Source: an uncultured Micavibrio sp. (lineage in GTDB: Bacteria; Pseudomonadota; Alphaproteobacteria; Micavibrionales; UBA1664). Taken from it: a DNA stretch of 64,000 nt. This document shows, piece by piece, positions 1-64,000 of the stretch. Within the stretch, counting starts at the first letter, position 1. Every line of letters begins with the position of its first letter. A program made the position numbers and the translations under genes. The DNA is taken from positions 21,365 through 85,364 of the forward strand of contig CAZHEE010000005.1 of the NCBI GenBank assembly GCA_964531715.1, given 5' to 3'. A model generated the notes under the pieces. That model did no database searches and had not been told where the DNA came from. It saw nothing but the letters and a program-made list of their open reading frames with translations.

Positions 1-604
1 TTGTGATTTTTAAATTATGCCGACCACTTGGCACATAGTGAATAGCCTCACCCGTCAATTTTTGATAGAGCGTTGTATCATCGAGTGCGTCATTATCTGG
101 GTATGTTTCATGCGCCTTTAAAATAGTTTTAAAATCAAAGACTTGTGGGGTCTGAATAATCCATAAATCCTCACGGTTGATCATGTCTTGCTTACGCTTA
201 ACGCTCTCCGTTAAGGGCATTGCCAGACATACCGCATCATAGTTTTGACATGCTTGAATGAGGTTTTCTATATCTTTTTTTGTGACACAAGGACGCGCCG
301 CATCATGGATGAAAACAATATCTGGATTATGAGCCTTTAAAGCCTTCAAACCATTATAGACACTTTGTTGTCGTGTCTCTCCGCCATGAGTATGTGGTGG
401 GGTGTCATGACCCGAAAATGCGTTTCTATAGAGGTCTTCATGCTCTTGCGCAATGACGCAGTGAACAGTGTCAAAACAGGTCATATTTTCAAAGATATTG
501 ACAGTGTGACTGATGACAGACTCACCGTGAATTCGTAAATATTGCTTTGGCACATCACCGCCCATGCGTGTACCTGAACCGCCAGCAACGATTAAAACAG
601 CCAT
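1..604 (-). CDS. ispD: 2-C-methyl-D-erythritol 4-phosphate cytidylyltransferase domain (IspD, or the N-terminal part of IspDF); the 3' end runs off the window
   Basis: Absent from the ORF track because there is no stop in the window. My reverse translation from the ATG at 604-602 gives MAVLIVAGGSGTRMGGDVPKQYLRIHGESVISHTV...FIHDAARPCV...IIQTPQVF, which carries the IspD glycine-rich loop and PKQYL motif. Confidence 0.8.
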   Translation of the reverse strand, partial: MAVLIVAGGSGTRMGGDVPKQYLRIHGESVISHTVNIFENMTCFDTVHCVIAQEHEDLYRNAFSGHDTPPHTHGGETRQQSVYNGLKALKAHNPDIVFIHDAARPCVTKKDIENLIQACQNYDAVCLAMPLTESVKRKQDMINREDLWIIQTPQVFDFKTILKAHETYPDNDALDDTTLYQKLTGEAIHYVPSGRHNLKIT

Positions 605-669
605 TTTTGATTTTGTATTACGCATTATTCTTGGAAAATAGCGAATTTCCGATTAAAAGAATAGGGGAG

Positions 670-2907
670 ATGCAAAATTTAACGCTACCCAATCATGATT
701 TCAGGTCGAAATTTTATCGACATATGAAGATATGGCTTAATCGCAAGACACTTAGCAATCGCCTTGTCACAGGTTTGATTATTTTGGGTGCGATATGCGG
801 TCTGATGACCTATGCCGCGCTCACCAACGTTCCTCCGTTTGGGAACAGCTCAAGCGGGGTCATTATTCTGCTTAATGTGAATCTCATTATCTTGCTGACT
901 TTGCTTGTCTTGGTCAGCCGCAGAATTATCGCGCTTTATGTGCGGCGAAAGCAAGGAATAGCGGGGTCTAACCTCCATATTCGGCTCGTTTTTATTTTCT
1001 CACTATTGGCAGCCTTGCCCGCTATGGTCATGGCGATTTTTTCGGTCGGTTTCTTTTATTTCGGGCTTCATGGCTGGCTCGATGATCGTGTGCGCACCGC
1101 GATTTATGAGTCACAAGCGGTGGCAGAGGCGTATTTGGCGGAGCATCAACAGCTGATAAAGGCTGATGTCTTTGCCCTTGCAACCGACCTTAACAGACAG
1201 GTCGAGATATTGGGCGATAACCCAGAGGCCATGCGTCGCATGCTCGGTACTCAGTCACTTTTAAGAAATTTTTCCGATATTTATCTCCTTGATGAGAACG
1301 GCAGAATTCTGACAAGGGCAAGCAGCAGTCAAACGCCTCAGTCTGTTACTATTCCGCCAGATGTAACTGAAAATGAAATTAAGCTTTATGAAGGCGGTAC
1401 GGACGGAATCAGGGCAATATATGCGCTTGAAAACTATAATAACAGGCTGGTATATGTTGAGCGTGATATTGACCCTAAAGTGTTGTCCCATGTTGAAAAG
1501 GCGCGCGAAGGCTCGAACCAATATCGCGAGATTCAAGATGCCAGTACGCGGCTTCAAATTATTCTCACGTTGATTTACGTCTTAATTACTCTGCTGTTGA
1601 CAGTTGCCGCGATTTGGTTCGGTCTGTCGTTTGCCAAGCGTTTGATTACACCGATTACCGACCTCATAAATGCCTCGGAAAAGGCACGGGCAGGGGATTT
1701 GAGCGTGCGCGTGAACCCTATTTATGCAGTCGACGAATTCAAAATGCTGGGTCATGCGTTCAACGGCATGACAGAGCAAATTGAGAGCCAGCAAAAAGAT
1801 TTGATGAGTGCAAATGTGCAGATGGATTTCCGGCGGCGATTTACTGAAACTATTTTGGGTGGTGTCTCGACAGGTGTTTTATCGGTTAATCGGCATAAGA
1901 AAATCACGCTCGCCAATAATGCGGCGGGGGAGCTGCTTCATCTGTCTTTAGAAGATTTGCTAAGTGTCAAAATCAGCTACATCATGCCTGAGCTTGCGCC
2001 GTTTCTGGACGAGGCTTTCAAGGCTAATATGCAAGGCGTTGTTAAAACATGTGAAATACAAATGCGGCGGCAAGACCAAGCTGTTCGTACTTTTATTGTA
2101 AGAATTGTAATTGAAAATCTTGATAATCAGGAAAAAGGCGCCATTATCACCTTCGATGATTTGACGTCAGTCCTTGCCAATCAGAGGAAAGCCGCTTGGG
2201 CCGATATTGCGCGGCGCATTGCCCATGAAATTAAAAATCCGCTCACCCCGATACAGTTATCTGCGGAACGCCTAAACCGTAAATATACGAAAAATTTAAA
2301 TGCGCGTGAGCGTGAAGTTTTTGACCAATGTACTGAAACAATCATCCGCCATGTCGGGGACATCAAAACCATGGTGAACAGCTTTGCCGAGTTTGCAAAA
2401 ATGCCCGAGGCGAATATTCACCTTGCCGATATTATTCCGACAATCATGGATGTTTATATTTTAAGTCAAAATGCACATAGTGCGGCGGTTTTTGATTATT
2501 ATAGTAATATTCAAAAAGGCGAGGGTTTTAATATTCCGCATGATACCCAACAAATCAGGCAAGTTTTGGTCAACTTGGTCAAGAATGCGCTAGAAGCTTG
2601 CGAGCAAAATAAAAAGGGTGAACAAGCCCATATTGCACTCATCAGTTATCTGACTGACACGCACTTAATTATCGGCGTGGCCGATAACGGTTCAGGTCTG
2701 CCAAAAGATATTGACATTCAAAGCCTGTGCGAGCCATATGTGACCAATAAAAACAAGGGAACAGGCATCGGCCTCGCTATTGTTAAAAAGATTATCGAAG
2801 ACCATGATGGAGAATTGCTCTTTAACCCCGATTTGAATATCATGGATTTAATGGATAAACCTTATAAGACTTTGATTGCGTTTACATTACCCCTTAGGGA
2901 GGCTTAA
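670..2907 (+). CDS. ntrY: Sensor histidine kinase NtrY
   Basis: Taken from ORF 547..2907, with the start moved to ATG 670, which has an AGGGGAG SD just upstream; the longer form would overlap ispD. It has N-terminal TM helices, the H-box HEIKNPLTPIQLSAERL and the ATPase boxes ADNGSGLP / GTGIGLAIVKKI. It lies upstream of ntrX-trkA-hfq-hflX, as in other Alphaproteobacteria. Confidence 0.85.
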   Translation: MQNLTLPNHDFRSKFYRHMKIWLNRKTLSNRLVTGLIILGAICGLMTYAALTNVPPFGNSSSGVIILLNVNLIILLTLLVLVSRRIIALYVRRKQGIAGSNLHIRLVFIFSLLAALPAMVMAIFSVGFFYFGLHGWLDDRVRTAIYESQAVAEAYLAEHQQLIKADVFALATDLNRQVEILGDNPEAMRRMLGTQSLLRNFSDIYLLDENGRILTRASSSQTPQSVTIPPDVTENEIKLYEGGTDGIRAIYALENYNNRLVYVERDIDPKVLSHVEKAREGSNQYREIQDASTRLQIILTLIYVLITLLLTVAAIWFGLSFAKRLITPITDLINASEKARAGDLSVRVNPIYAVDEFKMLGHAFNGMTEQIESQQKDLMSANVQMDFRRRFTETILGGVSTGVLSVNRHKKITLANNAAGELLHLSLEDLLSVKISYIMPELAPFLDEAFKANMQGVVKTCEIQMRRQDQAVRTFIVRIVIENLDNQEKGAIITFDDLTSVLANQRKAAWADIARRIAHEIKNPLTPIQLSAERLNRKYTKNLNAREREVFDQCTETIIRHVGDIKTMVNSFAEFAKMPEANIHLADIIPTIMDVYILSQNAHSAAVFDYYSNIQKGEGFNIPHDTQQIRQVLVNLVKNALEACEQNKKGEQAHIALISYLTDTHLIIGVADNGSGLPKDIDIQSLCEPYVTNKNKGTGIGLAIVKKIIEDHDGELLFNPDLNIMDLMDKPYKTLIAFTLPLREA

Positions 2908-2910
2908 ACC

Positions 2911-3585
2911 ATGCCTTCTGTCCTGATTATCGATGATGAGGCGGATATTCGTGCGCTTTTGACAGGCATTTTTGAAGATGAAGAGTATCAGGTTTTGCAG
3001 GCCGCGCATTCTGAACAGGCTTTGGCACTCATCGGCAAGCATGAGGTGGATATCATCATTCTTGATATTTGGCTTGATAACAGTGATATGGACGGCATAC
3101 AGATTCTTAAGACCTTAAAAAAGAATAAAGTTTATAGCGGTATTCCAGTCCTGATGATTAGTGGTCATGGGAATATTGAAATGGCGGTTAATGCCATGAA
3201 ACTTGGCGCATTTGATTTCATCGAAAAGCCGTTTAAGATAGACCATATTCTCCTCGCGGCGCAACGCGCTTATGAACAAAAACAGCTACAAGATGAAAAT
3301 AAGAAACTGAAGGCTGATTTGACTGTGAGAGTATCAAATGATGCAAATACGGGTCAAGACGTATCATTTTCAGGTCACGAAAGGTTTAAATATAATGCGC
3401 CTTATAAACAAGCCAAAGACCAGTTTGAGAGAGATTATTTGACTTACATGATTTACCGGCATGATGGTCATGTAACCCAAATGGCGGAAGCCATAGGCAT
3501 GGAGAGAACCGCACTCCATCGCAAATTAAAATCGCTTAATATTGTTTACGAGCCTGAAACCGTTCCGGAGGCAGCACGATCATGA
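2911..3585 (+). CDS. ntrX: NtrX-like response regulator with receiver and Fis-type HTH only; no AAA+ domain
   Basis: Receiver motifs VLIIDDE, ILDIWL and FIEKPF, plus the C-terminal HTH MAEAIGMERTALHRKLKSLNI. It starts 3 nt after the ntrY stop and has an ATGA overlap with trkA. Confidence 0.8.
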   Translation: MPSVLIIDDEADIRALLTGIFEDEEYQVLQAAHSEQALALIGKHEVDIIILDIWLDNSDMDGIQILKTLKKNKVYSGIPVLMISGHGNIEMAVNAMKLGAFDFIEKPFKIDHILLAAQRAYEQKQLQDENKKLKADLTVRVSNDANTGQDVSFSGHERFKYNAPYKQAKDQFERDYLTYMIYRHDGHVTQMAEAIGMERTALHRKLKSLNIVYEPETVPEAARS

Positions 3586-4976
3586 TGAAAATTATTATTT
3601 GCGGAATAGGGCGTGTAGGGCTTTCCATTGCAAGCTATCTGTCCATGCAGGATAATGAAATCACGGTGATTGACGCCGACCCGAACCTTGTCAAACGGGT
3701 CAGTGACACCTATGATATTGCGGGCATTGTCGGGCATGCATCACAACCTGATATCCTTAAAAAAGCAGGGGCCGAAACGGCGGATATTATTATCGCCGTA
3801 ACCGATTGTGATGAAGTTAATATGGTTGCCTGCCAAGTTGCGCATTCGGTTTTTGGCATTCATCGTAAAATTGCACGGATAAGGAATAAGGAATATCGCG
3901 ACCCTGCATGGTCAAATTTATTTTCGCGCAACCACATGCCGATTGACATTATTATATCGCCTGAGGAAGAGATTGCCGATGCTATCCTCAAGCGTATGTC
4001 AATTCCCGGAACAACGAATGACATTGCGTTAAGCGATAATCATTTCCATGTCTCTGGCTTAATCATTGGCGAGACTAATCCGATTTGCGGGGAAACAATC
4101 AAGAATATTTATTTCGCTAATAAAATATATGAGTTCAGGATATTTCTTATTATTCGGAATGGTCAAGAATTAAATAGCACTGATCAAACTATTTTGCATG
4201 ATGGCGATGAAATCCATATTTTATGCGAGCGCGCGGTTCTCATACCGCTTCTAGAAAATCTTGGCGTCAATATCAAAACAGGTCATAACAGGGTCATAAT
4301 CAGCGGTTGCGGTGTTATTGGCGAAGCCATCGCAAACAGGCTGAGTGAGGATACTCAGTTTAAAGCATCCAATCTAACGATTATTGAACAAAACACAAAA
4401 CGCGCACGGGCTATCAGCCAAATTTTGCCGAAAGCCCTTATCCTCAGTGGCTCTGCGCTTGATTATGATATTTTGAAAGAGGCGGGGTCTGACAACGCAT
4501 CTGTTTTTGTCAGTGTCATGGACAGTAATGAAAATAACATTCTCTCTGCCATGCTGGCAAAAAAAATGGGGGCGGATTACACAATCGCGCTCAGTACAAA
4601 CAGGCTATATACACAGCTTTTGCCTGATCAATTTATTGATGCAATTGTAAACCCCGAAACCATTACGGTTTCGCGCATTTTACACAATTTAAAGCGCGGG
4701 CATATCCGCTCTATTCATACTATTCGTGATACCGGCATTGAAATTATAGAGGCGGAAATCACCGAAAACTGCGGCATTATCAACATTCCGATGTCAGAAT
4801 TATCCCTTCATGACGGTATCAAGATATTAGGCTTTTATCGCCCTGAAACAGAGCAAATAACCTTTGCAAGTGATAGCTGTATTTTAAAGTCCGGCGATGT
4901 GGTTATTATAGTTGCAAATAATGTTTCGGTTGCGGAGGTTGAGAAGCTATTCTCATTCTCAATCAACTTATTTTAA
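3582..4976 (+). CDS. trkA: Trk potassium uptake system protein TrkA
   Basis: Two Rossmann GxGxxG motifs (ICGIGRVG, ISGCGVIG), each followed by a TrkA-C-like segment. The length (464 aa) and the position before hfq are both typical. Confidence 0.9.
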   Translation: MMKIIICGIGRVGLSIASYLSMQDNEITVIDADPNLVKRVSDTYDIAGIVGHASQPDILKKAGAETADIIIAVTDCDEVNMVACQVAHSVFGIHRKIARIRNKEYRDPAWSNLFSRNHMPIDIIISPEEEIADAILKRMSIPGTTNDIALSDNHFHVSGLIIGETNPICGETIKNIYFANKIYEFRIFLIIRNGQELNSTDQTILHDGDEIHILCERAVLIPLLENLGVNIKTGHNRVIISGCGVIGEAIANRLSEDTQFKASNLTIIEQNTKRARAISQILPKALILSGSALDYDILKEAGSDNASVFVSVMDSNENNILSAMLAKKMGADYTIALSTNRLYTQLLPDQFIDAIVNPETITVSRILHNLKRGHIRSIHTIRDTGIEIIEAEITENCGIINIPMSELSLHDGIKILGFYRPETEQITFASDSCILKSGDVVIIVANNVSVAEVEKLFSFSINLF

Positions 4977-5074
4977 CTTAAATTAAGAAAATCCTATAAT
5001 TTACTTGTAACTTGCGATTATATGAACTAGTAATAAAGATAAATCAGCCAGAATAGCAATGAATGGATATTGCC

Positions 5075-5311
5075 ATGACTGAAAAAAGTCAAAATGTTCA
5101 AGACGTATTCTTGAATAATGTCAGAAAGCAAAAAGTTCCTGTGACAGTATTTCTCTGTAATGGTGTCAAGCTACAAGGCAATATTACATGGTTTGATAAT
5201 TTTTGTGTGTTGTTGAGGCGTGAAGCGCATGTTCAGCTTGTTTATAAACACGCTATTTCAACAATCATGCCTGCAGGGCCATTAAATCTCAATGAACAGG
5301 ATGAAGAGTAA
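5075..5311 (+). CDS. hfq: RNA chaperone Hfq
   Basis: Sm1/Sm2 motifs: [27 protein letters not shown]...[13 protein letters not shown]. The start is placed at the second ATG (5075). Confidence 0.95.
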
Positions 5312-5314
5312 TCT

Positions 5315-6613
5315 TTGTCTGACAATAAGAATAACCGCGTTTGTGTCATTTGCCCTGTCGATCGGCATGAAGATAATCCTGAAATTTTAAAAGAAGAAGC
5401 CTTAGGGCTTTGTACCGCGCTGAATCTTGAAATAGCGTTTTTTCAATTTTATACCCTCAAAACCATTCACCCTTCGACTTATCTTACAAAAGGTTATTTA
5501 GAAAAGCTTCAAACGAAACTGACCGATGAGAATATACCGCTTCTTTATATTGATACCCAACTCAAACCCGGTCAACAACGCGATTTAGAAAAAAAGCTGA
5601 AAGTCAAAGTCATTGACCGAACAGGCGTGATTTTAGAGATATTTGCCGACCGCGCAAAAACCCAGGAAGGGCGCATCCAAGTTGACCTGGCCTATAAAAT
5701 TTATCAGAAGTCACGCCTTGTTCGCGCATGGACTCATCTTGAAAGGCAACGCGGGGGAGGGGGATTTATCGGTGGACCTGGGGAAAAGCAGACAGAGCTT
5801 GACCGTCGTGCGCTTGATACCGAAATTCGAAAGCTTGAAAAAGATTTGGATAAAATTAAGACTAATCGTGCACTTCAACGCCGCGCGCGCGAACGGGAAT
5901 CATTTCCGATTATCGCGCTTGTGGGATATACCAATGCAGGGAAATCAACGCTTTTCAATGTTTTAACGCAGGAAAATATCATGGCGAAGGATATGGTGTT
6001 TGCAACACTTGACCCGACCATGCGCGCAATTCGATTGCCAAACGGGCAAAAGGCCATTTTGTCCGATACAGTTGGGTTTATCCGTAATTTGCCGACTGAA
6101 CTAGTCGCCGCATTCAGCGCAACTTTGGAAGAGGTCAATGAGGCGGACATTATTTTGCATGTGCAGGATATTGGTAGTGATGACCATGAGGGACAGGCCG
6201 AGACGGTAAAGGATACCCTGCAATCCATCGGAATAAATCCGGATTCTGAACATATTATCAATGTCATGAACAAAATTGATATGCTTGAGAAGACTGACCC
6301 GTTTGAGGCGTCACGATTAAAAAATTATTACGCAAATGACATGGGAACGGCGGTCATTTCAGCACGAAAAAATTTCGGTATTGATGCGTTGATGACTGTT
6401 ATCCTTGATTTATTATTGAAAGATCAGTTTCAGGCCGCAATTCATGTTCCGATACAAGATGGCAAGGCAATTGCCTGGCTTCATACAAATGCCAGCGTTG
6501 ACGATATTCTTTATGAAGAAGAAACCGCAATTTTATCAACAACCATCAGTGACGCGGCACTTAAAAAATTTATCAAGGTTTTCGGGTACCCGACAGAATC
6601 TATCGAAGGTTGA
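5315..6613 (+). CDS. hflX: GTPase HflX
   Basis: HflX N-terminal domain plus G-motifs GYTNAGKST, DTVGF and NKID. It has a TTG start 3 nt after hfq. Confidence 0.9.
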   Translation: MSDNKNNRVCVICPVDRHEDNPEILKEEALGLCTALNLEIAFFQFYTLKTIHPSTYLTKGYLEKLQTKLTDENIPLLYIDTQLKPGQQRDLEKKLKVKVIDRTGVILEIFADRAKTQEGRIQVDLAYKIYQKSRLVRAWTHLERQRGGGGFIGGPGEKQTELDRRALDTEIRKLEKDLDKIKTNRALQRRARERESFPIIALVGYTNAGKSTLFNVLTQENIMAKDMVFATLDPTMRAIRLPNGQKAILSDTVGFIRNLPTELVAAFSATLEEVNEADIILHVQDIGSDDHEGQAETVKDTLQSIGINPDSEHIINVMNKIDMLEKTDPFEASRLKNYYANDMGTAVISARKNFGIDALMTVILDLLLKDQFQAAIHVPIQDGKAIAWLHTNASVDDILYEEETAILSTTISDAALKKFIKVFGYPTESIEG

Positions 6614-7520
6614 TTGATACGGGGAAATGATCTGACCCTGCGTAAGGGCCAACCTCAACGCGGCTATAAGTTTCATTTTCGCTAATTAATATATGATCCA
6701 TGGGTATACCCATCAGAGGGAAATAAACTGGCCATGTCACTTTGTAACCTTGGTCACGCACCGTACTTTTTAAACCGTTTTTATTCAGGAAACTGACAAA
6801 ATGACTTTCCCATGGGACAGAATTAAAATCACCTAAAACAATGACCGATTTACTATGATCTTCATTATTAATATGCTGACTGATTTCATTAAAATAAATT
6901 TGCCGCTCTTCAAACCAGCTTTTATTTAGCGCAGGCTTAGGATGTGCCGAATAAACATGATAATCCTGACCGTGAATGGTAGTGAGTGCATAAAGAAGAG
7001 GGGTGTCGCCCGGCCCATGATATGTTACAGATTTTTTTAAAAACGGTTTTTTGCTGAGTAAACAAATACTAAACCCGTCACGGACTTTGGTCTGAAGGCG
7101 GTGCGTATAAGGTTTTAAGGCGTCAACCAAATGACGGTCAAGCCGTTCTGTCATCTCCATGATCAGAAGTAATTCAGGGTCAGCTTTTTCTATAAGTTTA
7201 GCAAGCTTTTCAGGTTTTTCATTATCCCTAAAAGCATTAACAGAAAATACATCTTTGTTTTCACTCTGTTCAGGTTTATGGGGCATGTGAGGGAAAAAAT
7301 TACGGATACGATAAAGATTAATGGCACTTATGATAATCGCAAAAACTGCTATATAAAAATGCCCAAAAATCAAAGCAGCAACGCAAAGCAACATGGTAAC
7401 AACCGCATATTGTAAACGGAAAAAATCCACAATAACAAACCACCAAGCCTTGTTTGAAAAACCAAGCGCCGTGAGTATTGCAATGAATAAGGTAAGACAT
7501 AAAATGATTTGTTCGCTCAT
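6600..7520 (-). CDS. Membrane-anchored endonuclease/exonuclease/phosphatase (EEP) family protein
   Basis: N-terminal hydrophobic helices followed by the EEP motifs VIVLGDFNSVPW and GSDHFPVSINL. Its 3' end overlaps the convergent hflX by 14 nt. Confidence 0.7.
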   Translation of the reverse strand: MSEQIILCLTLFIAILTALGFSNKAWWFVIVDFFRLQYAVVTMLLCVAALIFGHFYIAVFAIIISAINLYRIRNFFPHMPHKPEQSENKDVFSVNAFRDNEKPEKLAKLIEKADPELLLIMEMTERLDRHLVDALKPYTHRLQTKVRDGFSICLLSKKPFLKKSVTYHGPGDTPLLYALTTIHGQDYHVYSAHPKPALNKSWFEERQIYFNEISQHINNEDHSKSVIVLGDFNSVPWESHFVSFLNKNGLKSTVRDQGYKVTWPVYFPLMGIPMDHILISENETYSRVEVGPYAGSDHFPVSINLR

Positions 7521-7688
7521 ACTTAAACATTAACAACTTAAAACATTAAAGGTTCAAAAGTTAAATACGGTATAATAATACCTTTATTTTAACCTATTGT
7601 TTTGTAATAATTTTTCAAATATTTTTTATTTGACTTTTAGTCTCAGATGTTTGATAAAACACCACTAACTAAATTGTAGGAAGAAACC

Positions 7689-8150
7689 ATGAAAACTTAT
7701 TCAGCCAAACCGTCAGAAGTGACAAAGAAATGGTGGATTATTGATGCCGAGGATGTCGTGCTTGGCCGCATGTCTGCCGAAATCGCGAAAATTCTGCGTG
7801 GTAAGCATAAGGCGATGTTCACGCCCCATATTGATACGGGTGATAATGTGATTGTCATTAATGCCGAAAAGGTGAAATTGACAGGGAATAAGCGCGATGC
7901 CGATATTTTTTACTGGCATACTGGCTACCCTGGTGGGATTAAGCAACGCACGAAAGGGCAGATTCTGGATGGTAAGTATCCTGAACGCGTTGTTCAAAAG
8001 GCCGTTGAACGTATGATGCCGAAAGAAAGCCCATTGGCACGCGCGCAAATGAAGAAGCTCCATGTCTATGCAGGGACTGAGCATAAGCATGATGCTCAAA
8101 AGCCGGAGACGCTGGATCTGGCCGCCAAAAATTCAAAGAATAAGAGATAA
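7689..8150 (+). CDS. rplM: 50S ribosomal protein L13
   Basis: [29 protein letters not shown]...[11 protein letters not shown] is the classic L13 sequence. Confidence 0.95.
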
Positions 8151-8161
8151 GGATAAGCAAG

Positions 8162-8695
8162 ATGGCAGACACAAAAATTAATGATTTGGCCGACTTGAAA
8201 GAGGTTGCTGAAGCATCAGGTGAGAACACAAATACAGATGAAACATCCGGTGACACTGAACAGGGAAGCAGTGACGCGGTTGCGCCACGGACACCAAAAA
8301 TTGACGACCAAGGGCGGTCTTATGGGACAGGTCGCCGTAAAGATGCGGTCGCCCGTGTCTGGGTGAAGCCCGGCTCCGGTAAAATTATTGTGAATGGGCA
8401 GGAACAAGCAACGTACTTTAAAAGAAAGACTCAGCAGCTTGTGATTAATCAACCTTTCCTCGTTTCCGAACAGGTGAGCCGTTTTGATGTGATGGCAACT
8501 GTGAAAGGTGGCGGATTATCAGGGCAGGCCGGCGCAGTGCGTCACGGTATTTCAAAGGCTTTGGCTGACTTTGCCCCTGAATTGCGCGGCTCTTTGAAAA
8601 AGGCCGGCTTCTTAACACGGGACAGCAGAACAGTTGAGCCGAAGAAAGTCGGTAAGCACAAGGCACGCCGTACAAAACAATGGGCTAAGCGTTAA
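8162..8695 (+). CDS. rpsI: 30S ribosomal protein S9, with an acidic N-terminal extension of about 50 aa
   Basis: S9 core [26 protein letters not shown]...[17 protein letters not shown]. It follows rplM. Confidence 0.95.
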
Positions 8696-8712
8696 TTTTA
8701 AAGTTTTACTTG

Positions 8713-8746
8713 AACGGCGATTATATTTTATTTTCGCCGTTTTTTT
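8713..8746 (+). terminator. Rho-independent terminator after rpsI
   Basis: Stem aacggcga / tcgccgtt with a 13-nt loop, followed by a T-run. It lies 18 nt after the rpsI stop. Confidence 0.7.
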
Positions 8747-8748
8747 GT

Positions 8749-8835
8749 GCCCTGATGGCGGAATTGGTAGACGCGCTACGTTCAGGTCGTAGTTCCCGCA
8801 AGGGAGTGAAGGTTCGAGTCCTTTTCAGGGCACCA
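8749..8835 (+). tRNA. tRNA-Leu (anticodon CAG)
   Basis: Acceptor stem gccctga/tcagggc plus CCA, anticodon stem ctacg/cgtag with loop ttCAGgt, a long variable arm, and the T-arm ggttcgagtcc. Confidence 0.9.
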
Positions 8836-8946
8836 AAATCATTTGTAACCATTTTAAACAAAAAAGCACGTCATTCCCTGAATTTGACTTATTAAATTCT
8901 AAGGGAATTCATATATTTGAAATTATAGTTATTTCCAAATAGAAAG

Positions 8947-9037
8947 CGTCATTGCGAGGAAGCAACGTGACCGCGGCAATCCACACGATATCAATAATTG
9001 TATGGATTGCTTCGTCACTCCGTTTCTCGCAATGACG
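8947..9037. repeat. Palindromic MITE-like element with gtcattgc...ggattgc...gcaatgac architecture
   Basis: The termini cgtcattgcgagg / ctcgcaatgacg are inverted repeats, with an internal ggcaatcca / tggattgc pair. Related copies lie at 49513-49612 and 54050-54146. Confidence 0.8.
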
Positions 9038-9153
9038 GGATATTTGTATGAATTTTATTAGCTTTGCGCACTACGCGTAAAAAATAAAACTTCTGGTACG
9101 AACATAAAGTCTAAAGACTTTACTTTACCGTTGGTAACGTTATATCTCAGATT

Positions 9154-9666
9154 ATGACACGGCTTATCAAACCTTATAAAGACATCACCCCTACAATTCA
9201 TGACAGTGTCTATATATCCGAAAACACATCTGTGATTGGCGATGTGCATATCGGGGAGGGTAGCTCAGTCTGGTTCGGCTCTGTTATTCGTGGTGATGTC
9301 AATAAAATCCGTATCGGGAAATATACAAATATTCAGGATGGCACGATTATCCATGTCGCAACCCACGGGCAGGGCACCCATATCGGTGACTGTGTGACAA
9401 TCGGGCATCAGGCGTTGATACATGATTGTACATTGGAAGATGACAGCTATATCGGGATGCAGGCCTGCATCATGGATGGAGCGATCGTAAAATCTAAGGC
9501 ATTTGTTGCGGCAGGGTCACTTGTAACACCCGGCAAACGAATCCCGGAAGGGCAATTATGGGGAGGCCGCCCCGCACGTTACATGCGGGACCTGACCGAG
9601 GATGACTATAAACTTATGGATTGGTCTTGGTCACATTATTGTGACTTGGGTAGGAATTATAGTTAG
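9154..9666 (+). CDS. Gamma-class carbonic anhydrase-like left-handed beta-helix protein (YrdA/PaaY type)
   Basis: Hexapeptide repeats: VIGDVHIGEGSSVWFGSVIRGDVNKIRIGKYTNIQDGTIIHV. Confidence 0.85.
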   Translation: MTRLIKPYKDITPTIHDSVYISENTSVIGDVHIGEGSSVWFGSVIRGDVNKIRIGKYTNIQDGTIIHVATHGQGTHIGDCVTIGHQALIHDCTLEDDSYIGMQACIMDGAIVKSKAFVAAGSLVTPGKRIPEGQLWGGRPARYMRDLTEDDYKLMDWSWSHYCDLGRNYS

Positions 9667-10280
9667 CGTGTTGGTCTTAATATTTGATTAGCATTAGACC
9701 CACGCTGAATAATGAACAATTCTACTTCTCCACCTCTAGTTTTTTCATTAACAAAAACACGACCTTCGCGTAAGGCACATTCCAAAAATGTGGTTTTACC
9801 TTCAAAATCAGCCATTACAGTTGCAACATTTTCTTGTTCTCTATCACCTATTAAAGGCGATAAATCTACAAGACCATCATTAGTAGCTGAATAACCTTTA
9901 CCAGCTTGAAAACCACGTTGCTGAACACCAATAACAGTATCTACCTTAGGATTAACACCATCAGCAGTAGCTTTTAATACACCGATACGTTGTCCATGCA
10001 GTGTTGCGATAGCAACCTGTACACCACATTCATTTAATTTAGAATTATCATCATCATCATCATCGCGATCACTGTTTTGTCTTGATGGCTCAGGTCTTGA
10101 TGGCTCATCTCTACTTGGCGGCGCTTCAGGATCTTTTGTTTTAGGGTCTGATTCATTCTTTACATCAACACCGCTGACATCAAATCGATTTGCTTCAGCA
10201 GTGCTAGGCGTTAGCATAAATGTTCCTACTGCTCCTGCTACTGCAAATACCACTGCTGGTCTTTTCAAAATTTCTAACAT
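9663..10280 (-). CDS. Secreted acidic protein of unknown function
   Basis: A signal-peptide-like N-terminus (AVVFAVAGAVGTFMLTPSTAEA) is followed by a P/S/R/E/D low-complexity region with a D6 run, then a ~120-aa C-terminal domain with 2 Cys. Codon usage differs visibly from the neighbours. Confidence 0.6.
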   Translation of the reverse strand: MLEILKRPAVVFAVAGAVGTFMLTPSTAEANRFDVSGVDVKNESDPKTKDPEAPPSRDEPSRPEPSRQNSDRDDDDDDNSKLNECGVQVAIATLHGQRIGVLKATADGVNPKVDTVIGVQQRGFQAGKGYSATNDGLVDLSPLIGDREQENVATVMADFEGKTTFLECALREGRVFVNEKTRGGEVELFIIQRGSNANQILRPTR

Positions 10281-10341
10281 TTTAATCTCCTTTATTATTT
10301 AGATACTTATTAACGTAATATTAATATTAAGTCAAATTTTT

Positions 10342-12009
10342 TTATTTATGTTTTTTAAAAACATAGGTTCCTGGGGCGTTTCCATATGTCTTGCCTTGAA
10401 AACCTATTGGTTTATGTTTGGTTCCCTTGTTACGTGAATTAATCCATTTTTGCCAATGTAACCACCATGAGCCTTCATGCTTTTCGCCATTTGCCTCATA
10501 CCCATATTTATTTTTATGGGGAGGGTTGATAACCCCCGCAATATGCCCCGACCCTGCGAGAACATATTCATGCGCCCCGCCATATAACGCCGCCCCTTCT
10601 TTGACTGCTTTATGCGGTGCGATATGGTCATCCTGCGTGGCGAGGAAATAGGCAGGTGTTTTAATGGTTTTAAGGTCAAGTTTCTGTCCGAATATCTTAT
10701 ATTCACCTTTGGCAAGTGCATTGTCCATATAAAAGGATTTCAAGTAATCCATATGCATTGCGGCCGGTAAATTCGTTACATCACTGTTCCAGTAAAGCAG
10801 GTCAAATGCCATCGGCTCGCGCCCCAAAAAATAATTATTAATCACAAAATTCCAAATTAAATCGGATGAGCGGAGGAGGGAGAAGGTCAGGCTCATCACG
10901 CGTCCATCCATCACGCCGTCTTTTGCAATCATGCTGTTAAGGCTTTCGAGTTGATCGACCCCGATAAAATTTTTAATGTCACCGGCATGCTCAAAATCCA
11001 GTAAAGTCGTCAAAAATGTTGCTGATTGAAATGGATTTGACTTGTTTTGACCTGATAATGATGCCAAAACGAGCCCTAATAATGTGCCGCCGATGCAATA
11101 TCCCATGGCATTGATTGGCGTGTTTGCACCTTCAACCGACTGTATTTCCTGCGCGGCCTGCATGACGCCATCCGTGATATAATCCTCAAAACCGATATGC
11201 GCATGACTTGCATCAGGGTTCACCCATGAGATGCAATAAACCTTATGCCCTTGCCCAACCAACCATTTTATAAAGGAATTTTCTTCCGCCAAATCCAGAA
11301 TATAATATTTATTAATCCAAGGCGGAATAATAAGAAGCGGCTCTGCATAAGCCTCGTTTGTTGTCGGTTCAAAGCGTATGAGCTCCATCAAATTATTGCG
11401 ATAACTAACCTGCCCTTTTGTTATCGCGATATTCCTGCCTATTTCAAAAGCATTGCTATCCACCATTGTGATAAAGCCGTTTTCGATATCTCTTGTCAGG
11501 TTCTCCATGCCTTTCAGGAGGTTCTGACCCTGTGTAGAAAGCGTCTCTTCGATAATATCCGGATTGAGAAACGGAAAATTGCGCGGATTCATGCTGTCCA
11601 GCATGTGCCGTGTTATAAATTTGAGTTTTTCACGCTCGCTTTCGGGCATATCAAATGTATCGGCCTCAATCGTTGTAATCATCCATTCCGCGGATTTAAG
11701 GTAAATGTCCTTAAGCCAGCTAAAATAAGGGTTATCCTGCCATTTCTCGCTTTTAAAATATTTAGATTGCGGTGAAAAAGAGGGCGTATTGCCTTGCATG
11801 AATTGCAGGTAATCATGGCTCAAATCAACAAAACGTTGCGGGTTTTTCCAATAGTCCGCCCAGTAATGTGTCATGGATTGCATGAATGTCGCCTGCATGG
11901 CAGCCAGCGCCGGGGGGAATTCAGGGTTCTTTTCCGCCATAACGGCATATAGCTTTTGCATTTTTTGCATGGCTTGCATTTGAAAGGCGAAAAAATCAGG
12001 CTCAGACAT
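10342..12009 (-). CDS. phaC: Poly(3-hydroxyalkanoate) synthase, class I
   Basis: Lipase box GYCIGG, alpha/beta-hydrolase core and about 555 aa. The start is taken at ATG 12009; the ORF track uses TTG at 12015. Confidence 0.9.
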   Translation of the reverse strand: MSEPDFFAFQMQAMQKMQKLYAVMAEKNPEFPPALAAMQATFMQSMTHYWADYWKNPQRFVDLSHDYLQFMQGNTPSFSPQSKYFKSEKWQDNPYFSWLKDIYLKSAEWMITTIEADTFDMPESEREKLKFITRHMLDSMNPRNFPFLNPDIIEETLSTQGQNLLKGMENLTRDIENGFITMVDSNAFEIGRNIAITKGQVSYRNNLMELIRFEPTTNEAYAEPLLIIPPWINKYYILDLAEENSFIKWLVGQGHKVYCISWVNPDASHAHIGFEDYITDGVMQAAQEIQSVEGANTPINAMGYCIGGTLLGLVLASLSGQNKSNPFQSATFLTTLLDFEHAGDIKNFIGVDQLESLNSMIAKDGVMDGRVMSLTFSLLRSSDLIWNFVINNYFLGREPMAFDLLYWNSDVTNLPAAMHMDYLKSFYMDNALAKGEYKIFGQKLDLKTIKTPAYFLATQDDHIAPHKAVKEGAALYGGAHEYVLAGSGHIAGVINPPHKNKYGYEANGEKHEGSWWLHWQKWINSRNKGTKHKPIGFQGKTYGNAPGTYVFKKHK

Positions 12010-12119
12010 CGGCAAAGAGTATCAAAATTTGCGGGATAATCCAGTCTTAACCCTTGCTATGATGATAATAATTCGCCACTATCGGCAAAAATAATTGACG
12101 AGTATACGGAATAGTGACC

Positions 12120-12701
12120 ATGAATAAAATTTTCCTTACAATCGCTTTAATATCTGTCAGCGCATTATCAACAGGCTGTGCGCAAATGACGGATATAAAG
12201 GGTAACGCCTCCCAATGGTTTCAAGGTGAAAAACTTCATGATGAACCGCAAAGGCTGGCAGAATCATCACGCTATCGCGATATTGATCGTGCTTCGCTGT
12301 TTTCCAACCAGAATGTGACTGTCTTTTCTCTCGATGGTGATGTTGAGGCGCAACAAAGGCAAATGAACACATCCGGAAATACGGGTGGCATGACCGCTTT
12401 TGACCCGAGCGTGGAGGTGTTTGCGGTTGATAATTCAACTTTCCGCCCGTCTTATATCCCCGAATATGCCGTGCCATCCTTTGGCAATCAAAAGACAATG
12501 GCGAATAATTCGACTGTTTTGCAACGACCTAGCCCATCTTTGACCGGGCAGGTGGAACGACCTGACATTAAATTTGCACCCGTGGCCATGGTTCCGCGCG
12601 CACCTGTCTTTGAGGGGCAAAATATGATGAACCCGAACACGCCATCGGTTATTGACAGCCCTTCAAGGCGTAGCCCTCCCATCCTCACCGCATATGAATA
12701 G
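12120..12701 (+). CDS. Proline-rich lipoprotein of unknown function
   Basis: Lipobox LSTGC at the end of a signal peptide (MNKIFLTIALISVSALSTGCAQ). I recognise no domain. Confidence 0.6.
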   Translation: MNKIFLTIALISVSALSTGCAQMTDIKGNASQWFQGEKLHDEPQRLAESSRYRDIDRASLFSNQNVTVFSLDGDVEAQQRQMNTSGNTGGMTAFDPSVEVFAVDNSTFRPSYIPEYAVPSFGNQKTMANNSTVLQRPSPSLTGQVERPDIKFAPVAMVPRAPVFEGQNMMNPNTPSVIDSPSRRSPPILTAYE

Positions 12702-12720
12702 AATCAGTTAAGCTTAAGGC

Positions 12721-14571
12721 ATGATTCAGGCGGCAATTAAAAATTATGATTTAGAAGAATGCCAAAACCCCTTTAAAGGCAAACTCTCTGTTAAGGGCAA
12801 GTCATGGGTCATGCCCTTGATTAATGAGATGCGGGTTGCGGCATTGCTCCAACAACATAATATTCCTGAAATCATTGCACGCATAATCGTGTCACGTGAT
12901 CTTGATAAAGGGTGCATTGACCGCTTTTTGACACCTAAAATAGCACGCGATTTCCCGGACCCCTTTAAATTGGCGAATATGCGTGACGCGTCATGCTCTC
13001 TTTCTGACGCAATTATGAGCGGTAAAAAAATTGGTATTATCGCCGATTTTGATGTTGATGGCGCGACCAGTTGCGCCGTTTTGAAAAATTTTTTGGATAG
13101 TGTGACAAATGAGAATAATGTTGTTCCGTTCTTTATTCCTGATCGTCTTAATGATGGTTACGGTCCATCAGTTAAGGCTTTTGATACGCTAAAGGCTCAA
13201 AATTGTGAGATTATTGTCATTCTTGATAGTGGCATAACATCATTAGAGCCGATTAAATATGCGCGCTCCATCGGAATGGAAGTCATTGTCATTGACCATC
13301 ATGAGCCTGAAATGACACTCCCTGACGCCAATTTTATTATTAATCCGAAGCTTGAAGAGTGTCAAAGTGGCTATGATTATATGGCGGCGGTCGGGATTAC
13401 ATTTATGTTTTGCATCGCCATGAATGTCACTTTGCGTCAAAAAGGGTATTATAATGAGGTCACTGAACCAAGCATGAAACCTCTTATGGATTTGGTTGCG
13501 CTTGGCACGGTGTGCGATATGGTGCCACTAATCGATGCAAACCGCCTGTTTGTGAAGTATGGCTTTCATCAGATGGCAACACTCGATAATATCGGTTTAA
13601 AAGCACTCCTTGCCGTCTCCAACATAAAAGGCTTGCCCGATCCATATCATGCAGGCTTTATGCTCGGCCCCAGGATAAATGCAGGGTCGCGCGTCCATCA
13701 AAGTGATCTTGGTGCGCAACTGCTTTTGGCAAAAAATGATGATGAGGCAATGCGGCTGGCGTGGCTTCTCAATGATTGTAACGAAAAGCGCAAAATGTTG
13801 CAAAAGGATATGACGCGCGAAGCCATGGCCAAGGCTAAAGAGCATCTTATCAATCATCCGCAATGTCATAGCCTTGTGATTGATGGTCAAGGCTGGCATA
13901 CGGGGCTGAGCGGTCTGGTCGCAGGTGCGCTTAAAGATAAATATAATAAACCGGCCTGCATCATTGCCTATGTTGAGACAGAAAATGGCAACATTGAGGG
14001 CAGGGCATCCGGACGCTCTATAGCAGGTGTTCATCTGGCAAATATTTTCATTGAGGGACAGCAAAATGGCTTGCTTGAAAAAGGCGGCGGGCACGCGATG
14101 GCTGGCGGATTTACGATCAAGCCTCAAAATGTCGAGGCTTTCCGCGTATTTTTTGAGGAAAAAACTGTTGAGGCACTGCGTGAGGACAAAGACAGTCAAA
14201 ATAACAATATCTTGATTGAGAGTTGCCTATCGGTTCAAAGTCTCACCATGCAAACGGCAGATTTATTGATAAATGCCCTTGCCCCATTCGGTATGGGACA
14301 TCCCGAACCGAATATTATTTTGAGTGACATATGTATTGATTATGCGGAGCAGGTGGGTGGCAACCACCTCCGCTGTAACATCCGCGATATAAGCGGTGGT
14401 CGCGCAATGAAAGCTATGGCTTTTAAAGCGTTAGAGACGGATCTGGGCACTTTGCTGACACAATCAAAAGGGACGGGCAGAGCACTCCACCTGCATGGTC
14501 AGGTCAAGATTAATGAATGGCAAGGCAATAAAACGGTTGAGTTTCACATTACAGATGCGATGGAGGCTTAG
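12721..14571 (+). CDS. recJ: Single-stranded-DNA-specific exonuclease RecJ
   Basis: DHH motifs IIADFDVDGATS, VIVLDSG and VIDHH, and a DHHA1 motif GGGHAMAGG. Confidence 0.9.
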   Translation: MIQAAIKNYDLEECQNPFKGKLSVKGKSWVMPLINEMRVAALLQQHNIPEIIARIIVSRDLDKGCIDRFLTPKIARDFPDPFKLANMRDASCSLSDAIMSGKKIGIIADFDVDGATSCAVLKNFLDSVTNENNVVPFFIPDRLNDGYGPSVKAFDTLKAQNCEIIVILDSGITSLEPIKYARSIGMEVIVIDHHEPEMTLPDANFIINPKLEECQSGYDYMAAVGITFMFCIAMNVTLRQKGYYNEVTEPSMKPLMDLVALGTVCDMVPLIDANRLFVKYGFHQMATLDNIGLKALLAVSNIKGLPDPYHAGFMLGPRINAGSRVHQSDLGAQLLLAKNDDEAMRLAWLLNDCNEKRKMLQKDMTREAMAKAKEHLINHPQCHSLVIDGQGWHTGLSGLVAGALKDKYNKPACIIAYVETENGNIEGRASGRSIAGVHLANIFIEGQQNGLLEKGGGHAMAGGFTIKPQNVEAFRVFFEEKTVEALREDKDSQNNNILIESCLSVQSLTMQTADLLINALAPFGMGHPEPNIILSDICIDYAEQVGGNHLRCNIRDISGGRAMKAMAFKALETDLGTLLTQSKGTGRALHLHGQVKINEWQGNKTVEFHITDAMEA

Positions 14572-14664
14572 AAAAATTGCAAAAAAGGCTTGATTTCATG
14601 TGCCGAAACCCATTATATACATTCAACCAAGGCAAAATCTGGAATTTGCACGATTTTTAATCAT

Positions 14665-14740
14665 GTCCCGTTCGTCTAGAGGCCTAGGACACCGCCCTTT
14701 CACGGCGGCAACACGGGTTCGAATCCCGTACGGGATGCCA
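14665..14740 (+). tRNA. tRNA-Glu (anticodon UUC)
   Basis: Cloverleaf with anticodon stem ccgcc/ggcgg and loop ctTTCac, T-arm gggttcgaatccc, and a 3' CCA. Confidence 0.9.
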
Positions 14741-14799
14741 TTAAATAAACGGATTTAAATACTTAAACAGATTATTGATAACAAACGAAAAATTCTGAT

Positions 14800-16071
14800 T
14801 TGACCATATCCAATTTTGATGATTTAGGACTTCATAATGACATTTTAAAAGCTGTCAAAGAGGTCGGCTATGAAACCCCCACTGAAATTCAGGCAAAGGC
14901 CATTCCTGCAATTTTGATGATGAAGGATATTATCGGCATTGCCCAGACGGGAACGGGTAAAACAGGCGCATTCACGCTTCCGATGATTGAGGTTTTACAA
15001 GGTGGCGTTGCAAAGGCACGCATGCCGCGTGCGTTGGTTTTGACACCGACAAGGGAGCTGGCCGCACAGGTTGCCGAAAATATAGAGCTTTATTCAAAAT
15101 ATTTACACCTCAGCCATGCCTTAATTGTGGGTGGAGTTCAAGCGAATGATCAGATTGCCAAGCTTGAGCGTGGCGTTGACATTTTGATTGCAACACCCGG
15201 GAGGCTTTTGGATTTGCAAGAGCGCGGTAATGTCCTTTTGCGTGATATCAAGTTTCTTGTGATTGACGAGGCCGACCGCATGCTCGATATGGGGTTTATT
15301 CCTGACATTGAGAAAATTATTGGCTTCCTGCCTGCGCTACGTCAAAATTTATTATTTTCTGCGACTATGCCAAAGCCTATTCAGAAATTGGCTGAAAAGC
15401 TGATGGATAATCCAAAAGTTATTGAGATAGAACGCCAATCTTCGACAACGGCCAATGTCACCCAGAAATTAATCATTGTTCAAAATGAAGCCTCAAAAGT
15501 GGGTCATCTGGTTCAATTTTTGAAAGATAAGCAAGTCGATTCCGCCTTTATCTTTTGTAATCGTAAGCGCGATATTGATAAATATGCCGTTGCGCTTGAG
15601 AAGGCAGGTATAAAGGCAAGCCCGCTCCATGGTGATATGTCACAATCGGCGCGGACAAGCACGCTTCAGAAATTCAAGGATAGAGAGCTAGATATCTTGG
15701 TGTGTAGTGACGTTGCCGCGCGTGGTATTGATGTGTCCGATGTCTCTCATGTTTTTAATATGGATTTGCCAACAAATGCGGAAGATTACGTCCACCGTAT
15801 CGGCAGGACTGGCCGTGCAGGTAAAGAAGGTGAAGCCTTTAGTTTTGTAGTGCTTAAAACAGATGAAAAATATCTGGAAGCGATTGAGGGCATAATCGGA
15901 AATGCAATTGGGCGCATAGAGCTTACAAAGCCAAAAATAGTCAAAACAGATCAAAAACAGGTCAAAAACAAGTCAAATTCGCGTCAAAAAAGTCAAAATG
16001 AGGTCATTGACACTGATTCACCAATCGGTTTCGGGAATGATTTGCCTGACTTTATGGCGATTGGTCGTTAA
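14800..16071 (+). CDS. DEAD-box ATP-dependent RNA helicase (RhlE-like)
   Basis: Q-motif F..LGL...PTEIQ, then AQTGTGKT, DEAD, SAT and HRIGRTGRAG. TTG start. Confidence 0.9.
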   Translation: MTISNFDDLGLHNDILKAVKEVGYETPTEIQAKAIPAILMMKDIIGIAQTGTGKTGAFTLPMIEVLQGGVAKARMPRALVLTPTRELAAQVAENIELYSKYLHLSHALIVGGVQANDQIAKLERGVDILIATPGRLLDLQERGNVLLRDIKFLVIDEADRMLDMGFIPDIEKIIGFLPALRQNLLFSATMPKPIQKLAEKLMDNPKVIEIERQSSTTANVTQKLIIVQNEASKVGHLVQFLKDKQVDSAFIFCNRKRDIDKYAVALEKAGIKASPLHGDMSQSARTSTLQKFKDRELDILVCSDVAARGIDVSDVSHVFNMDLPTNAEDYVHRIGRTGRAGKEGEAFSFVVLKTDEKYLEAIEGIIGNAIGRIELTKPKIVKTDQKQVKNKSNSRQKSQNEVIDTDSPIGFGNDLPDFMAIGR

Positions 16072-16123
16072 TGGCCTTAAAAGCTTTGTTGACAGTATAG
16101 AGCGGCGCTCTCAAAATAACAGT

Positions 16124-18340
16124 ATGTTTTCAATGCATTTTACCGTCACTTTTTTCTTAATGCTTGTCACGGTATGCGCTTTTCATATGACTGCACATGC
16201 GCAGGTAACTGTTCAAACATTTGTTAATTCTGACCTCCTCATTTATAATCAGGACAGTAATATCGTTGAGGCGAGCGGCAATGTTGTGATTACTCAAGGC
16301 AGTCGAACTCTTGAAGCGGATAAGGTCAGCTATAATCTTGATATGGATGAAGCGGTGGCGAGTGGCAATGTTATCCTGCGCGATATAGATGGCAGTATTC
16401 ATTATGCCGATGATTTTACGCTCAGTAATGCCATGACAGAAGGTTTTGTCAGCAGTCTTTATACGGTACTCGATGACGGCTCGCGCCTGTGGGCTGCGCG
16501 CGCGGTACGTGAAACCCCTGACAAACATGTTCTTGAAAAGGCGCGCTATACACCATGTCAGGCTTGCGAGATAAACCCTGACCGTAAGCCGGCATGGGCT
16601 TTGCGGGCATCCGAAGTGACGCATAATCAAGAGACGGCCTCTATTCAATATGAAGATGTCTGGTTTGAAGCTTGGGGTCAACCTGTGGCCTATATCCCTT
16701 ATTTTAGCCACCCTGACGGCTCAATAGACCAAAAAAGCGGTTTTTTAGCCCCGGTCGTCGGTTTTGGAAGTGATTACGGTTTTAATGCGATGAGTAGTTA
16801 TTACTGGGCCATTGCGCCTGATTTCGATGCGACAATCGGCGCGCGTGTTTTTACAAAAGCACAGCCTCAACTTAATCTTGAGCTGAGAAAACGATATGAG
16901 AATGCAGCTGTAACGGCTATCGGCTCGGCCACATATTCTGACCGAATTGACAGTGTAAATGGTATAAGTATCGCGCGTGATGATGAGTTTCGCGGCCACT
17001 TGGAACTGGACAGCCTTTGGAACATAAACCAATATTGGCGTGCAGGAACGGATTTAAAGGTCACAACAGACGAGCAATATTTGGAACAATATGATATTGA
17101 AGAAGATGAGGATGTTTTGACCAATCGAATTTTTGCAGAGCGATTTGAAAATCGTGATTATGCCTCGGTTGAATTGCTGGCTTTTCAGGACTTGCGGCTT
17201 GATACAGATGTTGACCAGCCGAATGCGCTACCCTATGCCAATATGTCTTTTATCAGCAAGCCTGATTCGGCTTTGGGTGGTCGTTTGCAGTGGGATAATT
17301 CATTTTTAAGCTTGTTTCGCGAGGGTAATGACCAGGATGTAAATCGCGTAAGCAGCCGCATTGCATGGCACAGACAAGATATATTACCTGCCGGTTTAAC
17401 CACCAAAACCGAATTATCCCTCAGAGGTGACGCTTACTATACTTCTGACCGTGATATTGCAAAGGTAGATCCGACCGAAGATGATGCGCAATTTGATACA
17501 CGTTTGATACCGACCGCCAATATTGAGGTTGCATATCCGCTTCAAAAACAGGTCATAAGAGGTCAAATTCGGGTCAAGCCTAAGCTTGGTTTAACCGCTC
17601 GCCCTGATGTGGATAATGATAGTGATATCCCAAATGAGGATAGTATTGACGCTCAAATTGATGTGACAAATTTGTTTGAGGCTGACCGTTTTCCGGGTCT
17701 TGACCGCGTTGAGGATCGTAGCCGCATCAATTATGGTGTTGAAACAGGTTTTTATACAGATGAAGGTGACCGCTATACTGCAGAAATCGGGCAATCTTAT
17801 CGCCTTGATGATGAGGATAATCCTTTTCCGAATGGCTCAGGCTTTGAGGAGCAAGCCTCGGACATTGTCGGGCAAATTGGCGCAAGTGTTAATGATGCGC
17901 GGCATAACCTAAATTACCGTTTTCAATTAAATGGGCAAAGTTTGAATGCAGAACGCCACGAAATTTTTGGCTCAACAAGGGTTAAAAACACACAATTATC
18001 CGCGATTTATTTCTTTGAAAAAGGTGCGGAGAATACAGAATTTACCGAGAGTAGGGAGCAAGTCACGGCAGCCCTGACGCAACAGGTTGGCGATAGCTGG
18101 ACCGTCCGGGCAGGCGCACTTTATGACCTTGGTGAAGAGCCGGGTTTGCGTCGATCAAGCCTCGGTATTGCCTATGATGATGAATGTTACGGGGTGTCAG
18201 CAGAGGTGCAGCGTGAGCTGCAACGTGAGGCATCAGGGTCAAATGACACGACAGTTTTTCTCCGTTTTCGCCTGAAAAATCTGGGAGAGTTTGAGGCGAC
18301 CGCCTATGATTACAGCTCACCTGTAGGGGGGGCATTATGA
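16124..18340 (+). CDS. lptD: LPS-assembly outer-membrane protein LptD
   Basis: The signal peptide ends AHAQ. It has an OstA-like N-domain (VEASGNVVITQGSRTLEADKVSYN...ASGNVIL) and a large beta-barrel. The start was moved to ATG 16124 to remove the overlap with the helicase gene. Confidence 0.85.
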   Translation: MFSMHFTVTFFLMLVTVCAFHMTAHAQVTVQTFVNSDLLIYNQDSNIVEASGNVVITQGSRTLEADKVSYNLDMDEAVASGNVILRDIDGSIHYADDFTLSNAMTEGFVSSLYTVLDDGSRLWAARAVRETPDKHVLEKARYTPCQACEINPDRKPAWALRASEVTHNQETASIQYEDVWFEAWGQPVAYIPYFSHPDGSIDQKSGFLAPVVGFGSDYGFNAMSSYYWAIAPDFDATIGARVFTKAQPQLNLELRKRYENAAVTAIGSATYSDRIDSVNGISIARDDEFRGHLELDSLWNINQYWRAGTDLKVTTDEQYLEQYDIEEDEDVLTNRIFAERFENRDYASVELLAFQDLRLDTDVDQPNALPYANMSFISKPDSALGGRLQWDNSFLSLFREGNDQDVNRVSSRIAWHRQDILPAGLTTKTELSLRGDAYYTSDRDIAKVDPTEDDAQFDTRLIPTANIEVAYPLQKQVIRGQIRVKPKLGLTARPDVDNDSDIPNEDSIDAQIDVTNLFEADRFPGLDRVEDRSRINYGVETGFYTDEGDRYTAEIGQSYRLDDEDNPFPNGSGFEEQASDIVGQIGASVNDARHNLNYRFQLNGQSLNAERHEIFGSTRVKNTQLSAIYFFEKGAENTEFTESREQVTAALTQQVGDSWTVRAGALYDLGEEPGLRRSSLGIAYDDECYGVSAEVQRELQREASGSNDTTVFLRFRLKNLGEFEATAYDYSSPVGGAL

Positions 18341-20202
18341 TAGATTTACCGATGCAAATGCATATGTGGTTCGGGATAATCGTGACCTTGCTTGCGGTTT
18401 ACTCATTTGCAAAGGAAAAAATTTCCCTTGAAATGACGGCTTTGTCACTGGTTGCTGTCTTGTTGATATATGGGCAGATTTTTCCTGTCAATGATGCGGC
18501 AGGGGATAATCTTTTAAACCCGACAAGCCTTCTGGCAGGCTTTGCCAATCCATCACTCATGGCGGTTCTTGCGCTCCTGATTATGGGGCAGGGGATGCTA
18601 CAGACGGAGGCGTTGCGCCCGATAACGCAGCTTTTTAAGGTCAAAAACAAGTCATGGGGCAAAATTGCGGTTATTTTGCTTATACTTTTTGTGCTTGTCG
18701 CATCAGCTTTTATGAATAATACACCGCTTGTTATTCTTGCGATTCCAATCCTTCAGGTGCTGTGCAACAATATTCAGATACCGCAATCAAAGGTCATGAT
18801 ACCGCTTAGTTTCGGGGCAATTTTAGGGGGGATGACCACTCTTATCGGGTCATCCACAAACCTTTTGGTGTCAAGTGCCATGACCGATATTGGGTTTGAG
18901 CCGCTTGATTTTTTTGAATTTACAATCGTCGGGGCAATGATGGCCGCGGTCGGTTTCATCTATGTTGCCTTCATATTACCGTTTTTACTGCCGAATCGTG
19001 AATCGCTTGCCAATCACTTGTCGGGTCAGGATAAGCAATTTATTGCCGAAATTGATATTGAGGAGGGAAGCGCGCTGATTGGCGTTGAATGCGTCAATGG
19101 CAAATTTCCGAAGATGCCGGACATGAATATCCGCATGATCCAACGCTCAGGTCACGTTATTTTGCCGCCTTTTGAAGGCTATACCATTCATAAAGGCGAT
19201 ATCATTATTGTTGCGGCAACACGGTCCGCGTTAACAGATGTTCTCGGTTCCAATCCGGGCTTTTTGATTTCCGACCATGAAATTGAAAATGTTATTGAGA
19301 ATGAAGAGGATGATAACGCCGAGAACGAAGAAGGGTATGAGCTGAATACGCGTGTTTTGGCCGAAGTTATGATTACGCCGACATCGCGCTTGATTGATAT
19401 GTCGTTGGAACAAGCGGGGTTTGATAAACAATATGGCGCGGTCGTGCTGGGTATTCAACGCCGTGCGCGGGTTGTGCGCCGCCGTCTCGGTCGTGTAAAA
19501 TTAGAGGCAGGGGATGTTTTGCTGATTGCAGGATCGCAGGCATCGCTTGACCAAATGCGGTCCAGCACAGATTTTATTGTTATGGCAGGGAGCATTAAAG
19601 ATATGCCGCTGACCTCTAAAGCACCGATAGCCATGGCAATATTCTTGGCGACAATCGGCTCGGCAGCCCTTGGCTTTTTACCAATTCCAGTGGCCTCGAT
19701 TGCGGGTGCGATGGCCATGATTGCAACGGGATGTTTGAATTTGAAGCAAGCCTTACGCGCCGTTGACCGCAAGATTTATCTGCTTGTTGGTGCGGCGCTT
19801 GCGCTTGGTACCGTTCTTCAAGTCACAAAAGGCGCGGCGGCAATGGCTGATGTGCTGACCATTATGCCTTATGCAGATGATCCGCTTGTGTTAGCGTCCG
19901 TCTTGTTCATTTTGGTGGCGATTACAACCAATCTGCTCACCAATAATGCTTGCGCTATTCTTTACACGCCGATTGCAATGAATTTGGCGATTAATGCCAA
20001 TATTGACCCTTATATTTTCGCCGTTGTGGTTGTGATGGGGGCGAATTGCTCCTTCGCGTCACCGATTGGGTATCAGACGAATTTAATGGTCATGGGCCCG
20101 GGGCATTACAGGTTTAAGGACTTCATGAAGGCAGGGATACCGCTCATTATCGTGATGTGGATTACATTCACACTCATCGCAAAATATTATTATGGGTTAT
20201 AA
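18337..20202 (+). CDS. SLC13/DASS-superfamily anion permease with two central TrkA-C (RCK_C) domains (YfbS-like)
   Basis: Polytopic N- and C-terminal halves flank two soluble repeats (...GHVILPPFEGYTIHKGDIIIV... / ...LGRVKLEAGDVLLIAGS...). ATGA overlap with lptD. Confidence 0.8.
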   Translation: MIDLPMQMHMWFGIIVTLLAVYSFAKEKISLEMTALSLVAVLLIYGQIFPVNDAAGDNLLNPTSLLAGFANPSLMAVLALLIMGQGMLQTEALRPITQLFKVKNKSWGKIAVILLILFVLVASAFMNNTPLVILAIPILQVLCNNIQIPQSKVMIPLSFGAILGGMTTLIGSSTNLLVSSAMTDIGFEPLDFFEFTIVGAMMAAVGFIYVAFILPFLLPNRESLANHLSGQDKQFIAEIDIEEGSALIGVECVNGKFPKMPDMNIRMIQRSGHVILPPFEGYTIHKGDIIIVAATRSALTDVLGSNPGFLISDHEIENVIENEEDDNAENEEGYELNTRVLAEVMITPTSRLIDMSLEQAGFDKQYGAVVLGIQRRARVVRRRLGRVKLEAGDVLLIAGSQASLDQMRSSTDFIVMAGSIKDMPLTSKAPIAMAIFLATIGSAALGFLPIPVASIAGAMAMIATGCLNLKQALRAVDRKIYLLVGAALALGTVLQVTKGAAAMADVLTIMPYADDPLVLASVLFILVAITTNLLTNNACAILYTPIAMNLAINANIDPYIFAVVVVMGANCSFASPIGYQTNLMVMGPGHYRFKDFMKAGIPLIIVMWITFTLIAKYYYGL

Positions 20203-20696
20203 TTAATATATAAGAATAACAGATAAATTTTCAGCATGAGTTGTAACATTATAATTCCTATTAAAACATGATTATAAAAGAAATTTTAATTAACTAAGTG
20301 TAGGATTCATTAGGCTTATCAAGTAATGATTGCAGCTTTGAAGATATCGGCTCATCGGTGATAACACCCTGAAATTCCTTGCACCATCTGAGATGTGGAA
20401 ATGCGTTTCACTAAGTGTAGTAATTTACAGAGGTTAATATAATAATATCATTGTTCCGCCAACTAACAAAACGGCGGTGCTTATTGCTCCCATCGTCATA
20501 AGCTGGTGGTAGATCGTACCATAATGCCCTATGCCATAATCCAAAATATGGCGTTGATAAATTGAAGATTAACCGTGGTTTGTCCGCTCCCCTACGCCCC
20601 TCACGACCTGGAAGCCGAGGTTTCAAAAATACCCTTGTCTTATATGATATATCGTGTCTAATGTGAGCCTTTATAGTCATTTTGAACCCTTTCTTT

Positions 20697-22106
20697 TTAA
20701 AAAAATCTTATATTTGCAATCTCGCGACTGCGATATTTAGTAATGGCCACAGTTTTTTGCTCATTCAGCAAGGTTGCTGAATAAATAAGACCTTCGCCAG
20801 AGATGAGCCCACTGATACCATTGCCGGATAATCTTAAAACCGGTCGGCCTGTCTCCCGCGCGCGGAAGATAGCATGGTCAAAATGCTGATAAGGCCCTGC
20901 CGTTTCCCCGAACCAGGCATCATTCGTGATATTGAGAATGAGAGCATTATTATTAACCGCCCTGGCATAGCGCGAAAAAATAATCTCATAGCAAATTTGA
21001 GGGAGAATATTGAAATTAAATGAAGGCAGATTAATTATGCGTGGTTTCTCACCCGTTTGAAAGCCGCTCACGCCCGTCAGAGTGCCTAGATTGAATGGCA
21101 TATATTCTCCAAACGGCACAAGATGATGCTTATTATAGATGTCTATAATCTCTCCGTTTGTATCAAGAATAGCCATCGCATTATAGAAGCCATCGGCATT
21201 CTGATAAAGATACCCCGTGATGAGAAGGCTTCCCTTGGGTAGCGTGTTTAAAAACTGATAAAACTGATTTTGGAGATCAGGGTAGCTCAATAAATTTTGA
21301 GAAATTGCCGTTTCAGGCCAGATGATGATATGAGACTCTCTACTTATTATAGCGTCTTCACTCATGGTTATATAGCGGTCAAGATTGCGATCAATATAAT
21401 CCGCATTCCATTTTTCGGTCTGCGGAATATTCGCCTGGACCATGATGATGTTATCGAGCGAGCCAAGGCTTTGAGTGTTTGTCTTTATCTCGAACGGAAA
21501 AAATAATAAGCAGAGTAGGGAGGCGTAAGTTACTCCTACAAAAATTTTTGTTTTTGCTTTCAAAGTCAAAATCAATGCAGGCAAGCAAAAGAGTATAATT
21601 GTTAAACTGTTCAAGCCGTAAAATCCGATATGGGGAAGAATGCTCATCATCAACTCGGTTTGAACCCAACCATGGGCGGGCATATTCCATGGGAAGCCTG
21701 TTAAAATATGCCCACGAAAAAAATCCGCAACACAAAGCATGATGATTATCAAAGGCAATTTGAATTTCTTATTCATAGCTGTCGGGGTAAGACATACCGC
21801 AGGAATAAGGCTTAACAGAAACGGCAATCCCGCGAATGAAAGCGGCAACGCCCACCACCATGTTTCAATCTCGACAAACAGGCTGGACGAAATCCAATAG
21901 AGACTGCTTAAAAAATAGCCAAAGAAAAAGACAAATCCGTATGTGAAGGCTTGTTTCCATGAATGTGATTGATAGATCACATAGGTCAGAATGCTATAGC
22001 CTATTGCCATCAACGGCCAAGCGTAAACAGGTGCCATGGCAAGCGCACTGAAACACCCTGAACAAAAAAGAAGCGTTCTAGGTGTTTTGAGAATTTGCTG
22101 CTTCAC
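20697..22106 (-). CDS. lnt: Apolipoprotein N-acyltransferase
   Basis: A multi-TM N-terminal half and a C-terminal CN-hydrolase domain (IIWPETA...ICYE...). It is the last gene of the miaB-phoH-ybeY-corC-lnt array. The start is uncertain because it overlaps corC by 29 nt. Confidence 0.85.
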   Translation of the reverse strand: MKQQILKTPRTLLFCSGCFSALAMAPVYAWPLMAIGYSILTYVIYQSHSWKQAFTYGFVFFFGYFLSSLYWISSSLFVEIETWWWALPLSFAGLPFLLSLIPAVCLTPTAMNKKFKLPLIIIMLCVADFFRGHILTGFPWNMPAHGWVQTELMMSILPHIGFYGLNSLTIILFCLPALILTLKAKTKIFVGVTYASLLCLLFFPFEIKTNTQSLGSLDNIIMVQANIPQTEKWNADYIDRNLDRYITMSEDAIISRESHIIIWPETAISQNLLSYPDLQNQFYQFLNTLPKGSLLITGYLYQNADGFYNAMAILDTNGEIIDIYNKHHLVPFGEYMPFNLGTLTGVSGFQTGEKPRIINLPSFNFNILPQICYEIIFSRYARAVNNNALILNITNDAWFGETAGPYQHFDHAIFRARETGRPVLRLSGNGISGLISGEGLIYSATLLNEQKTVAITKYRSREIANIRFF

Positions 22107-22950
22107 GCGCCTTGTCCAAATTACGAATTTTCAGGCGGTTGATACGACGCGGCCCTGCATCTAAAATTTCGAATTCCATACCATTCTCATGGGTGATGAT
22201 TTCGCCTCGGGCAGGGACGTAACCTGCAATCGAGAAAACTAAACCGCCGAGCGTGTCGGCCTCCTCATGGTCATCTTCAGTGAAAAATTTGCCGAATTTT
22301 TCTTCAAATTCTTCCAATTCAACACGGCCTTCACCAAGGATTGTGCCATCTTGCCGCTCAACCAAAATTGTATGGTTGGATGTGTCATATTCATCCTCAA
22401 TCTCTCCAATGATTGATTCGATAATATCACCGAGCGTGATCAGCCCGTCTATGCCGCCATATTCATCGACAATAAGAACCATATGCTTGCGCTTTTCCTT
22501 CATAAATAAAATCAAATCGGAGACAGGCATAGCGGGGGAGACAATTGGAATAGGGCGCACAAGGTCGGCAATCGCAATCGGTTTGCCTTTGGCAAGACTT
22601 GCAATCATATCCTTAATGTGAATTGTCCCAATAATATCGTCTAGATGCTCTTTATAAACCGGAAAGCGGCTATATTGATGCTCGGCGAGAAGTGACATTA
22701 ATTCTTCCTGTGTCGCTTTTGCCTCAAGCGCGATGATATCCGCACGCGGTACCATCACATCTTCGGCTGTTTTTTCCTGTAATTTCAGGATATTGGCAAT
22801 AAGAGTTTTTTCATGAGAATTATCAATTTTTAAGCCATTGGCATTGTCATTATTATTCTCGCCATGATCCTCGATAATTTCCTCAATCGCTTCTTTTAAT
22901 GATTGATTGTCATTGCGCGGTTTAAAGAGCTTTTTAATTAGTGTGTTCAT
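22078..22950 (-). CDS. corC: CBS-pair / CorC_HlyC domain protein (CorC/TlyC family)
   Basis: Tandem CBS region (DVMVPRADI...) and a C-terminal transporter-associated domain. It has the conserved position after ybeY. Confidence 0.85.
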   Translation of the reverse strand: MNTLIKKLFKPRNDNQSLKEAIEEIIEDHGENNNDNANGLKIDNSHEKTLIANILKLQEKTAEDVMVPRADIIALEAKATQEELMSLLAEHQYSRFPVYKEHLDDIIGTIHIKDMIASLAKGKPIAIADLVRPIPIVSPAMPVSDLILFMKEKRKHMVLIVDEYGGIDGLITLGDIIESIIGEIEDEYDTSNHTILVERQDGTILGEGRVELEEFEEKFGKFFTEDDHEEADTLGGLVFSIAGYVPARGEIITHENGMEFEILDAGPRRINRLKIRNLDKAREAANSQNT

Positions 22951-22965
22951 ATTTTTTGATTTAGA

Positions 22966-23433
22966 TTAGTTTTTTTCAATATAAGGATTTTTGATGCCCA
23001 TGTCCTGTAAAATTTTTATTTCCAATGACTCCATTTCTTCGGCTTCTTCATCTGTCTCATGATCATAATTTTTGAGGTGAAGCAAGCCATGCACTAAAAG
23101 GTGGATAAAATGGTGGATAAAGTCTTTATCCTCTTGTTCAGCTTCACGTTTTAACGTGTTGATAGATATAGCAATATCCCCGAGGGAGTCCTCATCTTCA
23201 TCACTTGGAAAAGACAGCACATTTGTCGGCTTTTCTATCCCGCGAAAATCATGATTGAGGTGTTGGATATGATTATCGTTAGTCAGAAGTATGCTTACAG
23301 AGTGAGAATGGAATTCAGAGCGATCAAGCACTTTTTTAACAGCGCCTTGTAAACCGTCAACCGCAAGCCAAGCCTCATCATCGATTGAAATCTCCGAACC
23401 TTGAATCTCAAAATAATACGGGTCGTCATTCAT
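22966..23433 (-). CDS. ybeY: rRNA maturation endoribonuclease YbeY
   Basis: Zn motif HGLLHLKNYDH; 155 aa. Confidence 0.9.
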   Translation of the reverse strand: MNDDPYYFEIQGSEISIDDEAWLAVDGLQGAVKKVLDRSEFHSHSVSILLTNDNHIQHLNHDFRGIEKPTNVLSFPSDEDEDSLGDIAISINTLKREAEQEDKDFIHHFIHLLVHGLLHLKNYDHETDEEAEEMESLEIKILQDMGIKNPYIEKN

Positions 23434-23716
23434 CGCTTTTGGGCCATAGCTTTGAGGTATGAATTACATTCAAAATATCCAGATATAGCGGGTCATCATA
23501 TGCATAAATAATAACATAGGATGTTCGGGATACGTAGAATTCTCTGGTGTTCTCCACCAAGCCTTCACGCCCTATTAAAGGAAATGATGATAATAAATCT
23601 GTAACATACGTTATGCGTGAGGTAATTTTTTTCGCTTCTAAAGGATTATCTAGCGCAATATAATCATGGATATCATATAAATCCTGTAGCGCATTTTCAG
23701 TAAATCTAACGTGCAT
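23426..23716 (-). CDS. parE: ParE/RelE-family type II toxin
   Basis: MHVRFTENALQDLYDIHDYIALDNPLEAKK...SYVIIYAYDDPLYLDILNVIH is the typical ParE pattern. The start is taken at the internal ATG (23716). The 3' end overlaps the ybeY start by 8 nt. Confidence 0.8.
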   Translation of the reverse strand: MHVRFTENALQDLYDIHDYIALDNPLEAKKITSRITYVTDLLSSFPLIGREGLVENTREFYVSRTSYVIIYAYDDPLYLDILNVIHTSKLWPKSDE

Positions 23717-23885
23717 TGAGGAGTGACTCGACATCTTTAACAGAGTGCAATCTCATTTCACCTTTCAATTTGAGGTCTAAGGTCTGCCGTACTTTATTCT
23801 CTTTCCACCTTATATAAGCCTCATCTTTAGACTCGTTTGGAAAGCGATTAATATTATTCTCAATTATTTCGGTGATTTTATTCAT
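23706..23885 (-). CDS. Putative ParD-type ('stability determinant') antitoxin, 59 aa
   Basis: Too short for the ORF track; translated by hand as MNKITEIIENNINRFPNESKDEAYIRWKENKVRQTLDLKLKGEMRLHSVKDVESLLNAR*. Its stop overlaps the toxin ATG by 11 nt. Confidence 0.65.
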   Translation of the reverse strand: MNKITEIIENNINRFPNESKDEAYIRWKENKVRQTLDLKLKGEMRLHSVKDVESLLNAR

Positions 23886-23923
23886 ATATAAAGTATATCA
23901 AATTTCTGAATGCCGAGACAAGA

Positions 23924-24886
23924 TTAATCATACTTCCGCAAGGCATTCGCCATGTCATAGGCTTGGACAATCTGGCTGACAAGTTTGTGCCGTACAACAT
24001 CACGATTTCCGAATGTTACCACCCCCATGCCTTCAATGCGTTTGAGTGTATCCAATGCGTCCCTTAATCCGCTTTTCGTTCCGCGGGGAAGGTCTGTTTG
24101 CGTTGGGTCACCCGTGACAATCATCTTTCCGTTTTCACCGATACGCGTCAGCACCATTTTCATTTGTTCTGGCGTTGTATTTTGAGCTTCATCCAGAATA
24201 ATCGCCGCATTTTTCAGCGTTCGACCGCGCAGAAAAGCCAACGGTGCAATCTCGATTGTATTTTTCTCCAAATATTTCTCAACCTTTTCAGGCGGTAACA
24301 TCTCATAAAGCGCATCATAAAGCGGGCGCAGATAGGGGTCGACTTTTTCCTTCATATCACCTGGCAAAAAGCCTAGCCGCTCCCCCGCCTCAACGGCAGG
24401 GCGTGAGAGAATAATGCGCTTTGTTTCCCCTTTTTCAAGCATCATTGCGGCATAGGCGACGGCAAGGAATGTCTTTCCAGTACCTGCAGGGCCAACCCCG
24501 AAAATCAGGTCGTTTTTACGCATGGAATCAATGAACGCCGATTGCATGAAAGTGCGCGCAGTAACGGTTGATTTTTGCGTGGCAATCGTCTCAGCCTTTT
24601 TATGGTCAATATGTTCCAGCTCGGTCTTGATATCATCAACCGAAATGTCCCCCTTTTTCGCGAGAGGAATGAGAGATTCCAGAACACCGCGCAGGTGATA
24701 TAGCCGGCTCATCTCCCCCTGAAGCATAAAGCCAAGCGGATCGTTTTGAATGCTCGCCTGAAATTCCTTTTCCAGATAGGTCAGGTTTTCATTATTAATC
24801 CCGCATAATGTGCGCTTAATCGCGACAGGGTCATCTTTGGATGAGAGGAGTGATGTGAGGTCAAACAGAGTTGAATTTTGTTTCAT
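23924..24886 (-). CDS. phoH: PhoH-like ATPase
   Basis: Walker A GPAGTGKT and Walker B ILDEAQN. The neighbourhood with ybeY and miaB is conserved. Confidence 0.9.
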   Translation of the reverse strand: MKQNSTLFDLTSLLSSKDDPVAIKRTLCGINNENLTYLEKEFQASIQNDPLGFMLQGEMSRLYHLRGVLESLIPLAKKGDISVDDIKTELEHIDHKKAETIATQKSTVTARTFMQSAFIDSMRKNDLIFGVGPAGTGKTFLAVAYAAMMLEKGETKRIILSRPAVEAGERLGFLPGDMKEKVDPYLRPLYDALYEMLPPEKVEKYLEKNTIEIAPLAFLRGRTLKNAAIILDEAQNTTPEQMKMVLTRIGENGKMIVTGDPTQTDLPRGTKSGLRDALDTLKRIEGMGVVTFGNRDVVRHKLVSQIVQAYDMANALRKYD

Positions 24887-25280
24887 ATATATAACATAGT
24901 GTAAATTGATAAGTTTAGAAATTAATTAATATTTGAAGAAGCATTTGATAAAAAATTATCTAAGAAGTTTAAATATTTTGGCGAGTGTCGTGTGTTTGGA
25001 TCGGTATTTATAAATTTTATTTCATCTCATAAGCATAGAAATTTAAACGCGAAGATCCAAAGCAACTGAAGTGGTTAAGAAATTTTTATATGCGTCATTG
25101 CATGCCTCCATGCGTGCGATCCAGTCATTTTTCAATCGCAGGGTTTAAAAGTAAGGGGAGTTTTTTTAAAGCCTCTATGTGATCAGTGGTTAAAACAAAA
25201 AAATTATTTTCATATTTTTTATTGACATTCACATATATATATTAAGTCTATCCTTATAAATGATAAGGAGATAGTTAATA

Positions 25281-26021
25281 ATGTCTAAAAGAAGAAATTT
25301 AAAAGTAAAAGAATTTTCTATATCTGATTTTTTTGGTCATAGAAGACAGTGTTTTGATACAATAAAAGAGTGTCAAACAATAGGAAAGATTTCAGTCAAT
25401 AGAGTAAATAAGGTTACTATTGGCTATATTATTCCTGCAAGTTGGATAGAAAGTTTCGAAGAAAATTTCCCTGAATTAAAAAAGTTTAGTAATAATGGCA
25501 CCGAACAGCAAAAAGAAAGCACTGTTGAAGGCTTTAAATCACTTCCTGATGATTCAATTACGTATACTACACATGGTAATAAGATTTTAGGCGCTATTTT
25601 ACCGGCATCAATGGAAGAAGAATTAAAAACCTTTGCTAGAGCTTATATTAATAGAGGTAAATCCCAAGAACCAGCAAAACCATCTGAAACAATAAAGTTG
25701 GACAATAATTCTGATGCGGTCGCCGCTTATGCTAATGCTGTCTATGCTATATTACAATTAGTCCAAGCTGGTAGAGTTGCATCATTATCTTTTAATGCTT
25801 TAAATGGTCAGGAGTTGGTTATTACGAGTGACCCTGATAAAATTAAAAAGAACAGAAAAGTAGTTGGATTAATTGTTGAAGATGAGCAAGCATTAGATAG
25901 CGCTATTGTTAAGGCTTTTGACAAAGCACATGATGGTACTGTTATGGAAATTGAAGTTGAGACGCTTGATGGGCAGGAACTAAGAAAGAGTGTTTGGGTT
26001 TTAACTCCAAGAAAGCCTTAG
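25281..26021 (+). CDS. Hypothetical protein, AT-rich ORFan; the N-terminus resembles Phd/YefM-type antitoxin folds
   Basis: There is a strong SD (taaggagatagttaataATG). The motif G.I(I/L)PAS..E occurs twice. I recognise no catalytic motif. It lies on the opposite strand inside the miaB-phoH interval. Confidence 0.6.
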   Translation: MSKRRNLKVKEFSISDFFGHRRQCFDTIKECQTIGKISVNRVNKVTIGYIIPASWIESFEENFPELKKFSNNGTEQQKESTVEGFKSLPDDSITYTTHGNKILGAILPASMEEELKTFARAYINRGKSQEPAKPSETIKLDNNSDAVAAYANAVYAILQLVQAGRVASLSFNALNGQELVITSDPDKIKKNRKVVGLIVEDEQALDSAIVKAFDKAHDGTVMEIEVETLDGQELRKSVWVLTPRKP

Positions 26022-26026
26022 TCGTA

Positions 26027-27385
26027 TTAAACAATTTCCTGCAAAACCAACTCACCCGTTAATGACTTGCCATTTGTGCCTGTAATCATAACAGTCTCAA
26101 TCTGCTTATTCAGGCGGGGGTTGCCTTTCACATGCACCGCCTGATTATACGGCGTTCGCCCGTGTAGCTGCCCTTCTTTTGGCGTGCCGTCAAACAGTAC
26201 GGGAAGGCTTTGCCCGATTGTCCGCTCATTAAAATCGCGCATTTGATTGGCTAAAAGAGCTTGCAAGCGTTGAAGCCTCTCATCTTTAACCTCTTCACGG
26301 ATAAGCCCGGCAAACGTTGCGGCAGGTGTTCCCGGCCTTTGCGAATATTTAAACGAATAGGCAGAGGAATATTGAATGCACTTCACCAAATCATAAGTAT
26401 CCTCAAAATCCTGATCGGTTTCACCAGGGAAGCCGACAATGAAATCACCGCTAATCGCTATATCAGGGCGGACTTTCCTGAATTTGTCAATTATCTCAAA
26501 ATAAAGCTCACGACCGTGTTTGCGGTTCATGGCCTTCAAAATCTTGTCAGAACCTGATTGCACAGGCAAATGCAGATAGGGCATAACTTTAGGGTGAGCA
26601 TGAACCTCAATCAAATCATCGCGCATATCGCGTGGATGAGAGGTGGTATAGCGTATCCGCTCAATCCCATTAATGTCCGCGGCAAGCATGATCAAATCGG
26701 CAAGCGATTGGCTCTCACCATTGGCGTTCAGCCCGTGAAAGGCATTCACATTTTGCCCGAGGAAGGAAATTTCGCGCACGCCTTGGTCGCGCAAGGCTTT
26801 GACCTCGTCAATCACCGCCTCAACACGGCGGGAATATTCCGCGCCGCGTGTGTATGGCACAACACAAAAAGTGCAGAATTTATCGCACCCTTCCTGAACC
26901 GCGAGGAAGGCGGTTGGCCCTGTCGCGAAGGTTTCCTCGGGCAGTTTGTCAAACTTGTCTTCTTCATCAAAATTGGTGTTTATAACACGATTTTTACCAT
27001 AAGCGCCTGTGGCTTCGGCAACCATTTCAGGCAGCTCGCCATAAGTTTGAGGGCCAAACACCATGTCAACAAAAGGTGCGCGCTCGGCAATAAAATCGCC
27101 TTCGGCTTGCGCCACGCATCCCGCAACCGCCATGATGACTTTACGGTTATCTTTATGGCCTTCTTCTTTGTGTTTTTTGAGGCGGCCAAGCTCGCTAAAG
27201 ACCTTGTCAGTGGCTTTCTCGCGAATATGGCAGGTATTGAGAATAATCATGTCCGCGCCGTCAGGATTCTCAACTTGGGTGTAGCCCATGGGCGCGAGCA
27301 CATCCGCCATCTTGCGACTGTCATAGACATTCATCTGGCAACCCCAGGTTTTGATATAGAGTTTCTTTGCATTCGGCATGGTCAT
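26027..27385 (-). CDS. miaB: tRNA-2-methylthio-N6-dimethylallyladenosine synthase MiaB
   Basis: N-terminal YIKTWGCQMN, the radical-SAM cluster motif CDKFCTFCVVP, and a TRAM C-terminus. Confidence 0.95.
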   Translation of the reverse strand: MTMPNAKKLYIKTWGCQMNVYDSRKMADVLAPMGYTQVENPDGADMIILNTCHIREKATDKVFSELGRLKKHKEEGHKDNRKVIMAVAGCVAQAEGDFIAERAPFVDMVFGPQTYGELPEMVAEATGAYGKNRVINTNFDEEDKFDKLPEETFATGPTAFLAVQEGCDKFCTFCVVPYTRGAEYSRRVEAVIDEVKALRDQGVREISFLGQNVNAFHGLNANGESQSLADLIMLAADINGIERIRYTTSHPRDMRDDLIEVHAHPKVMPYLHLPVQSGSDKILKAMNRKHGRELYFEIIDKFRKVRPDIAISGDFIVGFPGETDQDFEDTYDLVKCIQYSSAYSFKYSQRPGTPAATFAGLIREEVKDERLQRLQALLANQMRDFNERTIGQSLPVLFDGTPKEGQLHGRTPYNQAVHVKGNPRLNKQIETVMITGTNGKSLTGELVLQEIV

Positions 27386-27442
27386 GATGCAATGGTTATT
27401 TCATATATGGTGGTTTCGATGCAATAGTTTTTGAACAAACTT

Positions 27443-27524
27443 GTCATCTCGACCGAGTAACGCGAGCGGAGAGATCTTGTAAACATCAGATCCCTCGGCT
27501 TCACTTTGTTTCGCTCGGGATGAC
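27443..27524. repeat. Palindromic MITE-like element (gtcatc(t/c)cgaccgag...cgctcgggatgac family)
   Basis: Long imperfect hairpin with inverted termini and an inner gagagatc/gatccctc pair. A second copy lies at 50021-50095 and a half-copy at 30657-30676. Confidence 0.8.
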
Positions 27525-27644
27525 AAATTATGAAACGCAATGTTTAGCGAAGTTTTAATAAAAAAAATTCCGTTATCTCTGTAGTTAAAAATCACAGTCC
27601 CTACATCAAGTGTGGGATTGAAGTCATATAAGATACAGCATATA

Positions 27645-28598
27645 ATGGAAACCATGACAAAACCGACTTTATTGGCTCTCTGTGCCTTAGAAAATGATTT
27701 AATGGATAAGCTTGAAAACAATTTTGAGCTTATCAAACTCTATAAAGAAAATGACCCTGAGATTGTTCTCGGTAAAGTCAAAGACCACGTCAGGGGTATT
27801 ATCGCAACCATGCGCAACCCTGTTAGAGCCAACCTTATTAATGCTTGCCCTCGACTAGAGATTATATCTTTAAGTGCTGTCGGATATGATAATGTTGATT
27901 TAGAAGCGGCAAAAGAAAATAATATTATTATTACCAATACGCCCGAAGTTGTAACAAATGACACGGCAGATACAGCCATGGCTTTACTGCTCAATACGCT
28001 CAGGCGATATACGGAAGGTGATGCCTTTGTTCGAACAGGGCAATGGCGACACGGCAGTCGCAAGCCTATCGGTGTTACGCTGAAAGGTAAAAAGCTGGGC
28101 ATTTACGGTCTTGGGCGGATTGGTAAAGATATCGCAGGGAAATCTGAGGCTTTTGGAATGGATATAGCCTATTTCGGACGCAATAAACAGGATGTGCCTT
28201 ATCGCTACTATGATAATTTGGCCGATATGGCGAAAGAAGTAGATGTTCTGATGCTGGCTTGCCCTGGCGGTGAAGTCACAAAACATTCGGTCGATATGGA
28301 TATTTTACAAAGTTTAGGTAATGAGAGCTATCTTATCAATGTCGCGCGAGGGTCAGTTGTTAAAGAAACTGATTTAGTTAACGCGCTTGAAAATAATATC
28401 ATTGCAGGTGCAGGTTTAGATGTTTTTGAAGATGAGCCGAATGTCCCCGACGAGCTGAAAAAAATGGATAATGTTGTTTTATTCCCTCATTTGGGCGCGG
28501 CAACAAAAGAAACTTTCTATGAGATTGATGCGCTAGTCGTTGAAAATCTTCTGTTGCATTTTGAAGGCAAGCCTGTCAAAACACCCATTCAGTTCTAA
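27645..28598 (+). CDS. D-isomer-specific 2-hydroxyacid dehydrogenase (glyoxylate/hydroxypyruvate reductase-like)
   Basis: NAD-binding GIYGLGRIGKDIA and the catalytic-region motifs NVARG and PHLGAAT. The start is placed at ATG 27645. Confidence 0.85.
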   Translation: METMTKPTLLALCALENDLMDKLENNFELIKLYKENDPEIVLGKVKDHVRGIIATMRNPVRANLINACPRLEIISLSAVGYDNVDLEAAKENNIIITNTPEVVTNDTADTAMALLLNTLRRYTEGDAFVRTGQWRHGSRKPIGVTLKGKKLGIYGLGRIGKDIAGKSEAFGMDIAYFGRNKQDVPYRYYDNLADMAKEVDVLMLACPGGEVTKHSVDMDILQSLGNESYLINVARGSVVKETDLVNALENNIIAGAGLDVFEDEPNVPDELKKMDNVVLFPHLGAATKETFYEIDALVVENLLLHFEGKPVKTPIQF

Positions 28599-28618
28599 TT
28601 CTCAACGAAAAGTTTCAA

Positions 28619-29095
28619 ATGTATAAAGTTTTTCTGTCCTTTTTTATTATTTTATTGTCAGCACAAGCCGTGAAAGCGCAATGCTATTCCATGTCTGAAT
28701 TTGAGGCGGAGCAGGGGTTGCGTATTCACAGCGAGCTGATGGTGATTTCCTTAAATTGTCAGCATGTGCATCATGTGAACGGCAATCTTTACATGCAATA
28801 TAAGGATTTTACACGCAGGCATTCCAACCTGATTTCCGGTTATGAGCGAACATTGAAAAATTATTTTACGCGGACAGGTCGTGCTAATCCTGAGCTTGCT
28901 ATCAATGATCTTCGCACGAGTCTTGCCAATAAAATCTCAAATGATGCGGCGCAGATGAAGCCGAATGTCTTTTGTAAGGCCTATGGCAACCGTATTATTC
29001 AGGCTTTACAGATGGATCAATCAAAGCTCCGCCGTTGGGCATCCACACCGTTTCAAGGACACCCTGTATCAAGGCCGATTTGCGCTGCGGGATAA
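28619..29095 (+). CDS. Secreted hypothetical protein with four Cys
   Basis: The signal peptide ends AVKAQC. I recognise no domain. Confidence 0.55.
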   Translation: MYKVFLSFFIILLSAQAVKAQCYSMSEFEAEQGLRIHSELMVISLNCQHVHHVNGNLYMQYKDFTRRHSNLISGYERTLKNYFTRTGRANPELAINDLRTSLANKISNDAAQMKPNVFCKAYGNRIIQALQMDQSKLRRWASTPFQGHPVSRPICAAG

Positions 29096-29141
29096 ATCGG
29101 TTATGCTTAATCCTATCAATATAATCTGAGGGGATAGGATT

Positions 29142-30590
29142 ATGCAGATTGACCAAGTTATTAATGAGGCTGTAACGCCGCTTGCCGATATTTTATCTGG
29201 CATCATTTTTTTCAGCGTGCCTCTAGTGGAGGGCGTTTCACTTCCTCTCATCCTTGTTTTACTGGTTTCAATCGGATTATTCTCAACATTCTATTTCGGG
29301 TTTATCAATGTTCGTTATTTCAAGCGCGGGGTAGGTCTTGCCACGGGGCGAGTCACGCATCCGGAAGATGCAAAGGCCGAAGGGGATATCACTCCATTTC
29401 AAGCTTTGGCTACGACTTTGTCCGGTACAGTCGGGCTTGGAAATATTGCAGGGGTCGCGGTCGCCATATCCATCGGCGGGGCAGGGGCCGTGTTCTGGAT
29501 GGTTCTGATGGGATTATTTTCGATGTCGACAAAGTTTCTGGAGGCTTCACTCGGCGTTAAATACCGTATTAAAAATCAGCATGGCGATTTATCGGGCGGG
29601 CCAATGTACTATTTGCGCGATGGTTTAAGAGAGCTTGGTTGGCCAAAACTTGGCATGGTCCTCGCCGTTATCTTCGCCATCTGCTCCATAGGCGGCGCAT
29701 TTGGCGCAGGCAATATGTTTCAGGTTAATCAGGTTCATCAACAGCTTGTGAATGTGACCGGCGGGAATGAGGTGAGCTATTGGGCGGATAAAGGTTGGCT
29801 ATTCGGACTTGGCATTGCTGTATTGGTCGGTGCGGTTATTATCGGCGGCATTAAATCCATTGCGAATGTCGCCGCGAAAATTGTACCCACAATGGCGATC
29901 ATCTACCTTATTTCAGGGTTCATCGTCATTGGCGTAAACTATACAGAAATACCCACAGCTTTATCCACAATTATAACATCCGCCTTTTCATTGGAAGCAG
30001 GGCTCGGCGGATTGGTCGGTGCAATTATTCAGGGCGTACGCCGCGCGGCCTTTTCCAACGAAGCCGGTATCGGAAGCGCGGCTGTCGCGCACTCGGTTGC
30101 AAAAACACCTTTTCCCGTGGCTCAAGGGATGGTTGCCATGCTCGGCGCATTTGCCGATACGGTGATTATCTGCCTCATGACCGCGCTTGTGATACTGCTT
30201 AGCGGTGTCCCACTCACTTCCGAGGCTGGGATTGAGGGTGTAACCTTGACCTCAAGCGCATTTGAAACGGTTATGCCCTGGTATCCTTACGTCTTGGCTT
30301 TTGTTGTATTTTTATTTGCTTATTCAACAATGCTCACTTGGTCATATATCGGGTCAAAGGGAATAGAATTTCTCCTCGGTGATAATTATTATATTGATTT
30401 AGCCTATAAAATTATCTTTTGTCTGGTGATTATTGTCGGTGCATCGGCGTCACTGGATGTGATTATCGAGTTGTCCGATGCCATGTATTTCGCGATGGCA
30501 ATCCCTAATATTATCGGGCTTTATATCCTCGCCCCAAAAATTAAAGCAGAACTCAAAAAATATAAGCAACATATTTTGAATTATAAATAA
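29142..30590 (+). CDS. Alanine/glycine:sodium symporter (AGCS family)
   Basis: GGAGAVFWMVLMGLFSMSTKFLEASLGVKYR and AFSNEAGIGSAAVAHS are AGCS signature regions. Confidence 0.9.
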   Translation: MQIDQVINEAVTPLADILSGIIFFSVPLVEGVSLPLILVLLVSIGLFSTFYFGFINVRYFKRGVGLATGRVTHPEDAKAEGDITPFQALATTLSGTVGLGNIAGVAVAISIGGAGAVFWMVLMGLFSMSTKFLEASLGVKYRIKNQHGDLSGGPMYYLRDGLRELGWPKLGMVLAVIFAICSIGGAFGAGNMFQVNQVHQQLVNVTGGNEVSYWADKGWLFGLGIAVLVGAVIIGGIKSIANVAAKIVPTMAIIYLISGFIVIGVNYTEIPTALSTIITSAFSLEAGLGGLVGAIIQGVRRAAFSNEAGIGSAAVAHSVAKTPFPVAQGMVAMLGAFADTVIICLMTALVILLSGVPLTSEAGIEGVTLTSSAFETVMPWYPYVLAFVVFLFAYSTMLTWSYIGSKGIEFLLGDNYYIDLAYKIIFCLVIIVGASASLDVIIELSDAMYFAMAIPNIIGLYILAPKIKAELKKYKQHILNYK

Positions 30591-30619
30591 AGAGTCGTGT
30601 TATGGCCGCTTTAATTTTA

Positions 30620-30749
30620 CCACAGAGAGCACAGAGAGCACTGAGGTAAAGTAACGAAACTGCGCTCGAGATGACAATTTAATAAAATGCAAAGTCGTGC
30701 GAAGTTATGCGGAGTTTTGAACTCTTGTACTCTTATTACTCTGCGATTA
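30620..30749. repeat. Composite repeat built from pieces of two MITE-like families
   Basis: ccacagagagcacagagagcactgagg and gaactcttgtactcttattactctgcgatta match, in inverted orientation, 37169-37197 and 37128-37159. Between them sits a right-arm half-copy (gcgctcgagatgacaa) of the 27443 family. Confidence 0.7.
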
Positions 30750-30936
30750 GAATTTTATAGTTTAATTACACTTCAGCTTTTGCAAGGGATGCATATGAAA
30801 TGACATAATCTATGTCTATCACTGTTTACCTCTGTAGTTTAAATATTATGGACCCCGCATCACGTGCAAGGATGCGTTATAACTAACCATTTGTAATTTA
30901 ACCATTTTTTGACTTTTATACAACTTCATACAATGC

Positions 30937-30969
30937 TTATCCACAAGCTGAAAAATCATATGGGGATAA
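30937..30969. promoter_or_regulatory. Pair of inverted DnaA-box-like 9-mers
   Basis: TTATCCACA at 30937-30945 (+) and TTATCCCCA at 30961-30969 (-), upstream of the 1210-aa gene. A third perfect box lies at 35779-35787. Confidence 0.3.
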
Positions 30970-31048
30970 GGTGATTCGCATCCTTTCATAAGTAAAAATT
31001 TTCCGCTATCGCTATTTATACACTCAAAAAAATTCAGGTAGCGACAAA

Positions 31049-34000
31049 ATGACGGCAGAAAATCAAAAAAATATAGACATAAGCTATAAAAATGAAAATG
31101 CTCAAGAGAAGCCTGAAACGCTTAATCATTTTCGGTATCACTATAAACCGTCCGAAGCGCCGCATTACGATCGTGAGGATGAGCCGGATACTATTATTGC
31201 TCAACCATCAAAACCGCCTTTACGCCTCAAAAGAAGCTTGAGCCAGAAACTTGTTAAATCGATCATTATGGCTCTCTCATTAGTCTGGGTTGCCATTTGT
31301 GTCGCCTTTTTTATTATGGATAGTGGCTTTGCCATGCAAACACCTTATGAAACAGGGCTGTTCTTGGCGGGCATGTGCATGCCCCTGGCATTTTTATGGA
31401 TGATAATGTCTTACCTTCAACGCAATCGCGATATGCAATTTTATGCCGAGACTTTGCGAGCAGAAATGTATCATCTATTCTTCCCGTCCGAGGATGACAG
31501 CGAAAATGTGAATAAAGATATTGAGCGTATGGCGTTGCAGGCGGCAGAGCTGGCCGCAGCATCAAAGGCCGCCATGCAATCCATCCGCAAAACACGTCAA
31601 GGGCTTCGTATGGAAATTCGCGAATTTGCGGGATTTGCCAAAAAAACCGAGACTTATATTTCAAGCTTGTCTGAGACACTTGTTAAACGCGCAGAGAATG
31701 CTGAATCGCTCTTTTCGACCTTGGATGAGCGTTTGCAAACGATTGAAGGCCGATCTGATAAGGCGGTGACTATATGGGATGATGCGTCCGCTCGCATGGT
31801 AGAACGCGCGGCGGATATTGAGGCAACGCTTGAAAACAGCGCGGATCGCATTGTTCACATGGCGGCGCAAGCTGAACAAAAAGGCTTGTCTATACGCGCT
31901 AATCTTGATGAGACAATCATTACTTTCGACCAGACGCTGAATAACGGTGCTGATCGTATTATGGCAGGGCAAGACGCATTTAAAGCGCAACTGGATGGCT
32001 TTAAGCAAGCGGCCAATGATATCGGGCAGGAAGTTACGCGCATTGACACGATGATGGGTGACCATGTTGATAGCTTGCGCAATGTTACAGGGCAATCGGT
32101 TGAGACAATTACAAATGCAACCTCTCAAGTCACACAAGAGGCGAGTATTTTGGAAGAGTATACAAACCGCCTGACAGCGCAAGCGGATCACATGACAGAT
32201 GGCTTAAAAAATGTCATGGAGACTATGGAACAAAATGCAAGCGAAACACTTGAGCGGATTGAGGATGTTCAAATGCGTGTCAGCGATAATGTGAGCATTC
32301 TGGATACGACCTCGCTTCACTTGATTGACCAGTCCAAAAAGCTTGAACGCTCAACATCTCTGATTGAAAAGACTTTTGATACATTACGGAGCGAGATTGC
32401 GAATGACACGCATCGCACGGTTGAGGCTATTGAGAAAACGGTAAACCTTACGATAGAAAAATCAGCCGAAGCAACACAAGAAATGCTCAGTATGATCGAA
32501 GCTAACCAAGCGCATGTACAATCGCTTGCGGATGCCAAGGAAGAGCATGTTTCATATGCCGAAACTTATTTGAATACGCTGCAACAAACATATGAAGTAA
32601 TTCAAAATCATACCGTTGTAGCAGTTGAAGAGAGCGAAAAACTTTATCATACACTTGATACTAAAACCGAGTTGTTAAAGTCGGAATCTGTGCAACTTGC
32701 CGATCAGATTAAGGCTGTTACTGAAACGCTTCATTATCCGCTTGATTTGGTGAGTGATGCAGTCGCGCAAGTCGATAATAAGCATGAAGCCATTAATCAA
32801 ACATTGCAAAACCGCATTAGTGATTTGAGTGAGGCAGGGGATAAGGCCGCCGATATTATTCAAACAATCAGGCAGGATTTGCACACGCAAACGACTGAAA
32901 TCTCAACGCTTTCCGGTACTCTTATCACACATTCTAAAACCCTTAATCAGCAGCTCGCCGAAAATAAAAAGCTTATCGGTGAAACGATTGATGCAAATAT
33001 GAATGACGTTACACGCTATATTGAGGATATTGCGGATAAAAGCGGGCAAATTTCGATGAGTAGCTTTAATATTGTCAAGCATGTCGGGGATGCGAGTGAG
33101 GCTCTGTCTCAAGCTAGACAAGATTTTGATATAATGTTTAATCATGCAACCACATCAATGGATGAGGCAAGGAGTGACTTTGTTACACAAACCGATAACG
33201 TCGTTTCAAAAATGAACGCCATCACAGACATAACACGTGAAACGACTTTGCAGATTAGCCAAGCGGCGCAAGAGATTGAGCCTGTTTATAAGACAATTGA
33301 AAATGGCTCCCGCGCGGCGATGAGCGAGCTTCTCCATATTCAGGATGGTTATAATGACTTATCAGATTTGTCTTTCAATCGCATGAATGAGGCCGCGAAT
33401 TTATTTGATGAAAAACTCTCTCAAATTCAGTCAGGTTCTAAACAAGCACGTGAGTCACTCAACATAATTGGCAGCAGCATTAAAGATAATCTAAATGATA
33501 TTGAGTTATCCGCGGATAAGGCGCACGGGAAAATGCAAAAGCTGTCCTCCGCCATCAAAACGCAAGGTGATGATATTAATTTGCTCAGTGACCATGTGCT
33601 TGCCAAAATCGGCGGAACACAAAAAATTCTTCATGGGCATTTGCAGGATTTATCAGTTTCTATCGGGCTTGCCGTCACTCAAATTGAGGAAGCCGGCGAC
33701 AAGTTTGGCGACCAATCGGTGCGTATGCGACAGGATGCGGATATGATTGCCTCCGCCTTTGTTGAGGCCGGTGATTATATTGAGGCAAAAACTGACTCGC
33801 TTAAAAAGACATCGGTCAAAATGTCCGAATTCTGTGGCGCGATTGCATCCGATATTCACGATACCATTCAACATCTTGAGAAGAATAGCCGTGGCGCAAT
33901 CCATGAAATGAGCCAAGCTTCAGCGCAATTTGTTGAACAATCAAAAGAAATGGATAGTGTTTTGACCTTATCAGTCAATAATTCAAAAGAAGGCTTTATC

Positions 34001-34681
34001 ACTCTTCGGAATGAAGTCAAACAGCTATCCGATGAGACAGTGCAATCGGTTTCCTTCGTTAATGATGCCAATCACGAATTGTTAAAAACAGTAAATGAAG
34101 TCGGCAGTCAAGCGAAGTCGGTAATGACCTGCCTTGATATCTCGAAAGACAGTCTGGCTGAGCAATCTGCGCACTATCTTGCGGTTTTGAATAAGTCTGC
34201 CAATTTTGCGGAGCAAACAAGCGCGATTTTTACATCCCAAACGGATAATTTGATTAAGGCATCCAAGCTTGCGACTGATAAAATCGCTGACATCAGAGCA
34301 GGGGAACTGGAGGCGGGACGCGAAACTTTCCTGAATGCAACACGGTTTGTGATGGAAAGCCTGCATTCCCTTTCGGTTGATGTTGTACGCACATTGGATG
34401 GCGATATTCAAAGTCGTGACTGGAAGGCTTATCAAAATGGTGATATCGCCATTTTCACCGGAAAACTTGTTGAGCGTTTGGATCAAATACGATCAGATAT
34501 GGTGCGTCATAAATATGCAGAGGATCATGATTTCCGAAGCTATGTTCAGAAGTTTATCCGACAATATGAAGATGTGCTCACCCAGGCCGATACGGTTGAC
34601 CGTGGTGCGGTTTTGGGAACTGTGTTCGTGGCATCAGATATCGGTAAAATTTATCGTTTTTTATGCACGATCAAAGGCTGA
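31049..34681 (+). CDS. Membrane-anchored giant coiled-coil protein (1210 aa)
   Basis: Two N-terminal TM helices (IIMALSLVWVAICVAFFIM; LFLAGMCMPLAFLWMIMSYL) are followed by more than 1000 aa of heptad-like, Q/E/A/T-rich helix and then a compact C-terminal domain (RDWKAYQNGDIAIFTGKLVERL...). Confidence 0.75.
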   Translation: MTAENQKNIDISYKNENAQEKPETLNHFRYHYKPSEAPHYDREDEPDTIIAQPSKPPLRLKRSLSQKLVKSIIMALSLVWVAICVAFFIMDSGFAMQTPYETGLFLAGMCMPLAFLWMIMSYLQRNRDMQFYAETLRAEMYHLFFPSEDDSENVNKDIERMALQAAELAAASKAAMQSIRKTRQGLRMEIREFAGFAKKTETYISSLSETLVKRAENAESLFSTLDERLQTIEGRSDKAVTIWDDASARMVERAADIEATLENSADRIVHMAAQAEQKGLSIRANLDETIITFDQTLNNGADRIMAGQDAFKAQLDGFKQAANDIGQEVTRIDTMMGDHVDSLRNVTGQSVETITNATSQVTQEASILEEYTNRLTAQADHMTDGLKNVMETMEQNASETLERIEDVQMRVSDNVSILDTTSLHLIDQSKKLERSTSLIEKTFDTLRSEIANDTHRTVEAIEKTVNLTIEKSAEATQEMLSMIEANQAHVQSLADAKEEHVSYAETYLNTLQQTYEVIQNHTVVAVEESEKLYHTLDTKTELLKSESVQLADQIKAVTETLHYPLDLVSDAVAQVDNKHEAINQTLQNRISDLSEAGDKAADIIQTIRQDLHTQTTEISTLSGTLITHSKTLNQQLAENKKLIGETIDANMNDVTRYIEDIADKSGQISMSSFNIVKHVGDASEALSQARQDFDIMFNHATTSMDEARSDFVTQTDNVVSKMNAITDITRETTLQISQAAQEIEPVYKTIENGSRAAMSELLHIQDGYNDLSDLSFNRMNEAANLFDEKLSQIQSGSKQARESLNIIGSSIKDNLNDIELSADKAHGKMQKLSSAIKTQGDDINLLSDHVLAKIGGTQKILHGHLQDLSVSIGLAVTQIEEAGDKFGDQSVRMRQDADMIASAFVEAGDYIEAKTDSLKKTSVKMSEFCGAIASDIHDTIQHLEKNSRGAIHEMSQASAQFVEQSKEMDSVLTLSVNNSKEGFITLRNEVKQLSDETVQSVSFVNDANHELLKTVNEVGSQAKSVMTCLDISKDSLAEQSAHYLAVLNKSANFAEQTSAIFTSQTDNLIKASKLATDKIADIRAGELEAGRETFLNATRFVMESLHSLSVDVVRTLDGDIQSRDWKAYQNGDIAIFTGKLVERLDQIRSDMVRHKYAEDHDFRSYVQKFIRQYEDVLTQADTVDRGAVLGTVFVASDIGKIYRFLCTIKG

Positions 34682-34727
34682 AATCTTAACTTTTAAGATA
34701 CTTTAAAACCCTATACTATATTTTATT

Positions 34728-34794
34728 GTCACCCTGAACTTGTTTCAGGGTCTGGATGGAGTTTGTGTAGATCCTGAAATAAATTCAGGATGAC
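34728..34794. repeat. Palindromic MITE-like element (gtca(c/t)cctgaacttgtttcagg...tgaaa(t/c)aaattcag(g/t)(a/g)tgac family)
   Basis: Inverted termini; the second copy is at 53542-53603. Both lie just downstream of the stop of a + strand gene (47 nt and 4 nt). Confidence 0.8.
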
Positions 34795-34833
34795 AGCTTT
34801 TGGTTAAGAAAAACAAGTTTGTATTAGGGTTTT

Positions 34834-35766
34834 ATGATTACAAAAGACGGCGTCAAAATCAGTGAAGGCATATCGGGATTATCGGACAGCTATCAAGGCT
34901 TCCTGATTGATCAATTCGGTGTGTTGCATAATGGTGAGGCACTATTTCCAGAGACGTTAGAAACGCTACGGCATCTAAAGGCAAGGCATAAACAAATTAT
35001 CTTGATATCAAATTCGGGTCGCATGGCCGCACAAAATATTCAACAGCTTGAGGCGATGGGGCTAACGCAAGATTATTACGATAATATTGTCACCTCGGCC
35101 GAGGCAACGCGGCAAAATCTTGATAAACCTGAAGACAGCCTGTTTAAAAATATCGGTAAAAAATGCTATCTGATGTCGCGGAAAGGCAATACCTATCTGA
35201 TTGATGATTTAAAAGCCATAGAACAAACCGTTAATTTGAATGAGGCTGATTTCATTCTATTGACAGGCTCTGATGCGCCTGAGAAAACTTTTGAAAATTA
35301 TTATGATGCAATTTTGAAGGAAGCCTCGCGTCTCAACATTAAAATGATATGCGCCAACCCTGAAAAAACGATGACAATTCAAGGACAGCAACATTTCGGC
35401 AGTGGTGAGATTGCAAGACGATATGAAGAGGTCGGCGGCGTTGTAACCTATATCGGCAAACCATTTCCGGCCTTATTTCAACATGCATTGAAACTGTTTG
35501 ATAATTTATATCCTTCGCAAGTTTGTGTCATTGGCGATTCCTTTGCGGCGGATATGCGCGGCGCACGCTATCTCGATTTGGATTGCGCACTCATCGCAAG
35601 CGGTATGCATAGCGGTTCTTTTTCTAAAGTCTCCAACACAAATGATATTTCTAAGATGCTGTCGCTGCTTGGTAAAAATCATGGCGTGATGCCGACTTAT
35701 TTCGTGCCGCGCTTTCACTGGGGGAAAGACCTTCCCGATCGAAAGAATAAATTGCGGAAAAGCTGA
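34834..35766 (+). CDS. HAD-superfamily subfamily IIA hydrolase
   Basis: Motif I FLIDQFGVLHNG and motif II ILISNS, with a GDS...D C-terminal motif (VIGDSFAADMRGA). Confidence 0.8.
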   Translation: MITKDGVKISEGISGLSDSYQGFLIDQFGVLHNGEALFPETLETLRHLKARHKQIILISNSGRMAAQNIQQLEAMGLTQDYYDNIVTSAEATRQNLDKPEDSLFKNIGKKCYLMSRKGNTYLIDDLKAIEQTVNLNEADFILLTGSDAPEKTFENYYDAILKEASRLNIKMICANPEKTMTIQGQQHFGSGEIARRYEEVGGVVTYIGKPFPALFQHALKLFDNLYPSQVCVIGDSFAADMRGARYLDLDCALIASGMHSGSFSKVSNTNDISKMLSLLGKNHGVMPTYFVPRFHWGKDLPDRKNKLRKS

Positions 35767-35842
35767 CATCTCATTTACTTATCCACATGTTATAATTGCT
35801 TTTATACATACACACTTGCGGGCATAATGTGACTCACATGAA

Positions 35843-36649
35843 ATGGTTGCAATGCGTTTTCCCGTTTTATTTCATCTATCTGCGCTGACGATTTTACTGT
35901 CTTGTACGCCCGTTAATAATCAGGGTGGTGATGATATGGTTGTTGATGGTAATCAGGCAGTTAACCCAAATGTACTATATAAACTACCTCTAGCGCAGGA
36001 GCGGGGTATGAACACCTCAATCATGGATGATCGTCTTCGCACTATGGTGAATGAGGCAAGCGATATTGAAAAACAGGTTGAGATGCTGGTCAATCGTCTT
36101 CACAGTTTGCGTGATGATATTGCAGGCCTAGAGCTCGTTGAAAAAGTGAGCGTCAAAGCCGATTTGGAGCCTTCTATACAGCAAGCAACGGCACAACCCG
36201 CAAGCCTAATTGTTGATAACATAGTTAATGATTTGGCAAAGCCTGCTATTGAGCCAGAACCTGTGATCGCTAAACCTGAACCGCAAATTATACAGCCTGT
36301 AAAAAAAGCCGCATCAAAACCGCAAAAACTGATGACCTCAAATAAAGAAGGTATTTTTAATGTCCGCCATGGCATTCATGCGGATAAGACACGGCTTGTG
36401 TTCGATATTAATGGTTCAACCATACATAATATGCAATTTGATGAAGAGGTGGGCATTGTCACGCTTACACTTCCCGAAACAAAATGGGTTGCGGCTTCTG
36501 GTGAGGTTTTTAATAAAGGTCGCATTTCTGGCTACGAAGCAAAAAATACAGGGGCAGGGACAATCATCGCAGTCGGCTTGAACAAGGCAAGGAAAGCCGA
36601 AATTTTTGCGCTTCAAAGCCCGTCACGGTTGGTGCTTGATATTTATTAA
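35843..36649 (+). CDS. Lipoprotein with a C-terminal AMIN domain
   Basis: Lipobox LLSC, a short coiled coil, a Pro-rich linker, then an AMIN-like domain (VRHGIHADKTRLVFDINGS...SPSRLVLDIY). Confidence 0.65.
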   Translation: MVAMRFPVLFHLSALTILLSCTPVNNQGGDDMVVDGNQAVNPNVLYKLPLAQERGMNTSIMDDRLRTMVNEASDIEKQVEMLVNRLHSLRDDIAGLELVEKVSVKADLEPSIQQATAQPASLIVDNIVNDLAKPAIEPEPVIAKPEPQIIQPVKKAASKPQKLMTSNKEGIFNVRHGIHADKTRLVFDINGSTIHNMQFDEEVGIVTLTLPETKWVAASGEVFNKGRISGYEAKNTGAGTIIAVGLNKARKAEIFALQSPSRLVLDIY

Positions 36650-37041
36650 GCAAGAATAGCCATTAATCTTTCGGGAATGCGAACGGCTTTGCCTGTTTTA
36701 ACATCAACGCAAACCAGTTTTACCATGAGGGTTGCTAGCGGCTGATCCTCACGATTCACAACTTGTTTCATTAAGAAAGATGTGCGCCCTGTCTCCTCAA
36801 TCGTGCTTGTGACGGTGAGTAAATCTTCTAACCGCGCCATCGCGGTATAGTTAATGTCGATATGGCGAACAACGATAACGATGTCATATTCTTCACGAAT
36901 ATCAAAATTGGTGAGACCTGCATCGCGCATCATTTCTGTCCGCGCACGTTCAGCAAACTTTAGATAATTTGCGTGATAGACAATCCCTCCCGCGTCAGTG
37001 TCTTCGTAATAAATGCGGATGTTAAAATTGTGACTTTTCAT
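36646..37041 (-). CDS. ybgC: YbgC-type acyl-CoA thioesterase (4HBT fold)
   Basis: RIYYEDTDAGGIVYHANYLKFAERARTEMMR. It follows ruvB, as in many Proteobacteria. Confidence 0.85.
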   Translation of the reverse strand: MKSHNFNIRIYYEDTDAGGIVYHANYLKFAERARTEMMRDAGLTNFDIREEYDIVIVVRHIDINYTAMARLEDLLTVTSTIEETGRTSFLMKQVVNREDQPLATLMVKLVCVDVKTGKAVRIPERLMAILA

Positions 37042-37093
37042 GAAAAGCTTTTAGCATGGTTTGATAAAATATTTAAACGCAAAGTTTTCTATG

Positions 37094-37253
37094 TGTCATT
37101 GCGGCAAAGACCTCAATTCAGTAAACTTTAATCGCAGAGTTATAGAGTAAGAGGAGTTCATTCTTTTATCTCTCAGTGTTCTCTGTGTACTCCGTGGTTA
37201 AAAAACTGATTGTTTATGGGTTTCTGCGCTCTTATTACTTACTCGCAATGACA
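37094..37253. repeat. 160-bp MITE-like element with tgtcattgcg / cgcaatgaca termini
   Basis: Perfect 10-bp terminal inverted repeats. The internal segments are shared, in inverted orientation, with 30620-30749. Confidence 0.8.
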
Positions 37254-37273
37254 ATGGATTTTTTATCCGTAGC

Positions 37274-38293
37274 TTAAAAAAGACCATCATCCGTAACAGG
37301 TGCAATTAACCCTAAATGTTTGTAGGCTTTTTCGGTCACGGTACGCCCTCTGGGTGTACGCTGAATAAGCCCTTGCTGGAGTAGATAAGGCTCGATCACA
37401 TCCTCAAGCACATCGCGCTGTTCTGATAATGCCGCGGCGAGGGTATCCAGCCCGACCGGTCCGCCTTTGTAATTCTCAATTATGATTGAGAGATAACGGC
37501 GATCCATATTATCCAGACCAAAACCATCAATATCAAGCTGTCGCAACGCTTTGTCAGCGATTTCTGAAGAAATAACCTCAACATTCGCCACTTGGGCGAA
37601 ATCACGAACACGGCGGATGAGCCGCCCTGCAATCCTCGGCGTTCCACGGCATCGTGATGCAATTTCCGCGGCGCCGCTCTCATCCAATGTTACATTCAGA
37701 AGAGAAGCCGAACGGCTGATAATTTTTTGCAATTCATCAGGCGTATAAAATTCGAGCCTGAGCGGTATGCCGAAACGGTCACGCAAAGGGTTGCTCACCA
37801 TGCCACTGCGCGTTGTTGCGCCGATAAGCGTGAAAGCCGGCAGCTCAATTTGAACCGAGCGTGCGGCAGGGCCCTCCCCAATCACAATATCAAGCTTCCC
37901 ATCCTCCATCGCGGGATAGAGGATTTCCTCAACAGCAGGATTAAGCCTGTGAATCTCATCAATGAACAACACATCAAAGTCTTGAACATTTGTAAGGATC
38001 GCCGCCAAATCGCCTGCGCGTGCAATCACCGGCCCTGAGGTGGCCTTAAAACCAACGCCAAGCTCCTTCGCAACGATTTGTGCCAAAGTTGTTTTCCCTA
38101 AACCTGGCGGCCCATGAAGCAGAACATGGTCGAGGGCTTCCTGCCTTGCGCGTGCCGCCTGAACAAAGACAGAGAGATTGGCTTTTAATTTCTTCTGCCC
38201 TGTAAAATCGGCAAGCGATTGCGGGCGGAGCGCGGGGTCTTCCCGTTCTCCCGCCGCTAATTCTCTGTTTAAATCTTCTACGCGCTCTTGCAT
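37274..38293 (-). CDS. ruvB: Holliday junction branch migration ATPase RuvB
   Basis: [12 protein letters not shown], Walker [10 protein letters not shown] and Walker B FIDEIHRL. The start is set at ATG 38293 (MQERVEDLN...); the track start at 38386 would overlap the GNAT gene. Confidence 0.95.
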
Positions 38294-38700
38294 TAGGCTA
38301 ACAAATTTTCCAATCGTTTCATAAAATAATGCTGAGTGTGTTTTCCCGCAAAATTCGGTAAGGTACAAAATTCTACAAAGCCGCATTTTTTATAAAAACG
38401 AGGAGCTTGGAATGATAATGTAGAAGCAATAATTTTATTTGCCCCATGTGCCTTTGCAAAATTTTCTGCTTCTTGCATTAATTGTGTGGCAATACCTTGA
38501 TTTCTTTTCTCGACAATTAAGTTATTAATTTCGAAAGTATCCCAAGCAATATGACCATCGAGGCCACCTAAAAATTTACCATTTTCAGTGGCTTGAAATA
38601 TAACAGGTTTATAATTGACCTTTGGTTCAAAATGGTTGTTATAATCTTCTAATTTCCTAAGTATACGATCATCAGCCTGATTCAGTTTTTCAATATTCAC
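38293..38700 (-). CDS. GNAT-family N-acetyltransferase (135 aa) embedded between ruvA and ruvB
   Basis: Acetyl-CoA motif [24 protein letters not shown] and the C-terminal FYKKCGF. Its GTG start overlaps the ruvA TGA (GTGA), and its TAA stop overlaps the ruvB ATG by 1 nt. Confidence 0.8.
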
Positions 38701-39311
38701 GCGGATAGCTCCTTCAATCCTTGTTTAATCAATGTACCAAGGTCGGCATCATCGGTCAGATTTTGCTTCGCGCGGTTAATGGCTATCATGGCCTCGCTGC
38801 GACCATAGCCAAGATTGACGAGAGCAGAAAGAGCTTCGGCGATGTCATCATTATTATTATTCGGAAGAGCAATATCTCTTGTACCATGGGTGGCTGGTGA
38901 TAAATCGATATTTGCGGTTTTGCCTTTCAGTTCGGTAACTATGCGTGTAGCAAGCTTAGGTCCGACGCCATCGGCTTGGGAAAAGACCGCCTTATCCTGC
39001 GCGGCGATGGCGAGCGATAAATCATTCGGGCTTGCCACTGATAAAATGGCGAGCCCGACTTTTGCGCCGACCCCTTGAACCTTGGTCAGGATGGTGAACC
39101 ATTCCTGTTCCAACGCATCTGCAAATCCGTAAAGATGAATATGATCCTCACGCACATGGGTTTCGATGAGGACAGAAGTGCTATCGCCAATGTTCCCGAT
39201 TTTGCCTAGAGTTCGCGAACTGGCAAAGACGATGTAGCCAACGCCATGCACATCCAGCAATAGCCTGTTGGACTCTATCGCATCAATTTTACCTGTCAAT
39301 TTTCCGATCAT
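38697..39311 (-). CDS. ruvA: Holliday junction DNA helicase subunit RuvA
   Basis: MIGKLTGKIDAI...LLDVHGVGYIV, the HhH motifs VQGVGAKVGLAILS and ADGVGPKLATRIV, and the domain III motif LVNLGY. Confidence 0.95.
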   Translation of the reverse strand: MIGKLTGKIDAIESNRLLLDVHGVGYIVFASSRTLGKIGNIGDSTSVLIETHVREDHIHLYGFADALEQEWFTILTKVQGVGAKVGLAILSVASPNDLSLAIAAQDKAVFSQADGVGPKLATRIVTELKGKTANIDLSPATHGTRDIALPNNNNDDIAEALSALVNLGYGRSEAMIAINRAKQNLTDDADLGTLIKQGLKELSA

Positions 39312-39323
39312 TTCTGGTCTTTG

Positions 39324-39351
39324 GTTATTAGTTATTGGTTATTGGTTATTA
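39324..39351. repeat. Four tandem heptamers gttatt(a/g)
   Basis: gttatta gttattg gttattg gttatta, lying 13-40 nt upstream of the ruvA ATG. Confidence 0.8.
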
Positions 39352-39368
39352 GAGTAATATTATTCATT

Positions 39369-39863
39369 CTAATCACCAACCGCCAATGCCCAATTACTAA
39401 CACAATGATGCGCGTGGCAAATAGCAATGGCGAGCGCGTCTGCCGCATCGGCAGTTTTAAAGTCAGCCTTAGGCAATAATATTTTCACCATCATCTGAAT
39501 CTGTTTTTTATCCGCATGCCCTGCACCGACCACCGATTTCTTGATTTTATTGGCTGAGTACTCCGCAACTTCCAGACCCGCGCGGGCAGGAGCAAGGAAC
39601 GCCACCCCCCTTGCCATGCCAAGCTTTAAGGATGAAGAGCCGCTCTTATTAATGAATGTTTCCTCAATCGCGGATGTGTTTGGGTTATAAAGCGTGATGA
39701 CTTTCGCAAGTTCGCTGTCTATAACATTGAGCCGTTCCGTCATACTTGCTTTTGCATGGGGTTTGATAACGCCGCTGGCGATATAGCTTAGCACGCTGTC
39801 ACGCTTTTCAATAATGCCCCAGCCTGTATTATTCAATCCCGGGTCGATGCCAATTATTCTCAT
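39369..39863 (-). CDS. ruvC: Holliday junction resolvase RuvC
   Basis: MRIIGIDPGLNNTGWGII...EETF...ADALAIAICHA, carrying the catalytic D/E/D residues. Confidence 0.95.
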   Translation of the reverse strand: MRIIGIDPGLNNTGWGIIEKRDSVLSYIASGVIKPHAKASMTERLNVIDSELAKVITLYNPNTSAIEETFINKSGSSSLKLGMARGVAFLAPARAGLEVAEYSANKIKKSVVGAGHADKKQIQMMVKILLPKADFKTADAADALAIAICHAHHCVSNWALAVGD

Positions 39864-39885
39864 GAAAACGAGTGTAACGTGTTCT

Positions 39886-40644
39886 CTATTCGTTCGCCAT
39901 CATTTTTTCGGCGATGTCGTCCGATAAATCCATATTTGTAAACACAGCCTGAACATCATCGCTGTCTTCCAACGCATCAATTAGGCGCATATTCTTTTCA
40001 GCCGTGTCATAATCTACTTCGATAAGTGTTTGCGGTTTCCAGATTAAGCCAGATTTTTCGATTGATTTATACTTATCTTCCAAGGCTTTTTGAACCGCGC
40101 CGAAATCCTCCATTGCGGTGTATATTGTGTAATAGCCGCCTTCCTCAGTAATATCTTCCGCACCGGCTTCCAGTGCAAATTCGAAAACATCGTCAAAGCT
40201 TCCGACAGTGTTCGGCAAGATAACCTCGCCCACCTTATCAAATCCAAAGGCGACTGAGTTCGTCTCACCCAGATTGGCGTTTGATTTTGAGAAAAGCATG
40301 CGGATTTCGGCAACCGTACGATTACGGTTATCTGTTAAAGTTTCAACAATCACGGCAACGCCGCCATGACCATAGCCTTCATAGCGGATATCTTCATAAT
40401 CTGCCGAATCAGTCGCATTCGGATCGCCGACCTCGATCGCGCGGGCAATGCGATCATTGGGCATATTGGCCGCGCGTGCGGATGACATGGCAAGTCTGAG
40501 CCTCGGGTTCATGTCAGGATCTATACCGCCAAGCTTTGTCGCAACAGTAATTTCTTTCGCATGTTTGGCAAAAATCTTAGCGCGTTTTTTATCCTGCGCG
40601 CCTTTACGATGCTTAATATTTGCGAATTTTGAATGACCTGCCAT
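39886..40644 (-). CDS. yebC: YebC/PmpR-family transcriptional regulator
   Basis: MAGHSKFANIKHRKGAQDKKRAKIF...YEGYGHGGVA. Confidence 0.95.
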   Translation of the reverse strand: MAGHSKFANIKHRKGAQDKKRAKIFAKHAKEITVATKLGGIDPDMNPRLRLAMSSARAANMPNDRIARAIEVGDPNATDSADYEDIRYEGYGHGGVAVIVETLTDNRNRTVAEIRMLFSKSNANLGETNSVAFGFDKVGEVILPNTVGSFDDVFEFALEAGAEDITEEGGYYTIYTAMEDFGAVQKALEDKYKSIEKSGLIWKPQTLIEVDYDTAEKNMRLIDALEDSDDVQAVFTNMDLSDDIAEKMMANE

Positions 40645-40732
40645 ATTTCCAGTTTATCCTTGATATTGCTCACTGTTTTTCTTATAGCTTATAAAGCCGA
40701 AAATTTAATGAAGCAAGGTATCAAGTAATTTC

Positions 40733-41233
40733 ATGAGTTACAATTTTTCTAATGTAAAGGTTCTGGTTATTGAAGATAGCCAACCGATGACTGATATCAC
40801 TGTTGCTTTATTAAAAGGTTTTGGCTGTAACTTTGTACAAAGCGCAAATAATGCGGATAGGGGTTATGCCCTTTTTGTTGAGGAAAAACATGATCTTATT
40901 TTGGTTGATTGGTTGGTTAAACCAATTAATGGGTTAGAACTATCTAAAAAAATCAGGATGGATAGCTTGAGCCCTGACCCATTTGTGCCAATCGTCCTGA
41001 TGACAGGTTTTTCGGAAAGAAAGCGTGTTATGCAGGCGAGAGATACAGGCGTGACAGAATTTTTGGCCAAGCCTTTTACAGCCAATGATCTCTATAAAAA
41101 GATTGATCATATTATTATGAAACCACGCCAGTTTGTTAAAAGCCCTGACTTTTTTGGGCCTGATCGCAGGCGTAAAATTGTGGAGGATGAAAATCTACCG
41201 CAACGCCGTGCGGTTGATAAGGATAGCGATTAG
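40733..41233 (+). CDS. Single-domain CheY-like response regulator with a C-terminal FFGPDRRRK tail
   Basis: Receiver motifs VLVIEDS, LILVDW, LMTG and FLAKPF. Confidence 0.85.
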   Translation: MSYNFSNVKVLVIEDSQPMTDITVALLKGFGCNFVQSANNADRGYALFVEEKHDLILVDWLVKPINGLELSKKIRMDSLSPDPFVPIVLMTGFSERKRVMQARDTGVTEFLAKPFTANDLYKKIDHIIMKPRQFVKSPDFFGPDRRRKIVEDENLPQRRAVDKDSD

Positions 41234-41234
41234 G

Positions 41235-42044
41235 TTAAGTTTGCGACAATGGCCCCACACCATAACGTATAGGTTCAATTTTCTCCGCTAAACCACTCTT
41301 TTCATTGATAATTATGAGCGCGCCGCAAAGAATGGCTGCACCTTTGGCGGCTTCCATTTTGTCAAGCATGCGACCTTTTAAAAACCCTTGCATCGGCACT
41401 TTAAAATCCACGCCGATTGAGCCTTCATAGCATCCTGTCATACCGACATCGGATTGATAGGCTGTCCCTTGCGGCAAAATATGGTGGTCGGCGGTCGGCA
41501 CATGGGTATGCGTGCCGAGAACCGCACTCACACGCCCTTCAAGATAATGCCCCATGCAATATTTCTCAGATGTCGCCTCGGCATGAAAATCAACAATAAT
41601 CGCATCGCTATTGGTTTTAAGCTTCACATTCTCAAGAATTTTATCAATCGCCTTAAAAGGACAATCGAGAGTAGGGGAGACAAACACCCGCCCTATAATA
41701 TTAATGACAGTGATATAGCGACCTTTATGGTCTTTAAAGCTGTAAACGCCGCGCCCGGGCATATCAGGAAAGTTGGCGGGGCGAATCAGGCGCGGCTCAT
41801 CTTTCATGTAAGGGAGTATCTCACGCTTATCAAAGCTATGATCACCGCCTGTAATGCAATCGATATTCAGGTCGTTCAGCATCCAATCAGCGATTTTGGG
41901 ATTAATCCCCGCGCCATGGGCGGAATTCTCGCCGTTGACGATGACGGCATCCGGTTTCAGTTCATCCCGCGCAAGAGGTAAGTATTTTGCGAGCGCATCG
42001 CGCCCGACATCCCATGCCACATCACCGATAAATAATATTTTCAT
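41235..42044 (-). CDS. YmdB-family metallophosphoesterase (2',3'-cyclic-nucleotide phosphodiesterase-like)
   Basis: MKILFIGDV...VIVNGENSAHGAGI...GDH...VDFHAEATSEK...GTHTHVPTAD. The start is set at ATG 42044. Confidence 0.85.
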   Translation of the reverse strand: MKILFIGDVAWDVGRDALAKYLPLARDELKPDAVIVNGENSAHGAGINPKIADWMLNDLNIDCITGGDHSFDKREILPYMKDEPRLIRPANFPDMPGRGVYSFKDHKGRYITVINIIGRVFVSPTLDCPFKAIDKILENVKLKTNSDAIIVDFHAEATSEKYCMGHYLEGRVSAVLGTHTHVPTADHHILPQGTAYQSDVGMTGCYEGSIGVDFKVPMQGFLKGRMLDKMEAAKGAAILCGALIIINEKSGLAEKIEPIRYGVGPLSQT

Positions 42045-42057
42045 AGTGTCCAATCTT

Positions 42058-42200
42058 TCCCCCTCCCTTCAGGGAGGGGCGAGGGGAGGGTATCCTCTTA
42101 TCGTTACAATTTCAAATATCCTAAACCCTCACCCACTACAACTATAATTTTAATTCTTAAAAATTAAGTTTTGTTGCCCTCTCCCTCAAGGGAGAGGGGT
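42058..42200. repeat. Two related GC-rich hairpins (cccctccct..agggagggg and ccctctccc..gggagaggg) flanking an AT-rich spacer
   Basis: Read directly from the sequence. The second hairpin supplies the last codons (..TTTPLP*) of the upstream cyclo-ligase ORF. Confidence 0.7.
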
Positions 42201-42770
42201 GGTTGTAATGATTTGTTTTGGCGTAATAATCAAATTGAGCATCATGTCATGTTTATCAGCTGGGAGTGTTATACTGTAAACCTGCTCATCAAAACAAATT
42301 CCAATGAGAAGCGGTTTGTGTTTCAGGCTCGCAATATACCGGTCATAATAGCCCGCGCCATAGCCAAGCCGATTGCCTTTATTATCACAAAGCAGCAGCG
42401 GCATAAGAATAATATCAGGTATAACAGGGGCCAGATGATCCGTTTCAGGGTCTTTAATGCCAAATGCACCTTTTATGAGAGGTTGATCTTCGCGCCAAGG
42501 GTAATAAGCCATCTGATTCTTATTACGTATAACTGGCAAAGCGATTTGATAACCATCAAAAACACGAGGCGGTTTAATTTCAGTTCCTATCGGAGAATAA
42601 CTTCCGATAATCAATTCGTCATCTAAAGATTTGTTCTTGCAATCCAGCTCATTTAAAACTTTAAGAATATTTAGTTTTATATGTTGCTCATCACTTATGC
42701 GTTGCTCAACATTAATTTTCGCACGAATATCTTTGCCTTGCTGTCTAAAACTATTTTTTTTTATTCCCAT
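42186..42770 (-). CDS. 5-formyltetrahydrofolate cyclo-ligase
   Basis: C-terminal signature NRLGYGAGYYDRY; size about 190 aa. Confidence 0.8.
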   Translation of the reverse strand: MGIKKNSFRQQGKDIRAKINVEQRISDEQHIKLNILKVLNELDCKNKSLDDELIIGSYSPIGTEIKPPRVFDGYQIALPVIRNKNQMAYYPWREDQPLIKGAFGIKDPETDHLAPVIPDIILMPLLLCDNKGNRLGYGAGYYDRYIASLKHKPLLIGICFDEQVYSITLPADKHDMMLNLIITPKQIITTTPLP

Positions 42771-42861
42771 TTAAGCAATCTTAATAGCCGAATGATACAT
42801 AAGCAATATTGTATAAACAGTTTTATACTTTCAGCATTCGCAACAACCACAGTATAAGCTT

Positions 42862-42889
42862 GTAAAAAAAGGCCTCAAATGAGGCCTTT
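42862..42889 (-). terminator. Rho-independent terminator after the OmpA-family gene
   Basis: On the minus strand, aaaggcctc-attt-gaggccttt is followed by a T-run. It lies 25 nt after the stop. Confidence 0.7.
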
Positions 42890-42913
42890 AATTTTAAATT
42901 TCATATATCAGAT

Positions 42914-43813
42914 TTACTGAAACGTAATGACTGAGCGGCGGTTGGCCGGCTCGCGGATACCATCTTGTGTTTGAACAAGAAGATCATTCTCACCACGGCT
43001 TTCAGTTGTTATATTGCCGGCAGGAACACCCATGCTGACAAGTTCTGCCTTAACCGCTTCTGCACGGCGTTTTGCCAAACGTTGGTTATAAGCATCAGAG
43101 CCGGATGTATCTGTGTGGCCAACAACGGTTATGTTTTGTAAGTTACCGGATTGGATTTCACTGACAACAGTTTCAACAACGTTCGCTGCGCCTTGATTGA
43201 TTGATGAGCTGTCAAAGTCGAAGAAGACGAGATACATCGCATCCTGAACATTTAATGGTTCATTTGAGTCAATAACACTGACCGGTGCAGGGAAAGCTTC
43301 AGCAGAAGGCTGAGGTGCAGGGGCAGGCATCATACCGCCATCCAGCTCATCCAATAAAGCCATCAAATCATTTTTACAGGCAATCTGACCGTTTGTTTCC
43401 TCGGCTTCTTCTACCCAGCAATCATAGCGGGCTTGCGCCAAAGCGGCCTGGGACGGCATTGTTTCACGCGCACCGCGATCAAGCGCGGATACTAAGCGCA
43501 CATAAGCCGCGGAAAGCTCTTCTAACTCAGCCGCACTTAAATTCCAGTCTACGACAGGCTCGGGCATAACATTAATGCCTTTTGCACTGGCCAAACCTTT
43601 GCGTGCAAAATGAAGCGCATCGGCGTAATCACGCTCGCTATCCAGTTCATAATTCGCAAATGCGCGATATTCTTCTGTTAATTGCTGTGTAAAAGGAGAG
43701 CCTGTCGCACTTGCGGCGTTCAGTTTCTCAACCTCGTTATCGCCCTGAAAGGCTGAACAGGCGGCAAGGCCTGTGACAGTAGTGACGACCAGAATTGTTC
43801 TTAGAAAAGACAT
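42914..43813 (-). CDS. OmpA-family peptidoglycan-binding lipoprotein
   Basis: Lipobox LAACS and a C-terminal OmpA_C domain (FFDFDSS...VVGHTDTSGSDAYNQRLAKRRAEAV...NRRSVI). The start is at the ATG preceded by AAGGAGA. Confidence 0.85.
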   Translation of the reverse strand: MSFLRTILVVTTVTGLAACSAFQGDNEVEKLNAASATGSPFTQQLTEEYRAFANYELDSERDYADALHFARKGLASAKGINVMPEPVVDWNLSAAELEELSAAYVRLVSALDRGARETMPSQAALAQARYDCWVEEAEETNGQIACKNDLMALLDELDGGMMPAPAPQPSAEAFPAPVSVIDSNEPLNVQDAMYLVFFDFDSSSINQGAANVVETVVSEIQSGNLQNITVVGHTDTSGSDAYNQRLAKRRAEAVKAELVSMGVPAGNITTESRGENDLLVQTQDGIREPANRRSVITFQ

Positions 43814-43947
43814 GTATTTCTCCTTAATACTCATAAATTTGCATACTATTCTACATGAACGCTTTTAAGGGGCAAATAGTTTGTTGTAAAGCAATGAATT
43901 TATACACTTGACATTTTTACCTCTGAAAAACATACATATTAACAGTC

Positions 43948-45055
43948 ATGAAAGCCGAAACACAAAATAGTATCGATAAGATTGAGCAGTCCCTCGCATT
44001 GCTGAGGAGGCATCTTTGACTGGAACACAGCCCTTGACCGTTTGAGCGAGCTGAACACACTCGCCGAAGACCCTGATTTATGGAATGACCCTGACAAGGC
44101 GCAGATCTTAATGCGCGAGCGAACTAATCTTTCTGACCAAGTTGACCAAGTTCGTCATATTGAAACAACGCTTCAAGACTCCATTGATATGATTGCCCTT
44201 GCCGAGGAAGAAGGTGACGAAGCTGTTATCCGTGAATCCGAAATGACTTTACAGACGTTACAAGTTAAGGCAGCGCGGCTTGAGCTTGAAAGTCTGTTAT
44301 CGGGTGAAGTGGACGCAAATGATGCTTATTTGGAGGTGAATTCAGGCGCAGGGGGGACTGAGGCTTGCGACTGGGCACTCATGTTATTACGCATGTATAC
44401 GCGCTGGTCTGATTCGAAAGGCTATAAGATAGAGTTGCTTGACCAAAGTGATGGCGAGGAAGCAGGGATTAAATCCGCCACTATCCATATTAAAGGGCAT
44501 AATGCCTATGGATGGCTTAAAGGTGAGAATGGCGTGCATCGACTAGTGCGAATTTCGCCGTTTGATTCAAATGCCAGGCGGCATACGAGTTTTGCCTCTG
44601 TATCCGTTTCCCCTGTTATAGATGACACAATTAATATTGAAGTGGATGAGAAAGATTTACGAGTTGATACGTTCCGTTCAAGCGGGGCAGGGGGGCAGCA
44701 TGTGAACACGACCGATTCTGCGGTGCGCATCACACATGAGCCAAGCGGAATTGTCGTCTCCTGCCAAAATCAGCGTTCCCAACATCAAAACCGCGATGCG
44801 GCGATGAATATGCTGAAAGCAAAGCTTTACGAGCTTGAAATGCAAAAGCGGGAACAAGCCAAGGCCGAGGCTCATGGCGAGAAAACCGATATCGGCTGGG
44901 GGCATCAAATTCGCTCCTACGTTCTTCACCCCTACCAGATGATCAAGGATTTAAGAACAAGCGTTGAAACAAACCAGTCCGATAAAGTCCTGAATGGCGA
45001 TATTGATATGTTCCTCGAAGGCACGCTGGCTTACAAAGTTGGGCAGGAAAATTGA
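43948..45055 (+). CDS. prfB: Peptide chain release factor 2, made by a programmed +1 frameshift (43948..44016 joined to 44018..45055)
   Basis: Frame 0 reads MKAETQNSIDKIEQSLALLRRHL then TGA. The +1 frame continues DWNTALDRLSELNTLAEDPDLWND...SPF...GGQHVN. Confidence 0.95.
44005..44020 (+). promoter_or_regulatory. prfB +1 frameshift site
   Basis: The internal SD AGGAGG, a 3-nt spacer, then CTT TGA C. This matches the architecture of the E. coli site. Confidence 0.9.
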
Positions 45056-45114
45056 GGGCAAAACGCTCATCACCCTTGCCATGCTCTATAGGGGCGCAGT
45101 ATAAAGAAAGGGTT

Positions 45115-46392
45115 ATGCGATTCTTTTTCCCCTTTTTGGCTTTAGTCTTAATGATTTCAATGCTTTATGTGCCAATGCTAAAGGCGGATGAGGAGTATAT
45201 CTCTGTTATTGAGACGCCATGGGCGTTGCAACAATCCCGCGCTGGCCGCATCATCGCGAATAATGACTGCATGATAAGCGGTGTTTATGAAAGCGGTTTG
45301 GAGGTGTCTCTGATTGCCAAAGATGACCGTTCAGGCATAATTCGCTTTACAGATGTGCAAGATCGCGCGATGTTCAGCGGCTTTGTCAGCCTGATGGTTG
45401 GTCAGAAGCAGTATAAGCTTCAGGCGAAAGTGACACCGAACCGCGTTGACGCAATTTTGAATAATATTTCGAGCGTCAGCGATCTGATCGCAAGCGAGCA
45501 AAGCTTTAGCCTTATCATAGATGATAAAGTTTTTGAGTTTGAATCCGAAACATTTGTGGAGGCCAATGACGATTTTGCGGCTTGTCAAGACACGGGACGG
45601 CTTACGACACTTAAAATTGTGGATACGACACGCCCTGAATTGACCCCGATAGAGGCCGAAAAGCCAGCAGAGAAAATGTTAGAGACTATAAAGGTCGCCC
45701 CAATCAAAACGGTTGAGCCCCATCCTGAAACCGTTGATGAACCGATAGTTTTAATGCCATCCATTAAGCCTGCAGAAGATGCTATCATTGATACTATTCC
45801 TGAGCCGCCAGTCCATGCGCTTGAAAATATTGAAGCTTTAAAAAACGCTCAAACAGTCAAACAAGATAGCTATCAATGGGTTGCGGCGAAGGGCGAAAAG
45901 GCAAAAAAAGTTATTGAACGCTGGGCTAAAGATGCAGGTATGAAAACCGATATTTCGCTTGATGATACCATGGTTTTGACACAAGATTTCAGCAGTAACG
46001 ATGCCTTGGCGCTTGCCGTTCAAAATCTCTTGAAGCATGAATCTCTCGATAGCAACGCTTTTGTTGAACAGCCTCAAGATGCGGCAGAGCGCGAAGCAAA
46101 AGAGATTATACAGAATTTCCCAGTCACACCAGTCCGAAATTATGAAGTCTTGCGCGGCGGCAACCTTAAACCTGTTTTGCAACGCTGGAGCGTGCAGGAT
46201 AACATCCGCCTCATCTGGGATACGGATGAAACTTTTAACATCAAACAAACTGCAAAATTTACAGGCACTTATGCCGAGGCTATACAAAGCGTTCTAAATC
46301 AATTCAAGGATGATGATAAAAAGCCGATGGCTCAACTTAATCTCGACCCTGAGACAAAATCATGGTCTTTGATAGTTAAATCCCCCAAATAA
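45115..46392 (+). CDS. Secreted protein with two C-terminal TcpQ-like repeats
   Basis: The signal peptide is MRFFFPFLALVLMISMLYVPMLKA. The C-terminal repeats are YQWVAAKGEKAKKVIERWAKDAGMK... and YEVLRGGNLKPVLQRWSVQDNIRLIWD... . The start is set at ATG 45115. Confidence 0.6.
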   Translation: MRFFFPFLALVLMISMLYVPMLKADEEYISVIETPWALQQSRAGRIIANNDCMISGVYESGLEVSLIAKDDRSGIIRFTDVQDRAMFSGFVSLMVGQKQYKLQAKVTPNRVDAILNNISSVSDLIASEQSFSLIIDDKVFEFESETFVEANDDFAACQDTGRLTTLKIVDTTRPELTPIEAEKPAEKMLETIKVAPIKTVEPHPETVDEPIVLMPSIKPAEDAIIDTIPEPPVHALENIEALKNAQTVKQDSYQWVAAKGEKAKKVIERWAKDAGMKTDISLDDTMVLTQDFSSNDALALAVQNLLKHESLDSNAFVEQPQDAAEREAKEIIQNFPVTPVRNYEVLRGGNLKPVLQRWSVQDNIRLIWDTDETFNIKQTAKFTGTYAEAIQSVLNQFKDDDKKPMAQLNLDPETKSWSLIVKSPK

Positions 46393-46480
46393 AACTGGTT
46401 GATAAAAAATCCTTTGAACTCATGGCTTAAAGCCTTTAAACTACAGCTAAATTAAAGAGTTTATAGAGAAAATCTTACCC

Positions 46481-48667
46481 ATGTCTTTTCGTCTGAAAAA
46501 AATCCTGTTATCCGCAACGATGATGGCATCCTTGACTGTTTTTAGCCACCATACTGAGGCGCGGACATTAACCGCCCAAACCGATTGGGCCGTTCAAAAA
46601 GTTAACGCCGAGACACCTTATTGCACATTAAGCCGGTCTTATCAGGCAGGGGCGGTGGTCACGATTGCCAAAAATGCAAATGGCGAGGCGACATTGGCTC
46701 TCGATTTTCAACGGGAAGCCTTCGATGTCACGCGCCCTTACCCTGTTGTTATACAATCTGGCAATCAAAAAAGAAACTTTGCAGAAAAGGCCGCTGTCCC
46801 AAACGCCCTTGTGCTCAGGCTCGGCTCTGACCAACAATTCTTACAAGCCATGGTTGAGAATAATGCGCTCACCATCATGATTGATAATGAGACATTCACG
46901 CTAGATTTAAGTGGTTATAATAATGCTGTCAGTACTATGAATCAGTGTCTTGGAATTGCACCCTCGCAAGCTGTTGCAGCGGCGAATGCCTCACCTACAC
47001 CGCAACCACCCATGCCGCAAGTGCCCGTTGCCCCTGTCGTGAGTGTTCAACAAAACCAAACGATCGACCGCCTTATTGCAGAAAATCAACGTTTAACGCA
47101 AGAGCTGCTGACCCGTGATCGTGAGATGCAATCCAGTTTAAGAAATAGTGCGCAAGTGACACCCGATAATTCTGCGCAAATAACGCAACTTCAACAAAAT
47201 TTAGCGGTGAGTGAACAAGAAAAGGCCGGCCTTCTTGCTCAAATTGAAACTTTACAAGCCGATTTGGTGCAATCTCGTCGCTCGCTTAATCCAGATTTGT
47301 CAGGCTTGGTTCAGGAGCGTGATGCTCAAATAGCATTGCTCACGCGTCAAAATCGAACACTTCAAACGCAACTTGAGGAAACACGGCAGCGCATGACGGA
47401 GATAGCCTCCGCCCCAGCTGGCGACGTTATGCCAATGCGCCTTGCCGAGGCAGAAACGCAAGCCAAAATCTTCAAGGCCGAGCGTGATGAGCTTCAAAAA
47501 TTATTGCAGCAAGAACGCCTTCGCGCAAAAACCGCCTCGCAACCTGATGAGAATGTGAATATGATTGCCGACATTCAACGGCTTGAAAAAGAAAAAGCCG
47601 AGCTGAAACGCGAGCTGGCTTTTGTTCAGTCTAATCAGGAAATGAATGCAGGGCAGGGGCAGAATGCGCAAATGGAAATTCGGCGTATTAATACGCGGCT
47701 TCTTGAAACGCAGGAAAAATTGAACGCGGCGAATAAGCGCGTAGCTGATTTGCAAACGCAATTGGTTACCGCACAAAATGATGCGAAAATGGCGATTGCC
47801 CGCGCCAGCCAGGTATCGGTTGCACAGCTCGCGCGTGATGATGCGCAAGGCGTCAATGATAATACGGTCAAAACGCTCCGATCAGAAATTGCGGCGTTAG
47901 AGGCTCAAAATAATTTGATGCGCCGCGATGTCATGCAGTATAAATCAGCCTTAGAGGCAAAAACATTAGAAGTAGCAACGCAGGCGGCTGTTACGACACC
48001 TGCTATGCCGCAGATTGCAAAAGCGCCTGCACAAGAAACATTTGAAGGACGCATCAGCCGCCCTGTATCAATGGAAACGGCGAAAGCCGCGCCGCGTGCG
48101 CCTGTCGTATCGGAGCGCTTATCATTGCGCGACCGTGTGGCAGAAACGCCTGAGCCTATGCCCCAGGCTCAAAGAAGAGTTGCGGTTCAGCAACAACCGA
48201 GAATTCAAACCGCGACACGTTTAAGCGGGTCAGAAATTAAAGAGATTATCCGTTCGGCTCAACTTCCTTTAATGGGGACTATTGATCGCATTGACCGCGT
48301 ATCCGGGCCTGATTTTGCCGCCTTCCGTTGGGATACGGGTACAGTTTTCGGCAGTGGAGAGCAAAGCCGTCTGGTCGGTCGTTCGGCCTTTAATAACGCG
48401 GTGACACAATATATTAATAAAACCCGCTCGCGCTGTACACAATCATTTGACCAAACGGTTGAACAGCGCAATGTGAATGGGCTTACTATTCAGGTGGCTG
48501 ATATTGCCTGCGTTGACAATAATGCACAAGGCGCCGCGGCCTCAATCGTGTTTTTTGCGCATGAAGGCATGTTTTACGCGCTGGCGCATGAGGCGGATAT
48601 GAACAGCTTCCAAACCGCGATGGATATGCGCGACCGTTTGGCGTCGCATGTCACTGCCATATTTTAA
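46481..48667 (+). CDS. Secreted protein with an N-terminal module shared with the upstream gene, a long Q-rich coiled coil and an unknown C-terminal domain
   Basis: It has a signal peptide. The N-module W-A-V-Q...C...IAKN...F.L.L.G...C aligns by eye with residues about 35-160 of the 45115 product. Heptad-rich region from about aa 190 to 500. Confidence 0.6.
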   Translation: MSFRLKKILLSATMMASLTVFSHHTEARTLTAQTDWAVQKVNAETPYCTLSRSYQAGAVVTIAKNANGEATLALDFQREAFDVTRPYPVVIQSGNQKRNFAEKAAVPNALVLRLGSDQQFLQAMVENNALTIMIDNETFTLDLSGYNNAVSTMNQCLGIAPSQAVAAANASPTPQPPMPQVPVAPVVSVQQNQTIDRLIAENQRLTQELLTRDREMQSSLRNSAQVTPDNSAQITQLQQNLAVSEQEKAGLLAQIETLQADLVQSRRSLNPDLSGLVQERDAQIALLTRQNRTLQTQLEETRQRMTEIASAPAGDVMPMRLAEAETQAKIFKAERDELQKLLQQERLRAKTASQPDENVNMIADIQRLEKEKAELKRELAFVQSNQEMNAGQGQNAQMEIRRINTRLLETQEKLNAANKRVADLQTQLVTAQNDAKMAIARASQVSVAQLARDDAQGVNDNTVKTLRSEIAALEAQNNLMRRDVMQYKSALEAKTLEVATQAAVTTPAMPQIAKAPAQETFEGRISRPVSMETAKAAPRAPVVSERLSLRDRVAETPEPMPQAQRRVAVQQQPRIQTATRLSGSEIKEIIRSAQLPLMGTIDRIDRVSGPDFAAFRWDTGTVFGSGEQSRLVGRSAFNNAVTQYINKTRSRCTQSFDQTVEQRNVNGLTIQVADIACVDNNAQGAAASIVFFAHEGMFYALAHEADMNSFQTAMDMRDRLASHVTAIF

Positions 48668-48677
48668 TGAAAATAGT

Positions 48678-49496
48678 TTATAGCTCGGCTTGAAAATGTA
48701 AGGTTTTCATTAGAATAGCGATTGTGAGCATTTGGTATGCCGGGTTGCTATGTATATTTTTCAAGCTTAACGCTTCGGTACAAATTATATTGTCATAAAC
48801 TCTACCGCTTGTTTTTTCAAGAAGGGCTTTGACGAGTAATCCGCTTTGCCCCTCTAGAATAATAGGCATGCCTTTTAAGCTTCCTGCAATTGCTGCGCCG
48901 AGCATGGCGGCATGATCCAACCCGCAATGTTGGGTCATGAAAGATTCAAACCATTCGTTTCCCCCGTCTTGAGCGGGGGTCTGTTTTAATGAATCCCTGC
49001 TCGGGGGCGGGGATGACGTAAAATTAACAGATGACGATAAAGCTTCCAAAGCATCTTTTGCAGCGCCCTCAACCCCTTGCCCGAAGGCGCAAGCAGCGAA
49101 AAGCTGAGTCCCTTCCTCAATCGCCATCATGCCGTAACTGGCGGCGAGAGCCAAATCATCCTCGCTTTTAGGGGCGTGGTTCTCAGGCTGAAGCTCAAAT
49201 ATCTGCAAATCTGTATCAAGCATACTTGCCAATTGGTTAAGCGAGCCTTTTCCGTCCTGACAGCTTTCAACAAAAGCCTGCCCGTCAAAGCCATCCATTG
49301 CATCATACCCTGCCCAGTAAAGCGCACAGCGATTAAGCTGAAACCCTTTGCTCATATCAAATTGGCCTTTAAAATGATCGAGCCAGCCCGAGAGACACGC
49401 TATCGGTTCACGCTTATCATGATGATAGGGCGCGTAATCGGGCAGGGCAGATATGATATCAGCGATATCTTTGAATTTTGGCTGTGCCTTACTCAT
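48678..49496 (-). CDS. Divergent CobT/DMB-phosphoribosyltransferase-like protein
   Basis: Weak by-eye resemblance to CobT blocks (ALYWAGYD...; FAACAFGQGVEGAA...; AAMLGAAIAGSLKGMPIILEG). It is short (272 aa) and lacks several canonical residues. Confidence 0.45.
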   Translation of the reverse strand: MSKAQPKFKDIADIISALPDYAPYHHDKREPIACLSGWLDHFKGQFDMSKGFQLNRCALYWAGYDAMDGFDGQAFVESCQDGKGSLNQLASMLDTDLQIFELQPENHAPKSEDDLALAASYGMMAIEEGTQLFAACAFGQGVEGAAKDALEALSSSVNFTSSPPPSRDSLKQTPAQDGGNEWFESFMTQHCGLDHAAMLGAAIAGSLKGMPIILEGQSGLLVKALLEKTSGRVYDNIICTEALSLKNIHSNPAYQMLTIAILMKTLHFQAEL

Positions 49497-49512
49497 ACAA
49501 CTTCCTTATAAC

Positions 49513-49612
49513 GTCATTACCCGAATTCTTAAAAAAAGAATTCTAGGGTAATCCAGACGGGTAATCAATTGCTGGATTGCCTTAGAAACGTTAAAACGTT
49601 TAAGGCAATGAC
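49513..49612. repeat. Palindromic MITE-like element (gtcatt..ggattgc..gcaatgac family)
   Basis: Termini gtcattac / ggcaatgac, an internal ctggattgc, and two nested palindromes (gaattcttaaaaaaagaattc; cttagaaacgttaaaacgtttaag). Confidence 0.75.
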
Positions 49613-49704
49613 AATATAGGAAAAATCATTGATGCAACGCTTGACTTGCACTGTGGTTTTACAGTATTGTCCGACAAAATTACGTTTAAATAAGGATTAA
49701 AGCC

Positions 49705-49995
49705 ATGTCACGCCGTTGTGTAGTTACTGATAAAGCCGTTGTTTCGGGGAATAATGTTTCCCACGCCCATAATAAAACACGCCGTAAATTTATGCCGAAT
49801 TTGACAGACACACGCGTGTTCAGCGAAACACTCGGACGCTTTTTCAAAATTAAGGTCACTGCGGCAGGCTTGCGTACGCTTGAACATAAAGGCGGTTTTG
49901 ACGCATGGTTATTGGATACGTCACCAAGTAAGCTTCCGAATGCCGAGCTGAAAAAAGTTCGCAAGGAAATTCAGTCGAAAAAAGACGCGGCTTAA
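49705..49995 (+). CDS. rpmB: 50S ribosomal protein L28
   Basis: MSRRCVVTDKAVVSGNNVSHAHNKTRRKFMPNL. Confidence 0.95.
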   Translation: MSRRCVVTDKAVVSGNNVSHAHNKTRRKFMPNLTDTRVFSETLGRFFKIKVTAAGLRTLEHKGGFDAWLLDTSPSKLPNAELKKVRKEIQSKKDAA

Positions 49996-50020
49996 ATTTT
50001 TTATTGTCATCCCTTCACTC

Positions 50021-50095
50021 GTCATCCCGACCGAGCGCAGTGAGCGGAGGGATCTTAATCTTATAAATAGATCCCTCGACTACGCTCGGGATGAC
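50021..50095. repeat. Palindromic MITE-like element, second copy of the 27443 family
   Basis: gtcatcccgaccgagcgcagtgagcggagggatc ... gatccctcgactacgctcgggatgac. Confidence 0.8.
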
Positions 50096-50103
50096 AGTTA
50101 TTC

Positions 50104-51300
50104 ATGCTTTCAAAAGACCTTTACCCTAATCACGATTTTATTATTGAGTATAAAGACCCGAAATCGCGCGCGCGGATAGGGACTCTTAAAACACCGCACG
50201 GCTCGATCCAGACACCGAATTATATTTTTTGCGGCACAAAGGCCGCCTTGCGATGTATGACATCAAAACAGGCAGCGGAGGCGGGCGCGGATATTCACCT
50301 CGTAAACACATACCACCTGGTCGTTCAACCGGGCGCGGATATTGTTGAGAAACTGGGCGGTGCGCATGGCATGACTGGCTGGACAGGCCCGATGATGACC
50401 GATAGCGGCGGGTTTCAGATTTTTGCCTTTGGCGAGGGGACTGTCGCCGATGAAATTAAAGGTCGGCGCAAAGACAATCCAAAAGACAGACTCCTCCTTG
50501 ATATTACTGAGGAAGGCGCGGTTTTTAAATCTTATATCAATGGCGAGAAATTCACTCTCACCCCTGAAAGCTCGATAGACGCACAACGTAAAATCGGCGC
50601 GGATCTGATTTATTGTCTGGATGAATGCCCGCCTTATCACCTTGATCGCGATTATATGTCAAAATCTATGGAGATGTCGCATCGTTGGGAGGATCGCTCA
50701 TTTGAAGAATTCAAGCGCGGCATGGATGGCTCTCAAGCTTTATACGGTATAGTGCAAGGCGGCGTATATGAGGATTTGCGCCGTGAATCCTGCGACTATG
50801 TCTCATCAAGAGATTTTTTCGGGACAGCGATTGGTGGCTCTCTCGGTGTAACGGTTGACCAGATTTATGATCAGGTGGTGAGCTGGTGCATGCCTTATAT
50901 CCCTGAAGAACGCCCTGTACATTTGCTGGGCATTGGTTCAATGCGCGATATTTTTGAAGGGGTACGCATGGGGATTGATACATTCGATTGTGTGACCCCA
51001 ACACGGATTGCTCGCCATGGCTGGGCACTCATGAAAGGGGCGGAGAATGAACGCATGAATTTGCGGAACGGCAAATATCGTGATGACCCAACACCTTTGG
51101 ATGAAACGCAAGACCATTATTACTCTCAAACATTCTCACGCGGATATCTGCATCATTTGATTAAGAGCCATGAGCCACTGGCGATGCATATTCTCTCGGT
51201 GCATAATATTGCAACGATGACGCGTCTTATGCGTGATGTGAGGGATGCAATCCGCGAAGGTACGCTTGATGCGCTGGAAAAAGAATGGTTGGTGGGTTAG
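50104..51300 (+). CDS. tgt: tRNA-guanine transglycosylase family protein (divergent Tgt)
   Basis: TDSGGFQ (nucleophile Asp), LDEC, GIVQGG, LLGIGSMRD, FDCVTPTR and SRGYLHHL are all alignable to E. coli/Z. mobilis Tgt. The Zn CxCxxC motif and the GGLAVGE motif are substituted (see findings). Confidence 0.8.
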   Translation: MLSKDLYPNHDFIIEYKDPKSRARIGTLKTPHGSIQTPNYIFCGTKAALRCMTSKQAAEAGADIHLVNTYHLVVQPGADIVEKLGGAHGMTGWTGPMMTDSGGFQIFAFGEGTVADEIKGRRKDNPKDRLLLDITEEGAVFKSYINGEKFTLTPESSIDAQRKIGADLIYCLDECPPYHLDRDYMSKSMEMSHRWEDRSFEEFKRGMDGSQALYGIVQGGVYEDLRRESCDYVSSRDFFGTAIGGSLGVTVDQIYDQVVSWCMPYIPEERPVHLLGIGSMRDIFEGVRMGIDTFDCVTPTRIARHGWALMKGAENERMNLRNGKYRDDPTPLDETQDHYYSQTFSRGYLHHLIKSHEPLAMHILSVHNIATMTRLMRDVRDAIREGTLDALEKEWLVG

Positions 51301-51360
51301 ATTTAGTACCTTACTAAACTTTGCGTGACATTGTGTGGCTTTGCGTTAAAAATAAGTTTC

Positions 51361-51990
51361 ATGAAAAACACATTCATATCCACTCATTCTATTATTAAAG
51401 ACCGTTTAACACTTTTACGGGACAAGAACACTAATTTTCAAACATTCAGAACGGCTTTAAATGATATTGCGACTATTCTCGGTATTGAGGCCACGCGGGA
51501 CTTACCGTTAGAGCCGCTTCACATTGAAACCCCATTGGCAAGCCATCAAGGTCACGCCTTGGCTTCGCGCCCTCTTATCATACCGATTTTACGTGCCGGG
51601 CTTGCGCTATCCGAAAGTTTGAACCGCATCCTACCCCATGCCGATACGGGGCATATCGGGCTATATCGTGATGAGGAAACGCACAAACCTGTTGAATATC
51701 TGGTGAAACTCCCTAGTGAGCTAAACCGACCGATTTTTATCTGTGACCCGATGCTCGCCACAGGGCATAGCATGATAAAAACGCTGGATATCCTGTGCAA
51801 TAAAGGCGCGAAACCTCAAAATGTTATAATTGTAACCCTTCTTTGCGCACCTGAAGGTTTGGAAGAGCTTCGCAAATTCTATCCTGATAGTCCTGTTTAT
51901 ACTGCCGCGATCGACAGCCATTTAAATGAGAACGCCTATATTGTTCCTGGGTTAGGCGATGCAGGCGACCGCTATTTCGGGACGGTCTAA
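51361..51990 (+). CDS. upp: Uracil phosphoribosyltransferase
   Basis: IIPILRAGL..., CDPMLATGHS and YIVPGLGDAGDRYFGT. The start is at ATG 51361. Confidence 0.95.
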   Translation: MKNTFISTHSIIKDRLTLLRDKNTNFQTFRTALNDIATILGIEATRDLPLEPLHIETPLASHQGHALASRPLIIPILRAGLALSESLNRILPHADTGHIGLYRDEETHKPVEYLVKLPSELNRPIFICDPMLATGHSMIKTLDILCNKGAKPQNVIIVTLLCAPEGLEELRKFYPDSPVYTAAIDSHLNENAYIVPGLGDAGDRYFGTV

Positions 51991-52032
51991 AATATTTGAT
52001 GCGCAGTTTACTTTTTGAAGCTATGATGCGCC

Positions 52033-53538
52033 ATGCTTGATAAAGCCGTTGATTTTTCACTGTTATTTAATGCCTCACCTCTGCCGCGCCTTGTAGTTAC
52101 GCAAGCGGAAAAAGATCATTTTTTTGTTTTGAAAGCGAACAAGGCAGCAATTCATTATTTTTGCCCCGATAAGGAAAAAGATTGTCAGATTGACGGGATG
52201 GCATTACCCGATTTTATTGATACGACCAATAAAACGCATATTCTACAGGCAATGACGGTTTGCCATGACTCTCAGGTGCCTGTGACGATTCAGATTTTAC
52301 CAAAAAAAGGGGAAGTGACCGAAATACAGACTTTTTTGCTGAGTGCCGTTCAAGATGATGATGTAACATTCATCGATATGCAATCTCAGCCGCCATCATC
52401 GGATCAGGCGGCGATTGAACAGGAACGTGATGATGCAATATCAATGTTCACAACCGTTTTTGATGTCAGTGATGTCGGCTTTACAGTTGTCGACCATCAT
52501 GGACGCTTTGTCAGGATTAATCAGACCTTTACGCGTTTAACGGGTTGGGAATCAATTGATTTGATGGGTCATAAACTCACGAAAATTATTCCTGAAAACG
52601 AACATGATGCCGCGATGAAACGCCATGATGATACGATTAACCACCGCCGTAAAAATTTTGGGGAAATTTTAATTCTGAAAAAAAATGGGTCACTCATGAA
52701 TGTCATGGTGACATCTTCTATGATGGAATTGAAAAACGGACGAGCTTTCAGGATAACCACCGTCACGGATGTGACCGCGCTTAAACAAATTGAAAGTGAC
52801 CTTCGTATTGCGAAGGATGAGGCGGATAAGGCCAACCGCGCAAAATCGGCCTTTCTTGCGAATATGAGTCATGAGCTCCGCACGCCTTTGAATGCAATTA
52901 TCGGCTTCTCCGAAATGATGCTGAATGCCACACTCGGTAAAATTGAAAATGAAAATTATCTTGAGTATCTGGGTGATATAAAATTCTCGGCGCGTCATTT
53001 ATTGCAGATTATTAATGATGTTTTAGACATGTCTAAAATTGAAGCCGGTAAAATGCCGCTTGATGAGGAGGTGATAGATTTACCTGCTTTATTGGATAGC
53101 GTGAAACGCTTGCTTCGCTCTAATGCAGACGAAAAGGATGTTGCGATCAACTTGACTTATCAGGATGATATGCCTGCCTTACGTGGCGATGAAAGACTAT
53201 TAAGACAGGTTTTTCTTAATTTAATAAGTAACGCTGTGAAATTTTCGGATAAGGGCGGCAAGGTTGACATTAATATTCATCAGGAAGACGGTTTCATAGT
53301 GAAAATTGAAGATGAAGGGATTGGGATTGCTGAAAATCGCCTTGCGGAGGTAATAGAACCATTCGGGCAAGTCATTGACCCGAAATTGAATAAGGGGCAG
53401 GGGACAGGGCTTGGCCTGCCGATTGCCAAGGCAATGATGGATATGCATGGCGGAACGCTTGATATTCAATCGGAGAGTGGGCAAGGCACGCTTGTGACTT
53501 GTCACTTCCCTGAAACCCGTGTTATTAATGAAACGTAG
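52033..53538 (+). CDS. PAS-domain sensor histidine kinase (cytoplasmic)
   Basis: PAS region (VVDHHGRFVRINQTFTRLTGW), H-box FLANMSHELRTPLNAI, and the N, G1 and G2 boxes (NLISNAVKF, DEGIGI, GTGLGLPI). Confidence 0.85.
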   Translation: MLDKAVDFSLLFNASPLPRLVVTQAEKDHFFVLKANKAAIHYFCPDKEKDCQIDGMALPDFIDTTNKTHILQAMTVCHDSQVPVTIQILPKKGEVTEIQTFLLSAVQDDDVTFIDMQSQPPSSDQAAIEQERDDAISMFTTVFDVSDVGFTVVDHHGRFVRINQTFTRLTGWESIDLMGHKLTKIIPENEHDAAMKRHDDTINHRRKNFGEILILKKNGSLMNVMVTSSMMELKNGRAFRITTVTDVTALKQIESDLRIAKDEADKANRAKSAFLANMSHELRTPLNAIIGFSEMMLNATLGKIENENYLEYLGDIKFSARHLLQIINDVLDMSKIEAGKMPLDEEVIDLPALLDSVKRLLRSNADEKDVAINLTYQDDMPALRGDERLLRQVFLNLISNAVKFSDKGGKVDINIHQEDGFIVKIEDEGIGIAENRLAEVIEPFGQVIDPKLNKGQGTGLGLPIAKAMMDMHGGTLDIQSESGQGTLVTCHFPETRVINET

Positions 53539-53541
53539 TAC

Positions 53542-53603
53542 GTCATCCTGAACTTGTTTCAGGATCTTTATGTAACCAGACACTGAAACAAATTCAGTGT
53601 GAC
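53542..53603. repeat. Palindromic MITE-like element, second copy of the 34728 family
   Basis: gtcatcctgaacttgtttcaggatc ... cactgaaacaaattcagtgtgac, 4 nt after the kinase stop codon. Confidence 0.8.
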
Positions 53604-53623
53604 AAAAAAAATTGAAAAAAGAC

Positions 53624-54043
53624 ATGACAGAACTCTATTCCCTTGAGCAGCAATGCACCAAAGCAGGCCTGAAAATGACAGGCCAGCGTAAAATTATTGT
53701 GAATGTCCTTGAGACTTCGGAGGATCACCCCTCGGTTGAGGACGTACTCGACCGGGCAAAAGCCATCGATTCGTCGGTGTCTATGGCAACGGTTTACAGG
53801 ACGCTCTCATTGCTTGATGAAATGGATTTGGTCATCAAGCATGAATTCAAGGAAGGCTTCGCCCGATTTGAGGTTAACGAAGACCATCATCATCATTTAA
53901 TTGACCTTGAAAGCGGTGATGTTATTGAATTTCAAAGCGAGAAGCTTGAAAAGCTTAAAGAAGAAATCGCGCGTGAGTTAGGCTATGAGTTAATCGACCA
54001 TACTCTTGAACTTTACGGACGAAAGCTTGAAGATAATAAATAA
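53624..54043 (+). CDS. Fur-family regulator, Irr-like (no CxxC pairs; has an HHHH motif)
   Basis: Winged-helix VATVYRTLSLLDEMDLV, then FEVNEDHHHHLIDLESGDVIEF. It lacks the Cys pairs of Fur/Zur, as does alphaproteobacterial Irr. Confidence 0.75.
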   Translation: MTELYSLEQQCTKAGLKMTGQRKIIVNVLETSEDHPSVEDVLDRAKAIDSSVSMATVYRTLSLLDEMDLVIKHEFKEGFARFEVNEDHHHHLIDLESGDVIEFQSEKLEKLKEEIARELGYELIDHTLELYGRKLEDNK

Positions 54044-54049
54044 CAAAAT

Positions 54050-54146
54050 GTCATTACATGTTTTTTACGATAGTAAAATACGTGTAATCCATGATATGGA
54101 ACCGGATTGCACCCCGGCCTTCGCCGGGGCAGGCAAGTGCAATGAC
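54050..54146. repeat. Palindromic MITE-like element (gtcatt..ggattgc..gcaatgac family)
   Basis: Termini gtcattacatg / gtgcaatgac, an internal accggattgc, and the hairpin ccccggccttcgccgggg. Confidence 0.75.
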
Positions 54147-54163
54147 GATAGGGAAAATAAATA

Positions 54164-54391
54164 ATGTGTGATTTCAGAGTGATAGAGCAGGATTACGCGA
54201 ACGAGGCCGCAAAATGCATTTGTAAACCTGCCGTATTTAATGCCTATGAAACTTTAAAATCTCATGGGCATAAAAAAGCGATGGACGCGGCGATGAAAAT
54301 CTATCTTTATCACCATCCCGAGGATACGATTGAGGATGCGCAAATCACTGTTGAACGCTGGCTTGTTGCGCAATCAGGGCAAATCCACTAA
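54164..54391 (+). CDS. Small hypothetical protein (75 aa)
   Basis: An ORF only, lying 11 nt upstream of prfC. I recognise no motif. Confidence 0.4.
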   Translation: MCDFRVIEQDYANEAAKCICKPAVFNAYETLKSHGHKKAMDAAMKIYLYHHPEDTIEDAQITVERWLVAQSGQIH

Positions 54392-54402
54392 AACATGGCC
54401 TC

Positions 54403-55965
54403 ATGCTAACCGATACAATATCTAAACGGCGGACATTCGCTATCATCTCCCACCCTGATGCAGGGAAGACGACCTTGACTGAAAAGCTTTTGCTGTTCGG
54501 TGGCGCGATACAGCTCGCAGGTGAGGTGAAGGCAAAAGGCGACCGCCGCCGCGCAACATCCGACTGGATGAAGGTTGAGCAGGAACGCGGAATTTCGGTG
54601 GCATCATCCGTTATGACATTCGAATATGAAGGGCATACATTTAATTTGCTCGACACGCCGGGGCATGAAGATTTTTCCGAGGATACTTATCGCACGCTAA
54701 CCGCCGTTGATAGTGCCATCATGGTCTTGGATGCCGCGAAAGGGATTGAAACACAAACGCGTAAATTGTTTGAAGTTTGCCGCCTGCGCAATATTCCGAT
54801 TATCACTTTTATCAATAAGATGGATAGGGACGGGCGCGACCCTTTAGAGGTTCTGGACGAGGTTGAAGAGAAACTTGCGCTTGAAGTTACGCCTGCCAAC
54901 TGGCCCATAGGGCAAGGCCGCGATTTTAAAGGCGTTTATAATTTATTTGATGATTCTATCGTGCTTGTTGACCGTAAGACGACCGAGCCGTCTATCTCCG
55001 TCAAAGGCTATGATGACCCTCAAATAAAGGCAATATTGGATGAAAACCGCTATCAGGAATTTGTCGACGGCGTTGAAATGGCGCAGGGTGTCTGCCCTGA
55101 ATTCGATATGGAGTCCTATCGCAACGGCTCAATGACGCCTGTGTTTTTCGGCTCTGCCATTAATAATTTCGGCGTAAGGGAGCTTTTGAACGGTGTCAAA
55201 GATATGGCACCCGCGCCGCGTTCCCAAACAACGGATAGCCGCGAAGTCAAACCTGATGAGGGAAAAGTCTCCGCCTTTATCTTTAAAATTCAGGCGAATA
55301 TGGACCCGAAGCACCGTGACCGCATCGCATTCGCCCGAATATGTTCAGGCAAATTCAAAAAGGGGATGAAGCTGAAACATTCCCGCTCTGGCAAGATGCT
55401 GACTATCCACTCACCGCAGCTTTTCTTAGCGCAAGATAGAGAGATGGCGGAGGAGGCCTTTGCCGGTGACATTATCGGCATCCCGAACCATGGGAATCTG
55501 CGCATCGGCGACAGCTTGACTGAAGGGGAAGATTTACTATTTTCGGATATCCCGTCCTTCGCGCCTGAAATCCTGCAACGCGCACGACCTGAGGACCCGA
55601 TGAAGGCGAAACATCTGGGTGAGGCTCTCGTACAACTGGCGGAGGAAGGCGCGGCACGTGTTTTTAAATCCAATCTGGATAGCGGATGGGTTGTGGGCGT
55701 GGTTGGCGCACTCCAATTTGATGTGTTGAAAGACCGCATTCGGACCGAATATAATTGCCCTGTAAGGTTTGAAGCGACTGAGCTTTACACCGCACGCTGG
55801 GTAATGGCGGATGATGCGAAAGATTTAAAGATTTTTCTGGACAGAAACGCCGCGGCAATTGCCAATGATCATGATAATGACCCCGTCTTCATCGCGCGGA
55901 ATGCCTGGCACCTTCAGGATGCGCAGGATAAATTCCCTAATATCAGGTTTGCAGATGTAAAATAA
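54403..55965 (+). CDS. prfC: Peptide chain release factor 3
   Basis: RRTFAIISHPDAGKTTLTEKLLLFGGAIQ, DTPGHEDF and NKMD. The last 23 codons appear to be a replacement (see findings). Confidence 0.95.
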   Translation: MLTDTISKRRTFAIISHPDAGKTTLTEKLLLFGGAIQLAGEVKAKGDRRRATSDWMKVEQERGISVASSVMTFEYEGHTFNLLDTPGHEDFSEDTYRTLTAVDSAIMVLDAAKGIETQTRKLFEVCRLRNIPIITFINKMDRDGRDPLEVLDEVEEKLALEVTPANWPIGQGRDFKGVYNLFDDSIVLVDRKTTEPSISVKGYDDPQIKAILDENRYQEFVDGVEMAQGVCPEFDMESYRNGSMTPVFFGSAINNFGVRELLNGVKDMAPAPRSQTTDSREVKPDEGKVSAFIFKIQANMDPKHRDRIAFARICSGKFKKGMKLKHSRSGKMLTIHSPQLFLAQDREMAEEAFAGDIIGIPNHGNLRIGDSLTEGEDLLFSDIPSFAPEILQRARPEDPMKAKHLGEALVQLAEEGAARVFKSNLDSGWVVGVVGALQFDVLKDRIRTEYNCPVRFEATELYTARWVMADDAKDLKIFLDRNAAAIANDHDNDPVFIARNAWHLQDAQDKFPNIRFADVK

Positions 55966-55968
55966 ATA

Positions 55969-55997
55969 TTGACATAAATTTTAATATTTGTTATTTT
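55969..55997 (+). promoter_or_regulatory. Sigma-70-like promoter candidate for the inserted cassette
   Basis: TTGACA (55969-55974), a 17-nt spacer, then TATTTT (55992-55997). It begins 4 nt after the prfC stop. Confidence 0.35.
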
Positions 55998-56012
55998 TTT
56001 TTGAAGTTAGAG

Positions 56013-56816
56013 ATGAGATTTGAAGATAGTCCACATGAAATAAAAGATTTAGTTGCCGAAATTGACGGGCAACCTGCCCAAGCTATACTCATAGCGGCTT
56101 CTGAAAAGCTTGGTATAAATTGGAAAGAGATGCCAGCTAACAAAGTTTATAGTTTTATTATGAGGCAAGTAGCCGCAGATGGAACACAAGGCGATCTACA
56201 TAATGCTCGCTCCCGTCTTATGTCACTTGTAAACGGTGCAAGAGATAATTTAAGAGGTAAAGATAAAAAAGGCTCTTTATGGTCTAAGCCGCTTGAGCGT
56301 CCCATCTCAGCTAGACCAAATTTTACAAGAGAGGCATCTGAAAATAAAAGAAAATTTGAGTTTGCAGCCATTCTTCATGATATCATGATAGGATTTAAAA
56401 AATAGCATCCTGAAAAAGATAAAAAGCTTTTAGAAAATTATGGGGATATGCTAATAGCATTAATAGATAACTCTGGATACGCAAAAAATGAATTGGCAGA
56501 GCTGATATGTTTTCGGCTCAATGATAATATAGTACATCACTTTGGTTTAGCTAAAAAGCTATTAAAGGAAAATAGAATTGCCTTTAATAGGCATATACTT
56601 CCTCATTTTGTTGAAGGTTTTAACCGGTCAAAACCAGAAAAAGACTTGATATCCTTTTTATTGATGGGGCAAGAGTTAATAAGCCTAATTGAGTCAGGAG
56701 CAGATGCAGGAATAATTGGACAGCGCATAAATCAAGAAAAGTGTAAAAGGCATAAAGCACTAAATGCAAAACTTGACAGAGTTAATAACTATTCAAATTC
56801 TTTTCAATATAACTGA
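56013..56816 (+). pseudogene. AT-rich 267-codon reading frame split by one in-frame TAG (track ORFs 56001..56405 and 56448..56816)
   Basis: Both ORFs are in the same frame. Only the TAG at 56403-56405 separates them, and the 42 nt between them contain no other stop. Confidence 0.55.
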
Positions 56817-56821
56817 CTGAT

Positions 56822-56890
56822 CGAAACGCTTGGCACCTCCAAGATGCGCAGGATAAATTCCCGAATATTCAATTCAGTGACGTGAAGTGA
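56822..56890 (+). pseudogene. prfC: Orphaned native 3' terminus of prfC (23 codons)
   Basis: It translates as RNAWHLQDAQDKFPNIQFSDVK*, against RNAWHLQDAQDKFPNIRFADVK* at 55897-55965. A 20-nt core is identical and the other differences are mostly synonymous. Confidence 0.85.
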
Positions 56891-57109
56891 CTAGCGTTTA
56901 AATTTCCGTGGTTCGCTTGTTACAGGAACTCTTGCAAGGGCAGGTGCTTGTTGTAGATGTCTTTGAGCGGCTGAACCGCCCACAAGCGCTACGCCTGCTA
57001 AATTATTTGCTTTTTCAAAAAAGCGTCCTACAGCTTCCATACCTTGTTCAACTTTTGGGACTATATAATTTGCGACTTTCATAAATGCCATCCTTGCGAA
57101 ATTTTCCAT
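56891..57109 (-). CDS. Small ORFan, paralogue A (72 aa)
   Basis: MENFARMAFMKVANYIVPKVEQGMEAVGRFFEKANNLAGV... It has an AGGAGA SD and is a paralogue of 58521..58715. Confidence 0.55.
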   Translation of the reverse strand: MENFARMAFMKVANYIVPKVEQGMEAVGRFFEKANNLAGVALVGGSAAQRHLQQAPALARVPVTSEPRKFKR

Positions 57110-57192
57110 TAACTTACTCTCCTACTATCTAATGCAAGTATGGCAGGAAAATGTTGATGAAATGTTAATAAAAAGTAGAATTTTATGAAAAT

Positions 57193-57407
57193 TTAAAAAC
57201 CCTTTATTCTCTCCACCATCGCGAAAAAACCATTGCGGCGGTTGGGGCAGAGGTGCTCACTTAAGCCTAAAGTCTTAAATATTTCTTCCATATTTATATT
57301 TGAAAGATCGCTTATATTTTGCCAGTGATAAACACTGATAACAAGGGCAATCAACCCGCGAACGATAAGCGCATCACTATCCGCAAGAATGTATAGCCGC
57401 CCGTCTT
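57193..57407 (-). pseudogene. sufE: sufE 3' fragment (about 70 C-terminal codons)
   Basis: It translates as ILADSDALIVRGLIALVISVYHWQNISDLSNINMEEIFKTLGLSEHLCPNRRNGFFAMVERIKGF*. At the nucleotide level it is collinear with 59565-59775 of the intact sufE. Confidence 0.85.
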
Positions 57408-57945
57408 GATCGCAAACCGCATAAAGTTTTGAGTTTAAGCCGCCTTTGGTTTTCCCGACAGCGCGGGGAACATCCCTTTTTTTAACAGAGAGCTTGCTGG
57501 CAGCCTGTCCCCGGCCTGAACGGGGGGTGGGCTTTTAAGTGGGTGGCATCAATTTGTAAATGTTCAGGTTTAGACCCTTGCTCAACCAATGATTTGAATA
57601 TCTTATCAAATACACCCATGCGCGACCAACGGATGAAACGATAATATAATGTCTTATGTGGGCCCCCGGATCAGGGTCCGGGGCAAGCTCCAACATCAGG
57701 TGCATCACGCCATTGCAAACCACGCTTTAAAACATGGATAATACCACTCACTACGCGGCGGTCACCTGTTGCACGGCTTGACCGTGTAATCAACACGGGG
57801 AACGCTATGCGAACTTGGAAAATATCGTTAGATCACATTAAATTGTTCATCGCTTAACCAAAATATCACTCATAAAAATCTCCTTTTTCACAAGTAAATT
57901 ACATTCCCTTAATTGCAAAAAGACATGTTCAATAGGTCCTGAGCC
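57408..57945 (-). mobile_element. IS5-family transposase relic (N-terminal half; frameshifted, with small insertions)
   Basis: The minus-strand frames read WLSDEQFNVI., RRVVSGIIHVLKRGLQWRDAP, PHKTLYYRFIRWSRMGVFDKIFKSLVEQGSKPEHLQIDATHLKAH and AVGKTKGGLNSKLYAVCDQDGR. The putative terminal repeat is ggctcaggacctattg at 57945-57930. It is fused in frame to the sufE fragment. Confidence 0.8.
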
Positions 57946-58046
57946 TAGATTCGAGACTTACAGGTTATATCCAATAGTATATGATGGCTGCGAAGAAATT
58001 ACGGCTTAACTTGTTGAATCCTGTTGCGACCCTTCTCCTGTCTTAG
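57946..58046 (-). mobile_element. Second IS5-family relic (extreme 3' end of a transposase gene)
   Basis: The minus strand reads ..RNFFAAIIYYWI*, the typical C-terminus of IS5-family transposases. It abuts the other relic head-to-tail. Confidence 0.55.
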
Positions 58047-58213
58047 CTACTTCAGCTCTAAAAGTAAATTGTGACCACAGCCTTTCCCCGCGAAAGCGGG
58101 TGGCTTAAACACACGTATTTGAAATTAGTGTCTATTTGTGTACATTCGTGGTTGATACCAAAACACATATTGCCATTGTTCGAAGGCTGTTTTATATAAG
58201 AGGGCAATGGCAT

Positions 58214-58299
58214 GCGCCCGTGGCGGAATCGGTAGACGCTGCGGACTTAAAATCCGTTTTCCTTTGGAAGTGGGGGTTCAAGTCCCCCCGGGCGCACCA
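58214..58299 (+). tRNA. tRNA-Leu (anticodon UAA)
   Basis: Acceptor gcgcccg/cgggcgc plus A-CCA, anticodon loop ctTAAaa, a long variable arm, and the T-arm ggggttcaagtcccc. Confidence 0.9.
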
Positions 58300-58520
58300 A
58301 TTTTTCCTATAGTCATTAAATTAAAAAAACTTACAGATATGCGGGGAGTATTGACCTTTAACGGTGATTTAAGGTTGTGATTTTGCGTGTTTTTTTACAG
58401 CTTTTTCAATATGTTTAATCTTAATGGTGCAAAAATATGGCGAAAGAAAATACAGCTGAAACTCTAGGTTGTGTTTTTAACAAGTGAATCATCTTCATAA
58501 CATTTTAAAAAGCATAACTA

Positions 58521-58715
58521 TCAACACGACCTAGCGACTGGAACTCTTGCAAATGCAGGTTCTGGTTGTCCGAATAATTTACGACCCATAAGGGTTACAC
58601 CTGCTAAATTACTTGCTTTTTCAAAAAAGCGTCCTACAGCCTCCATACTTTGTTCAAATTTTGGGGCTATATAGTTTGCAACCTTCATAAATGCCATCCT
58701 TGCGAAATTTTCCAT
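58521..58715 (-). CDS. Small ORFan, paralogue B (64 aa)
   Basis: MENFARMAFMKVANYIAPKFEQSMEAVGRFFEKASNLAGV... The leader and SD are conserved with paralogue A. Confidence 0.55.
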   Translation of the reverse strand: MENFARMAFMKVANYIAPKFEQSMEAVGRFFEKASNLAGVTLMGRKLFGQPEPAFARVPVARSC

Positions 58716-58849
58716 TAACTTGTTCTCCTACTATCTAATGCAAGTATGGAAGTAAAATGTTGATAAAAAGTTAATCTTAAAAAAAGTTGACATAGAAATC
58801 TTTTTAATATAATTTAACCTTATGTTAATATTTATTGAAGGATATTGTA

Positions 58850-59518
58850 ATGAAATTATGTAATATATTTCGTAGGCGCACCCCAGCTTTAGTCTCAACA
58901 TCGGCAGCAGTAGTAGTTACAGCAGCAGCACTGTCAACTATACCTGGTAGTGCAGATGCGCAAAACTATGGTCTTGAAAGCTGTATATTGAAAGGTTGCG
59001 AGGCTCATTCAGCTAGTTTAGAGATGGGAGTACATCAAGGATTTTTTTATGAACAACCTGATAATCCTGAACAACATGATTTTAAGTCTGTTGATAGTGT
59101 TAAAACTCCTATTCAACATGAACTGTCTGATGAGAAGCTACGCATGTTAAGTCTTGGTTTAGCCGCAGGACAAGATTTTGAAGCCGCAGGTTCTGTTATA
59201 TACTCAGCAGATAGAATGCAAGAAAATCATAGTGCAGCTACCTTTGGTTTTATGGATAGTAACGGATGGGCTTTAGCGGTTTCTATAGAAGCTTTTACAG
59301 AAGGTAATGATAAGCCTGTTACCAATAAAATGAGAGGCAGGGGTGCAAATTCGGTTAATGTTGTAACTTCTTATGGAGTCCAAATCTCACGCACTCAAAT
59401 GGATGGTAATCTGGCCTCAACATGGTCTTTAGGATTGGGTTCAATTATAGAACAGGATGCTTACGAACTTGATGACAACCTTTTTCATATGGGGATGGGG
59501 ATCTATCAGAGAGTTTAG
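58850..59518 (+). CDS. Secreted hypothetical protein (222 aa from ATG 58850)
   Basis: The signal peptide ends GSADAQ. The sequence is Gly/Ser/Ala-rich with alternating hydrophobic segments and is AT-rich. I recognise no domain. Confidence 0.6.
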   Translation: MKLCNIFRRRTPALVSTSAAVVVTAAALSTIPGSADAQNYGLESCILKGCEAHSASLEMGVHQGFFYEQPDNPEQHDFKSVDSVKTPIQHELSDEKLRMLSLGLAAGQDFEAAGSVIYSADRMQENHSAATFGFMDSNGWALAVSIEAFTEGNDKPVTNKMRGRGANSVNVVTSYGVQISRTQMDGNLASTWSLGLGSIIEQDAYELDDNLFHMGMGIYQRV

Positions 59519-59544
59519 ATGTGCGTTTAGGTCGGAGTTGGGTT

Positions 59545-59958
59545 TTAAGGTTCTAGCAACTTAAAATCCTTTATTCTCTCCACCATCGCGAAGAAGCCAT
59601 TGCGGCGATTGGGGGAGAGGTGCTCACTTAAGCCTAAAGACTTAAATATTTCTTCCATATTGATATTTTGAAGGTCGTTTACTTTTTGCCCGTGATAAAC
59701 ACTGATAACAAGGGCAATCAGCCCGCGAACGATAAGCGCGTCACTATCCGCAAGAATATATAGCCGCCCGTCTTTTTCTTCCAAAATCATCCAAACACGA
59801 GAGGTGCAGCCCTTGACAAGATTTTCCTCTGTTTTGTATGCCTCATCTATATGCGGCAAATCCCGCCCCAAATCAATCAGATAGCTATAACGATCCTCCC
59901 AATTATCCAGAAGGGCGAATGTCTCTTGAATTGTTTTAATAGCCGGCATATCTGTCAT
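59545..59958 (-). CDS. sufE: Cysteine desulfuration protein SufE
   Basis: NWEDRYSYLIDLG...VKGCTSRVW (the active Cys loop)...RRNGFFAMVERIK. Confidence 0.9.
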   Translation of the reverse strand: MTDMPAIKTIQETFALLDNWEDRYSYLIDLGRDLPHIDEAYKTEENLVKGCTSRVWMILEEKDGRLYILADSDALIVRGLIALVISVYHGQKVNDLQNINMEEIFKSLGLSEHLSPNRRNGFFAMVERIKDFKLLEP

Positions 59959-60086
59959 CTTAACGAATATTTAGGTTTTGACCGTAAAAGTAAAGATATA
60001 AGAAAAATGATTGCCCCTCTTGCCATCCTATCATGACATTGGCACAGTGGTAGGCAAGATTCACGAAACGGGAAGACAGATTATCC

Positions 60087-61388
60087 ATGGCGAAATCAGA
60101 CGATACAGGCGACGGCAAAAACACACTATACTGCTCATTCTGCGGGAAGAGCCAGCATGAGGTGCGCAAACTGATTGCAGGGCCAAATGTCTTTATATGT
60201 AATGAATGTGTTGAGCTGTGCATGGATATCATCCGTGAAGAAGATAAAACGCAGCTTGCCTCATCAGAAGATGGCGGTATTCCAACCCCGTCAGAAATTC
60301 GTGGAGTGCTTGACGATTATGTGATTGGGCAAGATGATGCGAAGCGTGTGCTGTCTGTCGCTGTCCACAACCACTATAAACGCCTTGAATATGGCGGTAA
60401 AGGTGAGGATGTCGAGCTTGCCAAGTCGAATATCCTGCTTATCGGGCCAACCGGTTGCGGTAAGACTTTGCTGGCCGAAACATTGGCGAAGACTTTTGAT
60501 GTGCCATTTACAATGGCGGATGCAACGACCTTGACCGAGGCCGGTTATGTCGGTGAAGATGTTGAAAATATTGTCTTAAAATTGCTTCAACAAGCGGATT
60601 ATAATGTCGAGAAGGCGGAGCGCGGTATCGTTTATATTGACGAGATTGATAAAATTTCGCGTAAATCCGATAATCCGTCTATTACTCGTGATGTAAGCGG
60701 CGAGGGGGTTCAGCAGGCGCTCCTGAAACTCATGGAGGGGACAGTCGCCTCTGTACCACCGCAAGGTGGGCGCAAGCATCCTCAACAGGAATTCTTGCAG
60801 GTTGATACAAAAAACATTCTTTTTATATGCGGCGGGGCTTTCGCCGGGATTGATAAAGTGATTTCACAGCGCGGTCGCGGAACATCTATCGGCTTTGGCG
60901 CGGATGTGCGTGGGCCTGAGACTCGCGGCGTGGGAGAGTTGCTCTCTATGCTTGAGACAGAAGATTTGTTGAAATTCGGTTTGATTCCTGAATTTGTCGG
61001 ACGCTTGCCTGTTCTGGCAACATTGCGTGACCTTGATGCCGATGCGCTTGTCCAGATTTTGACAGAGCCGAAAAACGCACTTGTGAAGCAATATGGCAAG
61101 CTGTTCGAGCTTGAGGGCGTGAAGTTGACCTTTAAAGAGGATGCACTCAAAGCCATTGCAGAAAAAGCGATTGAGCGTAAAACGGGGGCGCGCGGCTTGC
61201 GGTCTATTATTGAAAATATGTTGCTTGATACAATGTATGAAGTGCCTAACCTCGATGATGTGACTGAGGTTGTTGTGAATGCCGACACAGTTAATAAAGA
61301 TGATGTTCAACCCATCTATGTGCGCGGTGACAGCAATAAAAAATCAAAAAAGAAAAAATCTGAAGAAAAGGAAAAGGCCGCGAGTTAA
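60087..61388 (+). CDS. clpX: ATP-dependent Clp protease ATP-binding subunit ClpX
   Basis: Zn-finger [27 protein letters not shown], Walker A GPTGCGKT, and the motifs [16 protein letters not shown] and IGF-loop GFGA. Confidence 0.97.
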
Positions 61389-61403
61389 GTGTGTAAAGGC
61401 TAA

Positions 61404-62069
61404 ATGAACTTTCAAGCTTTTCAGGATTTTTACACGCATCATGCCGAGGATATGGACGCGCGTTGGGGTGATTTTATCGCGCTTCAGGCGGAATGGATTT
61501 TAAACCGCCTTAAAATTCTTTATAAACCGGATGCTTCTTTCAAGGTGATTGATCTGGGGTGTGGTACGGGGGAAATTCTATCCCAAATTACCGCGTTTTT
61601 CCCGAATGCACTGCTTCATGGCGTTGATGGAACAAGTGCAATGATTGCGAAAGCTCAAGCCAAGCTAAAAAACCGCGCGGTTTTGACACAAACTGATTTG
61701 GCTGAGTTTCAGTTCACTGATCGCTTTGATGTGATTATCTCAACGACGGTTTTGCATCATCTTGAAAGCCCTATGAACCATATAGAAAGTTTTTACAGCG
61801 GGCTTGCCGAAAACGGGCATATATTCTTATCTGAAATTGCAATAAATAGTTGGAAGCTTTATCTGGCAAGCCTGTGGTGGCGATATAGGCACAAATCCCA
61901 TCATCACGATTGGAGTGAAAAAGACTTTCGTTATTTCATAAGAACATGTGGACTTAAAATAGAAAACGCCGCAATCCTTAAGCCTGATGATTTCTGGCGA
62001 CTGCAAATCTATCATCTGAGCATAAATGATAAAGCAATGGGGACACCTTCAATCACTCTTCTTTTATAA
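61404..62069 (+). CDS. Class I SAM-dependent methyltransferase
   Basis: Motif I VIDLGCGTGE, and post-I/II motifs (GVDGTSAM; DVIISTTVLHH). Confidence 0.8.
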   Translation: MNFQAFQDFYTHHAEDMDARWGDFIALQAEWILNRLKILYKPDASFKVIDLGCGTGEILSQITAFFPNALLHGVDGTSAMIAKAQAKLKNRAVLTQTDLAEFQFTDRFDVIISTTVLHHLESPMNHIESFYSGLAENGHIFLSEIAINSWKLYLASLWWRYRHKSHHHDWSEKDFRYFIRTCGLKIENAAILKPDDFWRLQIYHLSINDKAMGTPSITLLL

Positions 62070-62190
62070 CGGGGACGACAACTGAACCGCCTGCAAAACC
62101 TTGTGTCATTAATCACTCTCCTATAAAGTTTATACTTAATTATAGAAAACAAGAGTTGAGACCGGTTTAATAATCGATAAAATTGTATCT

Positions 62191-62811
62191 ATGTTTGTGA
62201 GCCAAGCGCATAAAGACTTCATCACCCAACAAATGCAGGGCTTGGCGGCATATGATGCCAAACGCCCTAAAGGCCATGTTTATGAGTTCCATTTGCATTC
62301 GAAACGTGTTGCCAAAACGCTCAAATCTTTTTCCCAAACATTAGGGTTTGATGAGGCAATGGCCGAGGCTCTTTATTGGGCGATGTTACCGCATGATATC
62401 GGCAAAATGGCAATGCCGGTCGAAATTTGGGATTTGCCTGAAAAACCCACGGAAGAAGAACGCCATGAACGCCGAAGCCATACTTGGCGGGGGGCGGATA
62501 TTGTGAAATCTCATTTTGGTGAGGAGGTTTGCGCGCAAGATACTTTTCTAAAGCTGATGATCGACCTCATGCTCTATCATCATGAATGTGTTGACGGGAG
62601 CGGCTATCGCGGATTAAAAAGCGAAGAGATGAGCCTTGAAATAAAGCTTGCCTGTATCTGTGATGCTTTTGATGGCTGGACGATTTTTCGACCACATTTC
62701 GATGATCGCGATACTTCGCCGAATGCGGTGATTGAGCGCATGAAAACCGATAAGGCTGGACAATTTGATACGCAACTTTTACTATCTTTTCAGGAGTTTA
62801 TGAATGATTGA
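62191..62811 (+). CDS. HD-GYP-type HD-domain protein (GYR variant)
   Basis: LPHDIGKMAMP, HTWRGADIV, YHHECVDGSGYRG and CDAFDGWT. It overlaps nfeD by 8 nt. Confidence 0.8.
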   Translation: MFVSQAHKDFITQQMQGLAAYDAKRPKGHVYEFHLHSKRVAKTLKSFSQTLGFDEAMAEALYWAMLPHDIGKMAMPVEIWDLPEKPTEEERHERRSHTWRGADIVKSHFGEEVCAQDTFLKLMIDLMLYHHECVDGSGYRGLKSEEMSLEIKLACICDAFDGWTIFRPHFDDRDTSPNAVIERMKTDKAGQFDTQLLLSFQEFMND

Positions 62812-63232
62812 GATTTTCTTTATTTTGGCTTTTGTCCTGTTGGTCAGTGAAGCCTTCAACCCGACTTTGGGCATTCAGGCTATTCTCGGCTTCTTATTTT
62901 ATGTGGCAGGCCTCTGGGCTTTTGTTCAGTCGGATGCAGAGACATTTTACGGTTTTACGTTAGGTAATATCATTACGCTTGGTATCATCTTCTTTGCCGC
63001 CTTTGTAATTTTGCTTGTTTATTTAAGGAAAAACCGCCACAAGAAAGTCGAGACTGGAGTCGAATCGCTTAAAGGAGAAGAAGCGACGGTTAAATCTTGG
63101 TCAGATACAAAGGGTATCGTTTTCATCGATGGTGAAGATTGGCGCGCAAGCGGTCCTGATACCATTAAATCAGGCGATATTGTTATTATTGAAGGCTATA
63201 AAGACCTAACATTAATTGTAAAACAGAAATGA
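62804..63232 (+). CDS. nfeD: NfeD-family membrane protein
   Basis: Three TM helices and a C-terminal OB-like domain (GEEATVKSW..GIVFIDGEDWRASGPDTIKSGDIVIIEG). Confidence 0.8.
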   Translation: MIEIFFILAFVLLVSEAFNPTLGIQAILGFLFYVAGLWAFVQSDAETFYGFTLGNIITLGIIFFAAFVILLVYLRKNRHKKVETGVESLKGEEATVKSWSDTKGIVFIDGEDWRASGPDTIKSGDIVIIEGYKDLTLIVKQK

Positions 63233-63633
63233 AAATTTTATTATTCTTCATATTGCTATTAACGGTTTCAGCACAAGCAAAGGCTTGTATAGGACCTCCC
63301 GCTCATTCCGCCGTATTTTTTGAAGCTTTACCTGTTGAATCTTTAGATAGAGAATATGTTTTTCTTATTGAAATCTTGAAAGATAGGAAGCAAACAGACC
63401 CTAGTAAAATAGTAACAGTAAAAGTTTTAAATAAAAAAAAGGGCAAGAAAGATTTTAAAAAAATAGACATTTCTATACCTCTACATACTTGTTATGGTGG
63501 TCGAGACCTTGAAAAAGGACAAAAATTTTTCGTATCTGGTTCTTTTAAGTCTAATAATTGGTATGAATTTGGTAAAATATTTAATGCTGAAATGAAATCG
63601 ATGGACATTAAGTCACCTCTATTCTTTTTCTAA
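63229..63633 (+). CDS. Secreted Lys-rich hypothetical protein, AT-rich ORFan
   Basis: The signal peptide is MKILLFFILLLTVSAQAKAC. It has an ATGA overlap with nfeD and is markedly more AT-rich than its neighbours. Confidence 0.55.
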   Translation: MKILLFFILLLTVSAQAKACIGPPAHSAVFFEALPVESLDREYVFLIEILKDRKQTDPSKIVTVKVLNKKKGKKDFKKIDISIPLHTCYGGRDLEKGQKFFVSGSFKSNNWYEFGKIFNAEMKSMDIKSPLFFF

Positions 63634-63652
63634 AATGAAGGGAAAATAACTC

Positions 63653-64000
63653 ATGGAATTTTTAATATTTTTTATAGTTTTAATCGCTTTCTTCGTTGCG
63701 ACATCTGTGCGCATTATGAAGGAATATGAGCGAGGCGTTGTTTATACACTTGGTCGCTATACACATACGACTGGACCAGGTTTAATAGTTCTCATTCCCT
63801 TCGTTCAATCGATGACAACGATTGATTTGCGTGTGCGAACAGAGGATGTGCCGTCTCAGGACGTGATTTCTAAAGATAATATTCCTGTGCGTGTTTCTGC
63901 CGTTGTTTATTACCGTGTGGTTGGCCCCGCCGATGCGATAAACAAGGTAGAGGATTTTATTCAGGCGACAAGCGAGCTGGCGCAGACAACATTAAGGTCT
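63653..64000 (+). CDS. SPFH/band-7 (stomatin-like, QmcA-type) protein; the 3' end runs off the window
   Basis: Not in the track because it is partial. It reads MEFLIFFIVLIAFFVATSVRIMKEYERGVVYTLGRYTHTTGPGLIVLIPFVQS...QDVISKDNIPVRVSAVVYYRV. Confidence 0.9.
   Translation, partial: MEFLIFFIVLIAFFVATSVRIMKEYERGVVYTLGRYTHTTGPGLIVLIPFVQSMTTIDLRVRTEDVPSQDVISKDNIPVRVSAVVYYRVVGPADAINKVEDFIQATSELAQTTLRS

Follow-up and report, generated by a model that had tools for sequence, protein, structure and literature searches.

The window, by which we mean the whole 64,000-nucleotide stretch analysed here, comes from an uncultured Micavibrio sp. and carries a ruvC-ruvA-ruvB gene string in which a gene for a GNAT acetyltransferase stands between ruvA and ruvB. 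Read along the minus strand, the locus contains the following genes and features.

39881-39895, minus strand: LexA (SOS) box-like direct repeat GAACGAATAGAGAAC, an exact match to GAAC-N7-GAAC
39369-39863, minus strand: ruvC (Pfam RuvC, E=6e-46)
39312-39368, minus strand: ruvC-ruvA spacer of 57 nt with AATAACC-like tandem repeats
38697-39311, minus strand: ruvA (NCBIfam TIGR00084, 180 bits against a cut-off of 85)
38293-38700, minus strand: GNAT N-acetyltransferase of 135 aa, GTG start and TAA stop (Pfam Acetyltransf_1)
38291-38295, minus strand: TAATG stop-start overlap of the GNAT gene and ruvB, a candidate termination-reinitiation site for ruvB
37274-38293, minus strand: ruvB, 339 aa (NCBIfam NF000868, 515 bits against a cut-off of 282)
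37094-37253, minus strand: MITE-like palindromic element with termini GTCATTGCG...CGCAATGAC (fold z=-2.7)
36646-37041, minus strand: ybgC-type thioesterase, the final gene of the conserved string (Pfam 4HBT_2 and 4HBT)

There is no intergenic DNA between ruvA, the GNAT gene and ruvB on the minus strand. The ruvA/GNAT junction is GTGA, where the GNAT GTG (38700-38698) overlaps the ruvA TGA (38699-38697), and the GNAT/ruvB junction is TAATG, where the GNAT TAA (38295-38293) has one base in common with the ruvB ATG (38293-38291). On re-reading, the coordinates and both codon overlaps given in the initial annotation were all correct. The K-E codons near the end of ruvA (38709-38714) form a Shine-Dalgarno sequence, AAGGAG, 8 nt before the GNAT GTG. 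A scan inside the operon found no coding-strand terminator-like site, and a scan of the window with Rfam found three tRNAs only, none of its matches being in the ruv region. The MITE-like element sits within the 232-nt spacer between ruvB and ybgC, where relatives have at most 80 nt or an overlap. It does not flank the GNAT gene, and a second element with the same termini lies at 8948-9036.

It had been allowed from the outset that ruvB might really start at 38386, in which case the GNAT frame would be a spurious overlap. Indeed, a 370-aa extended ruvB ORF (37274-38386) exists on paper, and the source contig is of the metagenome type, which brings a chimeric assembly into consideration as well. 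We give practically no credence to an artefact of either kind. The N-termini of relatives' RuvB align from the window ATG at 38293 (in the relative L128 the N-terminus reads MQDRVEDLNKELMDGEREDP), and upstream of this ATG the relatives have unrelated sequence. The start at 38386 was rejected, given that the extension is not conserved in relatives and that the competing frame is homologous to GNATs up to residue 130; this frame belongs to a real family and folds with a pLDDT of 94. As to a chimera, both junctions are seamless codon overlaps, the flanks are 76-90% identical to those of relatives, and the same protein is on record in two sources, on contigs of 98,689 and 79,321 bases.

Judged from its sequence and its structural model, the ORF is a real and intact gene for a GNAT acetyltransferase. 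The subfamily is uncharacterised and similar to PDB 1Y9W and 2G3A. The protein matches Pfam PF00583 (Acetyltransf_1) with E=6.5e-12 and 46.2 bits against a cut-off of 20.7, and it is also above the cut-offs of PF13508 and PF13673. The normal acetyl-CoA motif first described for it is present: motif A, R66-N-Q-G-I-A71, is intact and fits R/Q-x-x-G-x-G/A, the pyrophosphate-binding loop for acetyl-CoA. In the family alignment G69 and L74 are nearly invariant, and every family-invariant residue is retained in the window protein. The AlphaFold2 model has a pLDDT of 94.1, with 55 in the last block; the fold and the homologues stop at residue 130, and the last five residues, ENLLA, extend past the fold. 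Foldseek relates the model to 1y9w and 2g3a (E=3e-12 and 3e-10, TM 0.82-0.85), and a sequence search of the PDB finds 1y9w with E=6e-15. Some of the structural neighbours found by Foldseek are protein acetyltransferases, namely RimI, HP0935 and NatC; with the NCBIfam model for RimI (TIGR01575) the protein scores 31.5 bits, below the cut-off of 86.4. From its family, the GNAT would be expected to perform acetyl-CoA-dependent N-acetylation of some small molecule or protein.

The initial annotation also raised the TacT/AtaT-like toxins. According to this lead, the GNAT would be an aminoacyl-tRNA-acetylating toxin of the TacT/AtaT/KacT kind, which is an orphan or else has RuvA or RuvB as its unconventional partner. 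The protein is small and belongs to the GNAT superfamily, and nothing else speaks for this lead. No toxin is found among the 25 PDB sequence matches (E up to 10) or the top 50 Foldseek PDB matches, and there are no PADLOC hits. Toxins of this type are roughly 160-175 aa long, and the window protein, with 135 aa, is shorter. Further, no adjacent antitoxin gene (RHH/DUF1778 type, usually upstream) was seen at the GNAT locus. Both flanks are occupied, since ruvA and ruvB abut the GNAT gene by codon overlap, and therefore no small antitoxin ORF fits; the earlier remark that there is no partner antitoxin-like ORF was right. In our opinion, a toxin is exceedingly improbable.

The synteny survey agrees with the expectation that ruvA and ruvB are normally adjacent. 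The gap between them is <=141 nt in 76 of 80 alphaproteobacterial species loci, and therefore the GNAT gene is not an old member of the operon. It is absent from these 80 loci and from every one of the 15 other lineages in its clade, it is carried by one genome only, and it matches only itself among 5.8 billion clusters. Its nearest relative among ~1.8 billion representative proteins is P0007, 52% identical and the sole one above 50%; the P0007 gene adjoins an MscS channel gene at an unrelated locus, without ruv or SOS linkage. Looking up contigs by the exact GNAT protein returned no record, and no close relative was found in the viral contigs searched. Going by sequence records, no other sequenced genome has this GNAT.

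What this junction holds differs among related bacteria. The clade consists of marine Micavibrio-like bacteria with RuvA 74-84% identical to that of the window, and 15 other lineages were compared. Four of the loci (L087, L103, L113 and L124) came from a search of metagenome contigs with a degenerate DNA pattern for the RuvA tail (LIKQGLKEL), in which 12 of 40 matches were ruvA and the others off-target. Between ruvA and ruvB, five lineages have a hydrolase, seven have an empty slot, one has a 95-aa ORF and two have a broken slot, as follows.

Slot with a membrane-anchored alpha/beta hydrolase, joined by 4-nt, 1-nt or near overlaps: L126, L130/131, L001/L087, L002, L140
Slot empty: L103, L124, L128, L132, L137, L138, and L127 with a 63-nt spacer
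Slot with a 95-aa ORF: L113
Slot broken, ruvB displaced: L134, L136

The ruvA-ruvB junction is a pre-existing variable accessory slot in this clade. The initial annotation saw the GNAT gene as spliced into the ruvA-ruvB joint. We agree that it arrived later, and its arrival is lineage-specific, but no pristine joint was broken into, the slot having been variable beforehand. The hydrolase orthologues are 50-56% identical to one another, compared with 76-80% for RuvA across the same lineages, and therefore the hydrolase is as old as the clade. It seems reasonable to suppose that the slot was ancestrally held by this hydrolase and was then repeatedly emptied, refilled or broken. The best explanation for the position of the GNAT gene is that it was captured at a permissive site that is read through constitutively, together with the junction compaction typical of the lineage. 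Tight codon overlaps look like a habit of a compact lineage and not something special to the GNAT gene. The empty junction of L128 has the same TAATG pentamer and the same downstream sequence (window gccTAATGcaagagcgcgtagaaga, L128 gcgTAATGcaagatcgcgtagagga).

In the clade tree the window is sister to the empty-slot L137 (80% bootstrap) and then to the hydrolase-bearing L126. The backbone of this tree is weak (bootstraps 16-54%), and hence the order of hydrolase loss and GNAT gain, that is, replacement of the hydrolase or filling of an empty slot, is uncertain. Remnants of the hydrolase were sought by tblastn across the 64 kb without a match, and a comparison by eye of the 5' and 3' ends of the GNAT gene with the hydrolase ends showed no resemblance. 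PADLOC models matched neither the GNAT nor the hydrolase, the 95-aa ORF or a LysE-like ORF.

The junction between ruvC and ruvA varies too. In relatives these genes overlap by 1-4 nt, compared with the 57-nt spacer of the window, and in L138 and L140 a YafP-like GNAT, unrelated to the one in the window, stands between them. L140 retains a spacer between this GNAT and ruvA. In L138 the GNAT has lost its stop codon, and its frame now continues across the former spacer to end in an ATGA overlap with ruvA, which is a precedent for such compaction. We considered the 57-nt spacer of the window as a scar of a deleted YafP-like GNAT and rejected this, as it has no similarity to the L140 spacers.

With regard to base composition, the GNAT gene is more AT-rich than the flanking genes, as originally stated: its GC is 0.328 and its GC3 0.235, while GC3 is 0.493 in ruvA and 0.479 in ruvB. 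Over the 54 long ORFs of the window GC3 has a mean of 0.419 and an sd of 0.084, which places the GNAT ~2.2 sd low, in a group with about six other low-GC3 ORFs that have no Pfam match. This composition had been taken as a sign of later acquisition. The gene does look foreign. However, low GC3 by itself is weak evidence of recency, because the old resident hydrolase, the relatives' YafP-like GNAT and P0007 in its own genome are likewise AT-rich relative to their neighbours. Later acquisition nevertheless stands, on the absence of the gene from the 15 clade lineages, its near-orphan status in databases and its foreign composition taken together; an old, fixed operon member with host-like composition is not what we find.

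The way in which the gene arrived may have left a trace, in that its tail may be what is left of a duplicated ruvA tail. When the final 30 nt of the GNAT gene are set against those of ruvA, 16 of 30 positions agree (14-19 of 30 for relatives' ruvA tails); in a stop-anchored, ungapped comparison, 16 matches to the ruvA tail are reached by 0.1% of window 30-mers (p ~0.001) and by none of 87 other ORF tails. By gapped local alignment the similarity of the two tails in the window is not significant (p ~0.3), that at the hydrolase loci is at best marginal (L002, p ~0.04-0.08), and the GNAT-ruvA similarity partly covers residues native to the GNAT family. Marks of a mobile cassette at the GNAT gene (attC, terminal inverted repeats, target-site duplication, a neighbouring integrase or transposase) were looked for and not seen, and a repeat search around it gave short matches of chance quality only. 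A 17-nt repeat shared by the GNAT tail and the start of ruvA was discarded, because a dozen chance families of equal quality occur within the same 2.6 kb.

How the gene would be expressed can be read from its surroundings. The start of the LexA-like box is 32 nt upstream of the ruvC ATG; the box overlaps the stop codon of yebC and is followed by a -10-like hexamer, TACACT. GAAC-N7-GAAC is the complement of GTTC-N7-GTTC, and GTTCN7GTTC is the consensus in Caulobacter, where ruvCAB is SOS-induced (PMC9578287; PMC12700426); for Caulobacter crescentus the SOS regulation of ruvCAB is traced to da Rocha et al. 2008, as cited in PMC9578287. The motif occurs at -31/-32 (once -23) in 12 of 13 clade loci, even where the upstream gene is a different one, L140 being the clade locus that lacks it. 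Its half-sites are invariant and only the N7 spacer varies, and the outgroups L003 and L007 have GTTC-N7-GTTC at -38. The count of the motif in the window (2 matches, 1.45 expected) is not significant alone, and promoter-like sites, 12 against 7.7±2.6 expected, are not above chance and not informative. Because the conserved GAAC-N7-GAAC lies 32 nt upstream of ruvC, the ruvC-ruvA-GNAT-ruvB operon is probably SOS-regulated.

Having neither a promoter nor a terminator of its own, the GNAT gene would be transcribed within ruvC-ruvA-GNAT-ruvB. The promoter that would drive it is overlapped by the LexA-box-like motif upstream of ruvC, and therefore the GNAT is probably induced by DNA damage. Ribosomes are expected to start at the GTG overlapping the ruvA stop, using the AAGGAG in the penultimate codons of ruvA. 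In empty-slot relatives this AAGGAG of ruvA would serve ruvB directly, whereas ruvB of the window, now without a good Shine-Dalgarno sequence, would depend on reinitiation at TAATG after translation of the GNAT. The arrangement is consistent with co-transcription and translational coupling of the GNAT gene with ruvAB. The earlier statement that its expression is hard-wired to the Holliday-junction machinery would hold for expression only; a functional link to RuvAB is unsupported.

Such a link would be that the GNAT acetylates RuvA, RuvB or another recombination protein and thereby tunes branch migration. Its position between the two genes, with coupled translation, could give roughly stoichiometric co-production, and the protein acetyltransferases among its structural neighbours also point this way. 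However, RuvA and RuvB of the window are ordinary, passing the NCBIfam equivalog cut-offs by far; 15 related lineages do without this GNAT, its nearest homologues have no ruv linkage, and the closest structures, 1y9w and 2g3a, have no assigned substrate. We consider this role very unlikely. A literature search for an acetyltransferase within ruvAB returned no relevant report. In our opinion, the GNAT is probably, though far from certainly, a recent capture by this lineage alone, a passenger gene rather than a dedicated modifier of RuvAB.

Another explanation is a damage-linked role. The GNAT may be a selected, damage-inducible partner of the SOS/ruv operon, acetylating a genotoxic small molecule or a damage-related substrate in a role like that of YafP, a putative acetyltransferase under SOS control that modulates the genotoxicity of nitroaromatics (PMC3105422). 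If so, GNATs would be recruited to the operon repeatedly. Besides the conserved LexA-box-like motif, with its precedent in Caulobacter, the YafP-like GNAT between ruvC and ruvA in L138 and L140 speaks for this. Over its whole length the L138 protein is 28% identical to E. coli YafP (E=6e-12), with 49.5 bits to NCBIfam NF007338, below the cut-off of 146. The two copies are 53% identical to each other, and therefore that GNAT has been retained across divergence. Among ~95 alphaproteobacterial loci, GNAT cargo in the ruv gene string is limited to this clade. Two of the five same-strand cargo kinds within ruvC..ruvB are GNATs, more than a random draw would give, which hints at selection for GNATs in the operon.

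On the contrary, this enrichment argument is post hoc and comes from five cargo types, and L140 keeps its GNAT though it has no LexA box. The window GNAT has no detectable similarity to YafP (E=4.4, and NF007338 is absent from its NCBIfam hits) or to the L138 GNAT (E=2.2). It is a singleton whose only near homologue has no ruv or SOS linkage. In relatives the slot has the hydrolase, the 95-aa ORF or nothing, and contents so variable or absent indicate that no particular function is needed there. Given both sides, we regard a selected SOS partner as possible, if rather unlikely.

A broader version can be formulated. The ruvCAB genes of this clade may be a damage-inducible 'docking operon', the junctions of which accept single genes by codon-overlap fusion, and GNATs would be preferentially kept since acetylating a genotoxin or a repair-related target at the time of the SOS response would be an advantage; the window GNAT would then be a new, non-YafP SOS acetyltransferase, its translation gating RuvB synthesis. 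The suggestion of a GNAT preference comes from the two different kinds, YafP-like at ruvC|ruvA (L138, L140) and 1Y9W-like at ruvA|ruvB. We offer it as speculation and hold it to be doubtful.

The locus is a clean natural example of a foreign single gene fused into the operon of an essential machine without breaking that operon. The captured gene appears to borrow the codons of the upstream gene as its ribosome-binding site and would pass ribosomes to the downstream gene by the stop-start overlap. Intermediate stages are seen in the sister genomes, where junctions have spacers or are empty, a stop codon has been lost with read-through, or a cargo gene is interrupted by a nonsense codon. If the damage-linked reading is true, the list of SOS-operon acetyltransferases, very short so far and with YafP as its known example, would gain a second, unrelated GNAT type, and RuvB would be a repair helicase subunit for which dependence of translation on an accessory gene could be tested. 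In either case the understanding of Holliday-junction resolution would be unchanged.

Among known systems, integration hotspots or 'flexible islets' are sites where one position between core genes carries differing accessory genes across related genomes. The ruvA-ruvB slot is like them in holding different accessory genes at one position in related genomes. Unlike them, it lies within an operon, between two subunits of one complex, and has no intergenic DNA, integrase, tRNA or flanking repeat, a single gene being fused by codon overlap.

With regard to the protein, 1Y9W (Bacillus cereus) and 2G3A (Agrobacterium tumefaciens) resemble the window GNAT in size (135-140 aa) and fold, and the C-terminal motif SFQAPxFYxKxGF is common to all three. 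However, the identity is only 26-31%, the two have no assigned substrate and no ruv context, and they do not share the 5-residue tail that extends beyond the fold in the window GNAT.

With regard to the operon, Caulobacter crescentus ruvCAB shares with the window the gene order ruvC-ruvA-ruvB and the operator consensus just upstream of ruvC. It differs in that no inserted genes are reported for it, and LexA binding in the window is inferred only. E. coli YafP, of the LexA-regulated dinB-yafN-yafO-yafP operon (PMC3105422), is likewise an accessory GNAT in a damage-response operon of strain-variable gene content. The likeness of the window GNAT to it is one of layout and probably of regulation, without detectable sequence similarity, and the YafP-like gene of this clade is the other gene, at ruvC|ruvA in L138 and L140. 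Finally, YafP stands at the end of its operon, whereas the window GNAT stands between two subunits of one machine.

The ruv genes of the window form one string on the minus strand, with the gene of a GNAT-family acetyltransferase between ruvA and ruvB:

39886-40644, minus strand, yebC
39369-39863, minus strand, ruvC
38697-39311, minus strand, ruvA
38293-38700, minus strand, 135-aa GNAT ORF (Pfam Acetyltransf_1)
37274-38293, minus strand, ruvB
36646-37041, minus strand, ybgC-type thioesterase

The initial annotation located the GNAT gene, the ruvA stop and the ruvB start correctly. The sequence reads GTGA at 38700-38697, where the GNAT GTG start overlaps the ruvA TGA stop, and TAATG at 38295-38291, where the GNAT TAA and the ruvB ATG have one base in common. 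The product matches Acetyltransf_1 with 46.2 bits (cut-off 20.7, E=6.5e-12), has a canonical motif A (R66-N-Q-G-I-A71) and keeps all residues that are invariant in the family alignment (E79, A99, Y103, G107, K128). An AlphaFold2 prediction that drew on 18 relatives averages pLDDT 94.1, and low confidence is limited to the last five residues, ENLLA. That the gene is an artefact is in our opinion hardly conceivable. The annotation itself had considered that ruvB might start at 38386, which would make the GNAT frame a spurious overlap. This fails, because RuvB of relatives aligns from the ATG at 38293, the DNA that those relatives have 5' of that ATG is unrelated, and the GNAT frame shares homology with other GNATs through residue 130.

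A synteny scan with one genome per species gave 80 alphaproteobacterial loci, the best matches being labelled Micavibrio. The ruvA-ruvB gap is at most 141 nt in 76 of them. Of the other four, one stops short of ruvB, two (L001 and L002) have a gap of 796 nt, and L014 has a LysE-family gene. Within the window's own clade of marine Micavibrio-like relatives (RuvA 74-84% identical, loci gathered from metagenomes) the junction is variable.

Occupants of the ruvA-ruvB slot in the clade (L numbers are loci of related genomes or metagenome contigs)
258-268-aa alpha/beta hydrolase with N-terminal membrane anchor (Pfam Hydrolase_4 / Abhydrolase_1): L126, L130/131, L001/L087, L002, L140
Empty, ruvA stop overlapping ruvB start: L103, L124, L128/129, L132/133, L137, L138
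63-nt spacer: L127
391-nt spacer with a 95-aa ORF, no Pfam match: L113
ruvB no longer downstream of ruvA: L134/135, L136
GNAT: window only

The hydrolase junctions equal those of the GNAT gene in tightness, with TTGA where ruvA stops and ATGA or TGATG where ruvB starts. Identity among the hydrolase orthologues is 50-56%, against 76-80% for RuvA in the same loci, so the hydrolase is as old as the clade, and it is likely the ancestral occupant of the slot. In Micavibrio sp. UBA1664 it may be a decaying pseudogene: an in-frame TAA (L001, 5242-5244) replaces an I or V of the orthologues (LL*IHG against LIIIHG). The same is seen in L087, an assembly that is 100% identical to L001 and may not be independent of it. 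The junction is a rearrangement breakpoint too, since in two lineages ruvB has moved and ruvA precedes opposite-strand genes, namely carD in L134 (4172-4687) and, in L136 (3624-4208), a 194-aa ORF without known function and obg. This lineage packs its genes tightly and has used ruv-operon junctions many times as accessory slots. The initial annotation made the GNAT gene look like a one-off insertion into an otherwise untouched operon, a view that this variable slot weakens; the position of the GNAT gene is unusual but explicable.

In a neighbour-joining tree of RuvC, RuvA and RuvB, the window adjoins the empty-slot L137 at 80% bootstrap, and the next branch is the hydrolase-bearing L126 at 54%, the backbone being poorly supported. 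Because its sister has an empty slot, the window lineage would have gained the GNAT gene after the split from L137; the gene may either have filled a slot emptied of the hydrolase or have replaced the hydrolase. On the ruvB side the window reads gccTAATGcaagagcgcgtagaaga, which differs little from what L128 has at its empty junction, gcgTAATGcaagatcgcgtagagga. In GNAT relatives and in the solved protein 1Y9W the chain ends with the counterpart of residue 130 (..KRL), and the window protein goes on for five residues, up to its TAA in the overlap with ruvB. Ungapped and anchored at the stop codon, the last 30 nt of the GNAT gene and of ruvA match at 16 positions (14-19 for the ruvA tails of relatives), a value reached by none of 87 other ORF tails and by 0.1% of all window 30-mers. 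In a gapped local alignment this similarity is not significant, thus it is only suggestive of a decayed copy of the ruvA tail, or of microhomology used in recombination.

Two sister lineages have a different GNAT between ruvC and ruvA, of 185 aa and with overlaps at both ends in L138 (2447-3004), and as a 53%-identical orthologue of 158 aa in L140 (3432-3908). L140 also has the hydrolase at ruvA-ruvB and a DUF805 gene at ruvB-ybgC, so that three junctions are filled. Its GNAT gene ends 33 nt before ruvA, while the L138 homologue lacks that stop codon and runs through the old spacer to an ATGA overlap with ruvA; with L138:2960-3004 set against L140:3880-3941, the 33-nt spacer is homologous to the C-terminal extension SDLSGKNIK* of the L138 GNAT. 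The pair is a clear precedent for the formation of overlap junctions in the clade.

Several other features of these loci deserve mention. Small MITE/REP-like palindromic elements with termini GTCATTGCGAG...CTCGCAATGAC lie at 37094-37253 and 8948-9036 of the window, and such elements occur also at L138:2412-2445 and L081:6601-6666. One fills most of the window's ruvB-ybgC spacer (232 nt, against at most 80 nt in relatives), and half an element is joined to the ruvC 3' end in L138, directly 5' of the inserted GNAT. The ruvC-ruvA spacer of the window (39312-39368, 57 nt) consists largely of AATAACC-like tandem units taataaccaataaccaataactaataacc, whereas the two genes overlap by 1-4 nt in relatives. 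The conserved ruv-tol string is broken just after ybgC, since a convergent 268-aa ORF (35843-36649), overlapping the ybgC stop by 4 nt, stands where relatives continue ybgC-tolQ-tolR (MotA_ExbB, ExbD).

Among 5.8 billion clusters the window GNAT finds itself only, plus two weak matches; NCBI and IMG both record it, the contigs being 98,689 and 79,321 bases long. HMMER, run exhaustively over 1.84 billion representatives, gave one relative above 50% identity (P0007, 52%), a broad family of GNATs of 135-150 aa at 30-42% identity, and tandem-GNAT proteins. The P0007 gene follows an MscS channel gene; CMD, nitroreductase and AhpC genes are its other neighbours, and ruv genes are absent from the vicinity. 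The initial annotation had also pointed to TacT/AtaT-like toxins. No toxin-type GNAT was found among the PDB sequence matches up to E=10 and the best 50 Foldseek matches, and we give a toxin next to no credence. Neither a defence-system match nor a close viral relative turned up. RimI is excluded (31.5 bits, cut-off 86.4).

GC3 of the GNAT gene is 0.235, against 0.493 in ruvA, 0.479 in ruvB and 0.509 in ruvC (mean 0.419, sd 0.084, over 54 long window ORFs). As it groups with about six other window ORFs in the range 0.16-0.27, none with a Pfam match, the gene is part of the window's lineage-specific class. AT-richness is no clock here, because older or unrelated genes have it as well. The old hydrolase lies beneath both flanks in three of four lineages measured (0.335 and 0.396 in L001 and L002, 0.461 in L140; flanks 0.43-0.53), the GNATs of L138 and L140 have 0.28 and 0.27, and the P0007 gene has 0.244 in a locus of about 40% GC. 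The late acquisition suggested initially is upheld by synteny and rarity more than by composition. Another AT-rich ORF of 134 aa (63229-63633; GC 0.30, GC3 0.215, no Pfam match) overlaps the preceding NfeD-like gene (62804-63232) by 4 nt at its start, a 'spliced-in' layout like that of the GNAT gene. A cluster of low-GC3, Pfam-less ORFs at 56001-59518, around tRNA-Leu(taa) (58214-58299), looks like an integrated element or island; it has a duplicated 64-72-aa ORF (56891-57109 and 58521-58715), both copies beginning MENFARMAFMKVANYI.

The AAGGAG at 38709-38714, 8 nt before the GNAT GTG, consists of the codons for K-E at the conserved C-terminus of RuvA, and it precedes ruvB in empty-slot relatives. 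Since the window ruvB start has only a weak GGA 14 nt upstream, ruvB is probably translated by reinitiation at TAATG. A scan of the operon found no terminator-like site on its coding strand, and no more promoter-like matches than chance would give. The stretch 39881-39895, 32 nt 5' of the ruvC ATG, is an exact GAAC-N7-GAAC match. Its complement is GTTC-N7-GTTC, the LexA box of Alphaproteobacteria, which in Caulobacter is the LexA operator, ruvCAB being SOS-induced (PMC9578287, PMC12700426). The motif count of the window (2, the other at 57800-57814 in the low-GC3 cluster, against 1.45 expected) is uninformative by itself. In 12 of 13 clade loci the box stands at this same place; its half-sites never vary, only the spacer does, and it is kept also where a different gene stands upstream of ruvC. 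Two outgroups have it in the other orientation at -38. L134, L136 and L128 each have a large ORF of 334-464 aa on the opposite strand between yebC and ruvC, and they keep the box. The sole member without it is L140, where yebC has a different end (MAGD*) and is followed, before ruvC, by a 133-nt G/C-rich palindromic repeat CCCCTCCCCCTTGAGGGAGAGGG... (2782-2914). Given this conservation and the Caulobacter precedent, the slot gene is probably co-expressed with ruvAB after DNA damage; the 'hard-wired' expression of the initial annotation is plausible from sequence and has to be worded as a prediction.

On balance we consider it rather probable that the GNAT is a passenger of an uncharacterised 1Y9W-like subfamily, captured into a pre-existing slot, co-transcribed from the predicted LexA-box promoter and translationally coupled, with ruvB now dependent on its translation. 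That it modifies RuvAB seems very improbable. An acetyltransferase selected for a link to the SOS response, analogous to YafP, is unlikely as well, though better placed than a RuvAB modifier. The main argument for still considering a functional link is that GNATs are two of the five same-strand cargo types inside ruvC..ruvB, a count made after the fact. In about 95 loci, GNAT cargo of the yebC..ybgC string is confined to this clade, the other cargo being LysE, a TPR-methyltransferase, an HTH protein, an AAA_28 protein, a Vut_1 transporter and Pfam-less ORFs.

The best solved relatives of the window GNAT are 1Y9W of B. cereus (E=6e-15) and 2G3A of A. tumefaciens, both structural-genomics entries with no substrate known. 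The window GNAT shows no similarity to E. coli YafP and is unrelated to the L138 GNAT (E=2.2), and this speaks against the analogy. It is the L138/L140 type that is 28% identical to YafP over its full length (E=6e-12), with NF007338 as best NCBIfam match, below that model's cut-off. The gene of YafP, a putative acetyltransferase, belongs to the LexA-regulated dinB operon, and the protein modulates nitroaromatic genotoxicity (PMC3105422).

Follow-up and report, generated by a model that had tools for sequence, protein, structure and literature searches.

A putative salvage-type tRNA-guanine transglycosylase that has lost its structural zinc site, encoded by the only queuosine gene of a Micavibrio genome

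The window analysed here is a 64,000-nucleotide stretch of DNA from an uncultured Micavibrio sp., and one of its open reading frames encodes, as judged by profile matches, a tRNA-guanine transglycosylase (Tgt) whose gene is the only queuosine gene of the genome. A slightly better than even probability is given to the reading that this protein is a zinc-independent, homodimeric Tgt of the salvage type, which acts independently of QueA and probably inserts queuine, or else another ready-made base, in one step. The functional kind is a known one, a salvage-type Tgt in a tgt-only genome, and the window Tgt is a variant of it, not a new kind of enzyme. The analysis shows directly to which family the protein belongs, the state of its residues, the gene content of the genome, the phylogenetic distribution and the purifying selection, whereas the activity, the inserted base and the absence of bound metal are inferred.

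For the gene itself, the match to the Pfam profile PF01702 has an E-value of 2.1e-114, and the score of 396.3 bits against the NCBIfam equivalog TIGR00430 lies above the curated cut-off of 306.75 bits, in agreement with a first-pass annotation of the same DNA that had recognised the open reading frame as a Tgt homologue. The gene, its neighbours and the features discussed below are listed in Table 1. The source genome is 1.57 Mb in size and 99.99% complete, and a second, canonical tgt was not found in it. It carries one gene each for the four tRNAs with GUN anticodons (Asn-GTT, Asp-GTC, His-GTG and Tyr-GTA). The rpmB-tgt order is kept in 28 of 30 loci of the same order, and in this synteny comparison no transporter was found to adjoin tgt in the relatives' loci; in three families an extra gene separates tgt from upp, but it encodes a GGDEF protein. 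The frame is intact throughout the genus (seven genomes) and in 59 of the order's 61 genomes, and full-length orthologues from the other six genomes of the genus show 87-92% identity. Within the genus, where synonymous sites are saturated, pN is 0.07-0.10 versus a pS of 0.73-0.77, and tgt is under strong purifying selection. The small size of the genome, the disappearance of all other queuosine genes and the loss of the structural zinc site would each suit a decaying or catalytically idle pathway remnant in a reduced genome; however, the intact frames, a pN far below pS, the invariant catalytic residues and the high-confidence predicted fold make such a remnant very improbable.

Table 1. Positions in the window of tgt, its neighbouring genes and the features of its product
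Feature	Residues	Position	Strand	Basis or remark
rpmB (ribosomal protein L28)		49705..49995	+	directly upstream of tgt
tgt ORF	398 aa + stop	50104..51300	+	sole TGT-family gene of the genome
TDSGGFQ, with Asp100 (= Z. mobilis Asp102)	99-105	50398..50418	+	alignments
Insert of ~22 residues, ..GEGTVADEIKGRRKDNPKDRL	108-130	50425..50493	+	gap in PDB alignments
LDEC, with Asp173 (= Asp156) and Cys175 (= Cys158)	172-175	50617..50628	+	alignments
Remodelled pocket loop GGSLGVTVDQ, replacing GGLAVGEPKAD	244-253	50833..50862	+	alignments, hhalign
HLLGIG, replacing YLMGVG (His for Tyr258, Leu for Met260)	273-278	50920..50937	+	subfamily signature
FDCV, with Asp295 (equivalent of nucleophile Asp280)	294-297	50983..50994	+	alignments
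Former zinc knuckle QDHYYS	336-341	51109..51126	+	alignments
His367 in SVHN, kept fourth zinc ligand (E. coli His333)	367	51202..51204	+	
upp (uracil phosphoribosyltransferase)		51325..51990	+	starts 25 nt downstream of tgt, same strand

For the active site, both catalytic aspartates are kept as Asp100 and Asp295, the equivalents of Asp102 and Asp280, as had been noted at first pass. Every catalytic residue is invariant in the homologue alignment (A1), in which Asp100, Ser101, Gly102 and Gly103 do not vary, and the base-binding residues are retained as Gln218 and Gly245, corresponding to Gln203 and Gly230 of Z. mobilis. Phe104 stands at the position of Tyr106, as in E. coli, and Cys175 is the bacterial-type residue rather than the eukaryotic Val.

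Tgt, a drug target, is also a textbook example of a zinc enzyme, and reviews assign its zinc subdomain to both the fold and the dimer interface (PMC5699537). In the window Tgt three of the four ligands of the structural site, CxCxxC...H, are replaced. The zinc stretch of E. coli Tgt (PDB 10fa) pairs without gaps with LDETQDHYYSQTFSRGYLHHL (residues 332-352) in the HMMER alignment, and both HMMER and MAFFT put Gln336, His338 and Ser341 at the positions of E. coli Cys302, Cys304 and Cys307, the knuckle segment aligned with the solved E. coli and Z. mobilis enzymes reading LDETQDHYYS. The exchange of the three cysteines for Q, H and S that the first-pass annotation described by eye is reproduced by formal alignment, which restores no Cys at the site and leaves only the fourth ligand, His367, in place. 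An equivalent of this histidine is kept in every sequence examined of the type-B subfamily defined below, except one (G085), which has Tyr.

Despite these replacements, the protein is predicted to adopt the normal Tgt fold, a (beta/alpha)8 barrel followed by a C-terminal subdomain, and to form a homodimer. A structural model had been proposed as a check on the first reading; the AF2 model, obtained from a 56-row alignment, reaches a pLDDT of 91.5 and a pTM of 0.90, and in Foldseek it matches Z. mobilis TGT with a TM-score of 0.93-0.95 (normalised to target length) at an rmsd of 1.3-1.5 A. The former zinc region is modelled at a pLDDT of 94-98, and the insert at residues 108-130 is the only poorly defined region (pLDDT 46-63). 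For the homodimer, a prediction score of 0.73 was obtained versus 0.02 for the best of three controls, with at least 95% contact agreement between runs and a partner pLDDT of at least 85; in the benchmark, 20 of 30 proteins solved as one-chain pairs attained that score, as did one of 23 solved as single chains. Because Tgt homodimers have already been solved, this result may reflect memory and shows likeness only. The predicted interface is made up of residues 326-363 and 46-92, with the former zinc knuckle inside it. It is plausible that ordinary side chains have taken the place of the metal, so that the C-terminal subdomain would still fold and dimerise.

Loss of the zinc site is recurrent in Tgt. 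On a tree of 125 sequences, from whose alignment the zinc and pocket columns had been left out, the zinc state changes at least 13 times, and six of these changes are forced by well-supported branches. Among the best 120 database homologues, 118 are full length, and the CCCH ligand set is kept in 31 of them, the others having varied replacements such as L-I-S, Q-H-S, S-L-S and N-I-S. In the window's own order, two families (f7 and f8) keep CCCH but have no queA, and one genus (g3) and two further families (f3 and f4) have lost cysteines yet carry queA; zinc loss tracks queA neither within the order nor on the tree. It was also found in Tgt with the canonical pocket. In the canonical GGLAVGE Tgt of Parvibaculum and other Parvibaculaceae the site is lost in all of the best 120 matches, including that of the cultured P. 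sedimenti, with S, C, A and N at the ligand positions in Parvibaculum spp. All four ligands are gone (S, W, S and I) in Nitrobacter vulgaris DSM 10236, where the GGLAVGE pocket is present and queA lies directly upstream. Other zinc-free canonical forms were identified in Bacteroidales MAGs, a MAG labelled Saprospira grandis and a Magasanikbacteria MAG, and the triad is absent from 10 of 81 canonical Tgt in a diverse sample, among the matches listed. These matches are mostly canonical Tgt, and Micavibrio, Paracaedibacteraceae and Rhodospirillales are among the source names given.

The zinc-free Tgt of Nitrobacter, Parvibaculum, Bacteroidales and Magasanikbacteria resemble the window Tgt in having replaced the cysteine triad and kept the catalytic residues. 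However, most zinc-free Tgt found elsewhere retain a canonical GGLAVGE pocket, and several adjoin queA, whereas the window Tgt combines a type-B pocket with an orphan tgt. Because the same loss is seen in other bona fide Tgt, the zinc site is not universal in the family, and because it is seen in canonical, queA-linked enzymes such as those of N. vulgaris and Parvibaculum, it is uninformative on substrate. Zinc loss was accordingly rejected as a sign of new function, being found together with a canonical pocket and an adjacent queA. It is common, functionally neutral and structurally interesting; it is not linked to the pocket change, and neither of the two is unique. In the literature, no paper describing a natural zinc-free bacterial Tgt was found. 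Natural forms of this kind, some of them in cultured bacteria, would mean that the metal is dispensable, and they may serve as templates for how the subdomain holds together without it.

For the substrate pocket, the GGLAVGE motif, in which Glu235 holds the Leu231/Ala232 peptide switch, has been lost together with this glutamate, as claimed at first pass, and residues 244-250 read GGSLGVT, with no Glu at the position of Glu235. This glutamate is thought to drive the peptide switch between guanine and preQ1 (PMC3660597). The loop lacks one residue relative to canonical Tgt, the gap being introduced by MAFFT, HMMER and profile-profile hhalign alike, and Val249 pairs with Glu235. The first-pass annotation had read the block without a gap and had placed a eukaryote-like Gly at the position of Val233; this assignment is not reproduced by the three alignments, which place Leu247 opposite Val233 and Gly248 opposite Gly234. 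The second eukaryotic determinant, Val for Cys158, is absent. Queuine binding to Z. mobilis Tgt is hindered when the Val233 position holds a bulky residue (PMC3660597). The insert at residues 108-130 has no counterpart in the enzymes of E. coli, Z. mobilis and human, and its positions G110, G112, A115, E117, K119 and G120 each reach 90% conservation or more in alignment A1.

Overall, the window protein is approximately 36-40% identical to canonical Tgt (Z. mobilis, E. coli; EC 2.4.2.29; TIGR00430), with which it shares the predicted fold, the equivalents of Asp102, Asp280, Asp156, Gln203 and Gly230, the predicted homodimer through the C-terminal subdomain and the presumed GUN tRNA targets. It differs from canonical Tgt by the three replaced zinc ligands, the shorter loop without Glu235, His and Leu for Tyr258 and Met260 and the 22-residue insert after TDSGGFQ, and also by its setting in a genome without QueA, QueG/QueH or a preQ1 pathway.

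The pocket features are shared far beyond the genus. A GG[SC]LGx loop, shorter than GGLAVGE by one residue and devoid of the Glu, the HLLGIG segment and the insert are common to all 118 full-length close homologues, whether these keep the zinc ligands or not, and the altered loop marks a large alphaproteobacterial Tgt subfamily, for which the name type B is coined here. The 125-sequence tree unites type B as a clade on a long stem, at 100% support. Homologues at 60-70% identity are named Micavibrio in their sources, and the Tgt of the cultured Micavibrio aeruginosavorus (P0072) is likewise zinc-free and of type B. In a class-wide sample of 251 alphaproteobacterial species genomes, each at least 90% complete, nearly always one Tgt copy was found per genome and the matches to the query were bimodal, with 67 of type B at 46-63% identity and approximately 170 canonical ones at 38-45%; one type-B match is a fragment, and the remaining 66 genomes were followed up. 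Two unpublished genomes (G092 and G266; canonical, queA-positive) enter only the Tgt and queA tallies, and their removal changes nothing. The type-B pocket is the real specificity signal, common to a large and little-described alphaproteobacterial clade.

The concurrent changes in the loop, at Tyr258 and at Met260, the conserved insert after the catalytic motif and the genome's want of a known precursor importer or partner enzyme could also be explained by a re-specialised transglycosylase that acts on another 7-deazaguanine or on another RNA or DNA, with the zinc loss as the mark of its changed function. This appears improbable: zinc loss marks nothing when it occurs in canonical Tgt beside queA, the Tgt equivalog cut-off is passed and the predicted dimer interface is kept, this is the sole Tgt of a genome in which all four GUN tRNAs are present, and the conserved synteny is with rpmB, not with DNA-modification genes.

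For the queuosine pathway, the first-pass annotation had proposed a search for the genes of preQ1 synthesis, and its outcome favours salvage. Neither queA, with tblastn included, nor any real match to queC, queD, queF, queG or queH was found in this nearly complete genome, and the transporters YhhQ and QueT were not found either. From the absence of pathway genes, of an importer and of a nearby transporter, Tgt would be an 'orphan' salvage enzyme, and insertion of a ready-made base is the most likely activity, given that tgt is the genome's sole queuosine gene. In most families of the order that have no queA, the other queuosine genes, YhhQ and QueT are likewise missing. In the search for Qng1 (PF10343), the control itself was matched in no genome. 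A queuine-salvaging or otherwise re-specialised enzyme had been suggested at first pass; salvage agrees with the tgt-only genome and with membership in type B, but neither the zinc loss nor the supposed Gly for Val233, on which the suggestion had been built, carries that conclusion.

The association extends to type B as a whole. queA was found in five of the 66 type-B genomes, the other 61 being without it, versus approximately 165 of the 170 genomes with canonical Tgt, and queC was found in three of the 66; in five type-B genomes of 4-6 Mb, no match to queG or queF above the cut-off was obtained. The link between type B and QueA loss spans many Alphaproteobacteria. Of the 66 type-B genomes, 52 carry YhhQ/QPTR, more than 30 of them directly beside tgt, and a genome that pairs tgt with a transporter but has no further queuosine gene shows the signature published for queuine salvage (PMC11570991). 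The concept of tgt-only salvage is already known, because Table S2 of the same study lists such taxa, Anaplasmataceae and Holosporales among them. According to its main text, queA and queG are present in every complete alphaproteobacterial genome surveyed apart from Bartonella, a generalisation that is not borne out by the species-level sample of 251 genomes.

Within type B, the residue at position 247 also varies with the pathway. It is Met or Phe in 16 of 19 queA-positive genomes versus one of 96 queA-negative genomes (G078, which has queC), the other 95 carrying Leu247; three supported independent contrasts between queA and this position are available, two to three of them in the same direction and none in the opposite one, which is not significant. 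The pattern suggests that the pocket residue tracks the pathway. Gene content, the link between type B and yhhQ and the position-247 pattern together suggest queuine as the inserted base. Several observations count against queuine. This genome encodes no known importer of Q precursors, nor do most of its queA-less relatives in the order. The published pocket motif of queuine users is GG[LS][AS]G (PMC11570991), with which GGSLG agrees at four of the five positions, the exception being a Leu in place of the expected Ala or Ser, and the register depends on gap placement; as read from the alignments, the loop is not a literal instance of the motif, Cys158 is kept, and a bulky residue, Leu, probably occupies the position of Val233. 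By analogy, finally, the precedent of tgt-only preQ1 use in Bartonella and Pelagibacter (PMC11570991) may apply.

The last of these points leads to an alternative in which Tgt salvages preQ1 or preQ0 and the imported precursor stays at G34, where it would be left unprocessed because QueA and QueG are absent. Such behaviour has been proposed for the tgt-only Bartonella and Pelagibacter (PMC11570991), and the retained Cys175 (Cys158) and the Leu at Val233 are bacterial, preQ1-type features. However, both of these lineages retain a canonical GGLAVG loop, whereas the window Tgt has a shorter one without Glu235; the Met or Phe at position 247 of queA-positive type-B lineages suggests that Leu247 enzymes use another base; and the genome has no YhhQ or QueT for preQ1 import. 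This alternative is considered unlikely, though it retains a sizeable minority of the probability. Bartonella henselae is a parallel within the Alphaproteobacteria, as it too depends on salvage after the loss of queA and queG, and its Tgt is reported to accept preQ1 as well as queuine (PMC11570991); this Tgt has the canonical loop and is not a member of the type-B clade as defined here.

For direct insertion of queuine, a comparison is offered by the TGT of Chlamydia trachomatis, for which direct queuine salvage is established according to Yuan et al. 2019, as cited in PMC11570991. As in tgt-only taxa of this type, tgt is present and queA, queG/H and queC-F are absent, and the loop, compared by way of the published motif, is altered at the side of the 7-substituent. 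Unlike the C. trachomatis type as described, the window Tgt has lost the zinc site. Most type-B relatives pair tgt with YhhQ/QPTR, whereas the window genome and most of its order are without YhhQ. The missing importers are an acknowledged gap in the field, and three further transporter families have recently been shown to carry Q precursors (PMC11130926).

The eukaryotic QTRT1 (human and mouse; PDB 6H45 and 7NQ4) scores 209-212 bits against the query and shares with it the proposed direct insertion of a salvaged base without downstream enzymes. However, QTRT1 keeps the zinc, Glu235 and a full-length GGLSGGE loop, has Val for Cys158 where the window Tgt keeps Cys175, and needs QTRT2 as a partner, whereas the window genome has a single TGT gene. 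On sequence grounds, the traits that define the eukaryotic type (Val for Cys158, Gly for Val233 and a QTRT2 partner) are not found for the window Tgt.

The enzyme is proposed to work by salvage of a ready-made base. The Tgt homodimer would act on the four tRNAs with GUN anticodons (Asn, Asp, His and Tyr), exchanging the base at G34 through the usual covalent intermediate on Asp295. Type B would no longer depend on QueA or on preQ1 synthesis, and a ready-made base, with queuine as the best candidate, would be taken up and inserted, Q-tRNA arising in a single step as it does in Chlamydia trachomatis and eukaryotes. The loss of zinc would have had no bearing on the choice of substrate. If type B does use queuine, direct salvage would be far commoner in free-living bacteria than has been assumed, and the missing importer in this order would become a defined search problem.

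A bolder proposal, on which only about a fifth of the weight is placed, is that type B is an undescribed lineage in which one-step salvage has replaced the whole pathway in approximately a quarter of the sampled alphaproteobacterial species, including free-living ones with genomes of 4-6 Mb, and which is equipped with a basic insert; Micavibrio-like predators without known importers would then take queuine from the nucleosides of digested prey, or would insert some other base. Two IU-type nucleoside hydrolases are encoded in the genome. They are compatible with the freeing of queuine from queuosine, for which they are not specific, and together with the Micavibrio-named homologues they fit a lifestyle of scavenging nucleosides, without being proof of a queuine route.

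For type-B Tgt, the alphaproteobacterial subfamily, a yhhQ/QPTR gene of the queuosine-precursor transporter family directly adjoins tgt in many Alphaproteobacteria, forming a conserved two-gene module that was identified in more than 30 genomes besides the two listed in the table. Its carriers include genomes of 4-6 Mb that have neither queA nor queC. In Alphaproteobacteria, queA and queG were reported to be missing in Bartonella only (PMC11570991), and the module in queA-less members of this class is at odds with such a restricted loss. As a separate observation, the YhhQ/QPTR family is expanded in two small genomes of the window's order, G015 (1.4 Mb) and G022 (1.6 Mb), with eight and four copies, respectively.

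In type-B lineages with queA, the pocket loop is GG[SYA][MF]G[KN], replacing GG[SC]LGx. This was seen in the order relatives G008-G012, G016, G017, G022, G023, G028, G029, G034, G039, G046 and G050; the presence of QueA covaries with the pocket residue.

Within the same order, a GGDEF-domain gene separates tgt from upp in three families, and is absent from this gap in the window's genus. Upstream of rpmB, a 272-aa ORF had no Pfam or NCBIfam match at E-values up to 0.001. Salvage genes are also found within rows of ribosomal protein genes: tgt follows rpmB, and likewise, at another locus, the stretch between rplA and rplJ encodes a cytidine/deoxycytidylate-type deaminase together with an IU nucleoside hydrolase.

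The Tgt of Nitrobacter vulgaris DSM 10236 retains the canonical GGLAVGE loop, with all four zinc ligands replaced (S, W, S and I); as a cultured organism, this strain could serve for testing a zinc-free Tgt. One type-B tgt contains a single in-frame TAG; the gene could be a pseudogene or subject to recoding, or the codon could stem from an error in sequencing.

Coordinates of tgt-associated and related features
Feature	Location	Context
yhhQ/QPTR + type-B tgt	G254:C1:2064608-2067390	
yhhQ/QPTR + type-B tgt	G159:C1:3682838-3684573	
GGDEF-domain gene	L028:497-1483	between tgt and upp; equivalents in families f5, f7, f8
272-aa ORF	window 48678-49496 (-)	
Deaminase + nucleoside hydrolase	L208:850-2454 (G000:C4)	
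Zinc-ligand-less Tgt, N. vulgaris	L186:1377-3544	queA directly upstream
Type-B tgt with in-frame TAG	G278:C1:450047-451216
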